Shown here: one piece after another, positions 1 to 43,197 of the stretch
How the letters are laid out: the number at the start of each line of letters is the position of its first letter
Position numbering within the stretch: the stretch's first letter is position 1
IMG/VR virus record: IMGVR_UViG_3300037313_001003
Location: 1 to 43,197 of that record
Reading direction: 5' to 3' (one strand)
Length of the DNA stretch: 43,197 nucleotides
Source of the DNA: a virus
Lineage: Duplodnaviria; Caudoviricetes
Notes under the pieces: model-generated
The model's input: only the letters and a program-made list of their open reading frames with translations
Told to the model about the DNA's origin: nothing
Database searches by the model: none
Program-made: the position numbers and the translations under genes

Positions 1-80
1 ATTCGTAAATCCTAATCTCGGTGTCAGTGTATAGCCTGATGCTGAGATCTCGGCAGAAGGCTCCCTCGGGGGCCTTTTTT
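1..80 (+). ncRNA. Putative ~80-nt small RNA, copy 1
   Basis: Single-stranded 5' tail, hairpin ATCTCGGTGTCAG/CTGATGCTGAGAT (G-U pairs on + strand), then an intrinsic terminator; identical to copy 2, which has a promoter directly upstream. Confidence 0.65.
57..80 (+). terminator. Intrinsic terminator
   Basis: AAGGCTCC-CTCG-GGGGCCTT stem-loop running into a T6 tract. Confidence 0.8.
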
Positions 81-1400
81 CGTACTCACACAGTCTTATT
101 AAAAACTTATCAACCAGGCCGCAGCAGTCGGCCATAGTTTGTGTGTAGCAGTTTGGCAAGTAGCGCAAGATGCCAGGATATGGCAGCCCTCCGGGTCTAT
201 TTGCCGAAGCTCATACACATAAACATCTGCAATACATTAAGACAGTAACAGTACTCCTTAAGAGTAGCTTGACTGGCTAAATCTAGTAACAAGCATGGGG
301 ATTTCTAGCCCCGCCTAACCTAATCAGTTAGACAGAAGTAGGCTTAGAGTGGTGATGTCTAACGAGCCACTAGGGAGATATAGATTTCCCCACCATTGTT
401 ACTAGACCTATAGCTGGCGGTAAACACCCTTTGCTCAGAGCTTTTAGTATGGTTTGCAAGCCTACTAAATAGGGGCTGAGAGCGCATTAAAGCGTGGCGC
501 TAGGTGAGCTTTTGCCTCCAGCTATAGCTAGTTAAGTACTTAGGGAGTGTTACAGCGATAGTAAGTAACCCAGTGTGGACTAATGAGTTAAGGAATGCCA
601 CACCGTCAAAGTCACCTCCGCATAGGACTGACAGGTGAATACTCATTCTTACTGTCGTAGCTGGTAGGTGATAAAAGGTGTTTCGGGTTGCCAATCCCTT
701 CACTGCCAGCGCTGTTACTGTCTTAATGAGTATTACTTCGACTACAGGGCCACTGGGTAACAGGCTATAAAGGTAGTGAGTAGGTATGAGAGGGGCATCC
801 TGTCGGGGCAACGACGATTGTGTGTAGGAGGCATCTGAAACACATGGGCCATAAACGCTTAGTTTGCAGGATAGCGAAGCGAGTGCGTCTGTCCGTCCCC
901 TCGTACTTACTCATTACTGGTTGCCCCATAGACGCCTTGTAGTTGAGGGTAGAAGTGATACTAAGGTAGTGGTACATATGAAAGGCTAGACTGAGGGGTT
1001 GCGATATCCTCCATTCGAGTGTTTTAGGATCACTGAGTTGGACACAAACAACAAAAGTTGTAAGTAACAACATAACAAATACCTAGCTATGTATGAAAAG
1101 ACGGTAGCAATAGACTAGCGCCTTAGAGACGTTGCTTCATGGTTGGTAAGTCATCTTATGAGGGTAACCGTGAACAGTCACAGTAAGACTGAGCGGTATG
1201 GAGATTTAGTGCTTAAAACACCTAAGTCTTCATCATATCACATAGCGAACTAGCTAAGATATGAGCAAATCTACAATATGCAAAGTAAAGAACGAAGCGT
1301 ATATATAAGAATATAAACAGGAGGATGTTGCAGGAATAGTGACCGGAGCACCGCACCTTATGAGGCCACAGGCTCCCTACGTTATTAATGTAATGTACTC
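81..1400 (+). ncRNA. Giant structured ncRNA, copy 1 (~1.3 kb; GOLLD-like architecture, family unverified)
   Basis: No credible ORF. Long-range helices: 235-251/712-728 (perfect 17 bp), 252-262/539-549, 556-565/648-657, 739-750/934-945, ~999-1011/1321-1332. G-U pairs indicate + strand. Scaffold conserved in copy 2. Ends approximate. Confidence 0.85.
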
Positions 1401-1418
1401 TCCAAGACAAACAAACTA

Positions 1419-1447
1419 TTGATTAAATAACATGAGCGAGAGATAAT
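1419..1447 (+). promoter_or_regulatory. Sigma70-type promoter for integrase
   Basis: TTGATT-17-GATAAT; copy 2 keeps similar hexamers and the 17-bp spacing while the spacer diverges. Confidence 0.65.
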
Positions 1448-1585
1448 CATAGAGCAACGGTAGACCGTCTCGTAGGCCACCAAGAAATGGCTAGTGCGAG
1501 TGGCAACTACTAGACTCTCTCACAGGGTGAAGTCCGGCTTCTAGAAAGTCTGTACCCTGTTAATTATCTCTATAAGGAAGGCATT

Positions 1586-1717
1586 ATGGTGAGAACCAAA
1601 AATGTCTGTGGCTGCCCTCATCTCTGGGTCTTCGACAACTTCAAGAGAACGCAGCACACAGACAGTATTAGTGTACTCCTCTTTCTGTTCGACAAGAAGG
1701 TGAGATATGTCAATTAG
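1586..1717 (+). CDS. Putative 43-aa upstream ORF overlapping the integrase start
   Basis: AAGGAAGG SD, ATG 1586, MVRTKNVCGCPHLWVFDNFKRTQHTDSISVLLFLFDKKVRYVN*; open with identical length in unit 2. Confidence 0.5.
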   Translation: MVRTKNVCGCPHLWVFDNFKRTQHTDSISVLLFLFDKKVRYVN

Positions 1718-2537
1718 TGAGGCTTTTCAGTCTTATGCTAATGACGTAATCGTGTTCAAGAACCAGAGCAAGAAAACTGAGGAAAATCACTTTATCGTCA
1801 TGAAGGCGCTGATATCTCATTTCGGAGACGTTGAGATAGAGTCGCTTACTTTCCCTATGGTTCGCGATTGGAAAGCTAAACTAGTGGCTACACGGTCCGA
1901 TGCTACTGTTAGGAACTATATTATCAAGTTACGGATCGTCCTCGATTACCTGCACACTCGCGGGGTGGACTGTTTATCACCTGAGTCAATTCCGGTTCCG
2001 AAACGAGCCGATAAAGTACCCGTGTACCTTACAAAAGAGCAAGTCGCACAATGCATCACTGCTACTAAGAAGCTCAAGAACAAGGCAATTGTCTCCCTGC
2101 TCTACTCCAGCGGTATTCGTATTAGTGAACTGTGTTCCTTGGACCGGGGCCAAATTAAAGACGGGAGGTTTACGATCGTTGGTAAAGGCGGTAAGGCGAG
2201 ACTATGCTTTATAGACGCACGAACACAAATGTTACTCGACTGGTACTTAGCCGAACGAGATGACAATAACCCTGCGCTGTTTGTCTGCGAGAGCGGCACA
2301 CGCATACGGCCTGGTACGATCCAAGAGACGTTTAAGACTATCCGCAAGCAAACCGGTTTAGATGTCCACCCACACACCCTACGACACTCATTTGCGACGA
2401 ATCTGCTTTCCACCAACACCAACCTGTACCACGTATCACGTATGCTCGGACATCAACAGTTGAACACGACAGCTACTTATCTTCACGTCGTAGACCATGA
2501 CCTCCAAGAGGTCTATATGAAGCATCATACGGTATAG
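1707..2537 (+). CDS. int: Tyrosine recombinase/integrase (XerC/D-like)
   Basis: Catalytic motifs SGIRISE, GKGGK, HTLRH, LGH and TTATY. Confidence 0.95.
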   Translation: MSISEAFQSYANDVIVFKNQSKKTEENHFIVMKALISHFGDVEIESLTFPMVRDWKAKLVATRSDATVRNYIIKLRIVLDYLHTRGVDCLSPESIPVPKRADKVPVYLTKEQVAQCITATKKLKNKAIVSLLYSSGIRISELCSLDRGQIKDGRFTIVGKGGKARLCFIDARTQMLLDWYLAERDDNNPALFVCESGTRIRPGTIQETFKTIRKQTGLDVHPHTLRHSFATNLLSTNTNLYHVSRMLGHQQLNTTATYLHVVDHDLQEVYMKHHTV

Positions 2538-2703
2538 TGCGCTTACACTCTCCCACGGCATTTTCTCCCTTTTGAGGCGGGATGGGGGGTGGGTCTTTGA
2601 TGGCCCTTTTGAAGAGAGGTTTTTGTGTGTATAGACTTGTGCGAAGAAAATCGAAGGAGTGAAAGGAACGAAGGGAACGAGCCATGAGAGAGTGTAAAAG
2701 CAC
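2537..2703. other. Conserved structured intergenic element between convergent int and late operon
   Basis: TTACACTCTC/GAGAGTGTAA closing stem plus inner stems; conserved at 38802-38969. Confidence 0.5.
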
Positions 2704-2718
2704 TAAATTGTTAAGGTA

Positions 2719-2955
2719 CTAGCGATCTATGAGCTGGTAGAATGGATCAAAACGCTCAGGAATAACTTGTAAAAGATGCAAAGCAGTAACGCCGATCCCA
2801 GCAACAACCAAAGGGCGAGTATGGTGATTCTCGAGCCCTCGCTTAGCGGCGTGTGTAAGCGTTTCTTCAGCCAGTAGGTCCCACGCCAGGACAAAAGCTC
2901 CAAGCGCAAGCCAGCCGTATGTACCGTTGGTAGTTTCATTACTAGTCCTCCTCAT
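2719..2955 (-). CDS. Small membrane protein
   Basis: Two hydrophobic segments; near-identical homolog at 38985-39218. Confidence 0.8.
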   Translation of the reverse strand: MRRTSNETTNGTYGWLALGAFVLAWDLLAEETLTHAAKRGLENHHTRPLVVAGIGVTALHLLQVIPERFDPFYQLIDR

Positions 2956-3070
2956 TAAATATTCCTGTTAACCCTTCAATGAAAATGTCATGATCTTCAA
3001 TAAGCCGCGGTAGTACGATTTCTTTAACAAATGGATAGACAAACTCACGGTCAGGCTCCGGTTCAGGCAT
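2942..3070 (-). CDS. Small hypothetical protein (42 aa; start revised from ORF track)
   Basis: MPEPEPDREFVYP... homologous to 39205-39339; homology begins at this ATG. Confidence 0.65.
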   Translation of the reverse strand: MPEPEPDREFVYPFVKEIVLPRLIEDHDIFIEGLTGIFNEED

Positions 3071-3305
3071 AGATGTTTCGGGTTTCATTACCACCCTCCG
3101 TGTAGGCCATGACGTGGTGAAAGTAGTGATATGCTTTTGACGGATCAGGTACTTCGACAATATGCTGTTGCTTTGTCTTAGCGTCTTCTACGGCAATAGT
3201 GACTGCCATTGTCCCGACTTGCCAGTACATCGTGACCTCAATGCCGTCATTATGGCGTTGGTCGAGTTCTCTGTAATATGGGAGGTCTTTAGCAAATTCA
3301 GACAT
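3063..3305 (-). CDS. Hypothetical protein
   Basis: Overlap-coupled to neighbours; diverged positional homolog at 39332-39571. Confidence 0.75.
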   Translation of the reverse strand: MSEFAKDLPYYRELDQRHNDGIEVTMYWQVGTMAVTIAVEDAKTKQQHIVEVPDPSKAYHYFHHVMAYTEGGNETRNIYA

Positions 3306-4125
3306 ACTTCATCCGCTCCTCTGATTGCTTATATTCAGCAACACGCGATTTTGCAGTTCCGCCACACTGATTACACCGGTAATATTGATACAAGTTGGTA
3401 TTGGTTGCTCGATACTTCATTCCCTTTATCATCGTTCCTTCCTGGCCACAGCGAGGGCAAGCATCAGGACGATTAAGCAGAACGTTTAGTGGCACTTTGT
3501 TTGTCTTGGCTCGTGCGCGGCCTAGTATGTAAAGTTCGAGTAGGCCGGGAATGTCTAGCTTGTTATAGTGCTTCATTAGTCGGATGGATTTCTTATCCCC
3601 TGCAACGACACCCAGCCATGTAGGATAGCCGCCGGGGTCGCCTTTCTGCGACACACCGAAGCGCTTAGACAGGTCTTTCAGGCGATTACTGCCGAACTGC
3701 CCTATTTGCTTGTACATCTTCTTGGTGTCCACTTGGATATATGGTTCGGGTGTAGGGAGACCAAGAAGCGCGATGCGAGCGTTCATTATGGGTACGTCAT
3801 GGCCATCGCCGTTATGTGCCACTGCAGAATGACAGGCGTTTAACAACTCCCAGCCAAACCTCACAATCTCTGTATCGTCATTTACCCCAGGTTTCCAGCC
3901 CTTGAAGTCGTCTTGACCGACGACGTAGACTTTCTGTTTACCGATGGGCTTATCTGGGTCATACCAACACCAGGCAAGAGTTAGTATCTTAGGGTATTCC
4001 CTAATATGGTGCGGCGTTACGTCGTATAGACTCCAAAAGTCCCCGATGTAAGCTGAGTTTTCGATGTCCCAGATTAGTTCTCTTACCCCGTTTTTAGGGA
4101 TATGCGCCTTAGGCTGCTTCTTCAT
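3298..4125 (-). CDS. DnaQ/RNase H-like 3'-5' exonuclease with C-terminal Zn ribbon
   Basis: DIE (ExoI), AHNGDGHD (ExoII), YNKLD (ExoIII), CPRC...CNQC. Confidence 0.85.
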   Translation of the reverse strand: MKKQPKAHIPKNGVRELIWDIENSAYIGDFWSLYDVTPHHIREYPKILTLAWCWYDPDKPIGKQKVYVVGQDDFKGWKPGVNDDTEIVRFGWELLNACHSAVAHNGDGHDVPIMNARIALLGLPTPEPYIQVDTKKMYKQIGQFGSNRLKDLSKRFGVSQKGDPGGYPTWLGVVAGDKKSIRLMKHYNKLDIPGLLELYILGRARAKTNKVPLNVLLNRPDACPRCGQEGTMIKGMKYRATNTNLYQYYRCNQCGGTAKSRVAEYKQSEERMKYV

Positions 4126-4417
4126 ATTCCACCCCCTCCAGAGGGATTGAGAGCGCCCGTAGCATCTCTAGTAAATCGGGCTTTTTGGGTGGGTAGTCGT
4201 AATGCCGTTCGTCATGCTCCCAGCGACACAACTGCTCTTTGTTTTCTGGTAGCTCCCTATAAGCTTTCTCGATAGGGGTCTGGTAGCGGTTAGCGGGCCA
4301 CATCAGGTGATGGGTATCTGCCGAACAACCATGCTGCTGTTGGCGCTTTAGTGGCCCTCTAGGTTTCCGCGAGAAGTATGGGCAATCCTCGCGTGGCGTA
4401 GGACAGCCCTCTATCAC
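4109..4417 (-). CDS. Hypothetical His/Cys-rich protein, possibly HNH-like
   Basis: DTHH...LCRWEHDERH pattern; diverged homolog at 41195-41590. Confidence 0.6.
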   Translation of the reverse strand: MIEGCPTPREDCPYFSRKPRGPLKRQQQHGCSADTHHLMWPANRYQTPIEKAYRELPENKEQLCRWEHDERHYDYPPKKPDLLEMLRALSIPLEGVEYEEAA

Positions 4418-4419
4418 GG

Positions 4420-4650
4420 TTAGGCCTTTCGCCCCTCTAAGTAACCAATCACAAGCGACTTAACTGCGGAAGCGCCCGCAGCAAGCCCAGCGGAAAGGAC
4501 TACCTTGTCCGTTTTGAATCCGCTTGCAAGCCATACGCCCAAGAAGGTTTGCCAGAAGGTATGTAGCGCTTTGACTACTAAAGGACTCTTGCGTAAATGT
4601 ATTACTAGAATCTGTACTGTTACGACTAGTCGTACTAAAAAAGCTTTCAT
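4420..4650 (-). CDS. Putative holin
   Basis: Small hydrophobic protein with KALHTFWQ motif directly after the endolysin. Confidence 0.7.
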   Translation of the reverse strand: MKAFLVRLVVTVQILVIHLRKSPLVVKALHTFWQTFLGVWLASGFKTDKVVLSAGLAAGASAVKSLVIGYLEGRKA

Positions 4651-4659
4651 ATATTCTCC

Positions 4660-5352
4660 TTAACTAACGAGCTCTTTAATAAGTGTTTTGAGAGTCTGCC
4701 ATTTTGTAGCGTCACCATTTAATGCCTGTACGACGTTGAGTTTGTGTGCCAGGTCATCTACTTGGGATTGCAAGTCTTTGACTTGTCCATCTTGGCGTGT
4801 TAATAGGTCTATGTGTTCTTGTGATGTCCAGATGTCCCTCATAAGCTGCTCGGCAGTTTGCTGCGCGTCTACGCGTTGCTTAACTTCATCCGGTGTTGCA
4901 TCTCGGTTAAGACCGAGGTTATACGCGAGACGAATCATAGTCTCATCTGCTATATCTTGACTTGCGGGCATTGCTCCTCCTTTTATGAGTGTTAAGCCAT
5001 CTATAAACTTTCCATTTTCTTTAACAGCCCAATGGAGATGCTTACCAAATGCGTAGCCAGTCTCCCCCATCTTGGCGATTGGTTGACCTTCTTTAACTAC
5101 CGTTCCGTTCGGAACAAGGTATTGCGAAGCGTGTAAGAGACCGTGATAGCGCCCTTGGTCATCGGTCATATATGTTCCATTCCCATCGTTGCCGTTGTTG
5201 GGAACTTGTGACACCCGGCCTGTGAACGGTGCGTAAATCGTGTCATCGGGTAGATAAGCGAAATCTACTCCCTTGTGGGGGCTTGCAGCGCTATACGGTG
5301 ATTCAGTAGAGCCGAAGCCGAGGGTGATAGGGCTATTGGCTGGTGCGCGCAT
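4660..5352 (-). CDS. Endolysin, M23 peptidase with C-terminal coiled coil
   Basis: HKGVD and HLH zinc motifs. Confidence 0.88.
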   Translation of the reverse strand: MRAPANSPITLGFGSTESPYSAASPHKGVDFAYLPDDTIYAPFTGRVSQVPNNGNDGNGTYMTDDQGRYHGLLHASQYLVPNGTVVKEGQPIAKMGETGYAFGKHLHWAVKENGKFIDGLTLIKGGAMPASQDIADETMIRLAYNLGLNRDATPDEVKQRVDAQQTAEQLMRDIWTSQEHIDLLTRQDGQVKDLQSQVDDLAHKLNVVQALNGDATKWQTLKTLIKELVS

Positions 5353-5585
5353 TATCCCCTCTTAATTCCTTTTAATACTGCGTATATAGCAAACAGTGAA
5401 GCTAGAACGCCTATAGCCGCTTTAATGAGAGCTACTTCCCTTCTCGTTACGAAGACGTTCTCTAAGTTGTCGAGCTTTTTAATGACTGACTTAACATCTG
5501 TTTTAACTTCTTCGACGGTCGCTTTGACATTTTTAACTTCAGTTTCTACCACGCTGAGCCTCTCTTTAGTGGTTAGGTTGGTCAT
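5352..5585 (-). CDS. Coiled-coil protein with C-terminal TM helix (lysis-associated, XhlA-like)
   Basis: Heptad pattern, hydrophobic C-terminus, position before endolysin; homolog at window end. Confidence 0.6.
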   Translation of the reverse strand: MTNLTTKERLSVVETEVKNVKATVEEVKTDVKSVIKKLDNLENVFVTRREVALIKAAIGVLASLFAIYAVLKGIKRG

Positions 5586-5587
5586 GA

Positions 5588-6970
5588 CTAGACTAATTCA
5601 ACTTTGATATAACAAGGGTATGTAGCTGCTGCATCGATGGTTGCCGTTCCTGTGTTGTTAGCAAACCAACCTGCGTTATAGGTCTTAGAGCTAGCTGATG
5701 GCGTAAGTTGCGCTTTAGCCTCGCAGAAAAAGGCAGAAAATGAGTTGTTGCCACCTGCCCAAGCAGATGCAACGCGTGTCCCAGAGCCTACAGTTCCGTC
5801 CCATATCTCGAATTCGGCCCTAGCGGTTGATGTTGTGTTGTAAGCATGAGGAATGTAGAACGATACAACGACTTTTCTGTTCGAAGGAATGATAACTGGA
5901 ACACTCAAGCCAGTAATTGCGGTGACGCTAGTAGAGGTTGTTGTCGCGCCAGCGCTAATCTGTCGATAGCCTAGTACTTTACGATTAGGGTCGCGAGGAC
6001 AAATTAAGTTACCTAGGGAGTCAGTCACGGCATAAGGGACAGAAGAAGCGATTGGTAGTACCATCGTTTCCTGTCCCTGGTTGACTGAAGTGGCAGCAGC
6101 AATATTAGAAGCGCCGGACACGATAATACCGATACGAATAGAGTTAGAGGCTAACGCAGGAGAAGCGGCGTTGTTAGCTACGATGTTGCCGCCAGTATTC
6201 ACTAGCAGTCCCGTTCCATCGCCATTATCTAAAACGTCAAAGTATGTATCTTTTGAGGCGGTTACTGTACCGCTAGCGGATGCAACAGTGATCGGATTGC
6301 CGTTAATCACGACGACGCCTGAGGTCATAGACCAAGCGAGTGTAGATCCGTAACCAGTACCGCTCAACACACAACCCGAAACAACATAGTCGTATGGGAA
6401 GATTGTAGCCGCACCAGCACCGATTGTAACCGTCTTAGCTAAACCCTTACCGCGAAGATTGAGATGTGCAGCAGAATCACTACCAGACGCACTTATTGAT
6501 GGGGCGTTACCTGTGGCGGCATTAGCTATAGTTACTTCATTTACCGCCGAAGAAGTAGAAGTGAACTTTAATTCTTCGTTTCCGTTTGAGTCATAAATAA
6601 CAGTCGGTTTGTGTGTACCGTCTTGATTATGTTCGGTCAAAAGATGGTCAACGTGATCATTCCACATGGAGGCGGTAAAGGTGATTTCAACGACCGTACC
6701 GGCGGAGTGAGACTGGTCTGAACCTTCTTTAACGGTTAGGTTCGAAACTGTGGTACCGGACAAGGTGCCGGTGTAAACGACTTTGGTTGAGGGGGTAGCG
6801 GTGCCGGAGCTATCAACGCGTCCTACAGTGAAGTCAATGCCGGTAGTGGTAGGAATGCCCGTGGCGCTCGACAAGCTCATAGTGGAAGCACCTGATGCTT
6901 TAGTTGAGGCTAAGGTAGTAGAGAAGGACTGGTAGCCCTTGCGGAGTTTGTCGGTGTTACTGGCGGCCAT
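5588..6970 (-). CDS. Tail fibre/spike-like virion protein
   Basis: 460 aa, Ser/Thr/Gly/Ala-rich beta composition, between tail and lysis genes. Confidence 0.7.
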   Translation of the reverse strand: MAASNTDKLRKGYQSFSTTLASTKASGASTMSLSSATGIPTTTGIDFTVGRVDSSGTATPSTKVVYTGTLSGTTVSNLTVKEGSDQSHSAGTVVEITFTASMWNDHVDHLLTEHNQDGTHKPTVIYDSNGNEELKFTSTSSAVNEVTIANAATGNAPSISASGSDSAAHLNLRGKGLAKTVTIGAGAATIFPYDYVVSGCVLSGTGYGSTLAWSMTSGVVVINGNPITVASASGTVTASKDTYFDVLDNGDGTGLLVNTGGNIVANNAASPALASNSIRIGIIVSGASNIAAATSVNQGQETMVLPIASSVPYAVTDSLGNLICPRDPNRKVLGYRQISAGATTTSTSVTAITGLSVPVIIPSNRKVVVSFYIPHAYNTTSTARAEFEIWDGTVGSGTRVASAWAGGNNSFSAFFCEAKAQLTPSASSKTYNAGWFANNTGTATIDAAATYPCYIKVELV

Positions 6971-6998
6971 AAATGTTGTTACCCTTTATTTTCCAAAT

Positions 6999-7079
6999 AA
7001 AAAAGCGGCCCAGGATTACTGGTGCCGCTATCACATAATAGAAGGCGTTGCCGCGCTAAATTGTACTTATAGTATACCA
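6999..7079 (-). promoter_or_regulatory. Promoter-leader-terminator cassette
   Basis: Minus strand: TGGTATACT extended -10, TACAATTTA, small hairpin, GCGGC...GCCGC-T6; repeated at 9807-9888. Confidence 0.65.
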
Positions 7080-7083
7080 TAGA

Positions 7084-9078
7084 TTAGCCCTTAAATGAAG
7101 ACGGATCAGAGGTCGGGAGAATAGTTCCCTTGATGATGATCTGCATAGGCGTGAAACGGGTGTTAATGGTGCTACTGGTGAACTGCCACTTCATGTTGTT
7201 GAGGAGCTTATTAATCCGGACGTACTTCTTAACCGAGTTTTGGGTGTAGCTGGTCGGGGCGCTATTCGATTCACTGAACTTAAACTCCGAGAACTTATCG
7301 GTTGAGAAACCTGAGTTGCTCACAGAGTCGGTAATTGAGATATTGCCGAGCGAGCTGAAACCTTTGCTCTTTTGCGTACCTGACACCGAAAAGCTGATAC
7401 TGCCTCGCGGGTCGGCAACTTCTACGTAGATTTTCTTAATCTTGGCCCAAGTCGAGTGATCGTCAGACCAGTGAATAAGGCCCGATTCAAGGGAGGTTGA
7501 GAATGCTGAACCAGAGTCACCTAAGATCGAGGAGCTAAACTGGATGAGTTTCGTACCAGTGACCGGAATACCCAGCAAACGAATCACACCGTTGGAGTCG
7601 GTGTATTCAAAGAACTGCTTCACACCAATACTCCACTCCTTAGCCCACGCTTTATTACGCTCAACATCGAGCACCCACGTTTGATTATTGGTCGTAGAAC
7701 CTACTGGTACGCTCCAGTAAATCCGGCCCTGGTGAGCAATGCCGCAAACGTTTGAGGCATAGGCGTTGTTAATCGTCTCAACGTCACCGCGAATGTTGGC
7801 GGACATTTCACTGGTAACGAGAACGTTTAGGATAGACTGCTGTGAACCGAGGGCGTGAAAACCTTTCGGTGATGGGAAGAAAACTGAGTCGTCGTAAGAA
7901 ACAACTCCACGAGGTGAGCGTGTGCCGACACTTCCCTGCTGTTTGTAGGCTTCAGGCACGAGGATGGTTAATGTATCGACGGTCAGCGTGGTTAGAGCAA
8001 TGTGCCAGGTTGAGCCTGCGCCCGTAGGAGATGAAGTAAGCACCGTTGCAACGGGTGTTCCCTTACCGTCACGGAAGTGGACGACCCGTTCAGGGCGTTC
8101 ATCACCACCGAGATCAAGGTCAACATAGCCACCGCCGTAGTACGGGTTAAACGCTCCTGAATACTGTCCTGTTCCCGCCCACGACACGCGGTACGGATTG
8201 GCAGGGTCACGGGTAGCCCACAGGCGGTTTGTCGACATTTCTAATTGGCCGAAGGTGGGACCGCCGGAGGTATCAACCGAAGGGGCTTCTTGGTAAGGAT
8301 TGGGTGTGGCAATGCCTGTATCGACGTAGGAGGTAGTAGCTACTGAATCCAGCCAGACCTCAGTGTTCGAACTGTCTGAGTAATAGATGTTGTAACGAGT
8401 CGCACCAACGACTGAACCCCAGCTCATGGTTAAGTAGTCAGTACCCGTTATCCAGTTATCTCGAGTCTTGTTGATACCACCCGAGACGGAGATCTCTGAT
8501 GAAGCAACAGATTCGCCTATCGAGTTGACGGCCGTGATTTTGTAGTAGGCGTTGTAGGAACCGGCTACTAAACCTGTGCGTGTGGGGGCCACCAGTGAAC
8601 CCGGAGCAGAGAGCGCCGTAAAGGTCGTAATCGTTCCAGCGTTAATGTCGTAGTACGCCAGGGTGTCGTGACCGTTAGCGATGTACAAGCGGTTTGAGGT
8701 TTGCTTAAAACAGACTGGATAGCCGGTTGACCAGGTTTTGCCCGATACCGTTGTCCAAGTGCCACCGTCGGCCGAGGTCTTCAGCGAGCCATTGTCTATA
8801 ACGGCAATCTTTGAAGTGTACGTGCCATCCGAGTTGTACTTCACATAGGAACATGCCCCATCAATTGGGGTCGTTAAGGTCGCGCCATAGACATCCGTTC
8901 CCGGCCTTGTAGTCCAAACGCCGTCTTGGTCGAGATACATATTATAAGAGCGAACTACCGCGTCGTGCGGAAGCCGAGTTTCATCGAAGAGGGTCATCAC
9001 CCCCTTGCCGAATTTGTCGAGGGTTAGTGTGAAGTCTTTTCCGTCATCCCCTTGGAGGGTTGGCATCTTACGTGCCAT
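7084..9078 (-). CDS. Tail nozzle / tubular protein B-like virion protein
   Basis: 664 aa beta-rich protein following the adaptor gene in podovirus order. Confidence 0.7.
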   Translation of the reverse strand: MARKMPTLQGDDGKDFTLTLDKFGKGVMTLFDETRLPHDAVVRSYNMYLDQDGVWTTRPGTDVYGATLTTPIDGACSYVKYNSDGTYTSKIAVIDNGSLKTSADGGTWTTVSGKTWSTGYPVCFKQTSNRLYIANGHDTLAYYDINAGTITTFTALSAPGSLVAPTRTGLVAGSYNAYYKITAVNSIGESVASSEISVSGGINKTRDNWITGTDYLTMSWGSVVGATRYNIYYSDSSNTEVWLDSVATTSYVDTGIATPNPYQEAPSVDTSGGPTFGQLEMSTNRLWATRDPANPYRVSWAGTGQYSGAFNPYYGGGYVDLDLGGDERPERVVHFRDGKGTPVATVLTSSPTGAGSTWHIALTTLTVDTLTILVPEAYKQQGSVGTRSPRGVVSYDDSVFFPSPKGFHALGSQQSILNVLVTSEMSANIRGDVETINNAYASNVCGIAHQGRIYWSVPVGSTTNNQTWVLDVERNKAWAKEWSIGVKQFFEYTDSNGVIRLLGIPVTGTKLIQFSSSILGDSGSAFSTSLESGLIHWSDDHSTWAKIKKIYVEVADPRGSISFSVSGTQKSKGFSSLGNISITDSVSNSGFSTDKFSEFKFSESNSAPTSYTQNSVKKYVRINKLLNNMKWQFTSSTINTRFTPMQIIIKGTILPTSDPSSFKG

Positions 9079-9080
9079 GA

Positions 9081-9788
9081 CTATTCACCCATACTTGCAC
9101 CGAAGGCAATGCTGTCGGTGTCGTCTAAACTATTATCGTTAAATTCTGAAGGGACGATATTCATGACCCGCATACGATCGAGCGTGTCTGCCGCCATTGT
9201 GTTATAGATGGAGAATTTGTTGTTTTGGCTTTCGAGCAGAGACTTCTGTGCAGCGACCCAGTAGATGATGTAGTTCGGATCACTCATCTCAAACTTTTCA
9301 CTGACACCAGTTGGTCGGTTGGCCATCTTGTAGTAGTCAAACTTCATGGTTGCACCAACGGTGCCGTCACCGGTTGCCGGAGTCCAGCCAAGGTTCAAAA
9401 CCCAGCCATCAATATTGTTACCCGTAACCCAAGCTACCTTCGCTTCACCGGCGTAGGTTTGGTACTGCTGAGGCGAGATGAAGGGGATGTAGTTAGTCAC
9501 CCCATTTAAGATCAGTCGTAAGTAACCGCCAGGAGGTTGCTTGAAGTCTGTCGCTGAAATAGTGTAGGAGCTAGTGGCTGCGGATATGGTTGCGCCATGG
9601 GTATAGGTTTTCCAGAGTTCTTTCCAAAAAACATCTTGTGATTCCCAGTTGCCGACGGCTTGGTAGATGAGGTTGAGGACGACACTCCACTCGTCATCAG
9701 TCGTAGCAGGTGTATCGTTATCGTTATTAACGAGAGTGTTTATTCGATCTTGTACATCCTGAAGGGTGTAAGGTTGGTTGGTGGCCAT
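9081..9788 (-). CDS. Head-tail adaptor / tubular protein A-like
   Basis: Size, position and helical N-/C-termini typical of podovirus adaptors. Confidence 0.65.
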   Translation of the reverse strand: MATNQPYTLQDVQDRINTLVNNDNDTPATTDDEWSVVLNLIYQAVGNWESQDVFWKELWKTYTHGATISAATSSYTISATDFKQPPGGYLRLILNGVTNYIPFISPQQYQTYAGEAKVAWVTGNNIDGWVLNLGWTPATGDGTVGATMKFDYYKMANRPTGVSEKFEMSDPNYIIYWVAAQKSLLESQNNKFSIYNTMAADTLDRMRVMNIVPSEFNDNSLDDTDSIAFGASMGE

Positions 9789-9806
9789 TTTCTGTTTCCT
9801 GACATG

Positions 9807-9888
9807 AAAAAAGCGGCTAGGGGATTTCCCTAAGCCGCTGTCACGTAACAGTAGGCCGAGCCAATTAAATTGTATCTATATTATATCA
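9807..9888 (-). promoter_or_regulatory. Promoter-leader-terminator cassette
   Basis: TGATATAAT, TACAATTTA, CTGTTACGTGACAG hairpin, GCGGCT...AGCCGC-T6. Confidence 0.65.
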
Positions 9889-9894
9889 CAGTTC

Positions 9895-12800
9895 TTAGCC
9901 TACCGCACCTTTGATCTTCGGTGCTGAGAGGCGAACTTTCGCTTGTTTAGCAGAGGCTATCTTAATGCCCGGCTTCTTGGAGAGTTGTCCACTTGGGCGA
10001 CTTACCTGGATACCACTCTCTTTACTAATTGGTGTGGTTTTGAGTGCTATGGCATTGAAGCCTTTGCCTTTTTTGCCTTTACCACCAGAGCCGCCAGAGC
10101 CACCGTTTCCATCGGGTATCCCGTAACCTAAGGCTTTGCGGAGGGTCTTTGGGATATCGAGTGAAGTGGTGATGCCGTTCATAAACAGCATGTTATCCAA
10201 GGCGACGGCTTTGTCGAGGGACTCTTTCTGTATATCACCTCGCTTTAACGCACCGAGAATTTCATTTGTTGAGCCACCCTTAATGTCACGGATTTCCTTG
10301 GGGAATGACTGCTGGTAGGCGGTTTTTAAGAAGTCGCGCTTCATTTGGTTTTGTTTGAAGGCACTGCCGTTTTGCGAGTCACTTAGGTATTTCAAATAAG
10401 CCTCAACTGTTCCGTTGGTCTTTGGTAAGTCAGGCATACCGTCGATCTTTACGCGAGAGGCTTGGTCATAGATGTTTTGGTATTTGGTGTCCATTGGCTT
10501 TTCGAGGTAACTATCCTTACCCTTGCCCGTGAACCGATCACTTGCCTTGAGGTAAGCATCAACACTATCGGTAAGGCCTAGGCTCTCAGCTTTGGTATGG
10601 AGAGGATCATTTTTCTCTGTGTAGACATCCCGTGGGCCAAAAGCTTTCTTAGCAGCCTGGTAGTCACGCAGCATTGCCCTGGCGTTCGGATCTGTTTCAG
10701 CTAGAGTCTTCATGTCTGACTCTTTTAGTTGGCCGAATGGTACTTGCTTACCGTTGAAATCTACTGGTTTAGTAAATGACTGTTTTAGACGCTGATCAAC
10801 CGTAAGTTTATCGGCTGAATTGGAGCCACTAGACTTAGGAGAGCTAGCTAATTTACCTGCATCGGCGTTTGACTCGGTCGTAAACGGTAAGACACGGTTC
10901 TTGATTGCTGTACCAACAATCGGTACTTGCTGGAGTGCGAACCGAGCCGCAGGCGTAGCATCGGTGTATGAATCCGGTGTTTTTCCTATTACCACTTTAC
11001 CTTTGAGGCGTGATTCATCAACTGGTGTGTTCTTGCGCTGGATGAGGTCACTCACTGCGCCTATTCCTTGAGCGCCAACACCAACGGCAGGGCCACCAAG
11101 TGCGCCGAAGGTCATGCTTGTTCGACGATCCGACGGGATGTACTTACTGCCGAGAGGGTTCATGCTTTGGTACAGATCAAAGGCAAGACCTAAACCACCG
11201 ATGTTCTGTGCGGTCTGGAGGGCTATTTTACCCTTATTTTCTTCTTCTGGTCGGCCAGCGATGACCCGTTTCGTTTCGTAGAGAGCGTAGCCAAGTGGCA
11301 GAGCGGTCAAGAACCTGCCAAGCGGCATGAGATTGCCATGAGCGGCTGGTTTTAAGATTTCGTTAGCCACAAACTCACCTTGTTTATATGAGAAAGTTCT
11401 AAACTGAGAAACTAATTTACCGCCGGGTGAATCAGCCCAGCCGGGGAGATCTTGGGGGTCAACCTTAAACTGAGTCTTTTCGACCACCTTACGGGCGGCT
11501 TGTATTTGCTGCGCTTCAGTCAGCGTCTTGTTTTGTATCGGCCCTTTAACACCAAGATTACGCAGTGTAGCTTCATCACCCTTTTGAGCGAGGCGGAGAG
11601 CGTAATCTCTACCGGCGGTTGCCGCTATAGAACGATTCATCTTTTCGACTGTCCCAAAGCCTGGAGCGGTGATTTTATTAATACCCTTACCAAGTACCTT
11701 TTGGCTGAAGCTAGAGTAGCCAGCTTGTCCCTTAAGATCGTTTAAGACGGCATCGGCAATAACACCGGTATCACCGACAAAAGCGCGGGTTTTTGGATCG
11801 AGTTGCTTAAGTGCAGCGCCCATGGTGCGGAGATGACCAGTGACGATTCCAGTGTTGACGTTCTGTGATACGTTTGTCAGCGCGCCAAGACCTAACCGAG
11901 TAGTGGTGATGTACTTACGTATTGCACCTGAAACTGCTGAGGCATTCGGGTTGTACTGCTTTGCGCCGACAGCCACATCATAGGCATTCTTTGCAGCTTC
12001 AGTATCGTAGCCTTGCTTACCAAGTTTCGTTATGAGATCTAACGCTCGTTCGTCTTGCTTACCAAATGTTTCGGTCTGTGCGATACGCTTTGCTGAGCCG
12101 TTTAGGTAACTAATGAGGCTATTAGGGGTCTTATCATAGAACGGAAGGTCGAGTAAGCGGGAAGCTTCCAGGTTACCAAACTCTCGGTTGCGTGACACAT
12201 CTTTTGCGTAATTCAGTTTCTTAATTGCATCGGCTTGGTCGACAGCTTGACCTGTTTCAACTAAGTGATTAATCGCCTTGTTATATGTATTAGTGTCCTT
12301 GAAGATGTGCTCGTAGTCGATGAAGTGTGGGTAGTACTGTGGCCCAAGATCGCCAATGTCGAGCCCTGCGCTAACACCACGTTGGCGGATGGTTGGGTGG
12401 AGAGCCTGCCATTCCTGAACAGCCTGAGCGACTTTAGTATTTCTTGGCTGTTCTAAACCTTGGGTAGCGTTCACGAAGTTCTCGTAATCTCCACCGCCGC
12501 GTAAACGGTTAGCATCTTTGCGGGCTATCTTTGTAACTGTAGGAAGAGCTTTCTGCCACTGGGCTAAGGTTAGTTCTTGGCTATCACGCGCACCTTGGAG
12601 CATGTTACCGAGTGCCTTGCCGTGTTCACCCTGTCGCTCGATGATTGAACGAGTAGAACGGAGCGCTTTGTCTAGCTTAGAAGTCATTTTCGTGTTAAGA
12701 ATAGGTAATGAACTCTCCATTTTACTATCTGGCGTTCTGGACTGCAGTTGTATGCCTCCTGCTTTGGTTTGTGGTTCTACCACAGCTTTACGAGTGGAAA

Positions 12801-14190
12801 GAACGTCGCCTACAGAAGAAACATGAGGCGTGGGCGCGTCAGCTCTTAGAGGATTCTGAGCAAAAACATTCGATTCGGCGTTAGGTAAGAGTTCTGGGGT
12901 TTTATCTGCTTGTATCGGTTGTAATGAAGGTAATCGTTTATACTCATCACTAGCCCCATAGCCGGCTTTTCCAGATTCAATTTCAGCTCTCGCACGTTCA
13001 AACCAGTCGGCTTTAGTTAACGACCTACCTTTATCGGCTGCACTCCGGACATTATTGGATACACGCCGTCCATCTGCCGTTATGTTGACTCCGTTACCCT
13101 GTCCCATGCTTTCAAGCATGTTCGCATACTCATTGATGAACTGTTTTTGCTCGGGGTGTAGGTCTGGGGCAGGATCGCCTTTTCCTGTTGGAATCTTTGC
13201 GTACCCACCCTGCAGCATCGAGTTACGATGGTTATTGTAGTCCTTGAGCTGTTGCAGGTAGCTATATATGCGATCTACGCGGTCGTGAGGGTTGCCACTC
13301 GTCAGATCAAGACCAATATTATTCCCTACCGCCCTAGCTTGTGCGTGAGTCTGGTTGACATTAGCTACTTTAGAGCCGGTAATAGCGTCAGCGTAATCAC
13401 GGAGAGTGTTAGCTTCGTTATCATTTATGATCTGATGCGGCTTTAAACCGACCTGGGCGGCGGCTGATTCGTGGGCTACTTGGCTCAATGGCTTAGCGTT
13501 TCGTGCAGCTACTTTAACCCCCTTAAGTGCGCCGGTTGCGACAGGTGCATCCTGGGCTAAACTAGCCAAGCCCTCAGCCCCAGCTAGACCAATACGGGCT
13601 GGAGTAGACAGGTTTGAATGGGTTTGGTAGTTATTAGCGACTTTCTTCTGAACATTTTGAATCGGTGCATCACCAAAGGCAAACTTCTGTAATCCACCTG
13701 TAGGCTGGTAGGTGTGTTGCGTAAACGGATGGCTTACAGTGGTTGCTGTTTCGGCTATAGGCTTGGTTAAAAATGCCTGGGCTGTGTGTTGAATAGCTTG
13801 GTAGTCTTGCTTAGCAGCATTCAGAGCGTTATGTGCTGCGATCGGGTTATGCGTCAAAGCACCAATACCTGCCCGCGCTAAATCAGTCGTGCCTTGTAAG
13901 GCGCGGTACTGAGGTTGAAACGGCGAACTTGCTATTTTCGGCGCTTGGTTAACAAAACCCATTACGCCAGACTGAGGCGTAGAAACCTGGTGTATCGGTT
14001 GCCTAATAAAATTAGCAGGTCCACTGTTCGACAGTTGGTTAAAAGCCGAAGCTTGAGGGCGAGGGGCGAACTGCGCCCCTCTTTGCATGACTGTCTGGTA
14101 CGTCCTGCCACCGTCGAGGGGGTTCACTTGCGCGACTACCCCTTCGACCTTCTTCTTGAGGCCGTCAAATAGACCCATGTTACCCTCCAA
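9895..14190 (-). CDS. Large internal virion / DNA ejection protein (start possibly 14178)
   Basis: 1431 aa, Ala/Gly/Gln-rich, helical, basic C-terminus; no enzyme motif recognised. Confidence 0.65.
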   Translation of the reverse strand: MEGNMGLFDGLKKKVEGVVAQVNPLDGGRTYQTVMQRGAQFAPRPQASAFNQLSNSGPANFIRQPIHQVSTPQSGVMGFVNQAPKIASSPFQPQYRALQGTTDLARAGIGALTHNPIAAHNALNAAKQDYQAIQHTAQAFLTKPIAETATTVSHPFTQHTYQPTGGLQKFAFGDAPIQNVQKKVANNYQTHSNLSTPARIGLAGAEGLASLAQDAPVATGALKGVKVAARNAKPLSQVAHESAAAQVGLKPHQIINDNEANTLRDYADAITGSKVANVNQTHAQARAVGNNIGLDLTSGNPHDRVDRIYSYLQQLKDYNNHRNSMLQGGYAKIPTGKGDPAPDLHPEQKQFINEYANMLESMGQGNGVNITADGRRVSNNVRSAADKGRSLTKADWFERARAEIESGKAGYGASDEYKRLPSLQPIQADKTPELLPNAESNVFAQNPLRADAPTPHVSSVGDVLSTRKAVVEPQTKAGGIQLQSRTPDSKMESSLPILNTKMTSKLDKALRSTRSIIERQGEHGKALGNMLQGARDSQELTLAQWQKALPTVTKIARKDANRLRGGGDYENFVNATQGLEQPRNTKVAQAVQEWQALHPTIRQRGVSAGLDIGDLGPQYYPHFIDYEHIFKDTNTYNKAINHLVETGQAVDQADAIKKLNYAKDVSRNREFGNLEASRLLDLPFYDKTPNSLISYLNGSAKRIAQTETFGKQDERALDLITKLGKQGYDTEAAKNAYDVAVGAKQYNPNASAVSGAIRKYITTTRLGLGALTNVSQNVNTGIVTGHLRTMGAALKQLDPKTRAFVGDTGVIADAVLNDLKGQAGYSSFSQKVLGKGINKITAPGFGTVEKMNRSIAATAGRDYALRLAQKGDEATLRNLGVKGPIQNKTLTEAQQIQAARKVVEKTQFKVDPQDLPGWADSPGGKLVSQFRTFSYKQGEFVANEILKPAAHGNLMPLGRFLTALPLGYALYETKRVIAGRPEEENKGKIALQTAQNIGGLGLAFDLYQSMNPLGSKYIPSDRRTSMTFGALGGPAVGVGAQGIGAVSDLIQRKNTPVDESRLKGKVVIGKTPDSYTDATPAARFALQQVPIVGTAIKNRVLPFTTESNADAGKLASSPKSSGSNSADKLTVDQRLKQSFTKPVDFNGKQVPFGQLKESDMKTLAETDPNARAMLRDYQAAKKAFGPRDVYTEKNDPLHTKAESLGLTDSVDAYLKASDRFTGKGKDSYLEKPMDTKYQNIYDQASRVKIDGMPDLPKTNGTVEAYLKYLSDSQNGSAFKQNQMKRDFLKTAYQQSFPKEIRDIKGGSTNEILGALKRGDIQKESLDKAVALDNMLFMNGITTSLDIPKTLRKALGYGIPDGNGGSGGSGGKGKKGKGFNAIALKTTPISKESGIQVSRPSGQLSKKPGIKIASAKQAKVRLSAPKIKGAVG

Positions 14191-15352
14191 TTAGTGAAAT
14201 GGGGTTGCCCTGGTAATCGCGTCGGCGAAGCATGGCCGCTACTGGGTCAAATGCTTCGTTAGCGATAGGCGCTGCGCCGGGTACTTGGGAAACCTGTCCG
14301 GCATCGATAGGCTGTACTTCGAACTGCTGTAAGGCAGGGTTGATGTTGAATGAAGCGCTAGCTGCTTTGTTGTACTGGTCAACTAAGTTCTGGTGTGTTT
14401 GGTTGAAGGTTGTCTGAAGGTTGCCAAGTGCATCAATAGCTTGTTGGATCAGCTGTGGTTGGTATTGTGAAAGCATTTGAGCGCGTTCACCTTGAGCACC
14501 GGCAATAGCTTGCTGAAGTTTCATGAACTCGTCATTGTACTTATTCAGAAGGTCGTTAACTTGGTTCTGCTTCCATGACTGGAGTTGGTTCATTTGATTG
14601 CCAAACTCACTCTCAAGATCAGAACGCTGCATATCGAGGCCCTGCTGTTGCTGAGAAGCGTTTCGAACGACATCACCTCGGTTCTTCGAAGCCTGTCCTG
14701 CGAGTGCGCGGTTCAGCATCATAGAAGCACTTGAGTTGCCAGCGCCGAGGCTGCCGAGCTGGTTGTTGTAGCTCATTCCCATCTGTTCGACTTGCTTAGC
14801 AATGTCGTTCAGGTTACGAGCGCGGCTGTCTTCTAGTTGGTGCTGTGAGAAGTCTAGGTTACGTACACCTTGGCCGTGTTGTGTCTGGAGGGCGTTCAGG
14901 CTGTTCTGATACTGGTTTTGTAGTTGAAGGTTGTTAACGTCACGTTGCTGTCCAAGCTGTCCAAGCTGCCCTTGAAGCTGACCAATCTGTGAGTCGTAAA
15001 GTGCATTGTAATAAGCCTGTTGCTGCGGGGTAAGTTCTTGGCCGCTGCCACCTGCACCGGCATAAGGTGATACGTCAACGCCATCCTGTAATGATGATTG
15101 TGTGCTTCCACTAGCTGCGTGTGGCTGGGTAGCTGGTTGTGCAGTCGTAGGGGCGGGGCTGCTTCGTAGAACATTGCCTGCTTGTGTCTTAATGACATTG
15201 CCAACTGAAAAACCTGGTGTGAGGTCGTGAGTGGCACCATTTACGGCACCTGCTAGACCACCTGTTACGCCACCGATAGCTGTTTGTGCTACGCGGCCAG
15301 CGAGTCCTAATAAACTCATATTTTTGTCTCCTATGCGAAGCCCTGGTTTCAC
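14180..15352 (-). CDS. Gln-rich internal virion / ejection protein (start probably 15319)
   Basis: Gly-rich N-terminus and long Q/N-rich coiled coil. Confidence 0.65.
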   Translation of the reverse strand: MKPGLRIGDKNMSLLGLAGRVAQTAIGGVTGGLAGAVNGATHDLTPGFSVGNVIKTQAGNVLRSSPAPTTAQPATQPHAASGSTQSSLQDGVDVSPYAGAGGSGQELTPQQQAYYNALYDSQIGQLQGQLGQLGQQRDVNNLQLQNQYQNSLNALQTQHGQGVRNLDFSQHQLEDSRARNLNDIAKQVEQMGMSYNNQLGSLGAGNSSASMMLNRALAGQASKNRGDVVRNASQQQQGLDMQRSDLESEFGNQMNQLQSWKQNQVNDLLNKYNDEFMKLQQAIAGAQGERAQMLSQYQPQLIQQAIDALGNLQTTFNQTHQNLVDQYNKAASASFNINPALQQFEVQPIDAGQVSQVPGAAPIANEAFDPVAAMLRRRDYQGNPISLIGG

Positions 15353-15364
15353 ATAGGCAAAATG

Positions 15365-15476
15365 AAAAGAAGCCAGAAGCTTCGAATTAATAACTAATTC
15401 TTAGCGTCTGACTCCTAGTAGCAAAGGCCATCAGAGAGATGCGGCACGTACCGCTGTCGTCCTATATATTATAGCA
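15365..15476 (-). promoter_or_regulatory. Extended -10 promoter followed by terminator-like hairpin
   Basis: TGCTATAAT at 15468-15476; AGTCAGA...TCTGGCT-TCTTTT downstream. Confidence 0.5.
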
Positions 15477-15479
15477 TAT

Positions 15480-16151
15480 TTAGTAGCAAGTTGTGCCGAT
15501 AGAACCGTCTAAATGCTCTTGCGAGTTGCAATATGTACTTATTTTAGTGCTAGGCCAAGTCACTGGTGCTTGATTGTATACATTCGTGGTGTGTTGTACT
15601 GGTTTGGCTGGAACAGTAATTTCGGCAAAGTGCTCAACAACTGTTGGCAACCCTGCTTCGGCACAAATTCCAAAGCCTGTCAATGTATAGCGCGGATCGA
15701 GCATCGCTGCCTTATGAGGCGGGCTATTCATCCAACTGTCAACAAATTCTTGGGCTGTTTTAACACCACCTTGATTAAGGATTTCTGCTGCATATGAGGT
15801 GTTTGCCACATACTTAGGGACGTATGTGTATCCTTGTACCTGGGTTGTCGGGTTGATGTGATCATAATAGTTATTCGTTGCCATATCATCACACTTCGCT
15901 TGTGCTGACTGATTAACAGCCTGATCAAGTGATAAAGCTGGTACGCCGTTTGCCACCCGTTCCTTATTCACATCATTGTAGAGCGCTGCAACGGTTAGTG
16001 GATCAGCAGCAATACGTGCAGCCTCAGCCTGAGCATTTGTTGCTGCTACACGTTGATTATGGGTATTTATGACTGCATAGGCGCCCCCAATAGCAGCCCA
16101 GACCGATACGGTCGTGACAACTATCGTAGCAAACAGTCTATTATTGCTCAT
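15480..16151 (-). CDS. Membrane-anchored CAP/SCP-domain protein (moron-like; start revised)
   Basis: VNKER...L, AQAKCDDM, YYDH, WMNSPPHKAAML CAP motifs; N-terminal TM; own promoter. Confidence 0.88.
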   Translation of the reverse strand: MSNNRLFATIVVTTVSVWAAIGGAYAVINTHNQRVAATNAQAEAARIAADPLTVAALYNDVNKERVANGVPALSLDQAVNQSAQAKCDDMATNNYYDHINPTTQVQGYTYVPKYVANTSYAAEILNQGGVKTAQEFVDSWMNSPPHKAAMLDPRYTLTGFGICAEAGLPTVVEHFAEITVPAKPVQHTTNVYNQAPVTWPSTKISTYCNSQEHLDGSIGTTCY

Positions 16152-16160
16152 TGTAGCCGA

Positions 16161-16189
16161 ATAATACCACAAGGCTGTAAAAAAGTCAA
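16161..16189 (-). promoter_or_regulatory. Sigma70 promoter for CAP gene (near-leaderless)
   Basis: TTGACT-17-TATTAT with TG extension, ending 10 bp before ATG 16151. Confidence 0.7.
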
Positions 16190-16206
16190 CTGTTTGGTGA
16201 GCTATA

Positions 16207-17322
16207 TCACTTAGCTATGAGGATATTTGAACCATCATGCCTTATAGCACGAAAGACTTCCACTAACTGAGGCCAATTCACCTCTAACCGCCAGAAACGA
16301 AGGTCTTCCTGGGCCTGTATTCGCAGGGATTTACGGAATGCTGCGTCATCAACAAGCCGTTTTAAGGCTTTGTACCAATCTTCAGCGGTATTCTGCACCA
16401 GAAGGGCATTTTTGCCGTTATTTAGGTCTTTATATGGCCCTACGTCGCTCGCAACGAAGGCTGCGCCCATACGGGTAGACTCCTGCCACTTAATATTCGA
16501 CTTACCCTTAGCAAATTCGGTGTCTTGGAGTGGAGCAACCGAGATGTCGAAGTTCAGTTTTGGAAATACTTTGTCCACAAAATCGGTACCGGGTAAGCCA
16601 TCGATGTAGCTATAGCGTCCACGGGGGAGGTACTTTTCAATCGGGAAGCCGCAAGCTGTGAAGCGTACCTTCTTATTCTCGTGCATTAACTTCTCTACCG
16701 CCTCAACCATACCACTTTGGTCAATATCCCAAATATGTGACGAACCGCCAAAGTAACCGATCACTATATCATCTCCGTTGTCGATAGGTTCGTGCTTGTA
16801 ATCGTCACTGATATAGTTTGGAATAACGAACACGGAGGCCGGATCTTTATCAGGCCGTCGAGAGCGAAGCTTATGGGCGAACTCTTCAGTCGTCGTGGTG
16901 ATGTAATCCACGTCCCTCACCATGCACTGCATGTGGTAGACGTTTTCATGACTGAGCTTCAACCAAATCGGGTTATCGGGTTTAATAGCGAACAGGTCAT
17001 CGTCCACGTCCATCACGAACTTGGTGCCGTAGCGTTCCCTTACGGCTTTCAGGAGCACGTAAAAGGTGGGGTTCGTGAAGTACGTCGACCAGATAATGTC
17101 ATACTCACCGAGTTTTTGAGCAGCCTTTTCAAGCTCCTCGTCGGTGAACTCTTGTTTATCTTTGTATTTCTCTATGCCAGGAATGAAGGTTGGCTGTTCG
17201 TCTATCTGCCAATCGGTGTTCCGTTTTAATTCCCTAATAGGGCGGTATATCCGCCAGAGATCAACTGCTTTTTGTTTCTGTATAGGCACCATTCCGATGC
17301 CATGTACAGCTAGCAACTTCAT
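16207..17322 (-). CDS. Glycosyltransferase (GT-B fold, GT4-like)
   Basis: DVDDD, IGYFGG, DISVAPL...KSNIKWQE...ASDVGPY motifs. Confidence 0.88.
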   Translation of the reverse strand: MKLLAVHGIGMVPIQKQKAVDLWRIYRPIRELKRNTDWQIDEQPTFIPGIEKYKDKQEFTDEELEKAAQKLGEYDIIWSTYFTNPTFYVLLKAVRERYGTKFVMDVDDDLFAIKPDNPIWLKLSHENVYHMQCMVRDVDYITTTTEEFAHKLRSRRPDKDPASVFVIPNYISDDYKHEPIDNGDDIVIGYFGGSSHIWDIDQSGMVEAVEKLMHENKKVRFTACGFPIEKYLPRGRYSYIDGLPGTDFVDKVFPKLNFDISVAPLQDTEFAKGKSNIKWQESTRMGAAFVASDVGPYKDLNNGKNALLVQNTAEDWYKALKRLVDDAAFRKSLRIQAQEDLRFWRLEVNWPQLVEVFRAIRHDGSNILIAK

Positions 17323-17612
17323 TAGGCAAAACTTACGGTTATGTCACTTGCAGCAGCGGTAACAATCGTTAGACCGGTACCAAAGCCAACATCAAATGTG
17401 AATGTCTGCTCAGCAATAGATGCCTTGAGCGTAGCAATCTTGGTACCACTTGCAGCGGTGTTGTCATAGATTGTAATTGCGCCAGCGGCAGTCGTGTTAA
17501 CTGTCAGCGTATGCAAGACACCAGCGCCAGGCTTGACTATAGTTGTAGTCGCAGTCGAGATGTTCTTATACGCGCCAGTAGGCATGTAGGTATCATCAGG
17601 GGCGTAACTCAT
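17322..17612 (-). CDS. Small beta-rich virion/decoration-like protein
   Basis: Thr/Ala/Gly-rich 96 aa in the head operon. Confidence 0.6.
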   Translation of the reverse strand: MSYAPDDTYMPTGAYKNISTATTTIVKPGAGVLHTLTVNTTAAGAITIYDNTAASGTKIATLKASIAEQTFTFDVGFGTGLTIVTAAASDITVSFA

Positions 17613-17869
17613 TACATTGTTCCTTCTTCTAGGGTTTCTTCACCTAGATAGTCTTTAATTTGGTTGGTTATTTTCCATGTTTCGTGTTTATCTTCGGCAT
17701 ACAGCGCTCGTCTGAGACGTTCACGCATATGCATGAGCTTTTTGTCTTTGAGTTGGGCTTGAATCTTGCTGAAGACTTTGTAGGCTCGCTTGCGTTCCCA
17801 CATGGGCCGAGAGACATCATGCATCTCGCGGTGGAGTCTTCTAAGGTCAGCTTCGCGAGTCCGATCCAT
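17612..17869 (-). CDS. Hypothetical protein
   Basis: Tightly packed in operon. Confidence 0.7.
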   Translation of the reverse strand: MDRTREADLRRLHREMHDVSRPMWERKRAYKVFSKIQAQLKDKKLMHMRERLRRALYAEDKHETWKITNQIKDYLGEETLEEGTM

Positions 17870-17870
17870 G

Positions 17871-18122
17871 CTAGTTCTTGGTGTAAGGTACTCGAACGCG
17901 AGTGCCAGGGTTTAGTTGCACGCCAGGTCCCGGATCATCAACTTGATCACCGACGAGCTGTACTTCAAGCATTTCGCCTTGCTCAATCGCGAGTAAGACT
18001 TCTTCAACAGATACGTCGTAGCGGAGTGAAAGTTGCAGCGGGCTAATCGGACTATTGATGTAGTCGCGCTTAATCTTTTCTGCGACAGTCAACTCTGCCG
18101 GTTGTTCTTTCTTGGCAGTCAT
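17871..18122 (-). CDS. Hypothetical protein
   Basis: Tightly packed in operon. Confidence 0.7.
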   Translation of the reverse strand: MTAKKEQPAELTVAEKIKRDYINSPISPLQLSLRYDVSVEEVLLAIEQGEMLEVQLVGDQVDDPGPGVQLNPGTRVRVPYTKN

Positions 18123-18265
18123 TAGTAGCCGCCCTTAAGCTGAGACTTAGGAAGCTTGCGTTCAGTGTGCTTCTTGCCGTCCACGATCATTGGAGCTTGC
18201 TTGCCTTGAATGTGGTGCTTTTTAGCAGCACTACTGGGGTCTTTCATGGATTTCGTTTTAGCCAT
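18122..18265 (-). CDS. Small basic protein (47 aa, not in ORF track)
   Basis: AAGGAG SD; MAKTKSMKDPSSAAKKHH...; stop overlaps next ATG. Confidence 0.6.
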   Translation of the reverse strand: MAKTKSMKDPSSAAKKHHIQGKQAPMIVDGKKHTERKLPKSQLKGGY

Positions 18266-18329
18266 AGTGTCTCCTTAAATCAGTGGGGAGTTTATGGCAC
18301 TCCCCTAAGCCAGTAACTAGGAACTGTTA

Positions 18330-19244
18330 TTAAGCAGTTGCGCCAGTTTTTACATTTATCAACCAGTTCGCGTTAAGCGTCTTAGTTACAAATGCAGCAG
18401 CCCATGCTACGGTGCTGAAGCGACCTGCGGTGTTGCCAGAGTCAATATTCGTGTTAGGAATAATGTAGAGCTGTGGCTTGTCACCTTCGAGATCGGTACA
18501 ACCAAAAGCGTCTGAACCGTGGATGAAGTTCGAGTAGACCGTAGTGGTGCTAGACTCAGACTTCTGGTTTGGAGAGCTTAGGAAACGGATGCCGTAAAGC
18601 ATACCGATTTCACCGTTGTAAAGGTCAACAGTATCTTGGTAGGTATGAGCGTTAACCCAAGTTGAATCGCCCATCAGGTCGTATTCAGTGTAAGGGCCAA
18701 TCTTACCAACCCAAGAAGCGCGTCCTTGGTACTTGCGAGCTTTGTTGTTCTTAAGTGTGCGAACAGCCTTGCGGAGTTCAGCAGCGCTCAAGGTGTTCGA
18801 AGCGCTAAGGTCTGTCAAAGCAGCTTTAGCACCTGCGAACTGGACGGTAGCACCAGTGAAGAGTTCGTTACGAACCAATTCATCAAGGGTTTCGCCCATG
18901 TTTTGACCAACAACTTCGATCTTCTCTTTGTTGTTAGCGTCGATACTTGTCAAAGACAAGAAGCGAGAGATTTTAACGGTAGTACCGTACTCAGCGAGAG
19001 TTGCTGAAACCGTGGTAGCGGTCAGGTTAACTTCAGCTGGGTTGGTGCCTTCAGTTAAAGCAGTAGTGACGGTAGCGAGAGGTGTGTGGCGTGTAAATTT
19101 AACGCTAGCACCTTCGTTCTTTGGCTGAGAGCGCAACTGTGCGCCTTCTTTGTGTACGTATTCGTACTCGGCTCGGGCTAGGAAGACCTTCTCGTAGAGA
19201 GTGCTCATTTCCTGAGTCAAGCCGGTAGTGACTTGTGCGGACAT
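18330..19244 (-). CDS. Major capsid protein, N4-gp56 family
   Basis: LTEGTNP, LAEYG, YNGEIG...GIRF, DSGN..GRF..VAW pattern; follows scaffold. Confidence 0.9.
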   Translation of the reverse strand: MSAQVTTGLTQEMSTLYEKVFLARAEYEYVHKEGAQLRSQPKNEGASVKFTRHTPLATVTTALTEGTNPAEVNLTATTVSATLAEYGTTVKISRFLSLTSIDANNKEKIEVVGQNMGETLDELVRNELFTGATVQFAGAKAALTDLSASNTLSAAELRKAVRTLKNNKARKYQGRASWVGKIGPYTEYDLMGDSTWVNAHTYQDTVDLYNGEIGMLYGIRFLSSPNQKSESSTTTVYSNFIHGSDAFGCTDLEGDKPQLYIIPNTNIDSGNTAGRFSTVAWAAAFVTKTLNANWLINVKTGATA

Positions 19245-19295
19245 TGTAGAATTTCCTGTTAATGTTTAGTTTGGTAATTCCTCTGTCCGAAACTC

Positions 19296-20057
19296 TTAGT
19301 GGCCGACGACACCGTACTTCTTAGCGGCCCAGGCCTCATATTCCTTAGCGGACATGGTGCTTGGATCGACTTCAGAACGGGTGGTGCCGCTGGATAATCG
19401 GGGAGCAGCTTCATCAGCTGTCCGAGCGACGGCGTTTTTCATTTCAGCAGAGGAGCGTTTCGCAGCTGCTTCTGCAACCTTAAGGTGTCTCTTGGCGATA
19501 TCGGCTAACCGTACCGATGGGTCAAGAGCCTGCACAGGTTGGCCCGTCATAGGGTCGTAACCTATAACCTTAAAAGCCCGTTGTTCGAACTCTTCAGTAA
19601 TGGCTTGTTCAACTTCGGGGAGATCTTGGATGAGTTCATTGTTTTGCAATGACTGCATATCAAGATTGAAATTGCTCTTAGCCTCCTGCTGCGCTAACGC
19701 CTGCTGTACGGTCTGCCCGGCAATGGCTTGAGCGGCCTGAACCACGTCTGCCTGCAAACGTTCAGGAGTAACGTATTCGTCCTCCGAATAGCTTGGGAAT
19801 TGTGGCGGCTGTCCAAAGCCTGGCATCGGCTGGTTAGCCCGTTGCACTTGCTCTAGCTTGTCCGTAAGTTGGTGTATGCGCCGTTCGGCACGAGTGGGCT
19901 TGCGTTCAGCGTCTACAGGTTCGTCTGATTCAGCCGGAGCTTCATCTACTGGTTCTGTTTCAACTGAAGTGTTTTGTTCGTCTACTGGCGGGGTAGATAC
20001 GCTGTTGTCTTCTACAGCGGCGTCGTTTAGCGCCTGTGGTTCTTGTGGTTCGTCCAC
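19296..20057 (-). CDS. Scaffolding protein
   Basis: Acidic N-terminus, RAERRIHQL coiled coil, directly upstream of capsid gene. Confidence 0.75.
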   Translation of the reverse strand: MDEPQEPQALNDAAVEDNSVSTPPVDEQNTSVETEPVDEAPAESDEPVDAERKPTRAERRIHQLTDKLEQVQRANQPMPGFGQPPQFPSYSEDEYVTPERLQADVVQAAQAIAGQTVQQALAQQEAKSNFNLDMQSLQNNELIQDLPEVEQAITEEFEQRAFKVIGYDPMTGQPVQALDPSVRLADIAKRHLKVAEAAAKRSSAEMKNAVARTADEAAPRLSSGTTRSEVDPSTMSAKEYEAWAAKKYGVVGH

Positions 20058-20134
20058 GAGATACCTCCTTGTTAACTGACCGCTTTACCGGATGGGTCGA
20101 CCACTCCGTGAGCTTGAAGGCTCAAGTCGCCGCA

Positions 20135-20401
20135 CTATTTTGGTGCGGCAGCTCCAGCGTTCAAGGTAATCTTGCGGAAGATTGGCGTACCGTCAGTCTG
20201 TAGCCCAATTAGTTGGTAATCACTGGTTGGCATCCCTGAGGCGTCGAGAATTGCAGTTGAATGGTGAAAGGTGCAGGACTGGCACAGTAAGTGCGTACCC
20301 TGTTGAACCCAAGCGTGTCCCATGAGCTCAGGCCGGGGTAAATCGGCTACATTATTTCCTCCCTGATTGGAGTTCGGCGTTGGCAACTTCGGTGCGGGCA
20401 T
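20135..20401 (-). CDS. Hypothetical protein (start uncertain)
   Basis: HxWxQxG...CQSC..HH pattern; in head operon. Confidence 0.55.
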   Translation of the reverse strand: MPAPKLPTPNSNQGGNNVADLPRPELMGHAWVQQGTHLLCQSCTFHHSTAILDASGMPTSDYQLIGLQTDGTPIFRKITLNAGAAAPK

Positions 20402-20663
20402 TCTTGATCTTCTCCCAAGCTGCGTTCAGTAATCCGGCAGCCTTTAGATTTGCTAGGGCTTCAATCTTGTATTCATCGGCAGGTAGCTTACTATCGACAG
20501 CGGTGAGGTTCTGCCATGACTTCACCTGTTCCTCTACCATTTGTTCCACGTCATCGTTATAGGTGTTGGCAATAATCAGGTCTGATGGTTCGATAATTGG
20601 TTCTGGTTGGATCTCATCAAACGAGATCATCGGGCTCGTAGGCCTAAGTCCTTGGTCGTCCAC
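20352..20663 (-). CDS. Hypothetical protein
   Basis: Start overlaps portal stop; GGAGG SD. Confidence 0.7.
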   Translation of the reverse strand: MDDQGLRPTSPMISFDEIQPEPIIEPSDLIIANTYNDDVEQMVEEQVKSWQNLTAVDSKLPADEYKIEALANLKAAGLLNAAWEKIKNARTEVANAELQSGRK

Positions 20664-22525
20664 TACATACCTCCGTTAACTTGTTGGCCCTGTAAGAGTT
20701 GCTGGGCGATCTGGTGTAAGTCTTGGTTGTTGGGGTCTTGGGCGAGGTGGGTAATGTCAGGTGGTTGCAGCTGCGGCATCTGTGGCTGCTGACCCATTGC
20801 CTGTTCGTCGCCAGGTGTGGCTTCGGTGCTTTCCTGTAGAATGCGCTCCCAGTCCTGAATACCGGAAGAGATAAACAAAAGCTTAATATGCTCACCGAGG
20901 TCGTAGGTAAAGCCGCTCTGCTGGAGGGTCTGCAATAGTCCAGGGGTCGACATAACCAGCTGCAAGAGGTTCGACAGGGCTTGGAACTGCTCCTGGTCGT
21001 CTTGCTTCATGCTCGAGTTGGCGTCAATTAGGTAGCGGAAGCCAGTCTCACTCTTGAGATCTTTCTTAGCTAGGGTGATTTGGCCGCTCTTGCCGTCACT
21101 AAACAGATCAGCTAAGTCTTTGTGCTCTGCAGATAACTGGCGGATTTCATCTTCAAACAGCATGAAGTTGATGGGTTTCTCCATCTTGACGGAGATGAGA
21201 TTAATCATGCCCTCGTAGACTTCTTGCCAGCACTCCTCGTGCATCGCCCGATCCCAGTTGTCACGAGCATTCTCGCGTTGACCGAGCTGCTTAATAGCTT
21301 CTGGTGTCTTACCGAAAGCGGGGTTCCCGCTATTTTGTTGGTTGAGTGAGGTGTCAGTCGTACCGAACTGGTTCATCAGCATGGATTGCAGTGATCCCCA
21401 GGTCGATTGGAAGTTACTGGTAGCATCTGAGCCGTACTGGACAAACTGTGCGGCGTTCATGTCGTCAGAGGTCATCGACCACTTAGCATTTGCTTGGTTC
21501 TTAATGGTTGAAGGGGTGACTTTTGACCAGTTGACCTTAATTGCTGGGAAGATACGCTGCTTTGCGCCTTCCAGGTACAGGCCAAGCAGAGAATCTTTGG
21601 CTTTTTGCAGGCGGATACCACGTTCGAAGTCGCCTAAGCCGTAAATAGAGTTCATAAGTGGGAAACAGTGGCGCATAACCACTGGGATACGGCCTGATTT
21701 GTGTGGGTTTTGGATATCGCGGATGATTAACCCGTCGTAATCAGGGGCAAAAGTGATCCAATGACCCTTCTCGCCGCGTTCGTACTTGGTGATTAGCTCA
21801 ATACGGCCCTTGGCTTGCTCTTTGGTGTAGCGATCACGGCTGGTGACGCTATCCTTCGCCGCATCACCGTCACGAGAAGGCGTGGCATCCTTGGCATTGA
21901 ACTTATCTAACAGCTCTTTAATAGCTGTTTTGTCATAAGTAGTGGTCTTACGCTTGAGAATTGACTGTAAATGTTTGGTTGATTCAATCGTACTAACCAT
22001 TACCCAGTCAGCAGTCTTGGTCGAGCTAAAGCCTGGCTGTGGCAAGAAGCACCGAGGATCAATAATCTGTGCGTAGGGACCGATATAGTCGTCATCGACG
22101 CAGTAGTCATAAAAGATGGGGACTGAGCCATAGACTGAGGCGTAGACACCCGCCTGGCGTTGGAGCGTCTCCATACTGACATCCCGACCAGCATTCGGCA
22201 GGATGTAGTTATTGAGGACTAGGTTCATCAGCCGAGCCTTGCCTTCGTCCTTTTTCGAGGCAGCATAAACTCGCCCAGTCGGTAACTGAGCGGCAACACG
22301 GGCTTGGCGTTCCCAGGCTAGCGTTGAAAGCGCGGCATCAGTAACACGTGCTCTAACAACGTTGCCGGAATAGGAGTCGTTAACTTGAGCGAGTAAGGCT
22401 CGCTCTTTGTCGTCCCAGGTGGAACGGATCTGATTGAGCGCTTGCCACGCACTATCAGCCTCTTTACAGAGGATTTGTTCTAGTTTGTCTGAAGAGGTAT
22501 CTGGTTGTTTGGAGGTTTTAGGCAA
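20663..22525 (-). CDS. Portal protein
   Basis: 620 aa between terminase and scaffold; IPVV...SIYGLG pattern; Q-rich tail; TTG start. Confidence 0.82.
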   Translation of the reverse strand: MPKTSKQPDTSSDKLEQILCKEADSAWQALNQIRSTWDDKERALLAQVNDSYSGNVVRARVTDAALSTLAWERQARVAAQLPTGRVYAASKKDEGKARLMNLVLNNYILPNAGRDVSMETLQRQAGVYASVYGSVPIFYDYCVDDDYIGPYAQIIDPRCFLPQPGFSSTKTADWVMVSTIESTKHLQSILKRKTTTYDKTAIKELLDKFNAKDATPSRDGDAAKDSVTSRDRYTKEQAKGRIELITKYERGEKGHWITFAPDYDGLIIRDIQNPHKSGRIPVVMRHCFPLMNSIYGLGDFERGIRLQKAKDSLLGLYLEGAKQRIFPAIKVNWSKVTPSTIKNQANAKWSMTSDDMNAAQFVQYGSDATSNFQSTWGSLQSMLMNQFGTTDTSLNQQNSGNPAFGKTPEAIKQLGQRENARDNWDRAMHEECWQEVYEGMINLISVKMEKPINFMLFEDEIRQLSAEHKDLADLFSDGKSGQITLAKKDLKSETGFRYLIDANSSMKQDDQEQFQALSNLLQLVMSTPGLLQTLQQSGFTYDLGEHIKLLFISSGIQDWERILQESTEATPGDEQAMGQQPQMPQLQPPDITHLAQDPNNQDLHQIAQQLLQGQQVNGGM

Positions 22526-22569
22526 CGGAGTGTCTCGCGCCTATCCTCCGTTAGCTATGGCCAGATAGT

Positions 22570-22593
22570 TAAATTGTACTTAATATTATAGCA
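22570..22593 (-). promoter_or_regulatory. Extended -10 promoter with TACAATTTA leader motif
   Basis: TGCTATAAT followed by the same TACAATTTA as at 7057 and 9866. Confidence 0.6.
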
Positions 22594-22617
22594 CACAGAA
22601 CAGTAAATAGCTATTCG

Positions 22618-22914
22618 TCAAGCTCCCCACTTCTTAGCGGTGTGGTGTTTCGTGTCCTGTACCATGACTTTCTTAGCGTCACCACCATTAAATGTTACGG
22701 TGAATGTCACATTACCTGAGGCTTTGGCAGCGCTCATGCCCTTAAACAGTTGTAGTACCATTTCCAGGGCCTTCGTCGTGTTCTCAACCTTCTCAGTGTG
22801 AATGAGCTGCGTATCGATGGTACTGACTTCGCCCTCATGCTTTTTAATAAACAGTGTCACCACGCCAAAGTCTAACCCTTGGTGACTATCTGCGATGATC
22901 TTATTAATGTCCAT
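22618..22914 (-). CDS. Hypothetical protein
   Basis: Coupled to the terminase nuclease gene. Confidence 0.7.
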   Translation of the reverse strand: MDINKIIADSHQGLDFGVVTLFIKKHEGEVSTIDTQLIHTEKVENTTKALEMVLQLFKGMSAAKASGNVTFTVTFNGGDAKKVMVQDTKHHTAKKWGA

Positions 22915-23564
22915 TAGACGAACATCCCATCCTTTCCGAATAACTGTTCTTCATCGTGATACGGTATCTGTGTACTAATTGGTTGCTCTGTCTGGTACAA
23001 CTGCCATGCTCCAGCTAGGGCCATGATCAAGTCGTCGTGTGCCCCCTTTTCTGCCTGGGCTTTCCAACTACTTGAGGTTTGGGCGATGATAAATGAGAAC
23101 ATTTCATTGATGGTGGGTTTGTCGTATATACGAATGAGTTTGTTATCGATAGCTTCTTTAAGCATCGCGAGCATAGTCGGACGGGTTGCAGAGTTAGTCG
23201 TATAGCCGAGTCGGACAGAGTTACCTGTACTTTCGGTACTGCCGATGTTTTGCTTCTCTTGATATATGTGGTACTTGCCTTGTCGATTGAGTGCGGCCAG
23301 ACGTTCCATCTCCGCCACGCCACCGTTATTGCGTTCAAAGGCCACCACTGGCTGAACCTGCGTTGCATCATAAATCCTTTCTAATTCGTTATGTACTAAG
23401 GGTGTCATCTCGGTTGCGAGTACCTTGGAGTGATAGACTACTGGTACATCGAGCTTAGTCTTACTGAGGAACTGTACTGCTGAGTAGTCCAACCCTCCCC
23501 AGGCTGTATCGGCGAAGACAACGAAAAACTCATTCGGTTCGTAATGACGGTACCGCCTAAACAT
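22914..23564 (-). CDS. Terminase large subunit, nuclease domain (separate ORF; start revised)
   Basis: ADTAWGGLDYS, FERNNGG, GAHDDLIMALA RNase H-like motifs; ATG overlaps upstream stop. Confidence 0.88.
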   Translation of the reverse strand: MFRRYRHYEPNEFFVVFADTAWGGLDYSAVQFLSKTKLDVPVVYHSKVLATEMTPLVHNELERIYDATQVQPVVAFERNNGGVAEMERLAALNRQGKYHIYQEKQNIGSTESTGNSVRLGYTTNSATRPTMLAMLKEAIDNKLIRIYDKPTINEMFSFIIAQTSSSWKAQAEKGAHDDLIMALAGAWQLYQTEQPISTQIPYHDEEQLFGKDGMFV

Positions 23565-24237
23565 TTTTTTTACCCTGTTCGTGTTCGGCCGCTCGGAGCA
23601 CGCCGTCTGGCGTTCCCATGTCAGCAAAGTAACCTTGGTGCTCTATGAACTGAGTACCCAGTTGGCGATAGTAATTGTGTATGTCGACAATCTCGAGTTC
23701 ACCTGATTGTGCCGGAGTCATGCCATCAATGAAGTCGAATACCCGTTCATCGTAGTAGTAGCCGATAATAGCTTTACGCCCGATATCTATGTAACGAGGT
23801 TTCTCAATGATAGTGTCAGACTCGGGATGCCAGACTGAATGACTCGTGCCATGTTCAAACTCATGCCAGAACAAAGTAGGTTCAGTCTGTGACTTGAGTG
23901 GAGGATCGTAGTAACAGTCACCGAGAAGTAACGGGAAGATCCCTTTTACAAGATCTCGAGCCTTACTTATAGCATCAGCTACTCCTTTCGGTTCTGCCTG
24001 GACGCGGTAGATAAGATCTAATCCTACACGGTCGCCTTCTTTGAAGTAGGATGCGATGTCTCCTATAGCTTGAGGGCTTGCAATAATCACGGCTGAGTCA
24101 CAACCCATCGCTTTTAGCGTGTTAAGGGGGTACTCAATAGCCGGGCGATCGTAAACCATAGCCATTGCTTTAGACTGCACTTCGGTCTGTGGGGCAAGTC
24201 GTGAGCCTGAGCCACCAGCAAGTATTACGCCTCTCAT
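23557..24237 (-). CDS. Sugar-phosphate nucleotidyltransferase (RmlA/RfbA-like)
   Basis: GVILAGGSGSRL, Q.EPKG.ADA, LGD, EKP, GELEI.D, DMGT motifs. Confidence 0.9.
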   Translation of the reverse strand: MRGVILAGGSGSRLAPQTEVQSKAMAMVYDRPAIEYPLNTLKAMGCDSAVIIASPQAIGDIASYFKEGDRVGLDLIYRVQAEPKGVADAISKARDLVKGIFPLLLGDCYYDPPLKSQTEPTLFWHEFEHGTSHSVWHPESDTIIEKPRYIDIGRKAIIGYYYDERVFDFIDGMTPAQSGELEIVDIHNYYRQLGTQFIEHQGYFADMGTPDGVLRAAEHEQGKKNV

Positions 24238-25037
24238 ACCGTCATTGGCTCCTTAGCCTGCTCTAGGTACCACTGGAGGGCTTCCATATCGAAGTAACCA
24301 TCACCAGATGTAACGAAAGCTTCCTGTGCTGATTCAGGGTACTCTTGCTTAAACAATCGTCCTTGCGTCTTACGCTTCTGATCTAGAAACTCTGCTGAGT
24401 AGAAGTCACTAGCCCTGTAGAAATGCGCCGCCCACCCTGTTTCACCCATAACCGATGAGTCGTAAAATGTCTTAAATTCATTGAACCCATTAGCAGTTGT
24501 CTCAATCACTGCCTTACCGCCAGGTACAAGCGCGGAGTCCACACTAGCTAATAGCTCGGTGAAATTCTTATAAAATGCTGCTTCGGATAAGTGTAGGTTA
24601 TGGATAGTCTTAGAGCGTCCGAAATCTGAGTTCTCAGCTGTGCCGATGATGTAACGACTACCGTTATGACTGTTCTGCAATTCATATTTGGAGTTGTACT
24701 TCAGGATTCCGTTCTTGCCCTCGAGCGGTAGATTGTTATACGCACAGTATGCAGCTAGGTAATGCTTGACCCGGGCTAGCAGATCTTTAGCATTATCCGA
24801 GATGTCAGCAACAACTACTGATAAGGTGTTCTCTTTGAGTAAGAAGTCAGCAGTGAAGGCTGCGAGAATGAAGCTAGAGAAGCCTTGCTGCCGTGCTTTA
24901 AGGATTATGTCCCTGCCTGTAGCGTCTTGTACGAATTTCTCTTGAATAGGGTTTAGTGTAAACGGTAACTCCTGCCTGTCCTTGTTGACGATAGTCAGGC
25001 GAGCTTCAATGAATCGCTTGTAGGGTTCGTAGATCAT
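24234..25037 (-). CDS. Terminase large subunit, ATPase domain (separate ORF)
   Basis: LNPIQ Q-motif, LKARQQGFS Walker A, LHLSE Walker B, ETTANG coupling motif, FKQEYP. Confidence 0.92.
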   Translation of the reverse strand: MIYEPYKRFIEARLTIVNKDRQELPFTLNPIQEKFVQDATGRDIILKARQQGFSSFILAAFTADFLLKENTLSVVVADISDNAKDLLARVKHYLAAYCAYNNLPLEGKNGILKYNSKYELQNSHNGSRYIIGTAENSDFGRSKTIHNLHLSEAAFYKNFTELLASVDSALVPGGKAVIETTANGFNEFKTFYDSSVMGETGWAAHFYRASDFYSAEFLDQKRKTQGRLFKQEYPESAQEAFVTSGDGYFDMEALQWYLEQAKEPMTV

Positions 25038-25038
25038 A

Positions 25039-25317
25039 TTAGTAACAGCAGCAACAACGCCACTCCTCTTCTTCGCATTTACAGTTCCGATTCAGGTTTC
25101 CGCAGTCTTCGCAGCGTTGTTTGCCCCATTCGATAAGGTTGCGTTCGTGTTCCTTACGATACTTCCGGTACCGACGCTCGTATTGTGCATCTGTCTCACT
25201 ATGCGATTCTCCTAACTTGCAACTACAATATGTCGCAGATAAGTCGATTTCAGTAGGTGAGACACCCTCTGCAAGCACAGAAGGAAACATACGCTGGTAG
25301 ACTACATGTCGTGTCAC
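25039..25317 (-). CDS. Cys-rich hypothetical protein
   Basis: Fills the gap between terminase genes with start/stop overlap. Confidence 0.5.
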   Translation of the reverse strand: MTRHVVYQRMFPSVLAEGVSPTEIDLSATYCSCKLGESHSETDAQYERRYRKYRKEHERNLIEWGKQRCEDCGNLNRNCKCEEEEWRCCCCY

Positions 25318-25748
25318 AGCCCAAACTCCTCTTTATCGTTCTTCTGCACGTTTATAAAGTTGTAGTTGGTGGTGCCTACATCCTGATTGTTCCCGTGGCC
25401 TTTCAGCTTTAGTGCCGTTTCAAGATACTTGTGGCGCATTTGGTAGTCAGGCTGTACATCAACAAATGATTCAGTACTTTCTTTGCCCATAACAACTGCT
25501 TTCGTTGCATCTAGCCCCTCCTTTAATACTGTGGTCAGCTTTTCATCTGTTATGCCCGATTGTTCCATGAGGTATTGGAAGGCTTGGCTCTGTGTAAGCT
25601 TTTGAGGGTTCTTCACCATTGCCGCGCTATAGCCAGCGTCGCGCATTGCTTTAGATACGTTCCCACCATTTTCCACCAGATTTGCAAGAGCTTTTTGCTG
25701 CTTGACAGTAGGCTTACGATTGGGTCGCATGTTATCCTTCGTAGACAT
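25314..25748 (-). CDS. Terminase small subunit (start revised)
   Basis: PTVKQQK...GNVSKAMRDAGYS HTH; PDYQMRHKYLETALKLKG. Confidence 0.8.
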   Translation of the reverse strand: MSTKDNMRPNRKPTVKQQKALANLVENGGNVSKAMRDAGYSAAMVKNPQKLTQSQAFQYLMEQSGITDEKLTTVLKEGLDATKAVVMGKESTESFVDVQPDYQMRHKYLETALKLKGHGNNQDVGTTNYNFINVQKNDKEEFGL

Positions 25749-26271
25749 AGTGCCTCCACCATTTCCATGCTGCATCAGTAATCCTAGTTGCACGTTCTAT
25801 ACCCCTGGGTGATACATTCTTGGCTTCCAACCCTTCCAAAAGTATGTTGAACGCGGCTATGTAATCATGACCTAAGACCCATTTGATATGTTCTTTCTCG
25901 GTCTTGCTTAATAGCCCCTTGTCGTAGCACTTATGATGAGTAGGGCACATCCACATTGCATGGTGGTATATTTCCGGTAACGGTGCCTCTATTTTTGTGT
26001 GTTCGTATATAGCCACAGGGATAATATGCGCTCTCTCAAGAGCTCTAGTTTCTGTACACAATATGCATTGTCTTGTGGCGCATTCGTTCACCATCAATAA
26101 TTGTTTGCCGCGTCGCCTGTTGGGTTGTTGGCGATTAGAGCGCATGTATGACGTTTTAGGAAGCTCTATGTTGTACATCTTTGCCGCAATTTTAGCCGCT
26201 TTCAATCTTTGGGCGTGATCAGGCACTGAAACTATTTGCTTCTTACTCGCCATCACTAACTCCTGCAGCAC
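25732..26271 (-). CDS. HNH endonuclease-like protein
   Basis: CILC, LERAHIIP, MCPTHHKCYD. Confidence 0.75.
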   Translation of the reverse strand: MLQELVMASKKQIVSVPDHAQRLKAAKIAAKMYNIELPKTSYMRSNRQQPNRRRGKQLLMVNECATRQCILCTETRALERAHIIPVAIYEHTKIEAPLPEIYHHAMWMCPTHHKCYDKGLLSKTEKEHIKWVLGHDYIAAFNILLEGLEAKNVSPRGIERATRITDAAWKWWRHYVYEG

Positions 26272-26497
26272 GTTTGGCTGCGTTTAGTACTTGCTTAGTT
26301 TCAAGATAGCCACGCTCATCATCTATCTCAGCATTTGCATGGTGCGGTAGTTCTTTCACGAACCTGTAATACCACTCTTGGCCAGTCAGATAGCCTTCAT
26401 CAGCAAAGGCTTGTTTGATTTGGGCTATCATAAGGTTTTCAACATCTTCATCGTAATGTGGCAGTATCTCCCGTAACTTGTTTTCTAAACTACTCAT
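26243..26497 (-). CDS. Hypothetical protein
   Basis: In minus-strand gene array. Confidence 0.65.
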   Translation of the reverse strand: MSSLENKLREILPHYDEDVENLMIAQIKQAFADEGYLTGQEWYYRFVKELPHHANAEIDDERGYLETKQVLNAAKRAAGVSDGE

Positions 26498-26630
26498 ACG
26501 ATTAAGATATCTTCCTCAATTTCGGCACAATCACGGTGCGCATACTTGTTCTCTGGAAAGACTCGCTCAAACATAATCACCCCTTCCAGGTCATCCATGT
26601 CGATAGGCATTAGGCAGTATCGGCAGAAGT

Positions 26631-26870
26631 TCATAGCCCTAACACTTTCTTGATCATTGGTATATTCCCTCCTTTAATAACGTGCTCTGTCTCTCCGTCG
26701 TTGATGACTGTGACCGGCACCATAATGCCACCTGATATCTTGATAAGGTCTTCAGCGTTAGTACCTTCATCACGGTTAATGACGGTGTACTTGAGATTGT
26801 TCTGGTCGAGCATGTGCTTAATGGTTTGGCATGGTGAACATGTTGGAGTGCTATAAATGGTGATTTTCAT
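26631..26870 (-). CDS. Glutaredoxin / NrdH-like redoxin
   Basis: IYSTPTCSPC and VPV motifs. Confidence 0.88.
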   Translation of the reverse strand: MKITIYSTPTCSPCQTIKHMLDQNNLKYTVINRDEGTNAEDLIKISGGIMVPVTVINDGETEHVIKGGNIPMIKKVLGL

Positions 26871-27199
26871 AGGTGCTCTCCGAGGTAGGCAATAGGGTCG
26901 TCAGCTACGACCATTTGCTGTAAGTGATATTGCCAGGTTTCTAAATCTTCTATCTTTTCTCCAGGTTTGGTGTGTCCACTAAAACCGCTATAGTCTTCAC
27001 CCCACAACGCCTTAGCAAAGTCGTGGTTGAAGATAATGTCGTTCGTTCGTAGGCTACCGGCGGTGTTGTCATCGGGGTTTACGAAGCCTGCAAAGACGCC
27101 GTACATCTGTATTGGCTGGAAGCGTTCCCAGCCGTATGCATCCCATCCACCATCAATAGCCTTCTGGATAGCTTTCTCAAGTATTTCTTGATGTGTCAT
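26867..27199 (-). CDS. Hypothetical phage protein
   Basis: ATGA-coupled on both sides. Confidence 0.75.
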   Translation of the reverse strand: MTHQEILEKAIQKAIDGGWDAYGWERFQPIQMYGVFAGFVNPDDNTAGSLRTNDIIFNHDFAKALWGEDYSGFSGHTKPGEKIEDLETWQYHLQQMVVADDPIAYLGEHL

Positions 27200-27387
27200 A
27201 CACCCTCCACAGCGACCAGGCCGACTGACTTCGCAAAGTTATAGGCATCAAGGTAGTTATCGCATTCATTCAGGGCTGAGGTACGCTGCTGTTCGGTTTT
27301 AGCTGCGACGACTTTAGAACTCGCGATCATGAAATAGTCATGCAGGAGTTGTACTGAGTGGTCGATGGCTGGGGCTTCAATGTTCAT
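27196..27387 (-). CDS. Hypothetical protein
   Basis: Coupled to downstream gene. Confidence 0.6.
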   Translation of the reverse strand: MNIEAPAIDHSVQLLHDYFMIASSKVVAAKTEQQRTSALNECDNYLDAYNFAKSVGLVAVEGV

Positions 27388-27559
27388 TGGTGAGCTTCCT
27401 TACTTGCTTTACCCGTTTGTAGAAGATTTCGTTCACGTTAGCAGATTGAATAACTATTACTTTCCCGATGAGGGGTTGGTTAGGAAGGTTGGCCACAGGT
27501 ATGCCCCACGGCTTTTAAGTAGATCGTGCGACAGGTTTTACAGAACCTTTGTTCGTAGG

Positions 27560-27970
27560 TCATTTGATTGCCTCCTTAAACAAGGTTGTACATGCAGGGT
27601 GTGTTTCAGTTGCAGGCATAACTACCGCGTGAATAGGTCTATCGCAGTCAGGACAGAACCAAGTCTTTATCCTGTCGGCAAACTCAGATACAACACGTGC
27701 TGGTTCACTTTCGGCGTGCATGAGAATAATAGCGTCTACAATGAGCGCTGCTAGGTGGTCTTCTGATTTGTCACCGTCTTGAGCTTGTCTTAGGTGACGG
27801 TGAATACTTGCGTAATACGTTTGACGATCGTTCCAGGTAGCTTTGCGCCAGTCGTCTCTAGCGTACTTATCAGCTCCCATTTGGAAACGGTCAATGATAC
27901 GTTCCTCATACTCAAGTGGCATGAGTGTGTAGTCTCGTTTCTCTGACTTGTCCTCGCGCAGTAGTGCCAC
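27560..27970 (-). CDS. dATP/dGTP diphosphohydrolase-domain protein (DUF5664-like) with C-terminal Cys/His cluster
   Basis: GADKY..DDWRK, YASIHRHL, EDHLA motifs. Confidence 0.75.
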   Translation of the reverse strand: MALLREDKSEKRDYTLMPLEYEERIIDRFQMGADKYARDDWRKATWNDRQTYYASIHRHLRQAQDGDKSEDHLAALIVDAIILMHAESEPARVVSEFADRIKTWFCPDCDRPIHAVVMPATETHPACTTLFKEAIK

Positions 27971-28154
27971 GATGTTTACCCTCTAATCGCTTCCGTACTC
28001 GTGGTGGGGGTCTGTGTTTGAGTGAGTAAGTTGGGTGTAACTTATACAGACCGCCCAAGCATTTGGGTGAGAAAGGTGCTAGGGCAAAGAGTTGCCCCAC
28101 CATAAATACGGGAGAGATTGTTAATCGTACGCGAAACGATTACTACTTAGGCTG

Positions 28155-28183
28155 ATAGTATCACGCTCATGTTAATAAGTCAA
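28155..28183 (-). promoter_or_regulatory. Sigma70 promoter upstream of middle/packaging genes
   Basis: TTGACT-17-TACTAT with TG extension. Confidence 0.6.
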
Positions 28184-28188
28184 TACTG

Positions 28189-28323
28189 TTAGAATCTAAT
28201 ATCGTCAGTATCTATGCCTTCGTCTTCGAGAACTCTTTTGGCCCTAGCGATACCATCTTGTACACCGCTACCACGGCCGATGATGAATCCTACGATGAAT
28301 GCGACAATAATAGCTATAATCAT
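28189..28323 (-). CDS. Small membrane protein (44 aa, possibly leaderless)
   Basis: MIIAIIVAFIVGFIIGRG...DTDDIRF*; TGATACAGT 6 bp upstream of ATG. Confidence 0.55.
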   Translation of the reverse strand: MIIAIIVAFIVGFIIGRGSGVQDGIARAKRVLEDEGIDTDDIRF

Positions 28324-28340
28324 GCATTTACTGTATCACA

Positions 28341-28380
28341 AAAGAAAAGAACCCTAACCGAGGGTAAAGGTTAGAGTTCT
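28341..28380 (-). terminator. Intrinsic terminator ending the early region
   Basis: Minus strand AGAACTCTAACC-loop-GGTTAGGGTTCT-TTTCTTT. Confidence 0.75.
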
Positions 28381-28657
28381 GATCTTGAGATTTACGATGC
28401 TACCCTAGAAGGACTAGGTGGTTCAGTGCAGCCTGATGTGCTTCACCTTCTGTCGCGTATGAATTAGGGAGTACTGTATGCCCTTTATCGTGCACAATAA
28501 GAGCATGAAACCCATCTGCTTGACGAGCTACTATAACGTTATGCATTTAGCTAGCTTTTCCTTCCTCACGCGAACACTTTTAGCATACATGAGCGGTATG
28601 GATATAGCTGTAAGATTACTTACTTTGGTGTAACTATGAGTAGAAGCTGTAAGACGC

Positions 28658-28825
28658 TTATTCGCAGATACCACCATCCTCTGGGTGGACTTCACAGGTA
28701 TCATCTGAAGACCCATGGTATAGAGTATTGTGTGCTCGATGCATATATGCGAAAACAGCAAATAGTAGGATCACTACGATAATAACTATAAGATTCTCGC
28801 GGTTCTGTCTGTCTCGCTTTTCCAT
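28658..28825 (-). CDS. Small membrane protein (55 aa, not in ORF track)
   Basis: MEKRDRQNRENLIVIIVVILLFAVFAY...; single TM helix. Confidence 0.5.
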   Translation of the reverse strand: MEKRDRQNRENLIVIIVVILLFAVFAYMHRAHNTLYHGSSDDTCEVHPEDGGICE

Positions 28826-28837
28826 AGTGTTATTGTA

Positions 28838-29029
28838 CTACCTTGCCTTAACGCACATCTCATTATGCAACTGTACGAACTTCTCTCTGGCTCTCTCATT
28901 GTCCCAGCTTCCATTATGGATAACCTCAGCTACTTGGTCTTCTATCCATTCGTGGATTGAGTCATAACCTTTAATAGGGTGTTTCTCTACTAGTCTTTTT
29001 AGGGCTTCTCTAAACATGTCTTCAGGCAT
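28838..29029 (-). CDS. Hypothetical protein
   Basis: Early-gene array. Confidence 0.55.
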   Translation of the reverse strand: MPEDMFREALKRLVEKHPIKGYDSIHEWIEDQVAEVIHNGSWDNERAREKFVQLHNEMCVKAR

Positions 29030-29106
29030 GAGAGTATTGTACTACTTAGGCGGATTTGTGGTCACCTGTATTGGCTTCTGAGCCTGGGGTAGCCAAGTCG
29101 CTAACC

Positions 29107-29319
29107 TCACCTAGCTTTCAAGTATTTCATACTATCTAAGCACTTATTCACAAACTCCAGCTTTAACACGTCTTCGGTGTTTCTGGTGTAGGGTGAGGAT
29201 ACGTCCAGACTTTTTGCTCTATGTAATTCTCGCAAATGACTGATATTCATATCTAACTGTTTCAGACCATCTACGAACTGCTGCCCTAAGTAGGCTTCTT
29301 GTTTAGTTTCGTTACTCAT
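29107..29319 (-). CDS. Hypothetical protein
   Basis: GGAG SD; early-gene array. Confidence 0.6.
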   Translation of the reverse strand: MSNETKQEAYLGQQFVDGLKQLDMNISHLRELHRAKSLDVSSPYTRNTEDVLKLEFVNKCLDSMKYLKAR

Positions 29320-29458
29320 ACTTTTACTATTCTCCGTACGATACTTATTCCCAATAATATTGCGAGTAGTGTCAATGTTATTCTAAAGCTCAAGAATACC
29401 GATAGAACCATCCACAGTGAAAGGGTGCTCTGCAAAGTGTTAAAGCTGTGTACCATCT

Positions 29459-29749
29459 CTATCCTTCTCTCTCTTTTTGGCGGTTGAGTTCAGCTATACG
29501 TTCATCGTATTCGATTAAACTATCAGGTCTGTCTACATATTCAGACAATCGCCTTATCATTGGTCGCCACTTCATAAGTTCTTCTATCTTTGCCTCTACT
29601 ATGTGCTGCTGTATGGCTGCCTTAGCTTCCTTATAGTCACGAATAGTACTGTTATCCTCGCTTTGTTCCCAGATAACATTGTCAAGTATTTCATCTAACC
29701 AGTCTTCGTTCGGTGAGGTAGTCATGCTTGCTTCCATACCTTTCCGCAA
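29459..29749 (-). CDS. Hypothetical protein (paralog of 30353-30832)
   Basis: WLDEILD, EAKIEEL, ERIAEL motifs. Confidence 0.7.
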   Translation of the reverse strand: MRKGMEASMTTSPNEDWLDEILDNVIWEQSEDNSTIRDYKEAKAAIQQHIVEAKIEELMKWRPMIRRLSEYVDRPDSLIEYDERIAELNRQKEREG

Positions 29750-30068
29750 TTATTACAAATTACTGCATTTACCAGTGGCAGAGATTTAAGGCTTGTGTGA
29801 GGACAGGGGTTGGAGATTGGTATCATAACTGCTCTCCACATCTGAAACATCGAGCAGTACTACCGAATACGTGCCAGTAGTGGCCATTGAGTAGACATGT
29901 TAGCGTTGTGCTCATAGATTCCCTAACTTATTAGTCCAGCCGCCATTAACTTTGACTGGTATTCTGAAACATCGTGATGATGACTTAATTGGTATACTCA
30001 TACATCCTCCTCCTCTGGCTCGCTCCAAGGGTCTGTTAAGTCGCAAAATATATCCCAGAGTAATCCCA

Positions 30069-30362
30069 TCATACATCTCCCTTCTTGCTTCTGTGGTTGA
30101 GGAGGAGTTGCTTTACCTCGGTTTTATGTACGTGGCTTATCTTAGATTTCACTATTTCGCATAGTTCTAAGCCGTCTAGTTCCCCAAGCAAGGTGTCAAT
30201 TAGTTGGTCGTTGTGGGTTTGGATGAGCTGCATGATTTCGGCTTGTTCGGCGGCTGAGAGAACTGCATAGGTTTCAGCTTTATGAACTTTTATAGTTCGT
30301 ACTGTTTCTAGTTCACCGGCTAATTTTTCTTGCAATGCTGACTGGTCATTATTTACCGCCAT
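30069..30362 (-). CDS. Hypothetical protein
   Basis: Coupled to upstream gene. Confidence 0.65.
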   Translation of the reverse strand: MAVNNDQSALQEKLAGELETVRTIKVHKAETYAVLSAAEQAEIMQLIQTHNDQLIDTLLGELDGLELCEIVKSKISHVHKTEVKQLLLNHRSKKGDV

Positions 30363-30832
30363 CGATATTCTCCTGTTCCTGTAGGCTCGGTATCTTCTCC
30401 GCTCTGTTTCAGCTCTTTGATTCGGTCATTCAAATACGGAACTGTAATAAAGGCATCGTTCGAAAAGCTACTGATGATGCCGGTTTTTAGTAACTTCTCT
30501 AGCTCATCAATTCTTGCCTCGTTAAGTCTCTTTTTCAAGTAGACTGCAAACTCAGCATTCATTTCGTTACGTTGCTCTACTATCCGGCGGCGTATTTCGG
30601 CGGCTGCGGCTGCTTTCAAATGGTCAAGTCGAGCATTGGCTGTATCTAAGACCGCCTTATTGTCTCCGAATAATTCAGCTTCGGCGGCAAAATCAACTGA
30701 AGCTTGCTTAAAATTGATTGCTGCGTCTAATAAGTCCTCTATCCATGAATCGTTATTGCTTGGTGAGCATAAATCACCCCAGTTGCAGTACTTGTTTGAA
30801 CATAAAGCACAGCCATTGTTTGAGGTGGTCAT
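30353..30832 (-). CDS. Hypothetical protein
   Basis: WIEDLLD, EARIDEL, DRIKEL motifs. Confidence 0.7.
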   Translation of the reverse strand: MTTSNNGCALCSNKYCNWGDLCSPSNNDSWIEDLLDAAINFKQASVDFAAEAELFGDNKAVLDTANARLDHLKAAAAAEIRRRIVEQRNEMNAEFAVYLKKRLNEARIDELEKLLKTGIISSFSNDAFITVPYLNDRIKELKQSGEDTEPTGTGEYRWR

Positions 30833-30970
30833 AGCCTATCTCGCTTATTCCGTTTAATTTTTCCGGAGCCTTTACATGTCGGACAGGTTACAACTTCTCG
30901 TACCATAGGGCATATGCCGGCAATGTGACCACCAGGCTGACCACAGTTCTTACAATTCTTTGGTTTCATA

Positions 30971-31285
30971 TTACAGTCCCTTCCTTACATCCTCTATAGT
31001 TGCGTTAAATTGGTCTACTGCCATATTGTGACCTCTTGCTAGGTCTGGATGGTCTGGGTTTGCGTTCCATTTCTCCGGCACTCCTGCCTGTAGGCAATCG
31101 AGGAGGGCTTGTTTTTCTGATTTTATGAGGGCTATAACCCGTTCAAGCTCCCATTCAATAGCCTTTTTGTAGTTATCTTCTGTATAGAAGCCATCTTGAA
31201 GCTCAGAGAAGGCCATGTCACACTTCACGCGATAATTGACAATAGCTCTGCGTAGCTCGTCATCTGGATTAGGTAGTGAGGTCAT
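30971..31285 (-). CDS. Hypothetical protein
   Basis: ATGA-coupled. Confidence 0.7.
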   Translation of the reverse strand: MTSLPNPDDELRRAIVNYRVKCDMAFSELQDGFYTEDNYKKAIEWELERVIALIKSEKQALLDCLQAGVPEKWNANPDHPDLARGHNMAVDQFNATIEDVRKGL

Positions 31286-31536
31286 AGTTTATCCACTCCT
31301 ACATCCTCCAAAACTTCACCATCTTTGGAGATTTCCACTCCCCACATATTCGGGTTAGGCACTTTATGCAATCTCACTTCAAAACCAGGCTCATACTTCA
31401 ACTTTTCGGTGCGTTCCTTGGTCTTAGCGGCCAATGCTTCGAGGCTGCGGATAATTGCAACAATCAACAGCACGGCTATCACGGGCGTTAGTACGCCACC
31501 AACTACCTGAACTGTATCAATATATAAATTACTCAT
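31282..31536 (-). CDS. Hypothetical membrane protein
   Basis: N-terminal TM helix; ATGA-coupled. Confidence 0.65.
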   Translation of the reverse strand: MSNLYIDTVQVVGGVLTPVIAVLLIVAIIRSLEALAAKTKERTEKLKYEPGFEVRLHKVPNPNMWGVEISKDGEVLEDVGVDKL

Positions 31537-31934
31537 AGCTCTGTACTCTCTTTCTGTAAGATACCGTCTTTGAATAGTTGTATGGCGAGCAGGATTAGGG
31601 CGTCCTCCGGGGTGTCAGCAACCCCATGAGCAATGCCGGGATATGTCAGTGTCGTCTTGTCGGTTTTGTAGGCATACTTAGCCTGCCATTTGCCGTACAG
31701 TCCAGCTTCGATGTTGAGATGCGGATATTTGCCATTTTCTCGTAGCTTGCGCAGCAGAAAGCCTGAATCAAAGGCGGGTAAGTCAATACCAGGCATATAC
31801 TTTTCATTTTTATGCGCTAAGAACATATGCTGCTCGTTACCAAAGTTATAGCCATGACGCATAACATGTGAGGTATCATCCCAGCCCGATAGCTCAAACA
31901 GTGCTTTACAGTTATTTAAATTGGCGACATTCAT
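31533..31934 (-). CDS. Hypothetical phage protein
   Basis: PAFDSGFLLRKL...ADTPEDA pattern; ATGA-coupled. Confidence 0.75.
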   Translation of the reverse strand: MNVANLNNCKALFELSGWDDTSHVMRHGYNFGNEQHMFLAHKNEKYMPGIDLPAFDSGFLLRKLRENGKYPHLNIEAGLYGKWQAKYAYKTDKTTLTYPGIAHGVADTPEDALILLAIQLFKDGILQKESTEL

Positions 31935-32177
31935 CCTAGTACTTCTCCCTTTTAATCCTTGGCTTTCGTGGGGCGGTCTAAATACCTTTTAGCAGCCCAA
32001 GAAACAACTAACTTTTCGCACTCCTCACGTAACGCTTCATCCTCAATAGCCCATTTTGGTTCAGTCAACTTAGCGTGAAGTTCGGTCATAACCCATTTAT
32101 CCAATCTATGATTCGTAGTCCAATGAGATACAGTAGACTGATACCAGTGAAGATTAGAATAGTTTTAGTTAGGTCGG

Positions 32178-32684
32178 TCATGATGGTTCCTTTGCGGATT
32201 TGAGAGTATCTGTAGTGGTTTCTGAGTCTGTACTAGCCAAGTCGTTAACCGTATCTAGCCGCCAACAATCGTCATACCACTTTTTATCTACTATCGACAT
32301 ATCCACATGCTGCGAGAGTTTATCGTGAAATAGCGTACCTCGATAACCAGCTGAAAGTAGGGTGTGAGCAAAAGCTGTATGTAAAACGCGCTTATCGTCT
32401 GCTTTGATAGACTTAATCTTCTTAATCTCTTTTTCGCTTAGGTGTAAACCCGCCTCGGCAAGTTTCCGAATATCGCTCTGAGCCTTGTGTTTGTAGTCTT
32501 GTAAGTGTTCGGAGTAGATAGCAATTACCTGTGGTATATCAATCTTCTCTATTTCTAGTAATTGCAATATTAGGAAATTTATCTCCTGACGGCTCAAGCC
32601 GTTCAATACCTTAGCAGCTTCACTTAGGCTAGCGACTTGTTTGCCACTGGCTTGAGTTGTCTCTGATTTACTTGAATCCGCCAT
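32178..32684 (-). CDS. Hypothetical protein
   Basis: 168-aa ORF with AAGG SD. Confidence 0.7.
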   Translation of the reverse strand: MADSSKSETTQASGKQVASLSEAAKVLNGLSRQEINFLILQLLEIEKIDIPQVIAIYSEHLQDYKHKAQSDIRKLAEAGLHLSEKEIKKIKSIKADDKRVLHTAFAHTLLSAGYRGTLFHDKLSQHVDMSIVDKKWYDDCWRLDTVNDLASTDSETTTDTLKSAKEPS

Positions 32685-32821
32685 AGTTACACCTTCAACA
32701 CATCCATATACATAAGAATGAATATCGCTACTACTGAGTAGGCTATAAACTTAACTGCTTCCCATTTGAGTACTTTTAAAACTTCCATATCTTTCCTTTG
32801 CGTGGATATTCGTACTTGAGC

Positions 32822-33019
32822 TTATACGTCTGTAGACTTACGGCGGCTAATCCGACCACCTTTTGCTCCGGCGAGCCTGGCTCGTTCTCGGTTGAGGGCA
32901 AAGCCTTTCGGGACTTTAGCGGCACCACCTTTAGCACCAATCTTTGCATAGTAGTCATGCCCGTATTTCTCCTTGTTGGTTTGAGCGGCTTGTACTCCGC
33001 TTTTGTATGATCCTGCCAT
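32822..33019 (-). CDS. KGG-repeat (general stress/GsiB-like) small protein
   Basis: YYAKIGAKGG and ARLAGAKGG repeats. Confidence 0.75.
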   Translation of the reverse strand: MAGSYKSGVQAAQTNKEKYGHDYYAKIGAKGGAAKVPKGFALNRERARLAGAKGGRISRRKSTDV

Positions 33020-33021
33020 TG

Positions 33022-33399
33022 TTATCTCCTGTAACTTCGTTGTTTAACGACGGTGTAGGTGTGGTCGAGGTTCATGGGTAGCCATATTTCCTCTAAAAAC
33101 TTACGCCGCCACTTGTAATCTGTGGTTTCGACTCCTTTTGCCTCATAAAGTTCAAATGAGCCGTCGTTATGGTGTATCCTGAAATCGACTTTATGTGACA
33201 CTTTGAACGCTGGTAGTCCATCGGGACGATGACACCAGACTTCAACCTTGTACTGCCGATCGTAGGTTTTAATGTCCTTGGCTTTTACTCGTAGATCGAG
33301 CTCTGCAGCCACACTTGCTTCAAACTTACTGTCGTACTTGTAACCGTCGTACTCCGTTTTCTTCGCACCGTACTTGTTGCCGTATCGTTGGTAGTACAT
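33022..33399 (-). CDS. DUF1064-like PD-(D/E)XK nuclease
   Basis: NKYGAKKT..DG..YDSKFE, VDF, EAKG. Confidence 0.85.
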   Translation of the reverse strand: MYYQRYGNKYGAKKTEYDGYKYDSKFEASVAAELDLRVKAKDIKTYDRQYKVEVWCHRPDGLPAFKVSHKVDFRIHHNDGSFELYEAKGVETTDYKWRRKFLEEIWLPMNLDHTYTVVKQRSYRR

Positions 33400-33641
33400 T
33401 AGTCGCGACTACTCATCTCAAAACGGTATTCCAGTTTGAACCAGAACTTATTGCGCTGTGGCTTACGGAACATGGTTCCTTGGTCACGGCTGATCGAGAT
33501 CTCGTAGCCGTCGTTTCTCAGTTCGTAGATGCGGGCTGAGTAGCGCGGGGTGATCTTAAACAGTTCATAGTTCGATACTCGGTCGGTGGTCTGTAATTTG
33601 CGGAGTATTTGTTTATAGTGAGTCTCTTTGACTGCTTGCAT
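33399..33641 (-). CDS. Winged helix-turn-helix protein
   Basis: QILRKL...RYSARIYELRNDGYEI pattern. Confidence 0.7.
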   Translation of the reverse strand: MQAVKETHYKQILRKLQTTDRVSNYELFKITPRYSARIYELRNDGYEISISRDQGTMFRKPQRNKFWFKLEYRFEMSSRD

Positions 33642-33762
33642 CTTTTTACCCTCGATTTAAAAGTTATCGCCAGACACTCTTGAAGCACTGCTTGCAGGCT
33701 GCTTTGCGGTGTGGTTTGCATTCCATCACACCTGCAACTGCGTTCGTTCTCATAATTCCCCC

Positions 33763-34371
33763 TTAGTTAATGGCTGGGATTTCGTCTACATTGATTCCAT
33801 CGGCTCGTAAGGCCCGCTGAAGACTTTCCCATTCTTCATCTTGTTTGACGTTGTGTGAGACATTCTTTCTTAGAACACTGGCGGCCGGTTGCGGTTCCGT
33901 CTCTTTAATCTCTTGAGTCCTTAAGCCATGCGAGGGCTGAGAACCAGTGTTAAAATCCGATCCTTTGACACGATCTACCATTGCGTAGAAGCGTATTGCT
34001 GCAGCCTCGATCTCATCGGGAGCTGCGTTACCCAACTGGTTAACTGCCTGTCCTATCGCCCACTGAGCGCGGATTGCGTTATCGTCACGTGGTTGCCATT
34101 CCTTCTGATCCTTTTTCGGTGCGAAGCTTGGCTTATCTTGTTTCGGTTGGCGGATATATACCTTGCCCTTGTCGTTCTCATAAACTTCGAGATCGCCAGC
34201 AAAATTCAGGTTCGCAATCTTGGCGCTCATCGTTGAGTACAATTCTCGTGTACCGTCCGGTAGCTCTACTTTGACCTTCCAGATCTTCAGATCAGTGCCT
34301 GGTACTTGAAAGGCATCATCTGCCACCCAAACGGTTTTAGTGCCTTCTAATGTCATTAATGTTTGTGCCAT
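33763..34371 (-). CDS. Hypothetical protein, possibly ssDNA-binding/annealing
   Basis: Beta-rich N-terminus, acidic DEIP near C-terminus, adjacent to ssb; function is a guess. Confidence 0.5.
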   Translation of the reverse strand: MAQTLMTLEGTKTVWVADDAFQVPGTDLKIWKVKVELPDGTRELYSTMSAKIANLNFAGDLEVYENDKGKVYIRQPKQDKPSFAPKKDQKEWQPRDDNAIRAQWAIGQAVNQLGNAAPDEIEAAAIRFYAMVDRVKGSDFNTGSQPSHGLRTQEIKETEPQPAASVLRKNVSHNVKQDEEWESLQRALRADGINVDEIPAIN

Positions 34372-34380
34372 GTCAGTCTC

Positions 34381-34937
<557 letters not shown>

Positions 34938-34949
34938 TTCTTTGGTTCC

Positions 34950-35129
34950 TTAGAATGGGATAACTACTGAGTCATCCTGCTTAATTACTTGTACATAGAT
35001 GTCATAGACACCGGCTGGGCCGTCCTCTTGCGTGAGGTTGCCGTCACGAACTACGATCTTGCGAATACCAAGAGCTTCACCGAGTTCGTCGTTTAGTGGC
35101 TCTATCTTCGTCTTAAATTCCTGTAACAT
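34950..35129 (-). CDS. Small acidic protein (59 aa, not in ORF track)
   Basis: AAGGGG SD; MLQEFKTKIEPLNDELGEALG...QDDSVVIPF*. Confidence 0.55.
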   Translation of the reverse strand: MLQEFKTKIEPLNDELGEALGIRKIVVRDGNLTQEDGPAGVYDIYVQVIKQDDSVVIPF

Positions 35130-35144
35130 TGCTTTCCCCTTATC

Positions 35145-35407
35145 CCGCCGATGGACTGATTAGAGCGGATGGCTTACCGTTTCGCGTGATTATTAGTAGC
35201 ATCCCCTCCGCTCAAGCCAGCCCACTGACGTAGTGGTGAGAGAGTCTCGCATGCTCTCCCACCGTGTAAAGCGCATGTCGTTGGTAGCTTGGTGCTTCGA
35301 TACCCATCCTTAGCGTTAGCGGTGGGGGTCATATGGCATAAGGCCACTCCTATCCGTTCCGCAATACTTTGATACCCGCTTTAGTTACCAACACAATGCG
35401 CTTTACG
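35145..35407 (-). ncRNA. Candidate structured RNA in early operon
   Basis: Three consecutive stem domains, incl. a perfect 11-bp GTAAAGCGCAT/ATGCGCTTTAC stem; A-C mismatches on + become G-U on -. Confidence 0.5.
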
Positions 35408-35418
35408 TTTAGAATCGG

Positions 35419-35934
35419 TTAATAGCAAGCAACCTTATGGCGGCAAACGCCCCACTGTCCTATAAAGCTGTGGCCGTTAGCGGCGTATATCTTATAGGCC
35501 CAAGCGACGTTAATGCTTGCTACTTTCAGTTCCGCTTCGCTTGGTCTGGTGAGCGCATTAGCGCCCCAGATGTTTACTTGGAAGCAGCCAACCGAGTAAT
35601 CGTATGTTGACGGGTTATAATTTACTTGCCCCGGGTCTAACCCACTTTCGGCGGTAGAAACTTCTAACGCTACAGTTTGAGACCAATCATACTTGGATAT
35701 CTCAGCTTCACAACTCCCTGTTGGAACTGTTGGTGTAGGTTGCACTGGCTGTTGTGCTTGTTGAGCTTGTGGCTCTGGCGTCTCAGTTGCCGCAACCTTC
35801 ACCTGCGGTGCTGTTGATTGCACCGCTACCGATTCTGACTTTTTAATGTTCTGAGACGCTCGATTCGTGTTGTTTAGGGTCTGATTTGTTGGTATCGCCA
35901 AAATTAAGGCAATAGCAAACCCGACCAATCGCAA
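35419..35934 (-). CDS. Secreted lytic transglycosylase / lysozyme-like protein
   Basis: Signal peptide, Pro/Gln/Thr linker, AESG catalytic Glu, GCFQVN motif; TTG start. Confidence 0.82.
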   Translation of the reverse strand: MRLVGFAIALILAIPTNQTLNNTNRASQNIKKSESVAVQSTAPQVKVAATETPEPQAQQAQQPVQPTPTVPTGSCEAEISKYDWSQTVALEVSTAESGLDPGQVNYNPSTYDYSVGCFQVNIWGANALTRPSEAELKVASINVAWAYKIYAANGHSFIGQWGVCRHKVACY

Positions 35935-36104
35935 TGAACGAATGGCGTACCTCTTTTTAAGTAGATTGAAGGCTCTACATTAGCCTTGGTGAATATGGCT
36001 TCACCGCACCGTATAAACCTCTATGTTCTACCTCTGTTGTGAGCCGACTCATCAAGTCGTTGGCTGCTCATCGGTTGAGGAGAACTCCAGCTTTTTAAGG
36101 GCTG

Positions 36105-36153
36105 GTCTGATGTCGATGATCAGATTTCGTAAATCCTAGTCTCGGCATCAGAC
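36105..36153 (-). promoter_or_regulatory. Leader hairpin, predicted sRNA target
   Basis: Inverted repeat GTCTGATGTCGA/TCGGCATCAGAC; 36126-36151 matches 36427-36452 at 23/26 positions. Confidence 0.6.
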
Positions 36154-36174
36154 TTAAATTAAAAAGTCCGGGGG

Positions 36175-36203
36175 TGGAAATCCCGAACCGTATCTGTTAT
36201 GCT
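36175..36203 (+). promoter_or_regulatory. Phage-borne promoter for the target tRNA
   Basis: TGGAAA-17-TATGCT with TG extension, 12 bp before the tRNA fragment. Confidence 0.5.
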
Positions 36204-36215
36204 AGATGACGTTAT

Positions 36216-36261
36216 GCCATCTTAGCTCAGGGGTAGAGCACTTCCATGGTAAGGAAGGGGT
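36216..36261 (+). tRNA. 5' fragment of tRNA-Thr(GGU); probable att core region
   Basis: GCCATCT-TA-GCTC AGGGGTA GAGC-A-CTTCC ATGGTAA GGAAG-GGGT: intact D and anticodon arms, no T-arm or 3' acceptor strand. Confidence 0.88.
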
Positions 36262-36343
36262 TCTGACCTCTGTACGGTCGAGTTTTCCGAGTGCTAAGCT
36301 TTTAAGGCAACGATTGAAGCGTAATGCTTAATTGTTACTTAAG

Positions 36344-36372
36344 AGTATAGAGCATAAGCGCACTATTGTCAA
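36344..36372 (-). promoter_or_regulatory. Near-consensus leftward sigma70 promoter (candidate early/lytic promoter)
   Basis: TTGACA-17-TATACT on minus strand, pointing across att. Confidence 0.8.
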
Positions 36373-36390
36373 TATATATTGTTAATTAGC

Positions 36391-36419
36391 TTGAACAAAT
36401 TGCGAAACTTTGCTATTAT
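36391..36419 (+). promoter_or_regulatory. Rightward promoter for sRNA / giant RNA
   Basis: TTGAAC-17-TATTAT with TG extension; predicted start ~36426. Confidence 0.7.
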
Positions 36420-36425
36420 ATAAGT

Positions 36426-36505
36426 ATTCGTAAATCCTAATCTCGGTGTCAGTGTATAGCCTGATGCTGAGATCTCGGCAGAAGGCTCCCTCGGGGGCCT
36501 TTTTT
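36426..36505 (+). ncRNA. Putative ~80-nt small RNA, copy 2
   Basis: Bounded by promoter and intrinsic terminator; identical to 1-80. Confidence 0.7.
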
Positions 36506-37706
36506 CGTACTCACACAGTCTTATTAAAAACTTATCAACCAGGCCGCAGCAGACGGCCATAGTTTGTGTGTAGTAGTGAGATGGTGTCAGAGAGCGAGTA
36601 TAAACGTGTGGGTGAAATAAAATACTAGTTACCCAGGTTTAATGATGAAGCAGAGTCGCTAATGCCTCGACCGTCTATGCTCTGTACTGGCGACGGATAG
36701 CCCATAGTACAGCGCGCTCAGGTTCGAATCCTGGCCATCTCTCTCATACACATAAACATCTGCAATACATTAAGACAGTAACAGTACTCCTTAAGAGTAG
36801 CTTGAGGGTAGTAGTGCTAGTAGTAACAAGCCTGGCGGTCATCGACTTTTGGGCTGAACCGAGTCCAGGAAAGCCCCGTGCTACTAGCTCTCATACCCTT
36901 AAGAGTTCACTTATGAGACTTTGGGTCCTTTTATAAGGCTTAGGGAGTGTTACAGCGATAGTAAGTTACGCCTAAACGAATAACTATCACCCAGAGCGTG
37001 TTTAGTGATAGGTTTACTGTCGTTAGCTGGTAGGGGCGTCAGCCTGTACGACCTCTGGTGACAAGTCGTAACTACCAGCGCTGTTACTGTCTTAATGAGT
37101 ATTACTTCGACTACAGGGCCACTGGGTAACAGGCTATAAAGGTTGAGGTCAGTTTGTCGGGACTCTCTATGCGTAATGGCGAGAGATAGATACACAGATC
37201 TGGGAAGAATCCGAAAGGAGCGTCCCGGCGGCATCTGACTTTAACTGGTTGCCCCATAGACGCCTTGTAGTTGAGGGTAGAAGTGATACTGAGGTAGTGG
37301 TACATATGAAAAGCTAGACTGAGGGGTTGCGATATCCTCCAGACGAGTGTTTTAGGATCACTGAGTTGGACACAAACAACATAACAAATACCTAGCTATG
37401 TATGAAAAGACGGTAGCAGTAGACTAGCGCCTTAGAGACGTTGCTTCATGGTTGATAAGTCATCTTATGAGGGTAACCGTGAACAGTCAACAAAGACTGA
37501 GCGGTATGGAGAGTTAGTGCTTAAAATACTAAGTCTTCATCATATCACATAGCAGACTAGCTAAGATATGAGCAAATCTACAATATGCAGAACCTAAAAC
37601 TAGGCGTATATATAAGAATATAAGCAGGAGGATATTGCAGGAATAGTGACCGGAGCACCGCACCTTATGAGGCCAAGACTCCCTACGTTATTAATGTAAT
37701 GTACTC
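36506..37706 (+). ncRNA. Giant structured ncRNA, copy 2 (~1.2 kb)
   Basis: Same scaffold helices as 81-1400 with different inserts; pairing-preserving changes such as CTGCCAGC vs CTACCAGC opposite GCTGGTAG and GTAAG vs ATAAG opposite CTTAT. Confidence 0.85.
36578..36741 (+). other. tRNA-like module embedded in the giant RNA
   Basis: 7-bp acceptor GAGATGG/CCATCTC and T-arm TCAGG-TTCGAAT-CCTGG with a ~130-nt non-canonical interior. Confidence 0.7.
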
Positions 37707-37723
37707 CATCAAATAAAAATCTA

Positions 37724-37752
37724 TTGTCAAAACATAATCTAAGCGAGATAAT
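37724..37752 (+). promoter_or_regulatory. Integrase promoter, unit 2
   Basis: TTGTCA-17-GATAAT. Confidence 0.65.
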
Positions 37753-37850
37753 GAGAACGCAACGGGAAGCTTAAGCGACCTAGACTCTCTGCAGGGGGAA
37801 GTCCGGCTAACATAGTCTGTACCCTGTTAAATCTCTATAAGGAAGGCATT

Positions 37851-37982
37851 ATGGTGAGAACCAAAAATGTCTGTGGCTGCCCCCATCTCTGGGTCTGGAT
37901 AAACTTCAAGAGAGAACAGCACACAGACAGTATTAGTGTACTCCTCTTTCTGTTCGACATGAAGGTGAACTATGTCAATTAG
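37851..37982 (+). CDS. Putative 43-aa uORF overlapping int, unit 2
   Basis: MVRTKNVCGCPHLWVWINFKREQHTDSISVLLFLFDMKVNYVN*. Confidence 0.5.
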   Translation: MVRTKNVCGCPHLWVWINFKREQHTDSISVLLFLFDMKVNYVN

Positions 37983-38802
37983 TGAGGCTTTTCAGTCTTA
38001 TGCTAATGACGTAATCGTGTTCAAGAATCAGAGTAAGAAGACTGAGGAGAATCACTTTATCGTCATGAAGGCGCTTATATCTCATTTTGGAGACATTGAG
38101 ATTGAGTCGCTTACTTTCCCTATGGTTCGTGACTGGAAGATGCTTCTCGACAAGACCCGTTCTGATGCTACCGTCAGGAACTACATTATTAAACTACGGG
38201 TGGTGCTGGACTACTTAGAGAAACACGGCCACAGCGGCCTGAGAGCCGATCAGGTGCCGGTTCCAAAGCGCCGGGATAAAGTGCCGACATTCCTAACTAA
38301 GCACGAAGTAACCCAGTGTATTGACGCTACTAAGCGGATTAAGAATAAGGCTATCATTGCCCTGCTCTACGCCTCTGGGATACGTATCTCCGAACTGTGT
38401 CAGCTCGATCGTGGTGAGTTAAAAGACGGCTCATTTACAGTAATTGGTAAAGGTGGTAAGGCTCGACTCTGCTTCTATGACGAGCGGGCTAATACGCTTA
38501 TTAAACTCTACTTAGAATCCAGGGAAGATAATAACCCTGCTCTCTTCTTATCAGATATGGGACTCCGGATTACGCCAGGCTGTATTCAGGAGACATTTAA
38601 GAGTGTCCGTAAGCAAACCGGCCTCGACGTCCATCCGCATACTCTTCGGCACTCTTTCGCAACCAACTTATTACAATCGAATACAAATTTGTTCCATGTA
38701 TCTAAACTCTTGGGTCATGCTCAATTGAACACCACAAGTCAGTATCTCCATGTAGTTAATGAAGACCTTCGTTCTGTATATATGAAGCATCATACGGTGT
38801 AG
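37972..38802 (+). CDS. int: Tyrosine recombinase/integrase, unit 2
   Basis: Same catalytic motifs; 55 of the first 56 residues identical to unit 1, more diverged after. Confidence 0.95.
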   Translation: MSISEAFQSYANDVIVFKNQSKKTEENHFIVMKALISHFGDIEIESLTFPMVRDWKMLLDKTRSDATVRNYIIKLRVVLDYLEKHGHSGLRADQVPVPKRRDKVPTFLTKHEVTQCIDATKRIKNKAIIALLYASGIRISELCQLDRGELKDGSFTVIGKGGKARLCFYDERANTLIKLYLESREDNNPALFLSDMGLRITPGCIQETFKSVRKQTGLDVHPHTLRHSFATNLLQSNTNLFHVSKLLGHAQLNTTSQYLHVVNEDLRSVYMKHHTV

Positions 38803-38984
38803 TGCGCTTACACTCTCCCACGGCATATTCTCCCTTTTGAGGCGGGATGGGGGTGTGGGCCTGCAATAGCCCGAAAGAAGAGATGTTTGTTTGTGTATAG
38901 ACTTCAGCAAAGAAAATCGAAGGATTGAAAGGAACGAAGGGAACGAGCCCTGAGAGAGTATAAAAGCACTAAATTGTTAAGGTA

Positions 38985-39218
38985 CTAGCGGTCTATGAGC
39001 TGGTAGAATGGATCAAAACGCTCAGGAATAACTTGTAGAAGATGCAAAGCAGTAACGCCGATCCCACCAATAACCAAAGGGCGAGTATGATGATTTTCGA
39101 GTCCTCGCTTTGCAGCATGGGTGAGCGTTTCGCTAGCCAGTAAGTCCCACGCCAGTACAAAAGCCCCAAGCGCAAGCCAACCGTATGTGCCGTTGGTAGT
39201 TTCATTAGTCCTCCTCAT
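38985..39218 (-). CDS. Small membrane protein
   Basis: Homolog of 2719-2955. Confidence 0.8.
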   Translation of the reverse strand: MRRTNETTNGTYGWLALGAFVLAWDLLASETLTHAAKRGLENHHTRPLVIGGIGVTALHLLQVIPERFDPFYQLIDR

Positions 39219-39339
39219 TATTTAGTCCTGATAAGTCGTCGATAAATATGTCATGCACCTCAACAAGGCGCGGTAGTATGATTTCTTTAACCATTGGATA
39301 GACAAACTCACGGTCAGGCTCCGGTTCATTCTCAGGCAT
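39205..39339 (-). CDS. Small hypothetical protein (44 aa, not in ORF track)
   Basis: MPENEPEPDREFVYPMVKEIILPRL...; homolog of 2942-3070. Confidence 0.65.
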   Translation of the reverse strand: MPENEPEPDREFVYPMVKEIILPRLVEVHDIFIDDLSGLNNEED

Positions 39340-39571
39340 AAACGTTCCTCAGTTTAGTTTCCTGTGGTGACCGGCTCATAACGTGCTGGAACTCATACCA
39401 TGGGTCTTGCCCTTCCGTGATGTCGTGAGCAAAGTTCGGGCCGGCATTATCTTGAACGGTCACAAAGAAATGTTCAGGGTTTGTCCGTACCATCCAGAGC
39501 GTAATAAGAAGTCCGGCGTTTCTCCGTTCTGCTAGGTCTATTACTGATTCGTCTGGTTGTAGTTGTTCCAT
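39332..39571 (-). CDS. Hypothetical protein
   Basis: Diverged homolog of 3063-3305. Confidence 0.7.
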   Translation of the reverse strand: MEQLQPDESVIDLAERRNAGLLITLWMVRTNPEHFFVTVQDNAGPNFAHDITEGQDPWYEFQHVMSRSPQETKLRNVYA

Positions 39572-39760
39572 GCTTTTTCCTTTAATCTGTATCCCATAAC
39601 CACGGCCAAGGCGGTTAATTAGTGCGTGACTTCTTGGAGTAAATCTAGAAGTCGTTGTGTGTCTGCTTTGCTATAGGGGTCGAGTTTGCCCTCTTTTATG
39701 ACTGTGGATAAAAACTCACAGAGCCATACCCAGTCATTCACTGGGAGGTTCACTGTGATG

Positions 39761-40009
39761 CTATTCAACATTCAGTGTCCTATAGACGGCATGCTGGTTA
39801 CTATCTGCGAGTATCCACATGCGCTCTTTTACAAGTTTCTTTAGTGCCTTTAACTGATGGCCTTCAGGTGTGGCTGCTTCTATGGTGGTAAGCAAGTCTC
39901 CTAGCGCCATGTTAGTGTTTGTGCGAAGCTGGCTTGCTATCGCTGTGCCATACTCGTACTCTTTAGTCGTATGGTCGTTCTTTTCTTTACTTTCCGATGC
40001 TGGTTGCAT
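39761..40009 (-). CDS. Hypothetical protein (unit 2 only)
   Basis: GGAGG SD; helical; no counterpart at this position in unit 1. Confidence 0.7.
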   Translation of the reverse strand: MQPASESKEKNDHTTKEYEYGTAIASQLRTNTNMALGDLLTTIEAATPEGHQLKALKKLVKERMWILADSNQHAVYRTLNVE

Positions 40010-40097
40010 AGAACTATCCTCTTCTTTTCTTGGCCGCAGATAGGGATATAGATTGTTAATTTACGAGGTAGTTTTACGACTTGCCAAGGTCGAGCTT

Positions 40098-40421
40098 TTA
40101 CTCCCAATCTGGGGGGAAGTTACTGCTTCTTATATCTTTATAGTGAAATTCCTCGAACACCTCCCGATCCATATCTGAGATGTTGGGTAGGTTGAGGTGT
40201 ACGGTGAATTCCTTATCGAGCATGTACTCTGCTACTTCATTAAAGGTAGAGTTAGAGTTCCATAAGTAATGACCGGAATTTGAACCATCGTCTTCAGTCG
40301 AAACAATAAAGACATGGTCGTAACAAGCGAGCTCACCCATAAACGTGTATAAATAGGTGTTCTCTCTGGTGCCTTCGAGTTCTTGACCGCCAAAGGTGAA
40401 TTTAATGCGTGGCTCAGACAT
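40098..40421 (-). CDS. Acidic hypothetical protein (unit 2 only)
   Basis: Coupled to exonuclease stop. Confidence 0.7.
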   Translation of the reverse strand: MSEPRIKFTFGGQELEGTRENTYLYTFMGELACYDHVFIVSTEDDGSNSGHYLWNSNSTFNEVAEYMLDKEFTVHLNLPNISDMDREVFEEFHYKDIRSSNFPPDWE

Positions 40422-41211
40422 ACTTCATCCGCTCTTCTGATTGCCTAAACTCAGCGACTCGCGCTTTCATGGGGTGTCCACAATCGCCACAGCGGAAGTA
40501 CTGATACTTGTTGGCTTTGGTTGAGGCGTACTTCATACCGGCTTTGATGTTTTCTGAAAGACAAACCCGACAAGCGTTCGGCCGTTCGGCGAGCACGTTC
40601 ATTGCGGGGTGATTCTTGATCCACGGGCGGAGTTCTAAATACAAGGCTTCCAGAGATTCAATATCTCCCTTGTTGTACTTCTTCATGTGTTTCCAGGCTT
40701 TCTTATCGCCTGCCATACAGCCGTCCCAGGTCTTCATACCGCCGGCGTCGAGCTTGTGCTGGAGTTCCAAAGACTTGCAGAGGTCTGACAGCTTATTAGA
40801 GGTATGAGCGCCGCTACGCTTGGCTTCTAGCTTGGTGTCTATCTGGGCGTACGGCATCGGCGGGTATAAATGGTGGATCTGCATCCGAGCTTGTACCTTC
40901 TTTTGATCGAAGGAATTGCCATTGTGAGCGATAACCACATCGGCTTTAGTGAAGAGGTCGGCCAGGTACTCAACCACTTTGCGGTCGTTCGACTTGTCAC
41001 GCTTGTAATCTAGGGGGAAGTCAGGTAATGCAACGACAGTGACTTTCTTATCCCCGAGCCACTTGTAAGCAAAACAGAGGATGTACCAGTCGTTGACGAT
41101 TCTGCGTTCGATAGGGCGGTCATCCCAGAGTCCCCATCGTTTTTCAGTTGTTTCTATATACGAAGTCTCGATATCGTACAGTAAGATGCGCGGATTAGGC
41201 TGCTTGTTCAT
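40414..41211 (-). CDS. DnaQ/RNase H-like exonuclease with Zn ribbon
   Basis: DIET, AHNGNSFD, YNKGD, CRVC...CGDC. Confidence 0.85.
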   Translation of the reverse strand: MNKQPNPRILLYDIETSYIETTEKRWGLWDDRPIERRIVNDWYILCFAYKWLGDKKVTVVALPDFPLDYKRDKSNDRKVVEYLADLFTKADVVIAHNGNSFDQKKVQARMQIHHLYPPMPYAQIDTKLEAKRSGAHTSNKLSDLCKSLELQHKLDAGGMKTWDGCMAGDKKAWKHMKKYNKGDIESLEALYLELRPWIKNHPAMNVLAERPNACRVCLSENIKAGMKYASTKANKYQYFRCGDCGHPMKARVAEFRQSEERMKYV

Positions 41212-41590
41212 AAATACCCTCTACAGCTATAAAACCTAGCTGCTTAGTTAAGTGATTACCGATACGTTCAGAACGTCCGGCTATTCGTGGTGAGGTGTGT
41301 GTTTCAGCTTGCTCATAGAAGTATTGAATTGCAGCTTCTATGCCCCAGGTTCCGAGTCGTTGTTCGCGTGGTGTATTGTCTAAAATGTCTACCAGTTCGT
41401 GCATCTGACTACGGGTCGGTTTCGGCGGCCCATAGAACAGTTCATGGTGGAGGTCACGGTGCGCTTGTACATCCATTTTTATGATTAACCCCCTGTTATT
41501 TCGGAAGCGCTTCTCCATGGCCTCGCGGTAGACGCGGCGGTGGTAGAACGCATGGTGGTGGTTCTGGTCGTATGACTCAGAACACGCCAT
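41195..41590 (-). CDS. His-rich hypothetical protein
   Basis: Positional diverged homolog of 4109-4417. Confidence 0.65.
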   Translation of the reverse strand: MACSESYDQNHHHAFYHRRVYREAMEKRFRNNRGLIIKMDVQAHRDLHHELFYGPPKPTRSQMHELVDILDNTPREQRLGTWGIEAAIQYFYEQAETHTSPRIAGRSERIGNHLTKQLGFIAVEGIYEQAA

Positions 41591-41594
41591 TGCT

Positions 41595-41870
41595 TTAGCT
41601 CTTCCGTCCTAGCGCTAAGCTAAGAAGTACTGGCACAATTTGCGTTCTGATGGCTGCAAGCCCCGCTCCCACAGCGCCAGCAATGGTTAACTGAACCTCG
41701 GCGGCTGAGTGTGCAGCTAATATATGAGCAGCAAAGTACGCCGATGCTACCTGCCAGGCTGTATGAAAAGCCCTGTCGGCCGCTGGATGGGCGATAAGCC
41801 AAGCGTTCACTGCGCGAACCGTAGATATAATCGAATAAGTAACTCGGGCTAAAAAAGCTTTAATTTTCAT
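41595..41870 (-). CDS. Putative holin
   Basis: RAFHTAWQ motif, hydrophobic, after endolysin. Confidence 0.7.
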   Translation of the reverse strand: MKIKAFLARVTYSIISTVRAVNAWLIAHPAADRAFHTAWQVASAYFAAHILAAHSAAEVQLTIAGAVGAGLAAIRTQIVPVLLSLALGRKS

Positions 41871-41879
41871 GATTACTCC

Positions 41880-42680
41880 TTACTTGAAAACACTAGTTAG
41901 TTTGCTCAGTATTGATTGGACTATTTCGAGTATTTGTTTAAGCAGTGTGTTGTTCTCCTTAACTACTGCGTTAGTGTCATCAACGGGTACGGGAGCGGGT
42001 GGAATGGTGGGCGGTGGTGGTACAGGAACTTCGACAGGTGCCGGTACTGGCTCTGGTACAGGAGCCGGTGTTGGTTGTGGTTGGACAGCGTGATAGCCGT
42101 ACTTCTTCAGAACGTCTAAAGATACGAAACAGGCGTTCGTGTCGAGTGGTGAGCCTTGGTACTGGTGAATAATGTAAGGAGGCGTGTTCGGTATGTCCTG
42201 GTCTGGCGAATAGCGGTAATCTGCGAGCCATAGGCCACAGTTCTTTAATACGTCCTTAAAGCCGTACTGCTGGAGCATTGAGGTGTAGGTGTAGAACAAC
42301 GGCCATACGCCGGTCTTTTCGTGTACTCGATTTACAAATGCTAAACACCAAGCGTTAGGGTCTGCTGGTGGGTTCATACTTGCAGTGAGTTCGTAGTCGA
42401 GAATAAGGATGTCACCGTGAGCGAGTGGAGAACATGCACCGATAAAGAAATCAGCTTCTTGGATAGGGTCTGCCCCACCGGCGAAGTGGTAGAGGCCAGG
42501 AACCTTGCCTAAGCGGATAGCGTTATTGTAGTTTCGAGCAGCCTGGGTGTCGTAATAGCCCTGCTTACTTCCGTAGTAGAAACCGCTCATCTTCATAAAG
42601 ACGATGGGTGACTGGTCAGCGTCCATGTTGTATTGACCCTGGGCGTACGAAACATCAAAGAACTTAATATAGTTAGACAT
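41880..42680 (-). CDS. Endolysin, GH25 muramidase with Pro-rich linker
   Basis: DVSYAQG, GLYHF, LDYE, LWLADY, DTN motifs. Confidence 0.9.
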   Translation of the reverse strand: MSNYIKFFDVSYAQGQYNMDADQSPIVFMKMSGFYYGSKQGYYDTQAARNYNNAIRLGKVPGLYHFAGGADPIQEADFFIGACSPLAHGDILILDYELTASMNPPADPNAWCLAFVNRVHEKTGVWPLFYTYTSMLQQYGFKDVLKNCGLWLADYRYSPDQDIPNTPPYIIHQYQGSPLDTNACFVSLDVLKKYGYHAVQPQPTPAPVPEPVPAPVEVPVPPPPTIPPAPVPVDDTNAVVKENNTLLKQILEIVQSILSKLTSVFK

Positions 42681-43101
42681 TAGCTTCCTCCTTTTTTGCT
42701 ATGTATCTTGCGTGCCAATAGTCTTTAGTTGATTGTTTAGCGTTGTATCGTCTCCAAGAGGCAGTTCGACAGGTCTTGCAGTAGCGTTGCTTTGCGTTCC
42801 TGCCGTCCAATGGATGCCCTTTAGCGCATTTATCCAGATTGTCGTAGTATTGTTTCGCTTTTACATTGGCGTGAAGTGCTTGGTGTTCACTTCTAGTCAT
42901 AGGTGTGAGGTGGTCAGGATTTACGCACCACTTGTTTTCGCATTCATGATGAATAACCAAGTCGCTGCTAATAAGTCCGTGTTTATCCATATATGCGAGA
43001 CGGTGCTGCGGGTACGTAACACCGTTTCGGGTCTTACGGTAGTAACCTCTGTGAATTGTGCCAGTGCCTCTTTTGCAAGGAGTGTCGTGAAAGGTAATCA
43101 T
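42673..43101 (-). CDS. HNH homing-type endonuclease (unit 2 only)
   Basis: HRLAY, IHHEC.NKWCVNPDHL, CAKGH...CKTC. Confidence 0.88.
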   Translation of the reverse strand: MITFHDTPCKRGTGTIHRGYYRKTRNGVTYPQHRLAYMDKHGLISSDLVIHHECENKWCVNPDHLTPMTRSEHQALHANVKAKQYYDNLDKCAKGHPLDGRNAKQRYCKTCRTASWRRYNAKQSTKDYWHARYIAKKEEANV

Positions 43102-43197
43102 TTATCCCCTCTTTAATCCTTTAACTGCTGCGTATATAGCGAATAGTGATGCTAAGACACCGATTGCCGCTTTAACGAGAGCGACTTCCCGACGGGT
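43101..43197 (-). CDS. Partial coiled-coil/TM lysis-associated protein
   Basis: 3' end homologous to 5352-5585 (TRREVALVKAAIGVLASLFAIYAAVKGLKRG). Confidence 0.75.

Follow-up and report, generated by a model that had tools for sequence, protein, structure and literature searches.

A virus record of 43,197 nt, which carries terminase, capsid, lysis, and integrase genes and is called the window here in its whole length, contains the same long, base-paired element twice, each time upstream of an integrase gene. What is this element, does it belong to a known class of RNA, and what are the different sequences inserted in its two copies? A first-pass annotation had proposed a giant RNA in which a conserved scaffold displays exchangeable cargo. 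We compared the two copies with each other, with relatives from other records, and with known RNA families. These comparisons point to an apparently undescribed family of large structured RNAs that is well supported by comparison and for which there is genuine evidence that modules are traded.

Two alleles on one scaffold

Allele A of the large RNA (positions 99 to 1202, + strand) consists of the family core and add-on domains, as defined by the alignment of 14 members described below. Allele B spans 36524 to 37512 on the same strand, with its closing helix P1 at 36530-36541/37449-37460. Self-BLAST and pairwise alignment matched positions 1-152 to 36426-36577 (150/152), 210-272 to 36743-36805 (63/63), 539-569 to 36939-36969 (30/31), and 702-774 to 37071-37143 (72/73). 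Identity between the scaffold blocks was 97 to 100%, except in one short block (648-668, resembling 37014-37035) that has two small gaps. On the 3' side of position 916, the alleles are 90.7% identical over 485 columns.

Slot 1 lies at 153-209 in A and 36578-36742 in B, slot 2 at 273-538 and 36806-36938, slot 3 at approximately 570-647 and 36970-37013, slot 4 at 669-701 and 37036-37070, and slot 5 at 775-915 and 37144-37243. These refined boundaries agree within a few bases with those of the first-pass annotation, and its picture of near-identical scaffold blocks interrupted by five largely unrelated inserts was confirmed. The 19-nt indel that it described is also real; we place it at 1047-1065 instead of 1053-1071, in a short repeat that makes the register ambiguous. 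The conserved 3' portion of about 480 nt holds for the allele comparison from position 916, but its end, approximately 1216-1400, is a separate module.

Alignment of the A and B inserts was no better than that of shuffled sequences: for slots 1 to 5, 196, 13, 163, 152, and 36 of 200 shuffles scored equally high or higher. Slot 2, with its 13/200, is borderline and has a shared 14/15-nt stretch. Relative to 40 dinucleotide shuffles, the fold z-scores were -2.9 (A) and -1.7 (B) for slot 1, -5.3 and -2.0 for slot 2, and -4.6 and -3.5 for slot 5, while the inserts of slots 3 and 4 did not fold above shuffles (+0.3, -0.6, +0.3, and -1.1). Folding above shuffles is thus a property of the larger inserts, those of slots 1, 2, and 5; the B insert of slot 2 forms two adjacent hairpins, not a single closed arm. 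The scaffold helices are the same in the two alleles, with pairing probabilities above 0.7 in both. No + strand open reading frame (ORF) of at least 80 amino acids (aa) overlaps either copy, and the - strand ORFs that do overlap them had no PHROG or Pfam match.

The record begins with a 127-nt stretch identical to 36426-36552. Window positions 35733-42799 are 98.9% identical to an independent 37.9-kb IMG/VR contig (L001/L002), and allele B is present whole in that contig and in sequencing runs X3 and X4. In run X1, A-type pieces had a depth of about 33 versus 8 to 16 for B-type pieces. The simplest reading is that the window probably consists of two co-occurring related phages joined by the assembler; alternatively, the copies may come from tandem prophages. 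In either case, both copies represent naturally occurring alleles. Close relatives of the integrases sit in Patescibacteria and Saccharibacteria records, so a Saccharimonadia bacterium is the likely host.

Run X1 also contained extra joints in window positions 1-1800 (143>218, 281>512, 548>712, and 733>1223) at a depth of 10 to 12, with sides of only 21 to 30 nt. They hint at further alleles or at another element with a shortened add-on domain. None of the sequencing runs listed as containing the element was an RNA run. Elsewhere in the window, terminase-related matches are spread over adjacent short ORFs at 22917-25037 (237 and 267 aa, with a 226-aa ORF between them).

Fourteen members with a common core

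Integrase-based searches and DNA patterns yielded 12 further distinct members (L005, L007, L016, L019, L021, L101, L104, L116, L118, L120, L122, and L123), for a total of 14. Among the matches of the individual patterns, duplicates included, 6/6, 5/8, 8/14, 3/6, and 4/5 were true members; the remainder (3/8, 6/14, 3/6, and 1/5) lacked the other motifs and were discarded as chance matches. Between the 5' A-run and the end of P1, the 12 other members are 266 to 630 nt long, and the window alleles are 1,052 and 936 nt long. The RNA is therefore not giant as a family, and five slots are not a family trait. Slots 2 to 4 belong to an add-on domain (232-733, + strand) that is found in the window alleles only and combines slot 2 (273-538) with a three-way junction bearing slots 3 and 4; the region spans 597 and 541 nt in the two alleles versus 20 to 352 nt in the other 12 members. 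This natural size series from 266 to 1,052 nt maps where a folded RNA accepts cargo, and the natural minimal version of about 270 nt is an easy target for chemical probing and structure solution.

A BLAST search with one member matched 2 of 401 genomes of the class Saccharimonadia, both on phage-like contigs already among the members, and the element is therefore not a housekeeping RNA. Beyond the class set, we found 1 match in 301 family genomes and, with model R1, 2 matches in 151 phylum genomes. The second of the phylum matches (L146) had the motif but no match to the family 1 HMM and was rejected. GenBank phages and PLSDB plasmids gave no match. In the literature searched, which left most subscription papers outside its scope, there was no description of this RNA. 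It was not found in the part of the PMC10690425 supplements that was searched, and the remaining files could hold fragments among that study's candidates. We conclude that these elements form an uncatalogued family of conserved base-paired elements, absent from Rfam 15, in temperate phages likely infecting Saccharibacteria.

We aligned all 14 members with MAFFT and examined four core helices: P1 (105-116/1140-1151), P4/5 (736-748/936-948), P7 (952-958/1132-1138), and P8 (961-966/1121-1126). In these helices, 97.2% of 531 cells are paired, and 21 of the 38 pairs have double-sided changes. When the partners were slid by 1 to 3 columns, 36 to 50% of the cells paired. The 14 sequences are related and a shuffle control ignores relatedness, so the weight lies on the slid control and on the variety of pair types. 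RNAalifold run on seven compact members, none of them from the window, found the same helices plus P6, with compensatory changes in 23 of 46 pairs. Across the 14 members, the four helices thus covary strongly. Helix cells contain 72 G-U pairs versus 2 A-C pairs, which points to the + strand as the RNA strand. Of 314 well-filled columns, 72 are identical in at least 13 of the 14 members, some of them in junctions.

P1, whose 5' strand is at 105-116 (+ strand), pairs with 1140-1151 and closes the whole domain. Ten of its 12 pairs have double-sided changes, 98.8% of its cells are paired, and none of 20,000 permutations exceeded its own partner. Because P1 joins the two ends, both belong to the core. 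The first-pass annotation had expected a conserved 3' half and a variable 5' half of the GOLLD type; instead, a 12-bp helix closes the conserved unit into one domain, which includes the 5' end. P4/5 (736-750/934-948 in full; 8 of 13 pairs with double-sided changes) and the P6 arm occupy 736-948 (+ strand), with slot 5 (775-915) at the tip of P6. The interior of this tip measures 37 to 50 nt in 10 members and 145 to 187 nt in 4. The most conserved part of the core, 945-1138 (+ strand), comprises an invariant junction motif, P7, P8, and the P8 interior, which varies from 77 to 200 nt and is the site of the 19-nt indel. A 3' tail with the P9 hairpin and a conserved purine-rich 3' strand follows at 1152-1202 (+ strand). 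Its motif is present in 13 of the 14 members, and it is likely the 3' end of the family unit. Across the family, the variable sites are the region after P2, the P6 tip, and the P8 interior; members differ in length only at arm tips and in one multiloop.

In most members, the C-run at 923-931 could form a pseudoknot with the 3' tail. This candidate was borderline in permutations of 13 sequences, with 2,412, 1,787, and 643 of 20,000 permutations as good (0.12, 0.09, and 0.03, depending on the window of positions used). Pseudoknot candidates from J2/3 and the 5' A-run had no support, since 8,938 and 5,998 of 20,000 permutations did as well.

A likely att site, a putative promoter, and a candidate small RNA precede the large RNA

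The RNA had been placed near att and directly before int, and this position is supported, with the + strand assigned by covariation. The 5' half of a tRNA-Thr(GGT) gene at 36216-36261 (+ strand; partial tRNA match at 36225-36257, 18.3 bits) is likely the attP site and is similar to tRNA-like sequences beside the integrases of L006, L007, L008, and L022. A -10-like sequence stands in front of this half. In some relatives, the apparent att site, judged by eye, is a fragment of tRNA-Gly (L005 and L118) or tRNA-Val (L104).

A sigma-70-like promoter at 36391-36419 (+ strand) matches 9 of 12 consensus positions with a 17-nt spacer, and its predicted start, approximately 36426, corresponds to window position 1. 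Alone it is weak, because 6 promoter-like sites were found where 3.6 were expected; promoter-like sites are also present upstream in L005, L021, and L120. This promoter is predicted to drive a small RNA, the large RNA, and the integrase. The small RNA candidate (1-82, identical at 36426-36507, + strand) has a long hairpin, a terminator-like hairpin, and a U-tract, with a fold z-score of -4.6, and lies outside the large RNA family. A T4 run is found within 75 nt upstream of the core in 11 of the 14 members. Since a terminator-like hairpin stands just upstream, expression of the large RNA would need read-through or an unseen promoter.

The 5' end of the small RNA has an imperfect direct copy (23/26) at 36126-36151 (+ strand), in the leader region of the leftward early genes, which is a possible antisense target. 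L005 and L104 have a repeat of this kind with sequences of their own, 16 and 12 nt long, respectively, and inspection by eye suggests one in L020 as well. We found no annotated CI-type repressor among the ORFs searched. By analogy, the small hairpin RNA and the leader repeat may constitute an RNA-based immunity switch. In phage P4, the short CI RNA comes from the vicinity of att, and its 5' end is complementary to the early leader. Element 1-82, and not the large RNA, resembles it in its position near att and in a 5' end that matches the early leader; unlike CI RNA, it has no sequence or Rfam match. P4 is not known to have a large ornate RNA behind CI RNA. Separately, a 9-nt complementarity links the loop region of the small RNA (29-37) with the internal loop next to slot 5 (762-770).

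Between the large RNA and the integrase lies a separate structured module (1216-1400, + strand) that is not part of the family core. Positions 1216-1558 are 76% identical to L143, a phage with a second RNA family (see below) and without the family 1 core. The segment 1318-1399 occurs, with different upstream sequence, in contigs of depth 100 to 235 in runs X3 and X4, and therefore lies in more abundant elements. A further module at 1510-1560 is shared with family 2 phages (L143; its last hairpin also with L003 and L020).

Evidence that modules move between alleles, positions, and scaffolds

The first line of evidence for exchange is that near-identical flanks surround unrelated inserts. The slot 1 arm (137-224, + strand; stem 137-147/214-224, insert 153-209) has related stems with other inserts in L005, L104, L120, and L123. 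In L122, the slot 1 arm is missing from its usual place, and its 3' flank sits inside slot 5, identical to L005 at 19/19 positions. In run X2 (record 9), a 248-nt contig joins the 3' end of the B insert of slot 1 to the scaffold and the A insert of slot 2 with no mismatch; at a depth of 4.6, and since alternatives can be lost from contigs, this joint is suggestive only.

In L003 (3400-3860), L008 (3400-3900), L020 (310-760), L142 (1880-2300), and L143 (1880-2520), the position directly before related integrases is taken by a second structured family, unrelated to the first. It has a near-invariant 30-nt motif, insertions at arm tips (e.g., about 190 nt in L008), and no match to an Rfam family, and so adds a second uncatalogued class in the same position. 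The three-way-junction module that bears slots 3 and 4 in the window (551-716, + strand) recurs in the family 2 RNA of L143, where three scaffold segments are the same and a third set of unrelated inserts fills the slots. Together with L122 and the X2 contig, this case supports the proposed exchange: modules do move between alleles, positions, and even scaffolds. The presence of one junction module in two unrelated cores is direct evidence for a shuffling of RNA domains comparable to that of protein domains.

The RNA also appears to be dispensable, and exchangeable in its entirety. In a tree built from 23 integrases, with 7 of its 20 inner branches open, phages with family 1, with family 2, and with no RNA interleave; family 1 requires 7 changes versus a shuffled mean of 7.7, and the family 2 phage L020 groups with the two window integrases at 100/97.

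The cargo is varied. Slot 1 of L123 holds an 85-aa ORF, and the family 2 RNA of L142 contains a degenerate tRNA (28.3 bits versus a gathering threshold of 29). The B insert of slot 1 (36578-36741, + strand) has tRNA-like geometry by sequence and constrained fold: a 7-bp acceptor-like stem stacks on a T arm of 5 bp whose T-loop (36718-36734) is canonical. The constrained fold has an energy of -49.5 kcal/mol, compared with a free minimum of -51.0 kcal/mol. The likeness is limited to this stem and arm. The middle is not tRNA-like, and the insert lacks the full cloverleaf with its anticodon arm and 3' CCA; it gave no Rfam tRNA match at an E value of ≤10 and no ARAGORN call. No motif is common to the inserts, and a canonical tRNA-type T arm is found in only 1 of the 14 members; L122 has one further, noncanonical T arm. 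We also searched 351 class genomes for the insert regions as common host mobile hairpins, and neither allele had a match in this BLAST search of incomplete genomes, run without a positive control. Some members carry no insert at all, and the arms may therefore be neutral passengers.

No dedicated exchange machinery was found. Among the phage's gene products are a resolvase-like protein, an exonuclease, and a fragmentary SSB. At 34381-34704, the SSB appears as a 58-aa piece next to a 39-aa SSB-like start.

As a tentative generalization, at least two unrelated RNA cores beside the integrase of Saccharibacteria phages may act as a chassis and share a pool of self-closing modules (junction adaptors, tRNA mimics, and even small ORFs), which would pass from allele to allele, position to position, and core to core. 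Such modules might then be selected as displayed decoys or binding surfaces in conflicts among phage, host, and rival.

A proposed mechanism and its alternatives

We propose, with even confidence for and against, that the element is a stand-alone structured RNA made in the lysogen, with an essential core that tolerates and carries exchangeable peripheral arms. It would be transcribed from the promoter beside attP by read-through of the small RNA terminator, and its invariant junctions would fold into a compact tertiary core. The arms would first arise as self-closing insertions and would then pass between coinfecting phages when the near-identical scaffold blocks undergo ordinary homologous recombination. 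Most speculatively, the arms, including the tRNA-like pieces, could be decoys or docking surfaces for RNA-binding proteins of the host or of rival phages, and the RNA could be a lysogen-protecting accessory RNA of the ROOL/GOLLD kind.

A possible but doubtful alternative is that the element is a cis-acting leader of the integrase mRNA (an attenuator, a processing or stability element, or a ligand sensor) that sets integrase levels, with the inserts as tolerated passengers. The tyrosine integrase of allele A (276 aa, 1707-2537, + strand; PHROG and Pfam PF00589) and that of allele B (37972-38802) are 76% identical. An integrase starts on the same strand 162 to 555 nt after P1 in 11 of the 14 members, including 4 of the 7 found by DNA pattern alone, and two of these integrases are very distant, so a cis role also fits. 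The RNA and the small RNA that is possibly antisense to the early leader appear to form an operon with the integrase. Furthermore, strands 733-739 and 1132-1138 can both pair with 952-958, which would allow a switch. Yet the variable distance to the start codon, with interchangeable modules in between, fits a free RNA better than a switch. A U-tract after P9 was seen, by eye, in L005 only. Close relatives of the integrases have an unrelated RNA or none: seven phages with related integrases (L004, L006, L009, L010, L011, L022, and L031) have no match to either RNA family, although only 608 nt of upstream sequence is available for L004. In L118 and L122, other ORFs come first, and the L123 contig ends 91 nt past P1. 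The ORF directly after the RNA in L118 (660-920, 86 aa) has an HNH-like motif by eye, and its contig ends soon after.

Less likely is a selfish RNA of the ribozyme or intron type, whether self-cleaving, self-splicing, or degenerate, that sits downstream of a terminator and gathers insertions at its periphery. A conserved core with insertions, including ORFs, at peripheral helix tips is seen in group I and II introns, RNase P RNA, and rRNA, and group IIC introns habitually insert just after terminators. The element shares the confinement of insertions, among them an ORF, to peripheral arm tips; it also has invariant junction bases around a compact core and a position right after a terminator-like hairpin. 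Against this reading, no intron or ribozyme model of Rfam matched the window regions or the compact member L019 at an E value of ≤10. Used singly, the group I model RF00028 matched 0 of 5 records at this threshold, with the control above cutoff in two genomes, and neither it nor the group II model RF02001 (D1-D4-3) matched the four family 1 records. Domain V/VI gave no match, and the column-pairing stems include no P3/P7-type pseudoknot. There is no reverse transcriptase or maturase among the annotated ORFs, no exon, and no interrupted gene. All members with known context occupy one kind of site. Moreover, unlike introns, RNase P RNA, and rRNA, this RNA has one junction module in two unrelated scaffolds.

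We consider it very unlikely that the RNA is a partner of the short integrase that guides or scaffolds recombination, as bridge RNAs do for IS110 recombinases. The idea draws on the constant adjacency to a 276-aa integrase in which only the catalytic Pfam domain was matched, and on the core motif at 962-971, which in L005, L101, L104, L122, and L123 is identical over 10 to 11 nt to the 3' side of the tRNA-Thr anticodon arm (36250-36260), the att site of some of these phages. However, this match is kept by phages with other att sites, the window alleles differ and lack a 10-nt match to their own att, and the similarity is possibly due to chance. In a comparison of six RNAs with five att regions, matches to the own att (7 to 9 nt) were no longer than those to the others, and several close integrases have neither RNA upstream.

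Still less probable is a GOLLD or ROOL member so diverged that the Rfam models miss it. According to two reports (PMC12286853 and PMC12990946), both are prophage RNAs that have variable regions and lie near tRNA islands; a tRNA can be embedded in GOLLD, and both RNAs form cages but have no known function. ROOL is reported to be abundant yet nonessential, with optional stems and a variable linker (PMC12286853). The likeness to GOLLD lies in a large, ornate phage or prophage RNA near tRNA genes with variable regions and embedded tRNA-like pieces; that to ROOL lies in a prophage-borne ornate RNA with optional stems and a variable linker. The setting here is of the GOLLD type, with phage genes, the tRNA-Thr half, and tRNAs or tRNA fragments beside the loci of other members.

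The RNA differs from GOLLD in its architecture. In GOLLD, a conserved 3' domain stands apart from a variable 5' domain, and many members exceed 800 nt, whereas here one helix closes the domain from 5' to 3' end, the minimal core is about 270 nt (the two models have 416 and 574 positions), and the position before the integrase is fixed. ROOL has multiple pseudoknots and forms cages; the present RNA has one borderline pseudoknot candidate, and its likely host is a member of the Saccharimonadia. A search with the whole of Rfam 15 at an E value of ≤10, covering both window regions, L019, and the family 2 member L008, found no relevant family; over all Rfam scans, the only matches were tRNAs beside the loci and the degenerate tRNA of L142. 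GOLLD (RF02032) and ROOL (RF03087) gave no match at the gathering threshold and none at an E value of ≤10 in either window region or L019. As single models, RF02032 and RF03087 each matched 0 of 5 records at an E value of ≤10, results that are weak alone for ROOL, whose controls matched nowhere, and qualified for GOLLD, whose control genomes matched only below cutoff; neither search had a true positive control. The first-pass annotation had offered a GOLLD relative or a new class. The Rfam check that it suggested, with GOLLD, ROOL, and group I/II intron models, gave no match, so that by the available models the RNA is a new class, and membership in GOLLD is not supported. It resembles GOLLD and ROOL in setting and design and is not a member of either.

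Large, ornate bacterial RNA classes are few and mostly have no function assigned so far, and a well-covarying class absent from Rfam 15 is added here. Its minimal and loaded versions make the question of cargo versus drift, which the variable parts of GOLLD- and ROOL-type RNAs also pose, directly testable.

Finally, DNA-level pairing (cruciforms or single-stranded DNA signals) or a mosaic created by assembly is scarcely credible and already largely refuted, for although the window is probably a chimeric contig that starts at a 127-nt exact repeat and has unequal allele depth in X1, the + strand excess of G-U over A-C (72 versus 2), the intact allele B in an independent contig and two other runs, and twelve further members from other records all speak against this reading.

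Follow-up and report, generated by a model that had tools for sequence, protein, structure and literature searches.

The region around the phage attachment site in the window (the entire virus record, 43,197 bases) probably forms the attP control cassette of a temperate phage, in which integration would be the off switch and a predicted antisense RNA is the likely repressor. Since the predicted early promoter, P_early, lies across the insertion site from the lytic genes, integration would unplug those genes. The parts of this reading carry different weight. We hold with strong confidence that the promoter is split from its operon by att in a conserved geometry. Pairing of the small RNA with its target is, on predicted duplexes, highly probable, and repression of early transcripts by that RNA is reasonably likely. 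Table 1 lists the features.

Table 1. Positions of the cassette elements, the two integrases, and the repeated RNA block in the window
Feature	Position	Strand	Basis or remark
RNA block, second copy (phage A's own right arm)	1..152	+	99% identical to 36426-36577
Tyrosine integrase, phage A	1707..2537	+	276 aa, PF00589; relatives in Saccharibacteria
First early gene	35419..35934	-	Predicted membrane-anchored transglycosylase-like protein
Target hairpin in early leader	36107..36151	-	36126-36151 complementary to first 26-27 nt of the RNA
T1, predicted intrinsic terminator	36161..36189	-	Hairpin + 5 U; insulator between att and early genes
Extended -10 TGtTATGCT; predicted to replace the promoter of the tRNA gene that is restored in the lysogen	36195..36203	+	Distribution among 5'-half carriers
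5' half of tRNA-Thr(GGT), attP homology	36216..36261	+	tRNA comparison
Palindromic CCATGG, inferred strand-exchange region	36244..36249	.	Smallest overlap between 5'-half and 3'-half carriers
Pre-att leader	36262..36337	-	Bases about 36273-36290 predicted to pair with T1 5' arm
P_early, TTGACA-17-TATACT	36344..36372	-	Predicted early promoter; start site predicted near 36337
P_s, divergent promoter TTGAAC-17-TG-TATTAT	36391..36419	+	Consensus-type
Predicted small RNA, 80 nt	36426..36505	+	14-nt single-stranded 5' end, hairpin, terminator hairpin, U tract
Tyrosine integrase, phage B	37972..38802	+	Identical to L001 integrase

Pfam and PHROGs scans of the window found phage genes, including those for capsid, portal, terminase, and lysis, nearly all of them on the minus strand, and two tyrosine integrases on the plus strand. 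The integrases, which belong to two phages here called A and B, are 76% identical to each other. Relatives of the integrase were on Saccharibacteria or Patescibacteria contigs in 4/4 loci, and the tRNA fragment matched a Saccharibacteria tRNA-Thr (L073) at 44/46 bases. Both observations point to Saccharibacteria as the likely host. The sequencing runs containing the phage DNA were from soil or rhizosphere, and no RNA dataset was among those listed. Seven of the nine runs were examined, as contigs rather than reads, on which host-phage junctions are not resolvable across the 46-nt core, and parts of the left arm had no coverage in runs X2-X4, X6, and X7. Three further observations concern the gene array. 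The terminase large subunit is split into two ORFs at 22914-25037 (minus), with a nucleotidyltransferase gene between them that overlaps both. The ssb gene at 34381-34677 (minus) has an in-frame stop after codon 30, and ssb is whole in the sister phage. An inverted repeat with copies 121 nt apart lies between int and the end of the convergent late operon (2535-2705 and 38800-38970), and is similar to part of the hairpins at 35230-35290.

A sequence-only reading of this DNA had placed a TTGACA-17-TATACT promoter on the minus strand to the right of the tRNA fragment, with the first gene of the minus-strand array starting to the left. Both positions were confirmed. P_early, at 36372-36344, is the sole promoter match of at least 11/12 in the 43-kb window, where two others reach 10/12; it points toward the minus-strand operon, with the 5' half of tRNA-Thr(GGT) in between, and the first minus-strand ORF starts with TTG at 35934, left of att. 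It had also been claimed that no comparable minus-strand promoter lies in between, and the scan of 35934-36340 indeed found no minus-strand match of at least 9/12 and no extended -10, so that no early promoter was detected from 35934 to 36216. In dinucleotide shuffles of the window at least one match of 11/12 occurred in 8/20 (mean, 0.55); thus, the single P_early match alone is not beyond chance. What lifts it above chance is conservation: the sister phage L001 retains both hexamers amid 8 nearby changes, and a counterpart lies 63 to 126 nt before att in 24/25 loci of relatives, the exception being L027.

The first early gene itself has no Pfam match. Its product is 31% identical to an SLT_3 protein of L028, and an SLT gene is also first in the operon in L003, L006, L039, and L056. 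An in-frame ATT at 35943 (in the region 35941-35957) lies 5 nt from a strong ribosome-binding site, with codons kept in L001, and this rare codon may be the real start of the gene. Long hairpins follow the gene at 35130-35418 on the minus strand (arms at 35266-35289 and 35383-35406), and a comparable arm pair follows the SLT gene of L003; these hairpins are a possible processing site or antitermination RNA. Two more promoter-like sites with an extended -10 lie within the array on the minus strand, at 16189-16161 and 28183-28155. The former heads a CAP-domain gene followed by a terminator, and the genes behind both sites are possibly expressed in the lysogen.

ARAGORN found no complete tRNA in the window, and no ORF of at least 50 aa crosses 36216-36261. 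Contigs of host type share the tRNA half with the window and diverge beyond it. Some relatives have the 3' half of this tRNA and others the 5' half, on one strand or the other, and the point at which their sequence begins or ceases to match the tRNA is around CCATGG. We infer that the crossover lies at CCATGG (36244-36249), left of P_early; no crossover site to the right of 36372 was found. Sister phages with opposite orientation (L006/L046, L008/L013, L044/L056, and L018/L022) were observed, and among sisters all four orientations around CCATGG occur. Such flips would fit a palindromic overlap. Integration in the reversed orientation into tRNA genes was reportedly treated by Zhao and Williams in 2002.

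We then compared the relatives that carry the 5' half. The extended -10 just upstream of the tRNA half was present in 6/6 carriers in which the half opposes P_early (window included) versus 1/6 co-oriented carriers. As a phage with the 5' half must provide the restored tRNA with a promoter, this pattern is an internal control that supports the model. The same cassette was seen at three tRNA targets, namely tRNA-Ala (L016, L034/G356, and G271), tRNA-Gly (G215, G179, G242, G326, G341, and L007), and tRNA-Thr (L028); L028 and G215 have nearly the same RNA and target at different tRNAs. A whole tRNA gene lies beside int at L041:973-1200, L045:2002-2076, and L027:7099-7175, and L041 also has a separate bare att core. 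This arrangement looks like tRNA-dependent lysogeny, which is said to have been described in one earlier study.

The conservation of the cassette was analyzed in 25 loci of relatives, which were picked for showing the RNA-target repeat pair. The order promoter-att-leader that the sequence-only reading had proposed to look for in relatives was conserved: 24/25 loci have the order promoter, att, T1, and early leader with target, in two genome layouts (operon following int or running away from it). A predicted T1 lies 6 to 18 nt before the target in 24/25 loci; L023 was missed by the script.

Integrated relatives were examined in 14 Saccharimonadia genomes. Seven had two att copies 28 to 34 kb apart on the integrase contig, and a second att on that contig was not found in the other seven (G390, G230, G296, G271, G369, G330, and G045). 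In 7/7 prophages, P_early lies at the integrase end and T1 with the leader lies at the far end. Thus, the separation of promoter and operon by integration, which had been proposed from the phage sequence, is visible at both junctions. The seven prophages represent approximately four independent elements (G001; G356; G215/G179; G242/G326/G341), with integrases 35 to 53% identical to that of the window. G001 and G356, the two that were scanned, contain terminase and portal genes between their junctions. G356 has the orientation of the window: at its early end the tRNA is restored with the phage promoter and 5' half, and P_early is directed toward host DNA. P_s is retained in the prophages. An integrated copy of the exact window phage was not found. 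The further claim that the transcript of the circle crosses attP into the early genes agrees with this geometry; the transcription itself would follow from it.

The promoter P_s diverges from P_early, and its counterpart ends 1 to 9 nt ahead of the repeat copy in 22/24 rows. The small RNA that would follow has a fold z score of -5.4 on the plus strand and -3.1 on the minus strand, and no Rfam match was found in the window or in seven related loci. The first 26 nt of the RNA repeat at 36126-36151, and the RNA is thus complementary to the early leader, 13 nt past T1. The predicted pairing there is 24/26, plus two G-U pairs and one mismatch. The relatives have no detectable sequence in common here, yet each has its own RNA-target pair. 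Operons opposite to int go with a direct repeat and co-oriented operons with an inverted one, so that the RNA is always antisense.

In a blind test of 53 loci, the 34 nt directly downstream of the best-scoring promoters ahead of int were scanned against the locus on both strands; eight duplicate or short loci had been left out beforehand. The best duplex, with an energy of -39 kcal/mol or below, lay immediately beyond att in 23/53 loci, and three more (L017, L028, and L049) had a weak duplex in the right place. Of the remainder, 20 lacked a flank, 3 were integrated junctions, and 2 had promoters below threshold (L036 and L037); L014 and L029, with both flanks present and no RNA-target pair, were true misses. 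Among 31 selected pairs, the cognate duplex was the best or tied with that of a sister in 30, and the window was second only to its sister, as its RNA pairs slightly better with the target region of L001. Because these pairs had been selected, their shuffle statistics overstate the significance. The target stem covaries as RNA: 8/16 pairs were changed on both sides in 11 related leaders (0/500 shuffles), and an overlapping 6-bp alternative stem was kept with 2 such covarying pairs, both stems having been drawn from one of these same 11 leader sequences.

On the other hand, the promoter split could be real and the small RNA not a repressor. It could instead activate read-through or processing, or it could regulate replication via the rep/origin region at whose head it lies. 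Downstream of P_s there are also rep and int, or an ORF-free spacer. In one clade, binding of the RNA frees the alternative stem just before boxA, which could be an on state, and in the window leader no off structure is predicted upon binding (neither a second terminator nor occlusion of a ribosome-binding site). However, P_s is consensus-type and is retained in the prophage, so an activator RNA would favor leak and superinfection. The phage-specific RNA-target pairs fit immunity groups, and the target lies in the early leader, 28 to 34 kb from rep in the prophages. We consider this alternative unlikely, although less so than the other rivals.

The region between the small RNA and int is, in the window, an ORF-poor spacer of 1.5 to 1.6 kb (36510-37971 and 85-1706), with short motifs common to the ORF-free relatives L030, L032, L036, L038, and L080 and with folded patches on the plus strand; it is possibly an initiator-free origin or a long RNA. 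Many relatives have at this position an ORF of 96 to 175 aa and lack these motifs. No Pfam or PHROG match was found for this ORF, which may be a replication initiator, given its likeness to DnaD-like proteins and the nearby repeats.

It is also conceivable that the repeat pair consists of DNA sites (integrase arms or operators of an unrecognized protein repressor), with a protein holding lysogeny and the promoter split being secondary. The window copies flank att as direct repeats, the flip in orientation is also expected from inversion of a module, and most ORFs are unannotated. No CI-like family was found in the window ORFs (66 in Pfam and 51 in PHROGs), in G004 (49 shorter ORFs in Pfam), or in the ORFs of G001 and G356 (93 in PHROGs and 34 in Pfam), and the HTH genes that were found sit within the early operon, with a winged-HTH gene at 33399-33641. 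Because most ORFs have no family, the absence of a CI-like repressor is weak evidence, and a novel repressor may exist. The repeat copies, however, are 22 to 34 nt long and wholly different between phages whose integrases are 45 to 65% identical; they start 1 to 9 nt downstream of a -10 box and are followed by a terminator; and the covariation of the target stem is that of an RNA. The phage A integrase is of a short form, with the catalytic domain at residues 107-262 of 276, which leaves no room for an arm-binding domain. DNA sites are accordingly an improbable explanation of the repeats.

T1 lies between the promoter and the target. The circle must therefore bypass T1, and the small RNA cannot act on T1, since its target lies downstream. 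In the window T1 is weak (-10.7 kcal/mol), and a stock terminator scan listed neither T1 nor the small RNA terminator. The predicted T1 pairing probability was 0.00 with the pre-att leader, 0.66 without it, and 0.79 with the leader shuffled, and the margin of the leader-T1 pairing was 4.3 kcal/mol. In a duplex shuffle test of this pairing across att, the window was not significant (z = -0.3), and z was below -2 in 9/21 loci. T1 was predicted to form in the attP transcript at a probability of at least 0.87 in 19/24 loci; it was lost only in the window and L001 and partly lost in L013, L046, and L004. G356 has a leader-T1 pairing similar to that of the window. A general antiterminator pairing across att was ruled out, as 19/24 loci keep T1 and the predicted pairing holds for the window lineage only. 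The best matches to boxA before att were 7 to 10 of 12 (8 in the window), near background.

The prediction that T1 forms in most attP transcripts would suit a P_early whose chief product is a short RNA ending at T1, or whose role is to transcribe the tRNA gene, with the early genes using an unrecognized promoter past T1; in co-oriented 5'-half carriers, P_early would indeed drive the tRNA after integration. But the best promoter score from att to 200 nt past the target was below that of P_early in 23/24 rows, and the window P_early opposes the tRNA half and so cannot serve the tRNA gene. We regard this explanation as very doubtful.

According to the sequence-only reading, a tandem junction re-creates the connection, so that one unit's promoter faces the early genes of its neighbor. 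The composition of the contig did not support this. Positions 35733-43197 are 99% identical to phage B (L001/G004), which is an independent 37.9-kb record with circularly overlapping ends, and positions 1-36425 are likely, from the sequence, a circular phage A genome with 1-152 as terminal overlap. There are 8 differences from phage B (L001) in 36330-36408 and none from 36409; thus, the changeover between A and B sequence is within the shared RNA block rather than at att, and the cassette would be phage A's own attP. Runs holding only phage B have the B-type promoter region, and one contig over 36232-36552 in run X1 branches into A-type and B-type continuations. The contig looks like circular phage A plus a run-off into sister phage B, and its more probable origin is an assembly path through the shared RNA block or a homologous recombinant rather than a tandem. 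The least probable reading is a true double prophage in tandem, with the phage B promoter driving phage A early genes, and it was ruled out as the likeliest one: the left arm of A joined to the right arm of B is the expected look of a tandem junction and both phages occur in the same run, but the contig has no host DNA, the switch (36409-36553) is at least 160 nt right of att, B is a separate record, and the X1 contig branches.

The attP control cassette would work as follows. In the free circle, a transcript from P_early would cross att, pass T1, and continue into the early and late genes, which form one array on a single strand. Recombination near CCATGG would leave P_early at the integrase end facing host DNA, as the geometry of the seven prophages indicates, and the early leader at the other prophage end behind T1, which would block host read-through. 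Because the 5' tRNA half is carried opposite to P_early, the phage would supply an extended -10 promoter and so keep the host tRNA gene alive. P_s, which remains with the prophage, would make the small RNA, whose free 5' end is predicted to enter the loop of the target hairpin and unzip it, and this may silence leaked or superinfecting early transcripts in a sequence-specific manner without Rho. In the least certain step, read-through of T1 in the window circle would be helped by the pairing of the pre-att leader with T1, and most relatives would need another route around T1. The sequence-only reading is incomplete in that T1, the replacement tRNA promoter, and the antisense RNA are missing from it.

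The hosts of these phages appear to lack Rho. Among Saccharimonadia genomes (G002-G064), Rho was found in 0/61 and NusB in 60/61. A boxA-type motif, presumably boxA as judged from its consensus, was present in 4/4 host rRNA leaders. A boxA of the rRNA type followed the target in 11/21 loci, mostly of one clade, versus 1/267 background windows, and the region after the target in the window had none (8/12, background level). We tentatively extend the model to an entire clade, the tailed temperate phages that infect Saccharibacteria lacking Rho, with chances somewhat short of even. Lysogeny would be kept there without a repressor protein: integration would separate the sole lytic promoter from its operon, the terminator would insulate the end so created, and a phage-specific antisense RNA, acting as a gate on terminator read-through or on a site of Nus-factor loading, would define immunity groups.

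If true, the model describes a lysis-lysogeny switch that needs nothing but DNA rearrangement and RNA, in hosts whose sampled genomes yielded no Rho, and it is the first mechanistic model that we found for lysogeny control in Saccharibacteria phages. Immunity groups would be predictable from a 25-nt sequence, the tRNA-half flips between sister phages would have a reason, and the RNA-target pairs would be a natural orthogonal set. A further question that arises from the model is the role of NusB and boxA in bacteria that lack Rho. Our literature search, with most subscription papers outside its reach, found nothing on this cassette and no mechanistic model of lysogeny control in Saccharibacteria phages. 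The P2 "split operon" is a precedent, a term that the search did not find; P4 CI and P1 C4, two antisense RNAs of phages, both rely on Rho. The accessible text of PMC2951348 treats only the integrase promoter of KplE1 intS, and that of PMC12647753 gives no mechanism.

Among known integration-dependent controls, mycobacteriophages had been cited as a precedent with a different mechanism. The difference stands, and Tn916 proved to be the nearer precedent. As described in the accessible text on the integration-dependent immunity of phages BPs, Brujita, and Charlie (PMC3694055), integration sets the state there as in the window, and the integrase is likewise short, without an arm-binding domain. 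In those phages, however, attP lies inside the repressor gene and integration removes a degradation tag, whereas in the window att lies in a noncoding leader, and no rep or cro of that kind was found. The rarer case of reversed-orientation tRNA integration, in which the element carries the 5' part of the tRNA (PMC6563490, accessible text), resembles the window in that attP has the 5' tRNA part and a predicted replacement promoter, with G356 as the integrated example. The window group differs in having all four orientations among sisters, around the palindromic CCATGG.

The closest known systems, by analogy, appear to be Tn916, with its promoter across att and its T1, in combination with antisense control like that of P4 CI or P1 C4. 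In Tn916, expression depends on circularization and involves Porf7, canT, and a terminator T1 (PMC11658703, in its accessible text, as for all statements on Tn916 here). Like the window, for which the evidence comes from the prophages of relatives, Tn916 has its main promoter cut from the operon by integration, and an intrinsic terminator at the element end, predicted in the window, insulates it from host promoters. Read-through occurs in the Tn916 circle only, and the same logic is proposed for the window. In contrast, Tn916 is conjugative, inserts into AT-rich targets, and has a processive antiterminator of 452 nt. The window has capsid, portal, and terminase instead of T4SS or relaxase, a phage lytic operon, a tRNA att, a short pre-att leader (63 to 126 nt across the loci compared), and, in addition, a predicted trans-acting antisense RNA. 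A check for a canT-like antiterminator predicted local anti-T1 pairing in the window and L001 only, with pre-att boxA at background level. As far as the accessible texts describe them, P4 CI causes premature termination (PMC4825925) and P1 C4 is needed for full repression of ant (PMC8198154), and in both, as predicted for the window, a small RNA pairs with the leader of a lytic or antirepressor transcript. P4 CI is processed from the transcript under its control and has two targets, and P1 C4 works under the C1 protein repressor, whereas no CI-like family was found in the window. The window RNA, unlike either, has no Rfam match and belongs to a host class that appears to lack Rho, and it would come from its own divergent promoter, with its own terminator, on the opposite strand to a single target (22 to 34 nt across the phages compared).

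Follow-up and report, generated by a model that had tools for sequence, protein, structure and literature searches.

A candidate antisense RNA beside attP and a proposed two-part lysogeny switch in Saccharibacteria phages

The window, by which we mean the whole 43,197-nt stretch of DNA that was analysed, holds two sister phages. Unit A (1-36425) is a complete temperate phage with integrase, early recombination genes, terminase, major head protein and lysis genes, and its minus strand carries every recognised gene but int. Unit B (36426-43197) is the beginning of a sister phage. The units share 1-127 and 36426-36552, which are identical over exactly 127 nt, presumably the k-mer overlap left by an assembler. 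Phage B is also found alone as a 37.9-kb record (L002), in which the early arm differs and the sRNA and its target are the same as in the window. In run X1, a 321-nt contig (36232-36552) is common to both variants at 47x and its branches have 25x and 26x; in 8 DNA runs contigs stop at the att core, and no contig crosses the stretch. The window is therefore either an assembly join or a tandem junction, as two prophages in tandem are indistinguishable from a join. The host belongs to the Saccharibacteria, as indicated by an integrase relative named Patescibacteria, by the best genome matches (Saccharibacteria) and by a 46-nt match to tRNA-Thr(GGT). The overlap and the integrase regions are as follows.

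1-127, plus strand: second copy of the sRNA, in the exact 127-nt overlap with 36426-36552.
1707-2537, plus strand: tyrosine integrase of phage A, 76% identical to the phage B copy.
36506-37971, plus strand: ORF-free stretch with conserved blocks between the sRNA and int, with no plus-strand ORF of 60 aa.
37972-38802, plus strand: tyrosine integrase of phage B (276 aa, PF00589), with no arm-binding domain detected.

Stretches like the one upstream of the phage B int occur at 81-1706 in unit A and upstream of int in four relatives (L007, L008, L010 and L077). They are ORF-free over 0.5-1.6 kb, combine conserved blocks with variable inserts and have no Rfam match. Other relatives have a small ORF between sRNA and int, and some have DnaA-box-like repeats there. 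The stretch might serve as an origin or be transcribed into a long structured RNA. The insert at 36578-36745 in unit B has a tRNA-like acceptor stem and T-arm around about 130 extra bases; its closing stem is shared with the shorter insert of unit A, and neither ARAGORN nor Rfam makes a call. Three relatives (L003, L006 and L009) carry a second family of conserved non-coding blocks, unlike that of the window, at the same position upstream of int. Elsewhere in unit A, terminase-like matches fall in two ORFs (22914-23627 and 24234-25037) with a nucleotidyltransferase-like ORF between them (22914-25037 in all), which may be an insertion in a split terminase gene. The early region also contains a 66-nt direct repeat (29050-29115 and 32194-32259) whose copies are 77% alike and 3.1 kb apart.

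The predicted sRNA and the early leader lie on either side of two divergent promoters.

36426-36505, plus strand: predicted sRNA of 80 nt, with a free 5' tail, a hairpin and an intrinsic terminator; a promoter-to-terminator unit (fold z -4.9).
36391-36419, plus strand: sRNA promoter, TTGAAC-17-TATTAT with TG, heading the unit that leads on to int.
36427-36452, plus strand: sRNA seed of 26 nt, of which 25 pair with the target, two as G-U.
36344-36372, minus strand: early promoter, TTGACA-17-TATACT (11/12).
36216-36261, plus strand: attP core, the 5' half of the host tRNA-Thr(GGT), by an exact 46-nt match.
36195-36203, plus strand: likely replacement -10 element, TG-n-TATGCT, judged by sequence and by the same arrangement in an integrated prophage (G356:C3).
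36156-36189, minus strand: intrinsic terminator t1, an 8-bp stem with a U-run by folding, directly upstream of the target.
36126-36151, minus strand: target site in the early leader, with 26-nt complementarity to the seed.
36105-36153, minus strand: target hairpin H1 (-19.3 kcal/mol, z -4.1).
36087-36104, minus strand: hairpin H2 with a weak boxA-like sequence, from folds.
35419-35934, minus strand: first early gene, encoding a signal peptide, a P/Q-rich linker and a lytic-transglycosylase-like domain (phrog_15428).

The original prediction had described back-to-back promoters here and a plus transcript that ends at a terminator about 80 nt on. Both promoters were confirmed, at minus 36372-36344 and plus 36391-36419, and the fold of 36426-36505 supports the transcript: its energy is -34.4 kcal/mol (z -4.9), 0/200 shuffles were as good, and its terminal hairpin is of the terminator type with a U-run. 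This hairpin was absent from the output of a simple terminator scan. Rfam gave no sRNA or leader match in the window (E up to 1), one weak unrelated hit aside, and only tRNA in 16 related loci.

The predicted 26-nt complementarity between sRNA and early leader also held. Copies of the 26-mer occur only at 2, 36126 (with 3 differences) and 36427; on both strands, there is otherwise none within 9 mismatches. The three differences between seed and target amount to one A-C mismatch and two G-U pairs. The energy of the duplex is -39.0 kcal/mol; across unit A, 2406 windows average -12.6 (sd 3.2), and the best unrelated site after the target reaches -26.2 kcal/mol. When both molecules were folded, binding gained 13-22 kcal/mol once the target was transcribed, and the gain was largest just as H1 emerges. 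The pairing in the window is far beyond chance. Folds of the sRNA and H1 also bear out the proposed toehold geometry, in which the free tail of the sRNA meets the loop and upper stem of H1; the sRNA covers the 5' arm and loop. Pairing of the second arms, which had been put forward as well, is trivial because it follows automatically when two hairpins have complementary arms, and it adds no evidence.

It had also been claimed that the sRNA is identical in both units. This identity is not independent evidence, because the units overlap by exactly 127 nt. The sRNA is nonetheless common to phages A and B, and in phage B the target site is the same while the bases around it differ. Likewise, the idea of immunity shared by two units rests on the assembly overlap and reduces to two homoimmune sister phages.

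The leader has a fixed order: early promoter, tRNA fragment (attP), t1, H1, H2, often a boxA-like site, and the first gene. The early promoter is the best consensus match within the 19 kb scanned and holds the same position in relatives. The attP core sits between this promoter and the early genes; its 46-nt match was found in contigs that continue as tRNA, and an annotated tRNA-Thr matches too. Relatives have tRNA fragments at the equivalent place in the leader. An annotated phage collection gave only short tRNA-Thr matches, in 10 records. The terminator t1, which the original prediction had overlooked, is present in 19 of 20 leaders compared with 31/607 control positions. The strand after H1 can pair back onto the 3' arm and U-run of t1 (shuffle p 0.007 in the window phage), and this back-pairing ranks first or second for the phage's own sequences in only 9/20 leaders. 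In all 20 leaders, the end of the duplex and the base of H1 are no more than 2 nt apart, so the structure of H1 itself seems to matter.

The target lies about 180 nt from the first ribosome-binding site and the start of gene 1. No ORF over the target is conserved among 19 leaders, and there is no conserved leader peptide. The first early gene aligns with the first genes of 11 relatives, with E-S and Q invariant, and this motif suggests a lytic-transglycosylase-like fold family. In three phages (L005, L013 and L020) the first gene is different and the target is kept. The apparent start codon of gene 1 is ATT at 35943, right behind the ribosome-binding site, and the first genes of L022 and L004 have ATT or ATA at the equivalent position.

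Covariation of sRNA and target across related phages had been proposed as a check on the pairing. Related loci were gathered by integrase and att-based scans. In a blind test of 36 loci, promoters upstream of int were called without a view of the targets, and the next 32 nt after each called promoter were paired against every leader. A promoter equivalent to that of the sRNA was called in this way in relatives, and in 17/36 loci the top score went to the phage's own leader, alone or jointly with a near-identical sister. Of the 19 misses, five had no promoter call, one was a self-overlap artefact, one ranked third and 12 were at background. In most of these 12, host or cargo DNA follows att, and in two cases the far end of the prophage then proved to contain the target. 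The top blind score of L007 was discarded because its promoter call lay inside its own leader; the real L007 pair has -40.5 kcal/mol. This pair, those of L015, L017 and L027, and two prophages were recovered by hand only and not by the blind test. The RNA of L082 pairs with the L005 leader at -44.1 kcal/mol.

We then considered a set of 20 pairs from non-redundant Saccharibacteria phages and prophages, chosen after the pairs had been inspected; L002, L019 and L297 were excluded as near-duplicates of the window, L017 and L286, respectively. The own leader came first in 20/20, with a mean of -39.1 kcal/mol for own pairs compared with -18.1 (sd 3.9) for others, and the seeds share a median of 10/26 nt. 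From these energies, each RNA would be expected to act on its own leader only, except for partial cross-talk between L286 and L287. Pairing begins at base 1-3 of the predicted transcript. In one subfamily, seed differences are mirrored in the target in 7/7, 6/7 and 3/4 cases, and the remainder stay paired as G-U. An ungapped repeat search missed the bulged pairs of L017, L019 and L027, and energy-based pairing was therefore used.

Two loci with weak repeats and the wrong layout (L024 and L077) were dropped. The L029 RNA has no target in the first 4 kb of its record, which may be cut, and L490 and L491 have no sRNA-type promoter upstream of int. No target was found for elements that combine an integrase with an sRNA-like unit (L014, G001, G002, G296 and G390); for the L014-type RNA, a search of 5 genomes gave only its own locus or scattered matches with 2 mismatches. 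L014, L162, L163, L484 and L488 are elements other than phages; they combine a related integrase with a small ORF and an sRNA-like promoter-to-terminator unit, for which no target was found.

The orientation of the copies distinguishes between RNA pairing and DNA sites. In the window and L007, int is transcribed away from the early genes, and the copies form a direct repeat. In the other 18 of the 20 pairs int is co-oriented with the early genes and the copies form an inverted repeat, about 1.7-2.3 kb apart with int between them. The sRNA always matches the early transcript and never its complement. In two complete prophages (G271:C9 and G356:C3), 31.5 and 26.4 kb separate the copies, which nonetheless pair over 19 and 25 nt, respectively. 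Because the match flips with the direction of transcription and survives a separation of 26-31 kb, it reflects RNA pairing and not a DNA site. Integrase arm-type sites, which the original prediction had named as what could undo it, are thus largely refuted by orientation: both orientation and distance vary, and the unit A integrase has SAM-like and catalytic domains only, starting at the core-binding domain. We conclude that the match between sRNA and target is a real, family-wide feature and probably a variant of RNA-based phage immunity.

With attP between the early promoter and the early genes, the two become separated on integration. The two complete prophages show this directly, as promoter and genes are at opposite ends. 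In G271:C9, a host promoter and a full tRNA-Ala lead into t1 and H1, and the early promoter is at the other end. G356:C3 has the same layout with the att type of the window, and the promoter of the tRNA is supplied by the phage arm. The likely -10 element at 36195-36203 in the window would similarly drive the host tRNA after integration. In both prophages the early promoter reads out into host DNA, and at the right ends of L082 and L009 it reads into host genes. Integration changes the regulatory circuit in this way and would thereby affect early expression.

The original prediction had cast the sRNA as a substitute for a CI repressor. None of the 85 window ORFs matched a CI-type family. In related records, of which 4/9 are at least 90% complete, HTH_3 was found in 0/9 and peptidase S24 in 0/5, and in 11 relatives no ORF located between sRNA and int matched a repressor; one of these ORFs was weakly like replication initiators. 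This is a temperate phage without a recognisable CI, and an unrecognised repressor is possible. Two further promoters close to consensus, at 28183 and 16189, remain beside their genes when the phage integrates, and the sRNA does not target them (-17.1 and -14.5 kcal/mol). Thus, something else must silence them, and the RNA is not the whole of lysogenic silencing. The prediction stands insofar as the RNA appears to be antisense, covaries with its target and occurs where no CI is recognised. The RNA alone does not replace CI, as integration itself removes the early promoter and the two other promoters escape.

Several observations leave room for a protein regulator. The early block contains a winged-helix gene (33399-33641), and promoter spacers are repeated. 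In unit A, the middle promoter (28155-28183, minus strand), with its spacer at 28160-28177, and the promoter upstream of int (1419-1447, plus strand) have this spacer in common (13/16), a possible operator; a terminator-like site (28365-28351) lies just before the middle promoter. The spacer of the early promoter (36349-36366) has inverted copies at the int stop codon, at 2534-2551 and 38799-38816 (16 and 15 of 18), which might be either an operator or the scar of an inversion that turned the sRNA-int cassette round.

Based on these results, we propose that the 80-nt unit is probably a trans-acting antisense RNA that shuts off the early operon and serves as the immunity determinant of a two-part, repressor-free switch. 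In the first part, which the two complete prophages show directly, integration parts the early promoter from the early genes and leaves t1 guarding the genes. In the second part, the RNA would be made in the lysogen, as the prophage retains the sRNA promoter. The free 5' tail of the RNA would dock on the H1 loop of any transcript that gets past t1, either by leakage in the lysogen or from an incoming phage with the same seed, and the whole 5' arm would be unzipped. Unzipping of H1 would turn the early operon off and so make the lysogen immune to phages that carry the same seed; immunity groups would be set by the sequence of the seed. On infection, accumulation of the sRNA together with integrase would favour lysogeny. 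As t1 lies upstream of the target, the sRNA cannot act on t1 itself.

How would the duplex silence the operon? The final step that we rank as most likely, if tentatively, is cleavage of the 22-27-bp duplex by host RNase III, after which RNase J would degrade the early transcript, now left unprotected. This proposal draws on host gene content: host-class genomes encode RNase III in 79/81 and RNase J in 40/41. Constrained folds gave no sRNA-induced terminator downstream of the target, and Rho (TIGR00767) was found in 0/81 sampled host-class genomes, which are possibly incomplete (control 8/14). RNase J1 degrades 5'-monophosphate RNA and can dislodge a stalled polymerase (PMC8501993).

Ranked second, and in our estimate rather unlikely, is the same repression with another final step, in which H1, H2 and boxA would form a nut-like or rRNA-leader-like antitermination element and the RNA would keep polymerase from becoming terminator resistant. 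NusB is present in 80/81 host-class genomes, and the end of the duplex at the base of H1 in 20/20 leaders would fit this idea. We searched with a boxA matrix built from 14 host rRNA-leader sites and anchored by pattern in 14/19 leaders; it was anchored in this way because a de novo motif search in rRNA leaders gave the processing stem. BoxA scored above shuffles after the target in 10/19 leaders and near the early promoter in 7/18, compared with only 1/19 in control windows after the sRNA, where a boxA-like site had been suspected by eye and was rejected on this count. However, several of the 19 leaders are close kin, and in the window phage itself the downstream boxA is weak (p 0.18). In addition, boxA pairing shows no consistent change on sRNA binding, and the early block has few strong minus-strand terminators. 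The boxA-like site near the early promoter is a lead only for how lytic transcripts pass t1. Many host rRNA leaders (L508-L527) have a terminator-like hairpin with a U-run between promoter and boxA, and boxA and NusB may act on intrinsic terminators in this host class, where Rho was not found.

It is improbable that the RNA blocks translation of the first early gene only, in the manner of c4, sar or a type I antitoxin. The leader is long and structured and gene 1 often encodes a secreted cell-wall enzyme, and c4 and sar do act in this way (PMC12197685). Nevertheless, the distance of about 180 nt to the ribosome-binding site and the lack of a conserved leader ORF argue against this idea and, together with the count of 0/81 for Rho, mean that the P4- or c4-like route of the original prediction cannot apply here. 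The three phages that keep the target with a different gene 1 argue against it as well, and no Rho was found that could convert a translation block into operon shut-off (0/81).

A very improbable reading is that the RNA is an activator and that opening H1 removes an inhibitory or nuclease-sensitive long hairpin, favouring early expression. The strand after H1 could indeed pair back onto t1 in a long irregular stem that RNase III might cut, and the 9/20 leaders in which the own back-pairing ranks first or second would agree with this. In the other 11 leaders, however, back-pairing is no better than in controls (mean -11.9 vs -9.8), and the RNA promoter remains in the prophage at the head of the int unit, where a lysogeny function would be expected. 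Finally, it is extremely improbable that the copies act as DNA, whether as integrase arm-type sites or as an operator, or that they are a relic duplication: in the window they do form a direct repeat flanking att at 65 and 165 bp, but they are inverted across int in co-oriented phages and 26-31 kb apart in prophages, their differences are mostly G-U compatible, the integrase has no detected arm-binding domain, and the seeds are unrelated although the integrases are related.

The antisense shut-off that we favour may reach further. It is possible, and to our minds somewhat doubtful, that the whole Saccharibacteria phage family switches without a repressor protein, by integration and a 50-95-nt RNA with a reprogrammable 25-nt seed that sets superinfection immunity groups, acting without Rho via RNase III and RNase J or via NusB antitermination. 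If so, a minimal genetic switch could consist of one recombination event and one short RNA, immunity groups could be read and predicted from the 25-nt seed, and antisense control would be seen to work in bacteria without Rho. It would also provide about 20 naturally near-orthogonal RNA-target pairs for building regulators (own -39 vs other -18 kcal/mol). To our knowledge, a few enterobacterial examples of phage immunity based on RNA have been described, and each of them is linked to Rho, to the translation of a gene in the leader or to a protein repressor. The design proposed here is unlike these and is widespread in a single group of hosts, the biology of whose phages is barely known. In sum, this analysis contributes t1, a test of repeat orientation, prophages in their integrated form and a survey of host genes.

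How does this arrangement compare with known systems? In pT181, pIP501 and CopA/CopT, a free tail or loop starts pairing with a bulged target hairpin, and specificity groups arise by co-variation. The window RNA resembles them in its tail- or loop-initiated pairing and its co-varying specificity groups. In the pT181 and pIP501 attenuators a terminator forms downstream of the target upon RNA binding, whereas here the terminator lies upstream in 19/20 leaders and constrained folds gave none downstream. In lambda sib, a terminator lies across att from int and read-through RNA refolds into a longer stem, with no antisense RNA involved. Here too, t1 lies across att from int and a longer stem is possible by back-pairing, but the back-pairing holds in 9/20 leaders only and is kept where int points the other way.

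P4 immunity is Rho-dependent, whereas Rho was not found in the host class (0/81). P4 CI RNA, like the RNA here, is a small RNA that pairs with the nascent leader of the lytic operon, and it blocks expression (PMC4825925), but it is processed from the leader that it controls and has two flanking target sites. The window RNA instead has its own promoter and terminator and one 22-27-nt target that lies up to 31 kb away. P1/P7 c4 and P22 sar are likewise trans-encoded antisense RNAs whose target match sets the heteroimmunity of sister phages (PMC12197685); both stop an antirepressor from being translated, close to its ribosome-binding site, and act in support of a protein repressor. By contrast, the target here heads the whole early operon, behind a terminator and far from a start codon, and no CI was found; the c4-type Rfam models do not match the window.

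In the mycobacteriophages BPs, Brujita and Charlie, site-specific recombination sets the state through a compact switch around attP, as it would here (PMC3694055); there, attP is inside the repressor gene, and integration removes a degradation tag. In the window, the att core is part of a non-coding leader, with the early promoter on one side and the early genes on the other, and the trans factor is predicted to be an RNA. Such an RNA is not described for phages of Saccharibacteria or other Patescibacteria in the literature covered, which mostly excluded subscription journals, or in the accessible part of 10.1101/2024.03.08.584096. Thus, the switch that we propose would work like P4 CI and c4 but without their defining features, and it shares the logic of the BPs type but not its parts.
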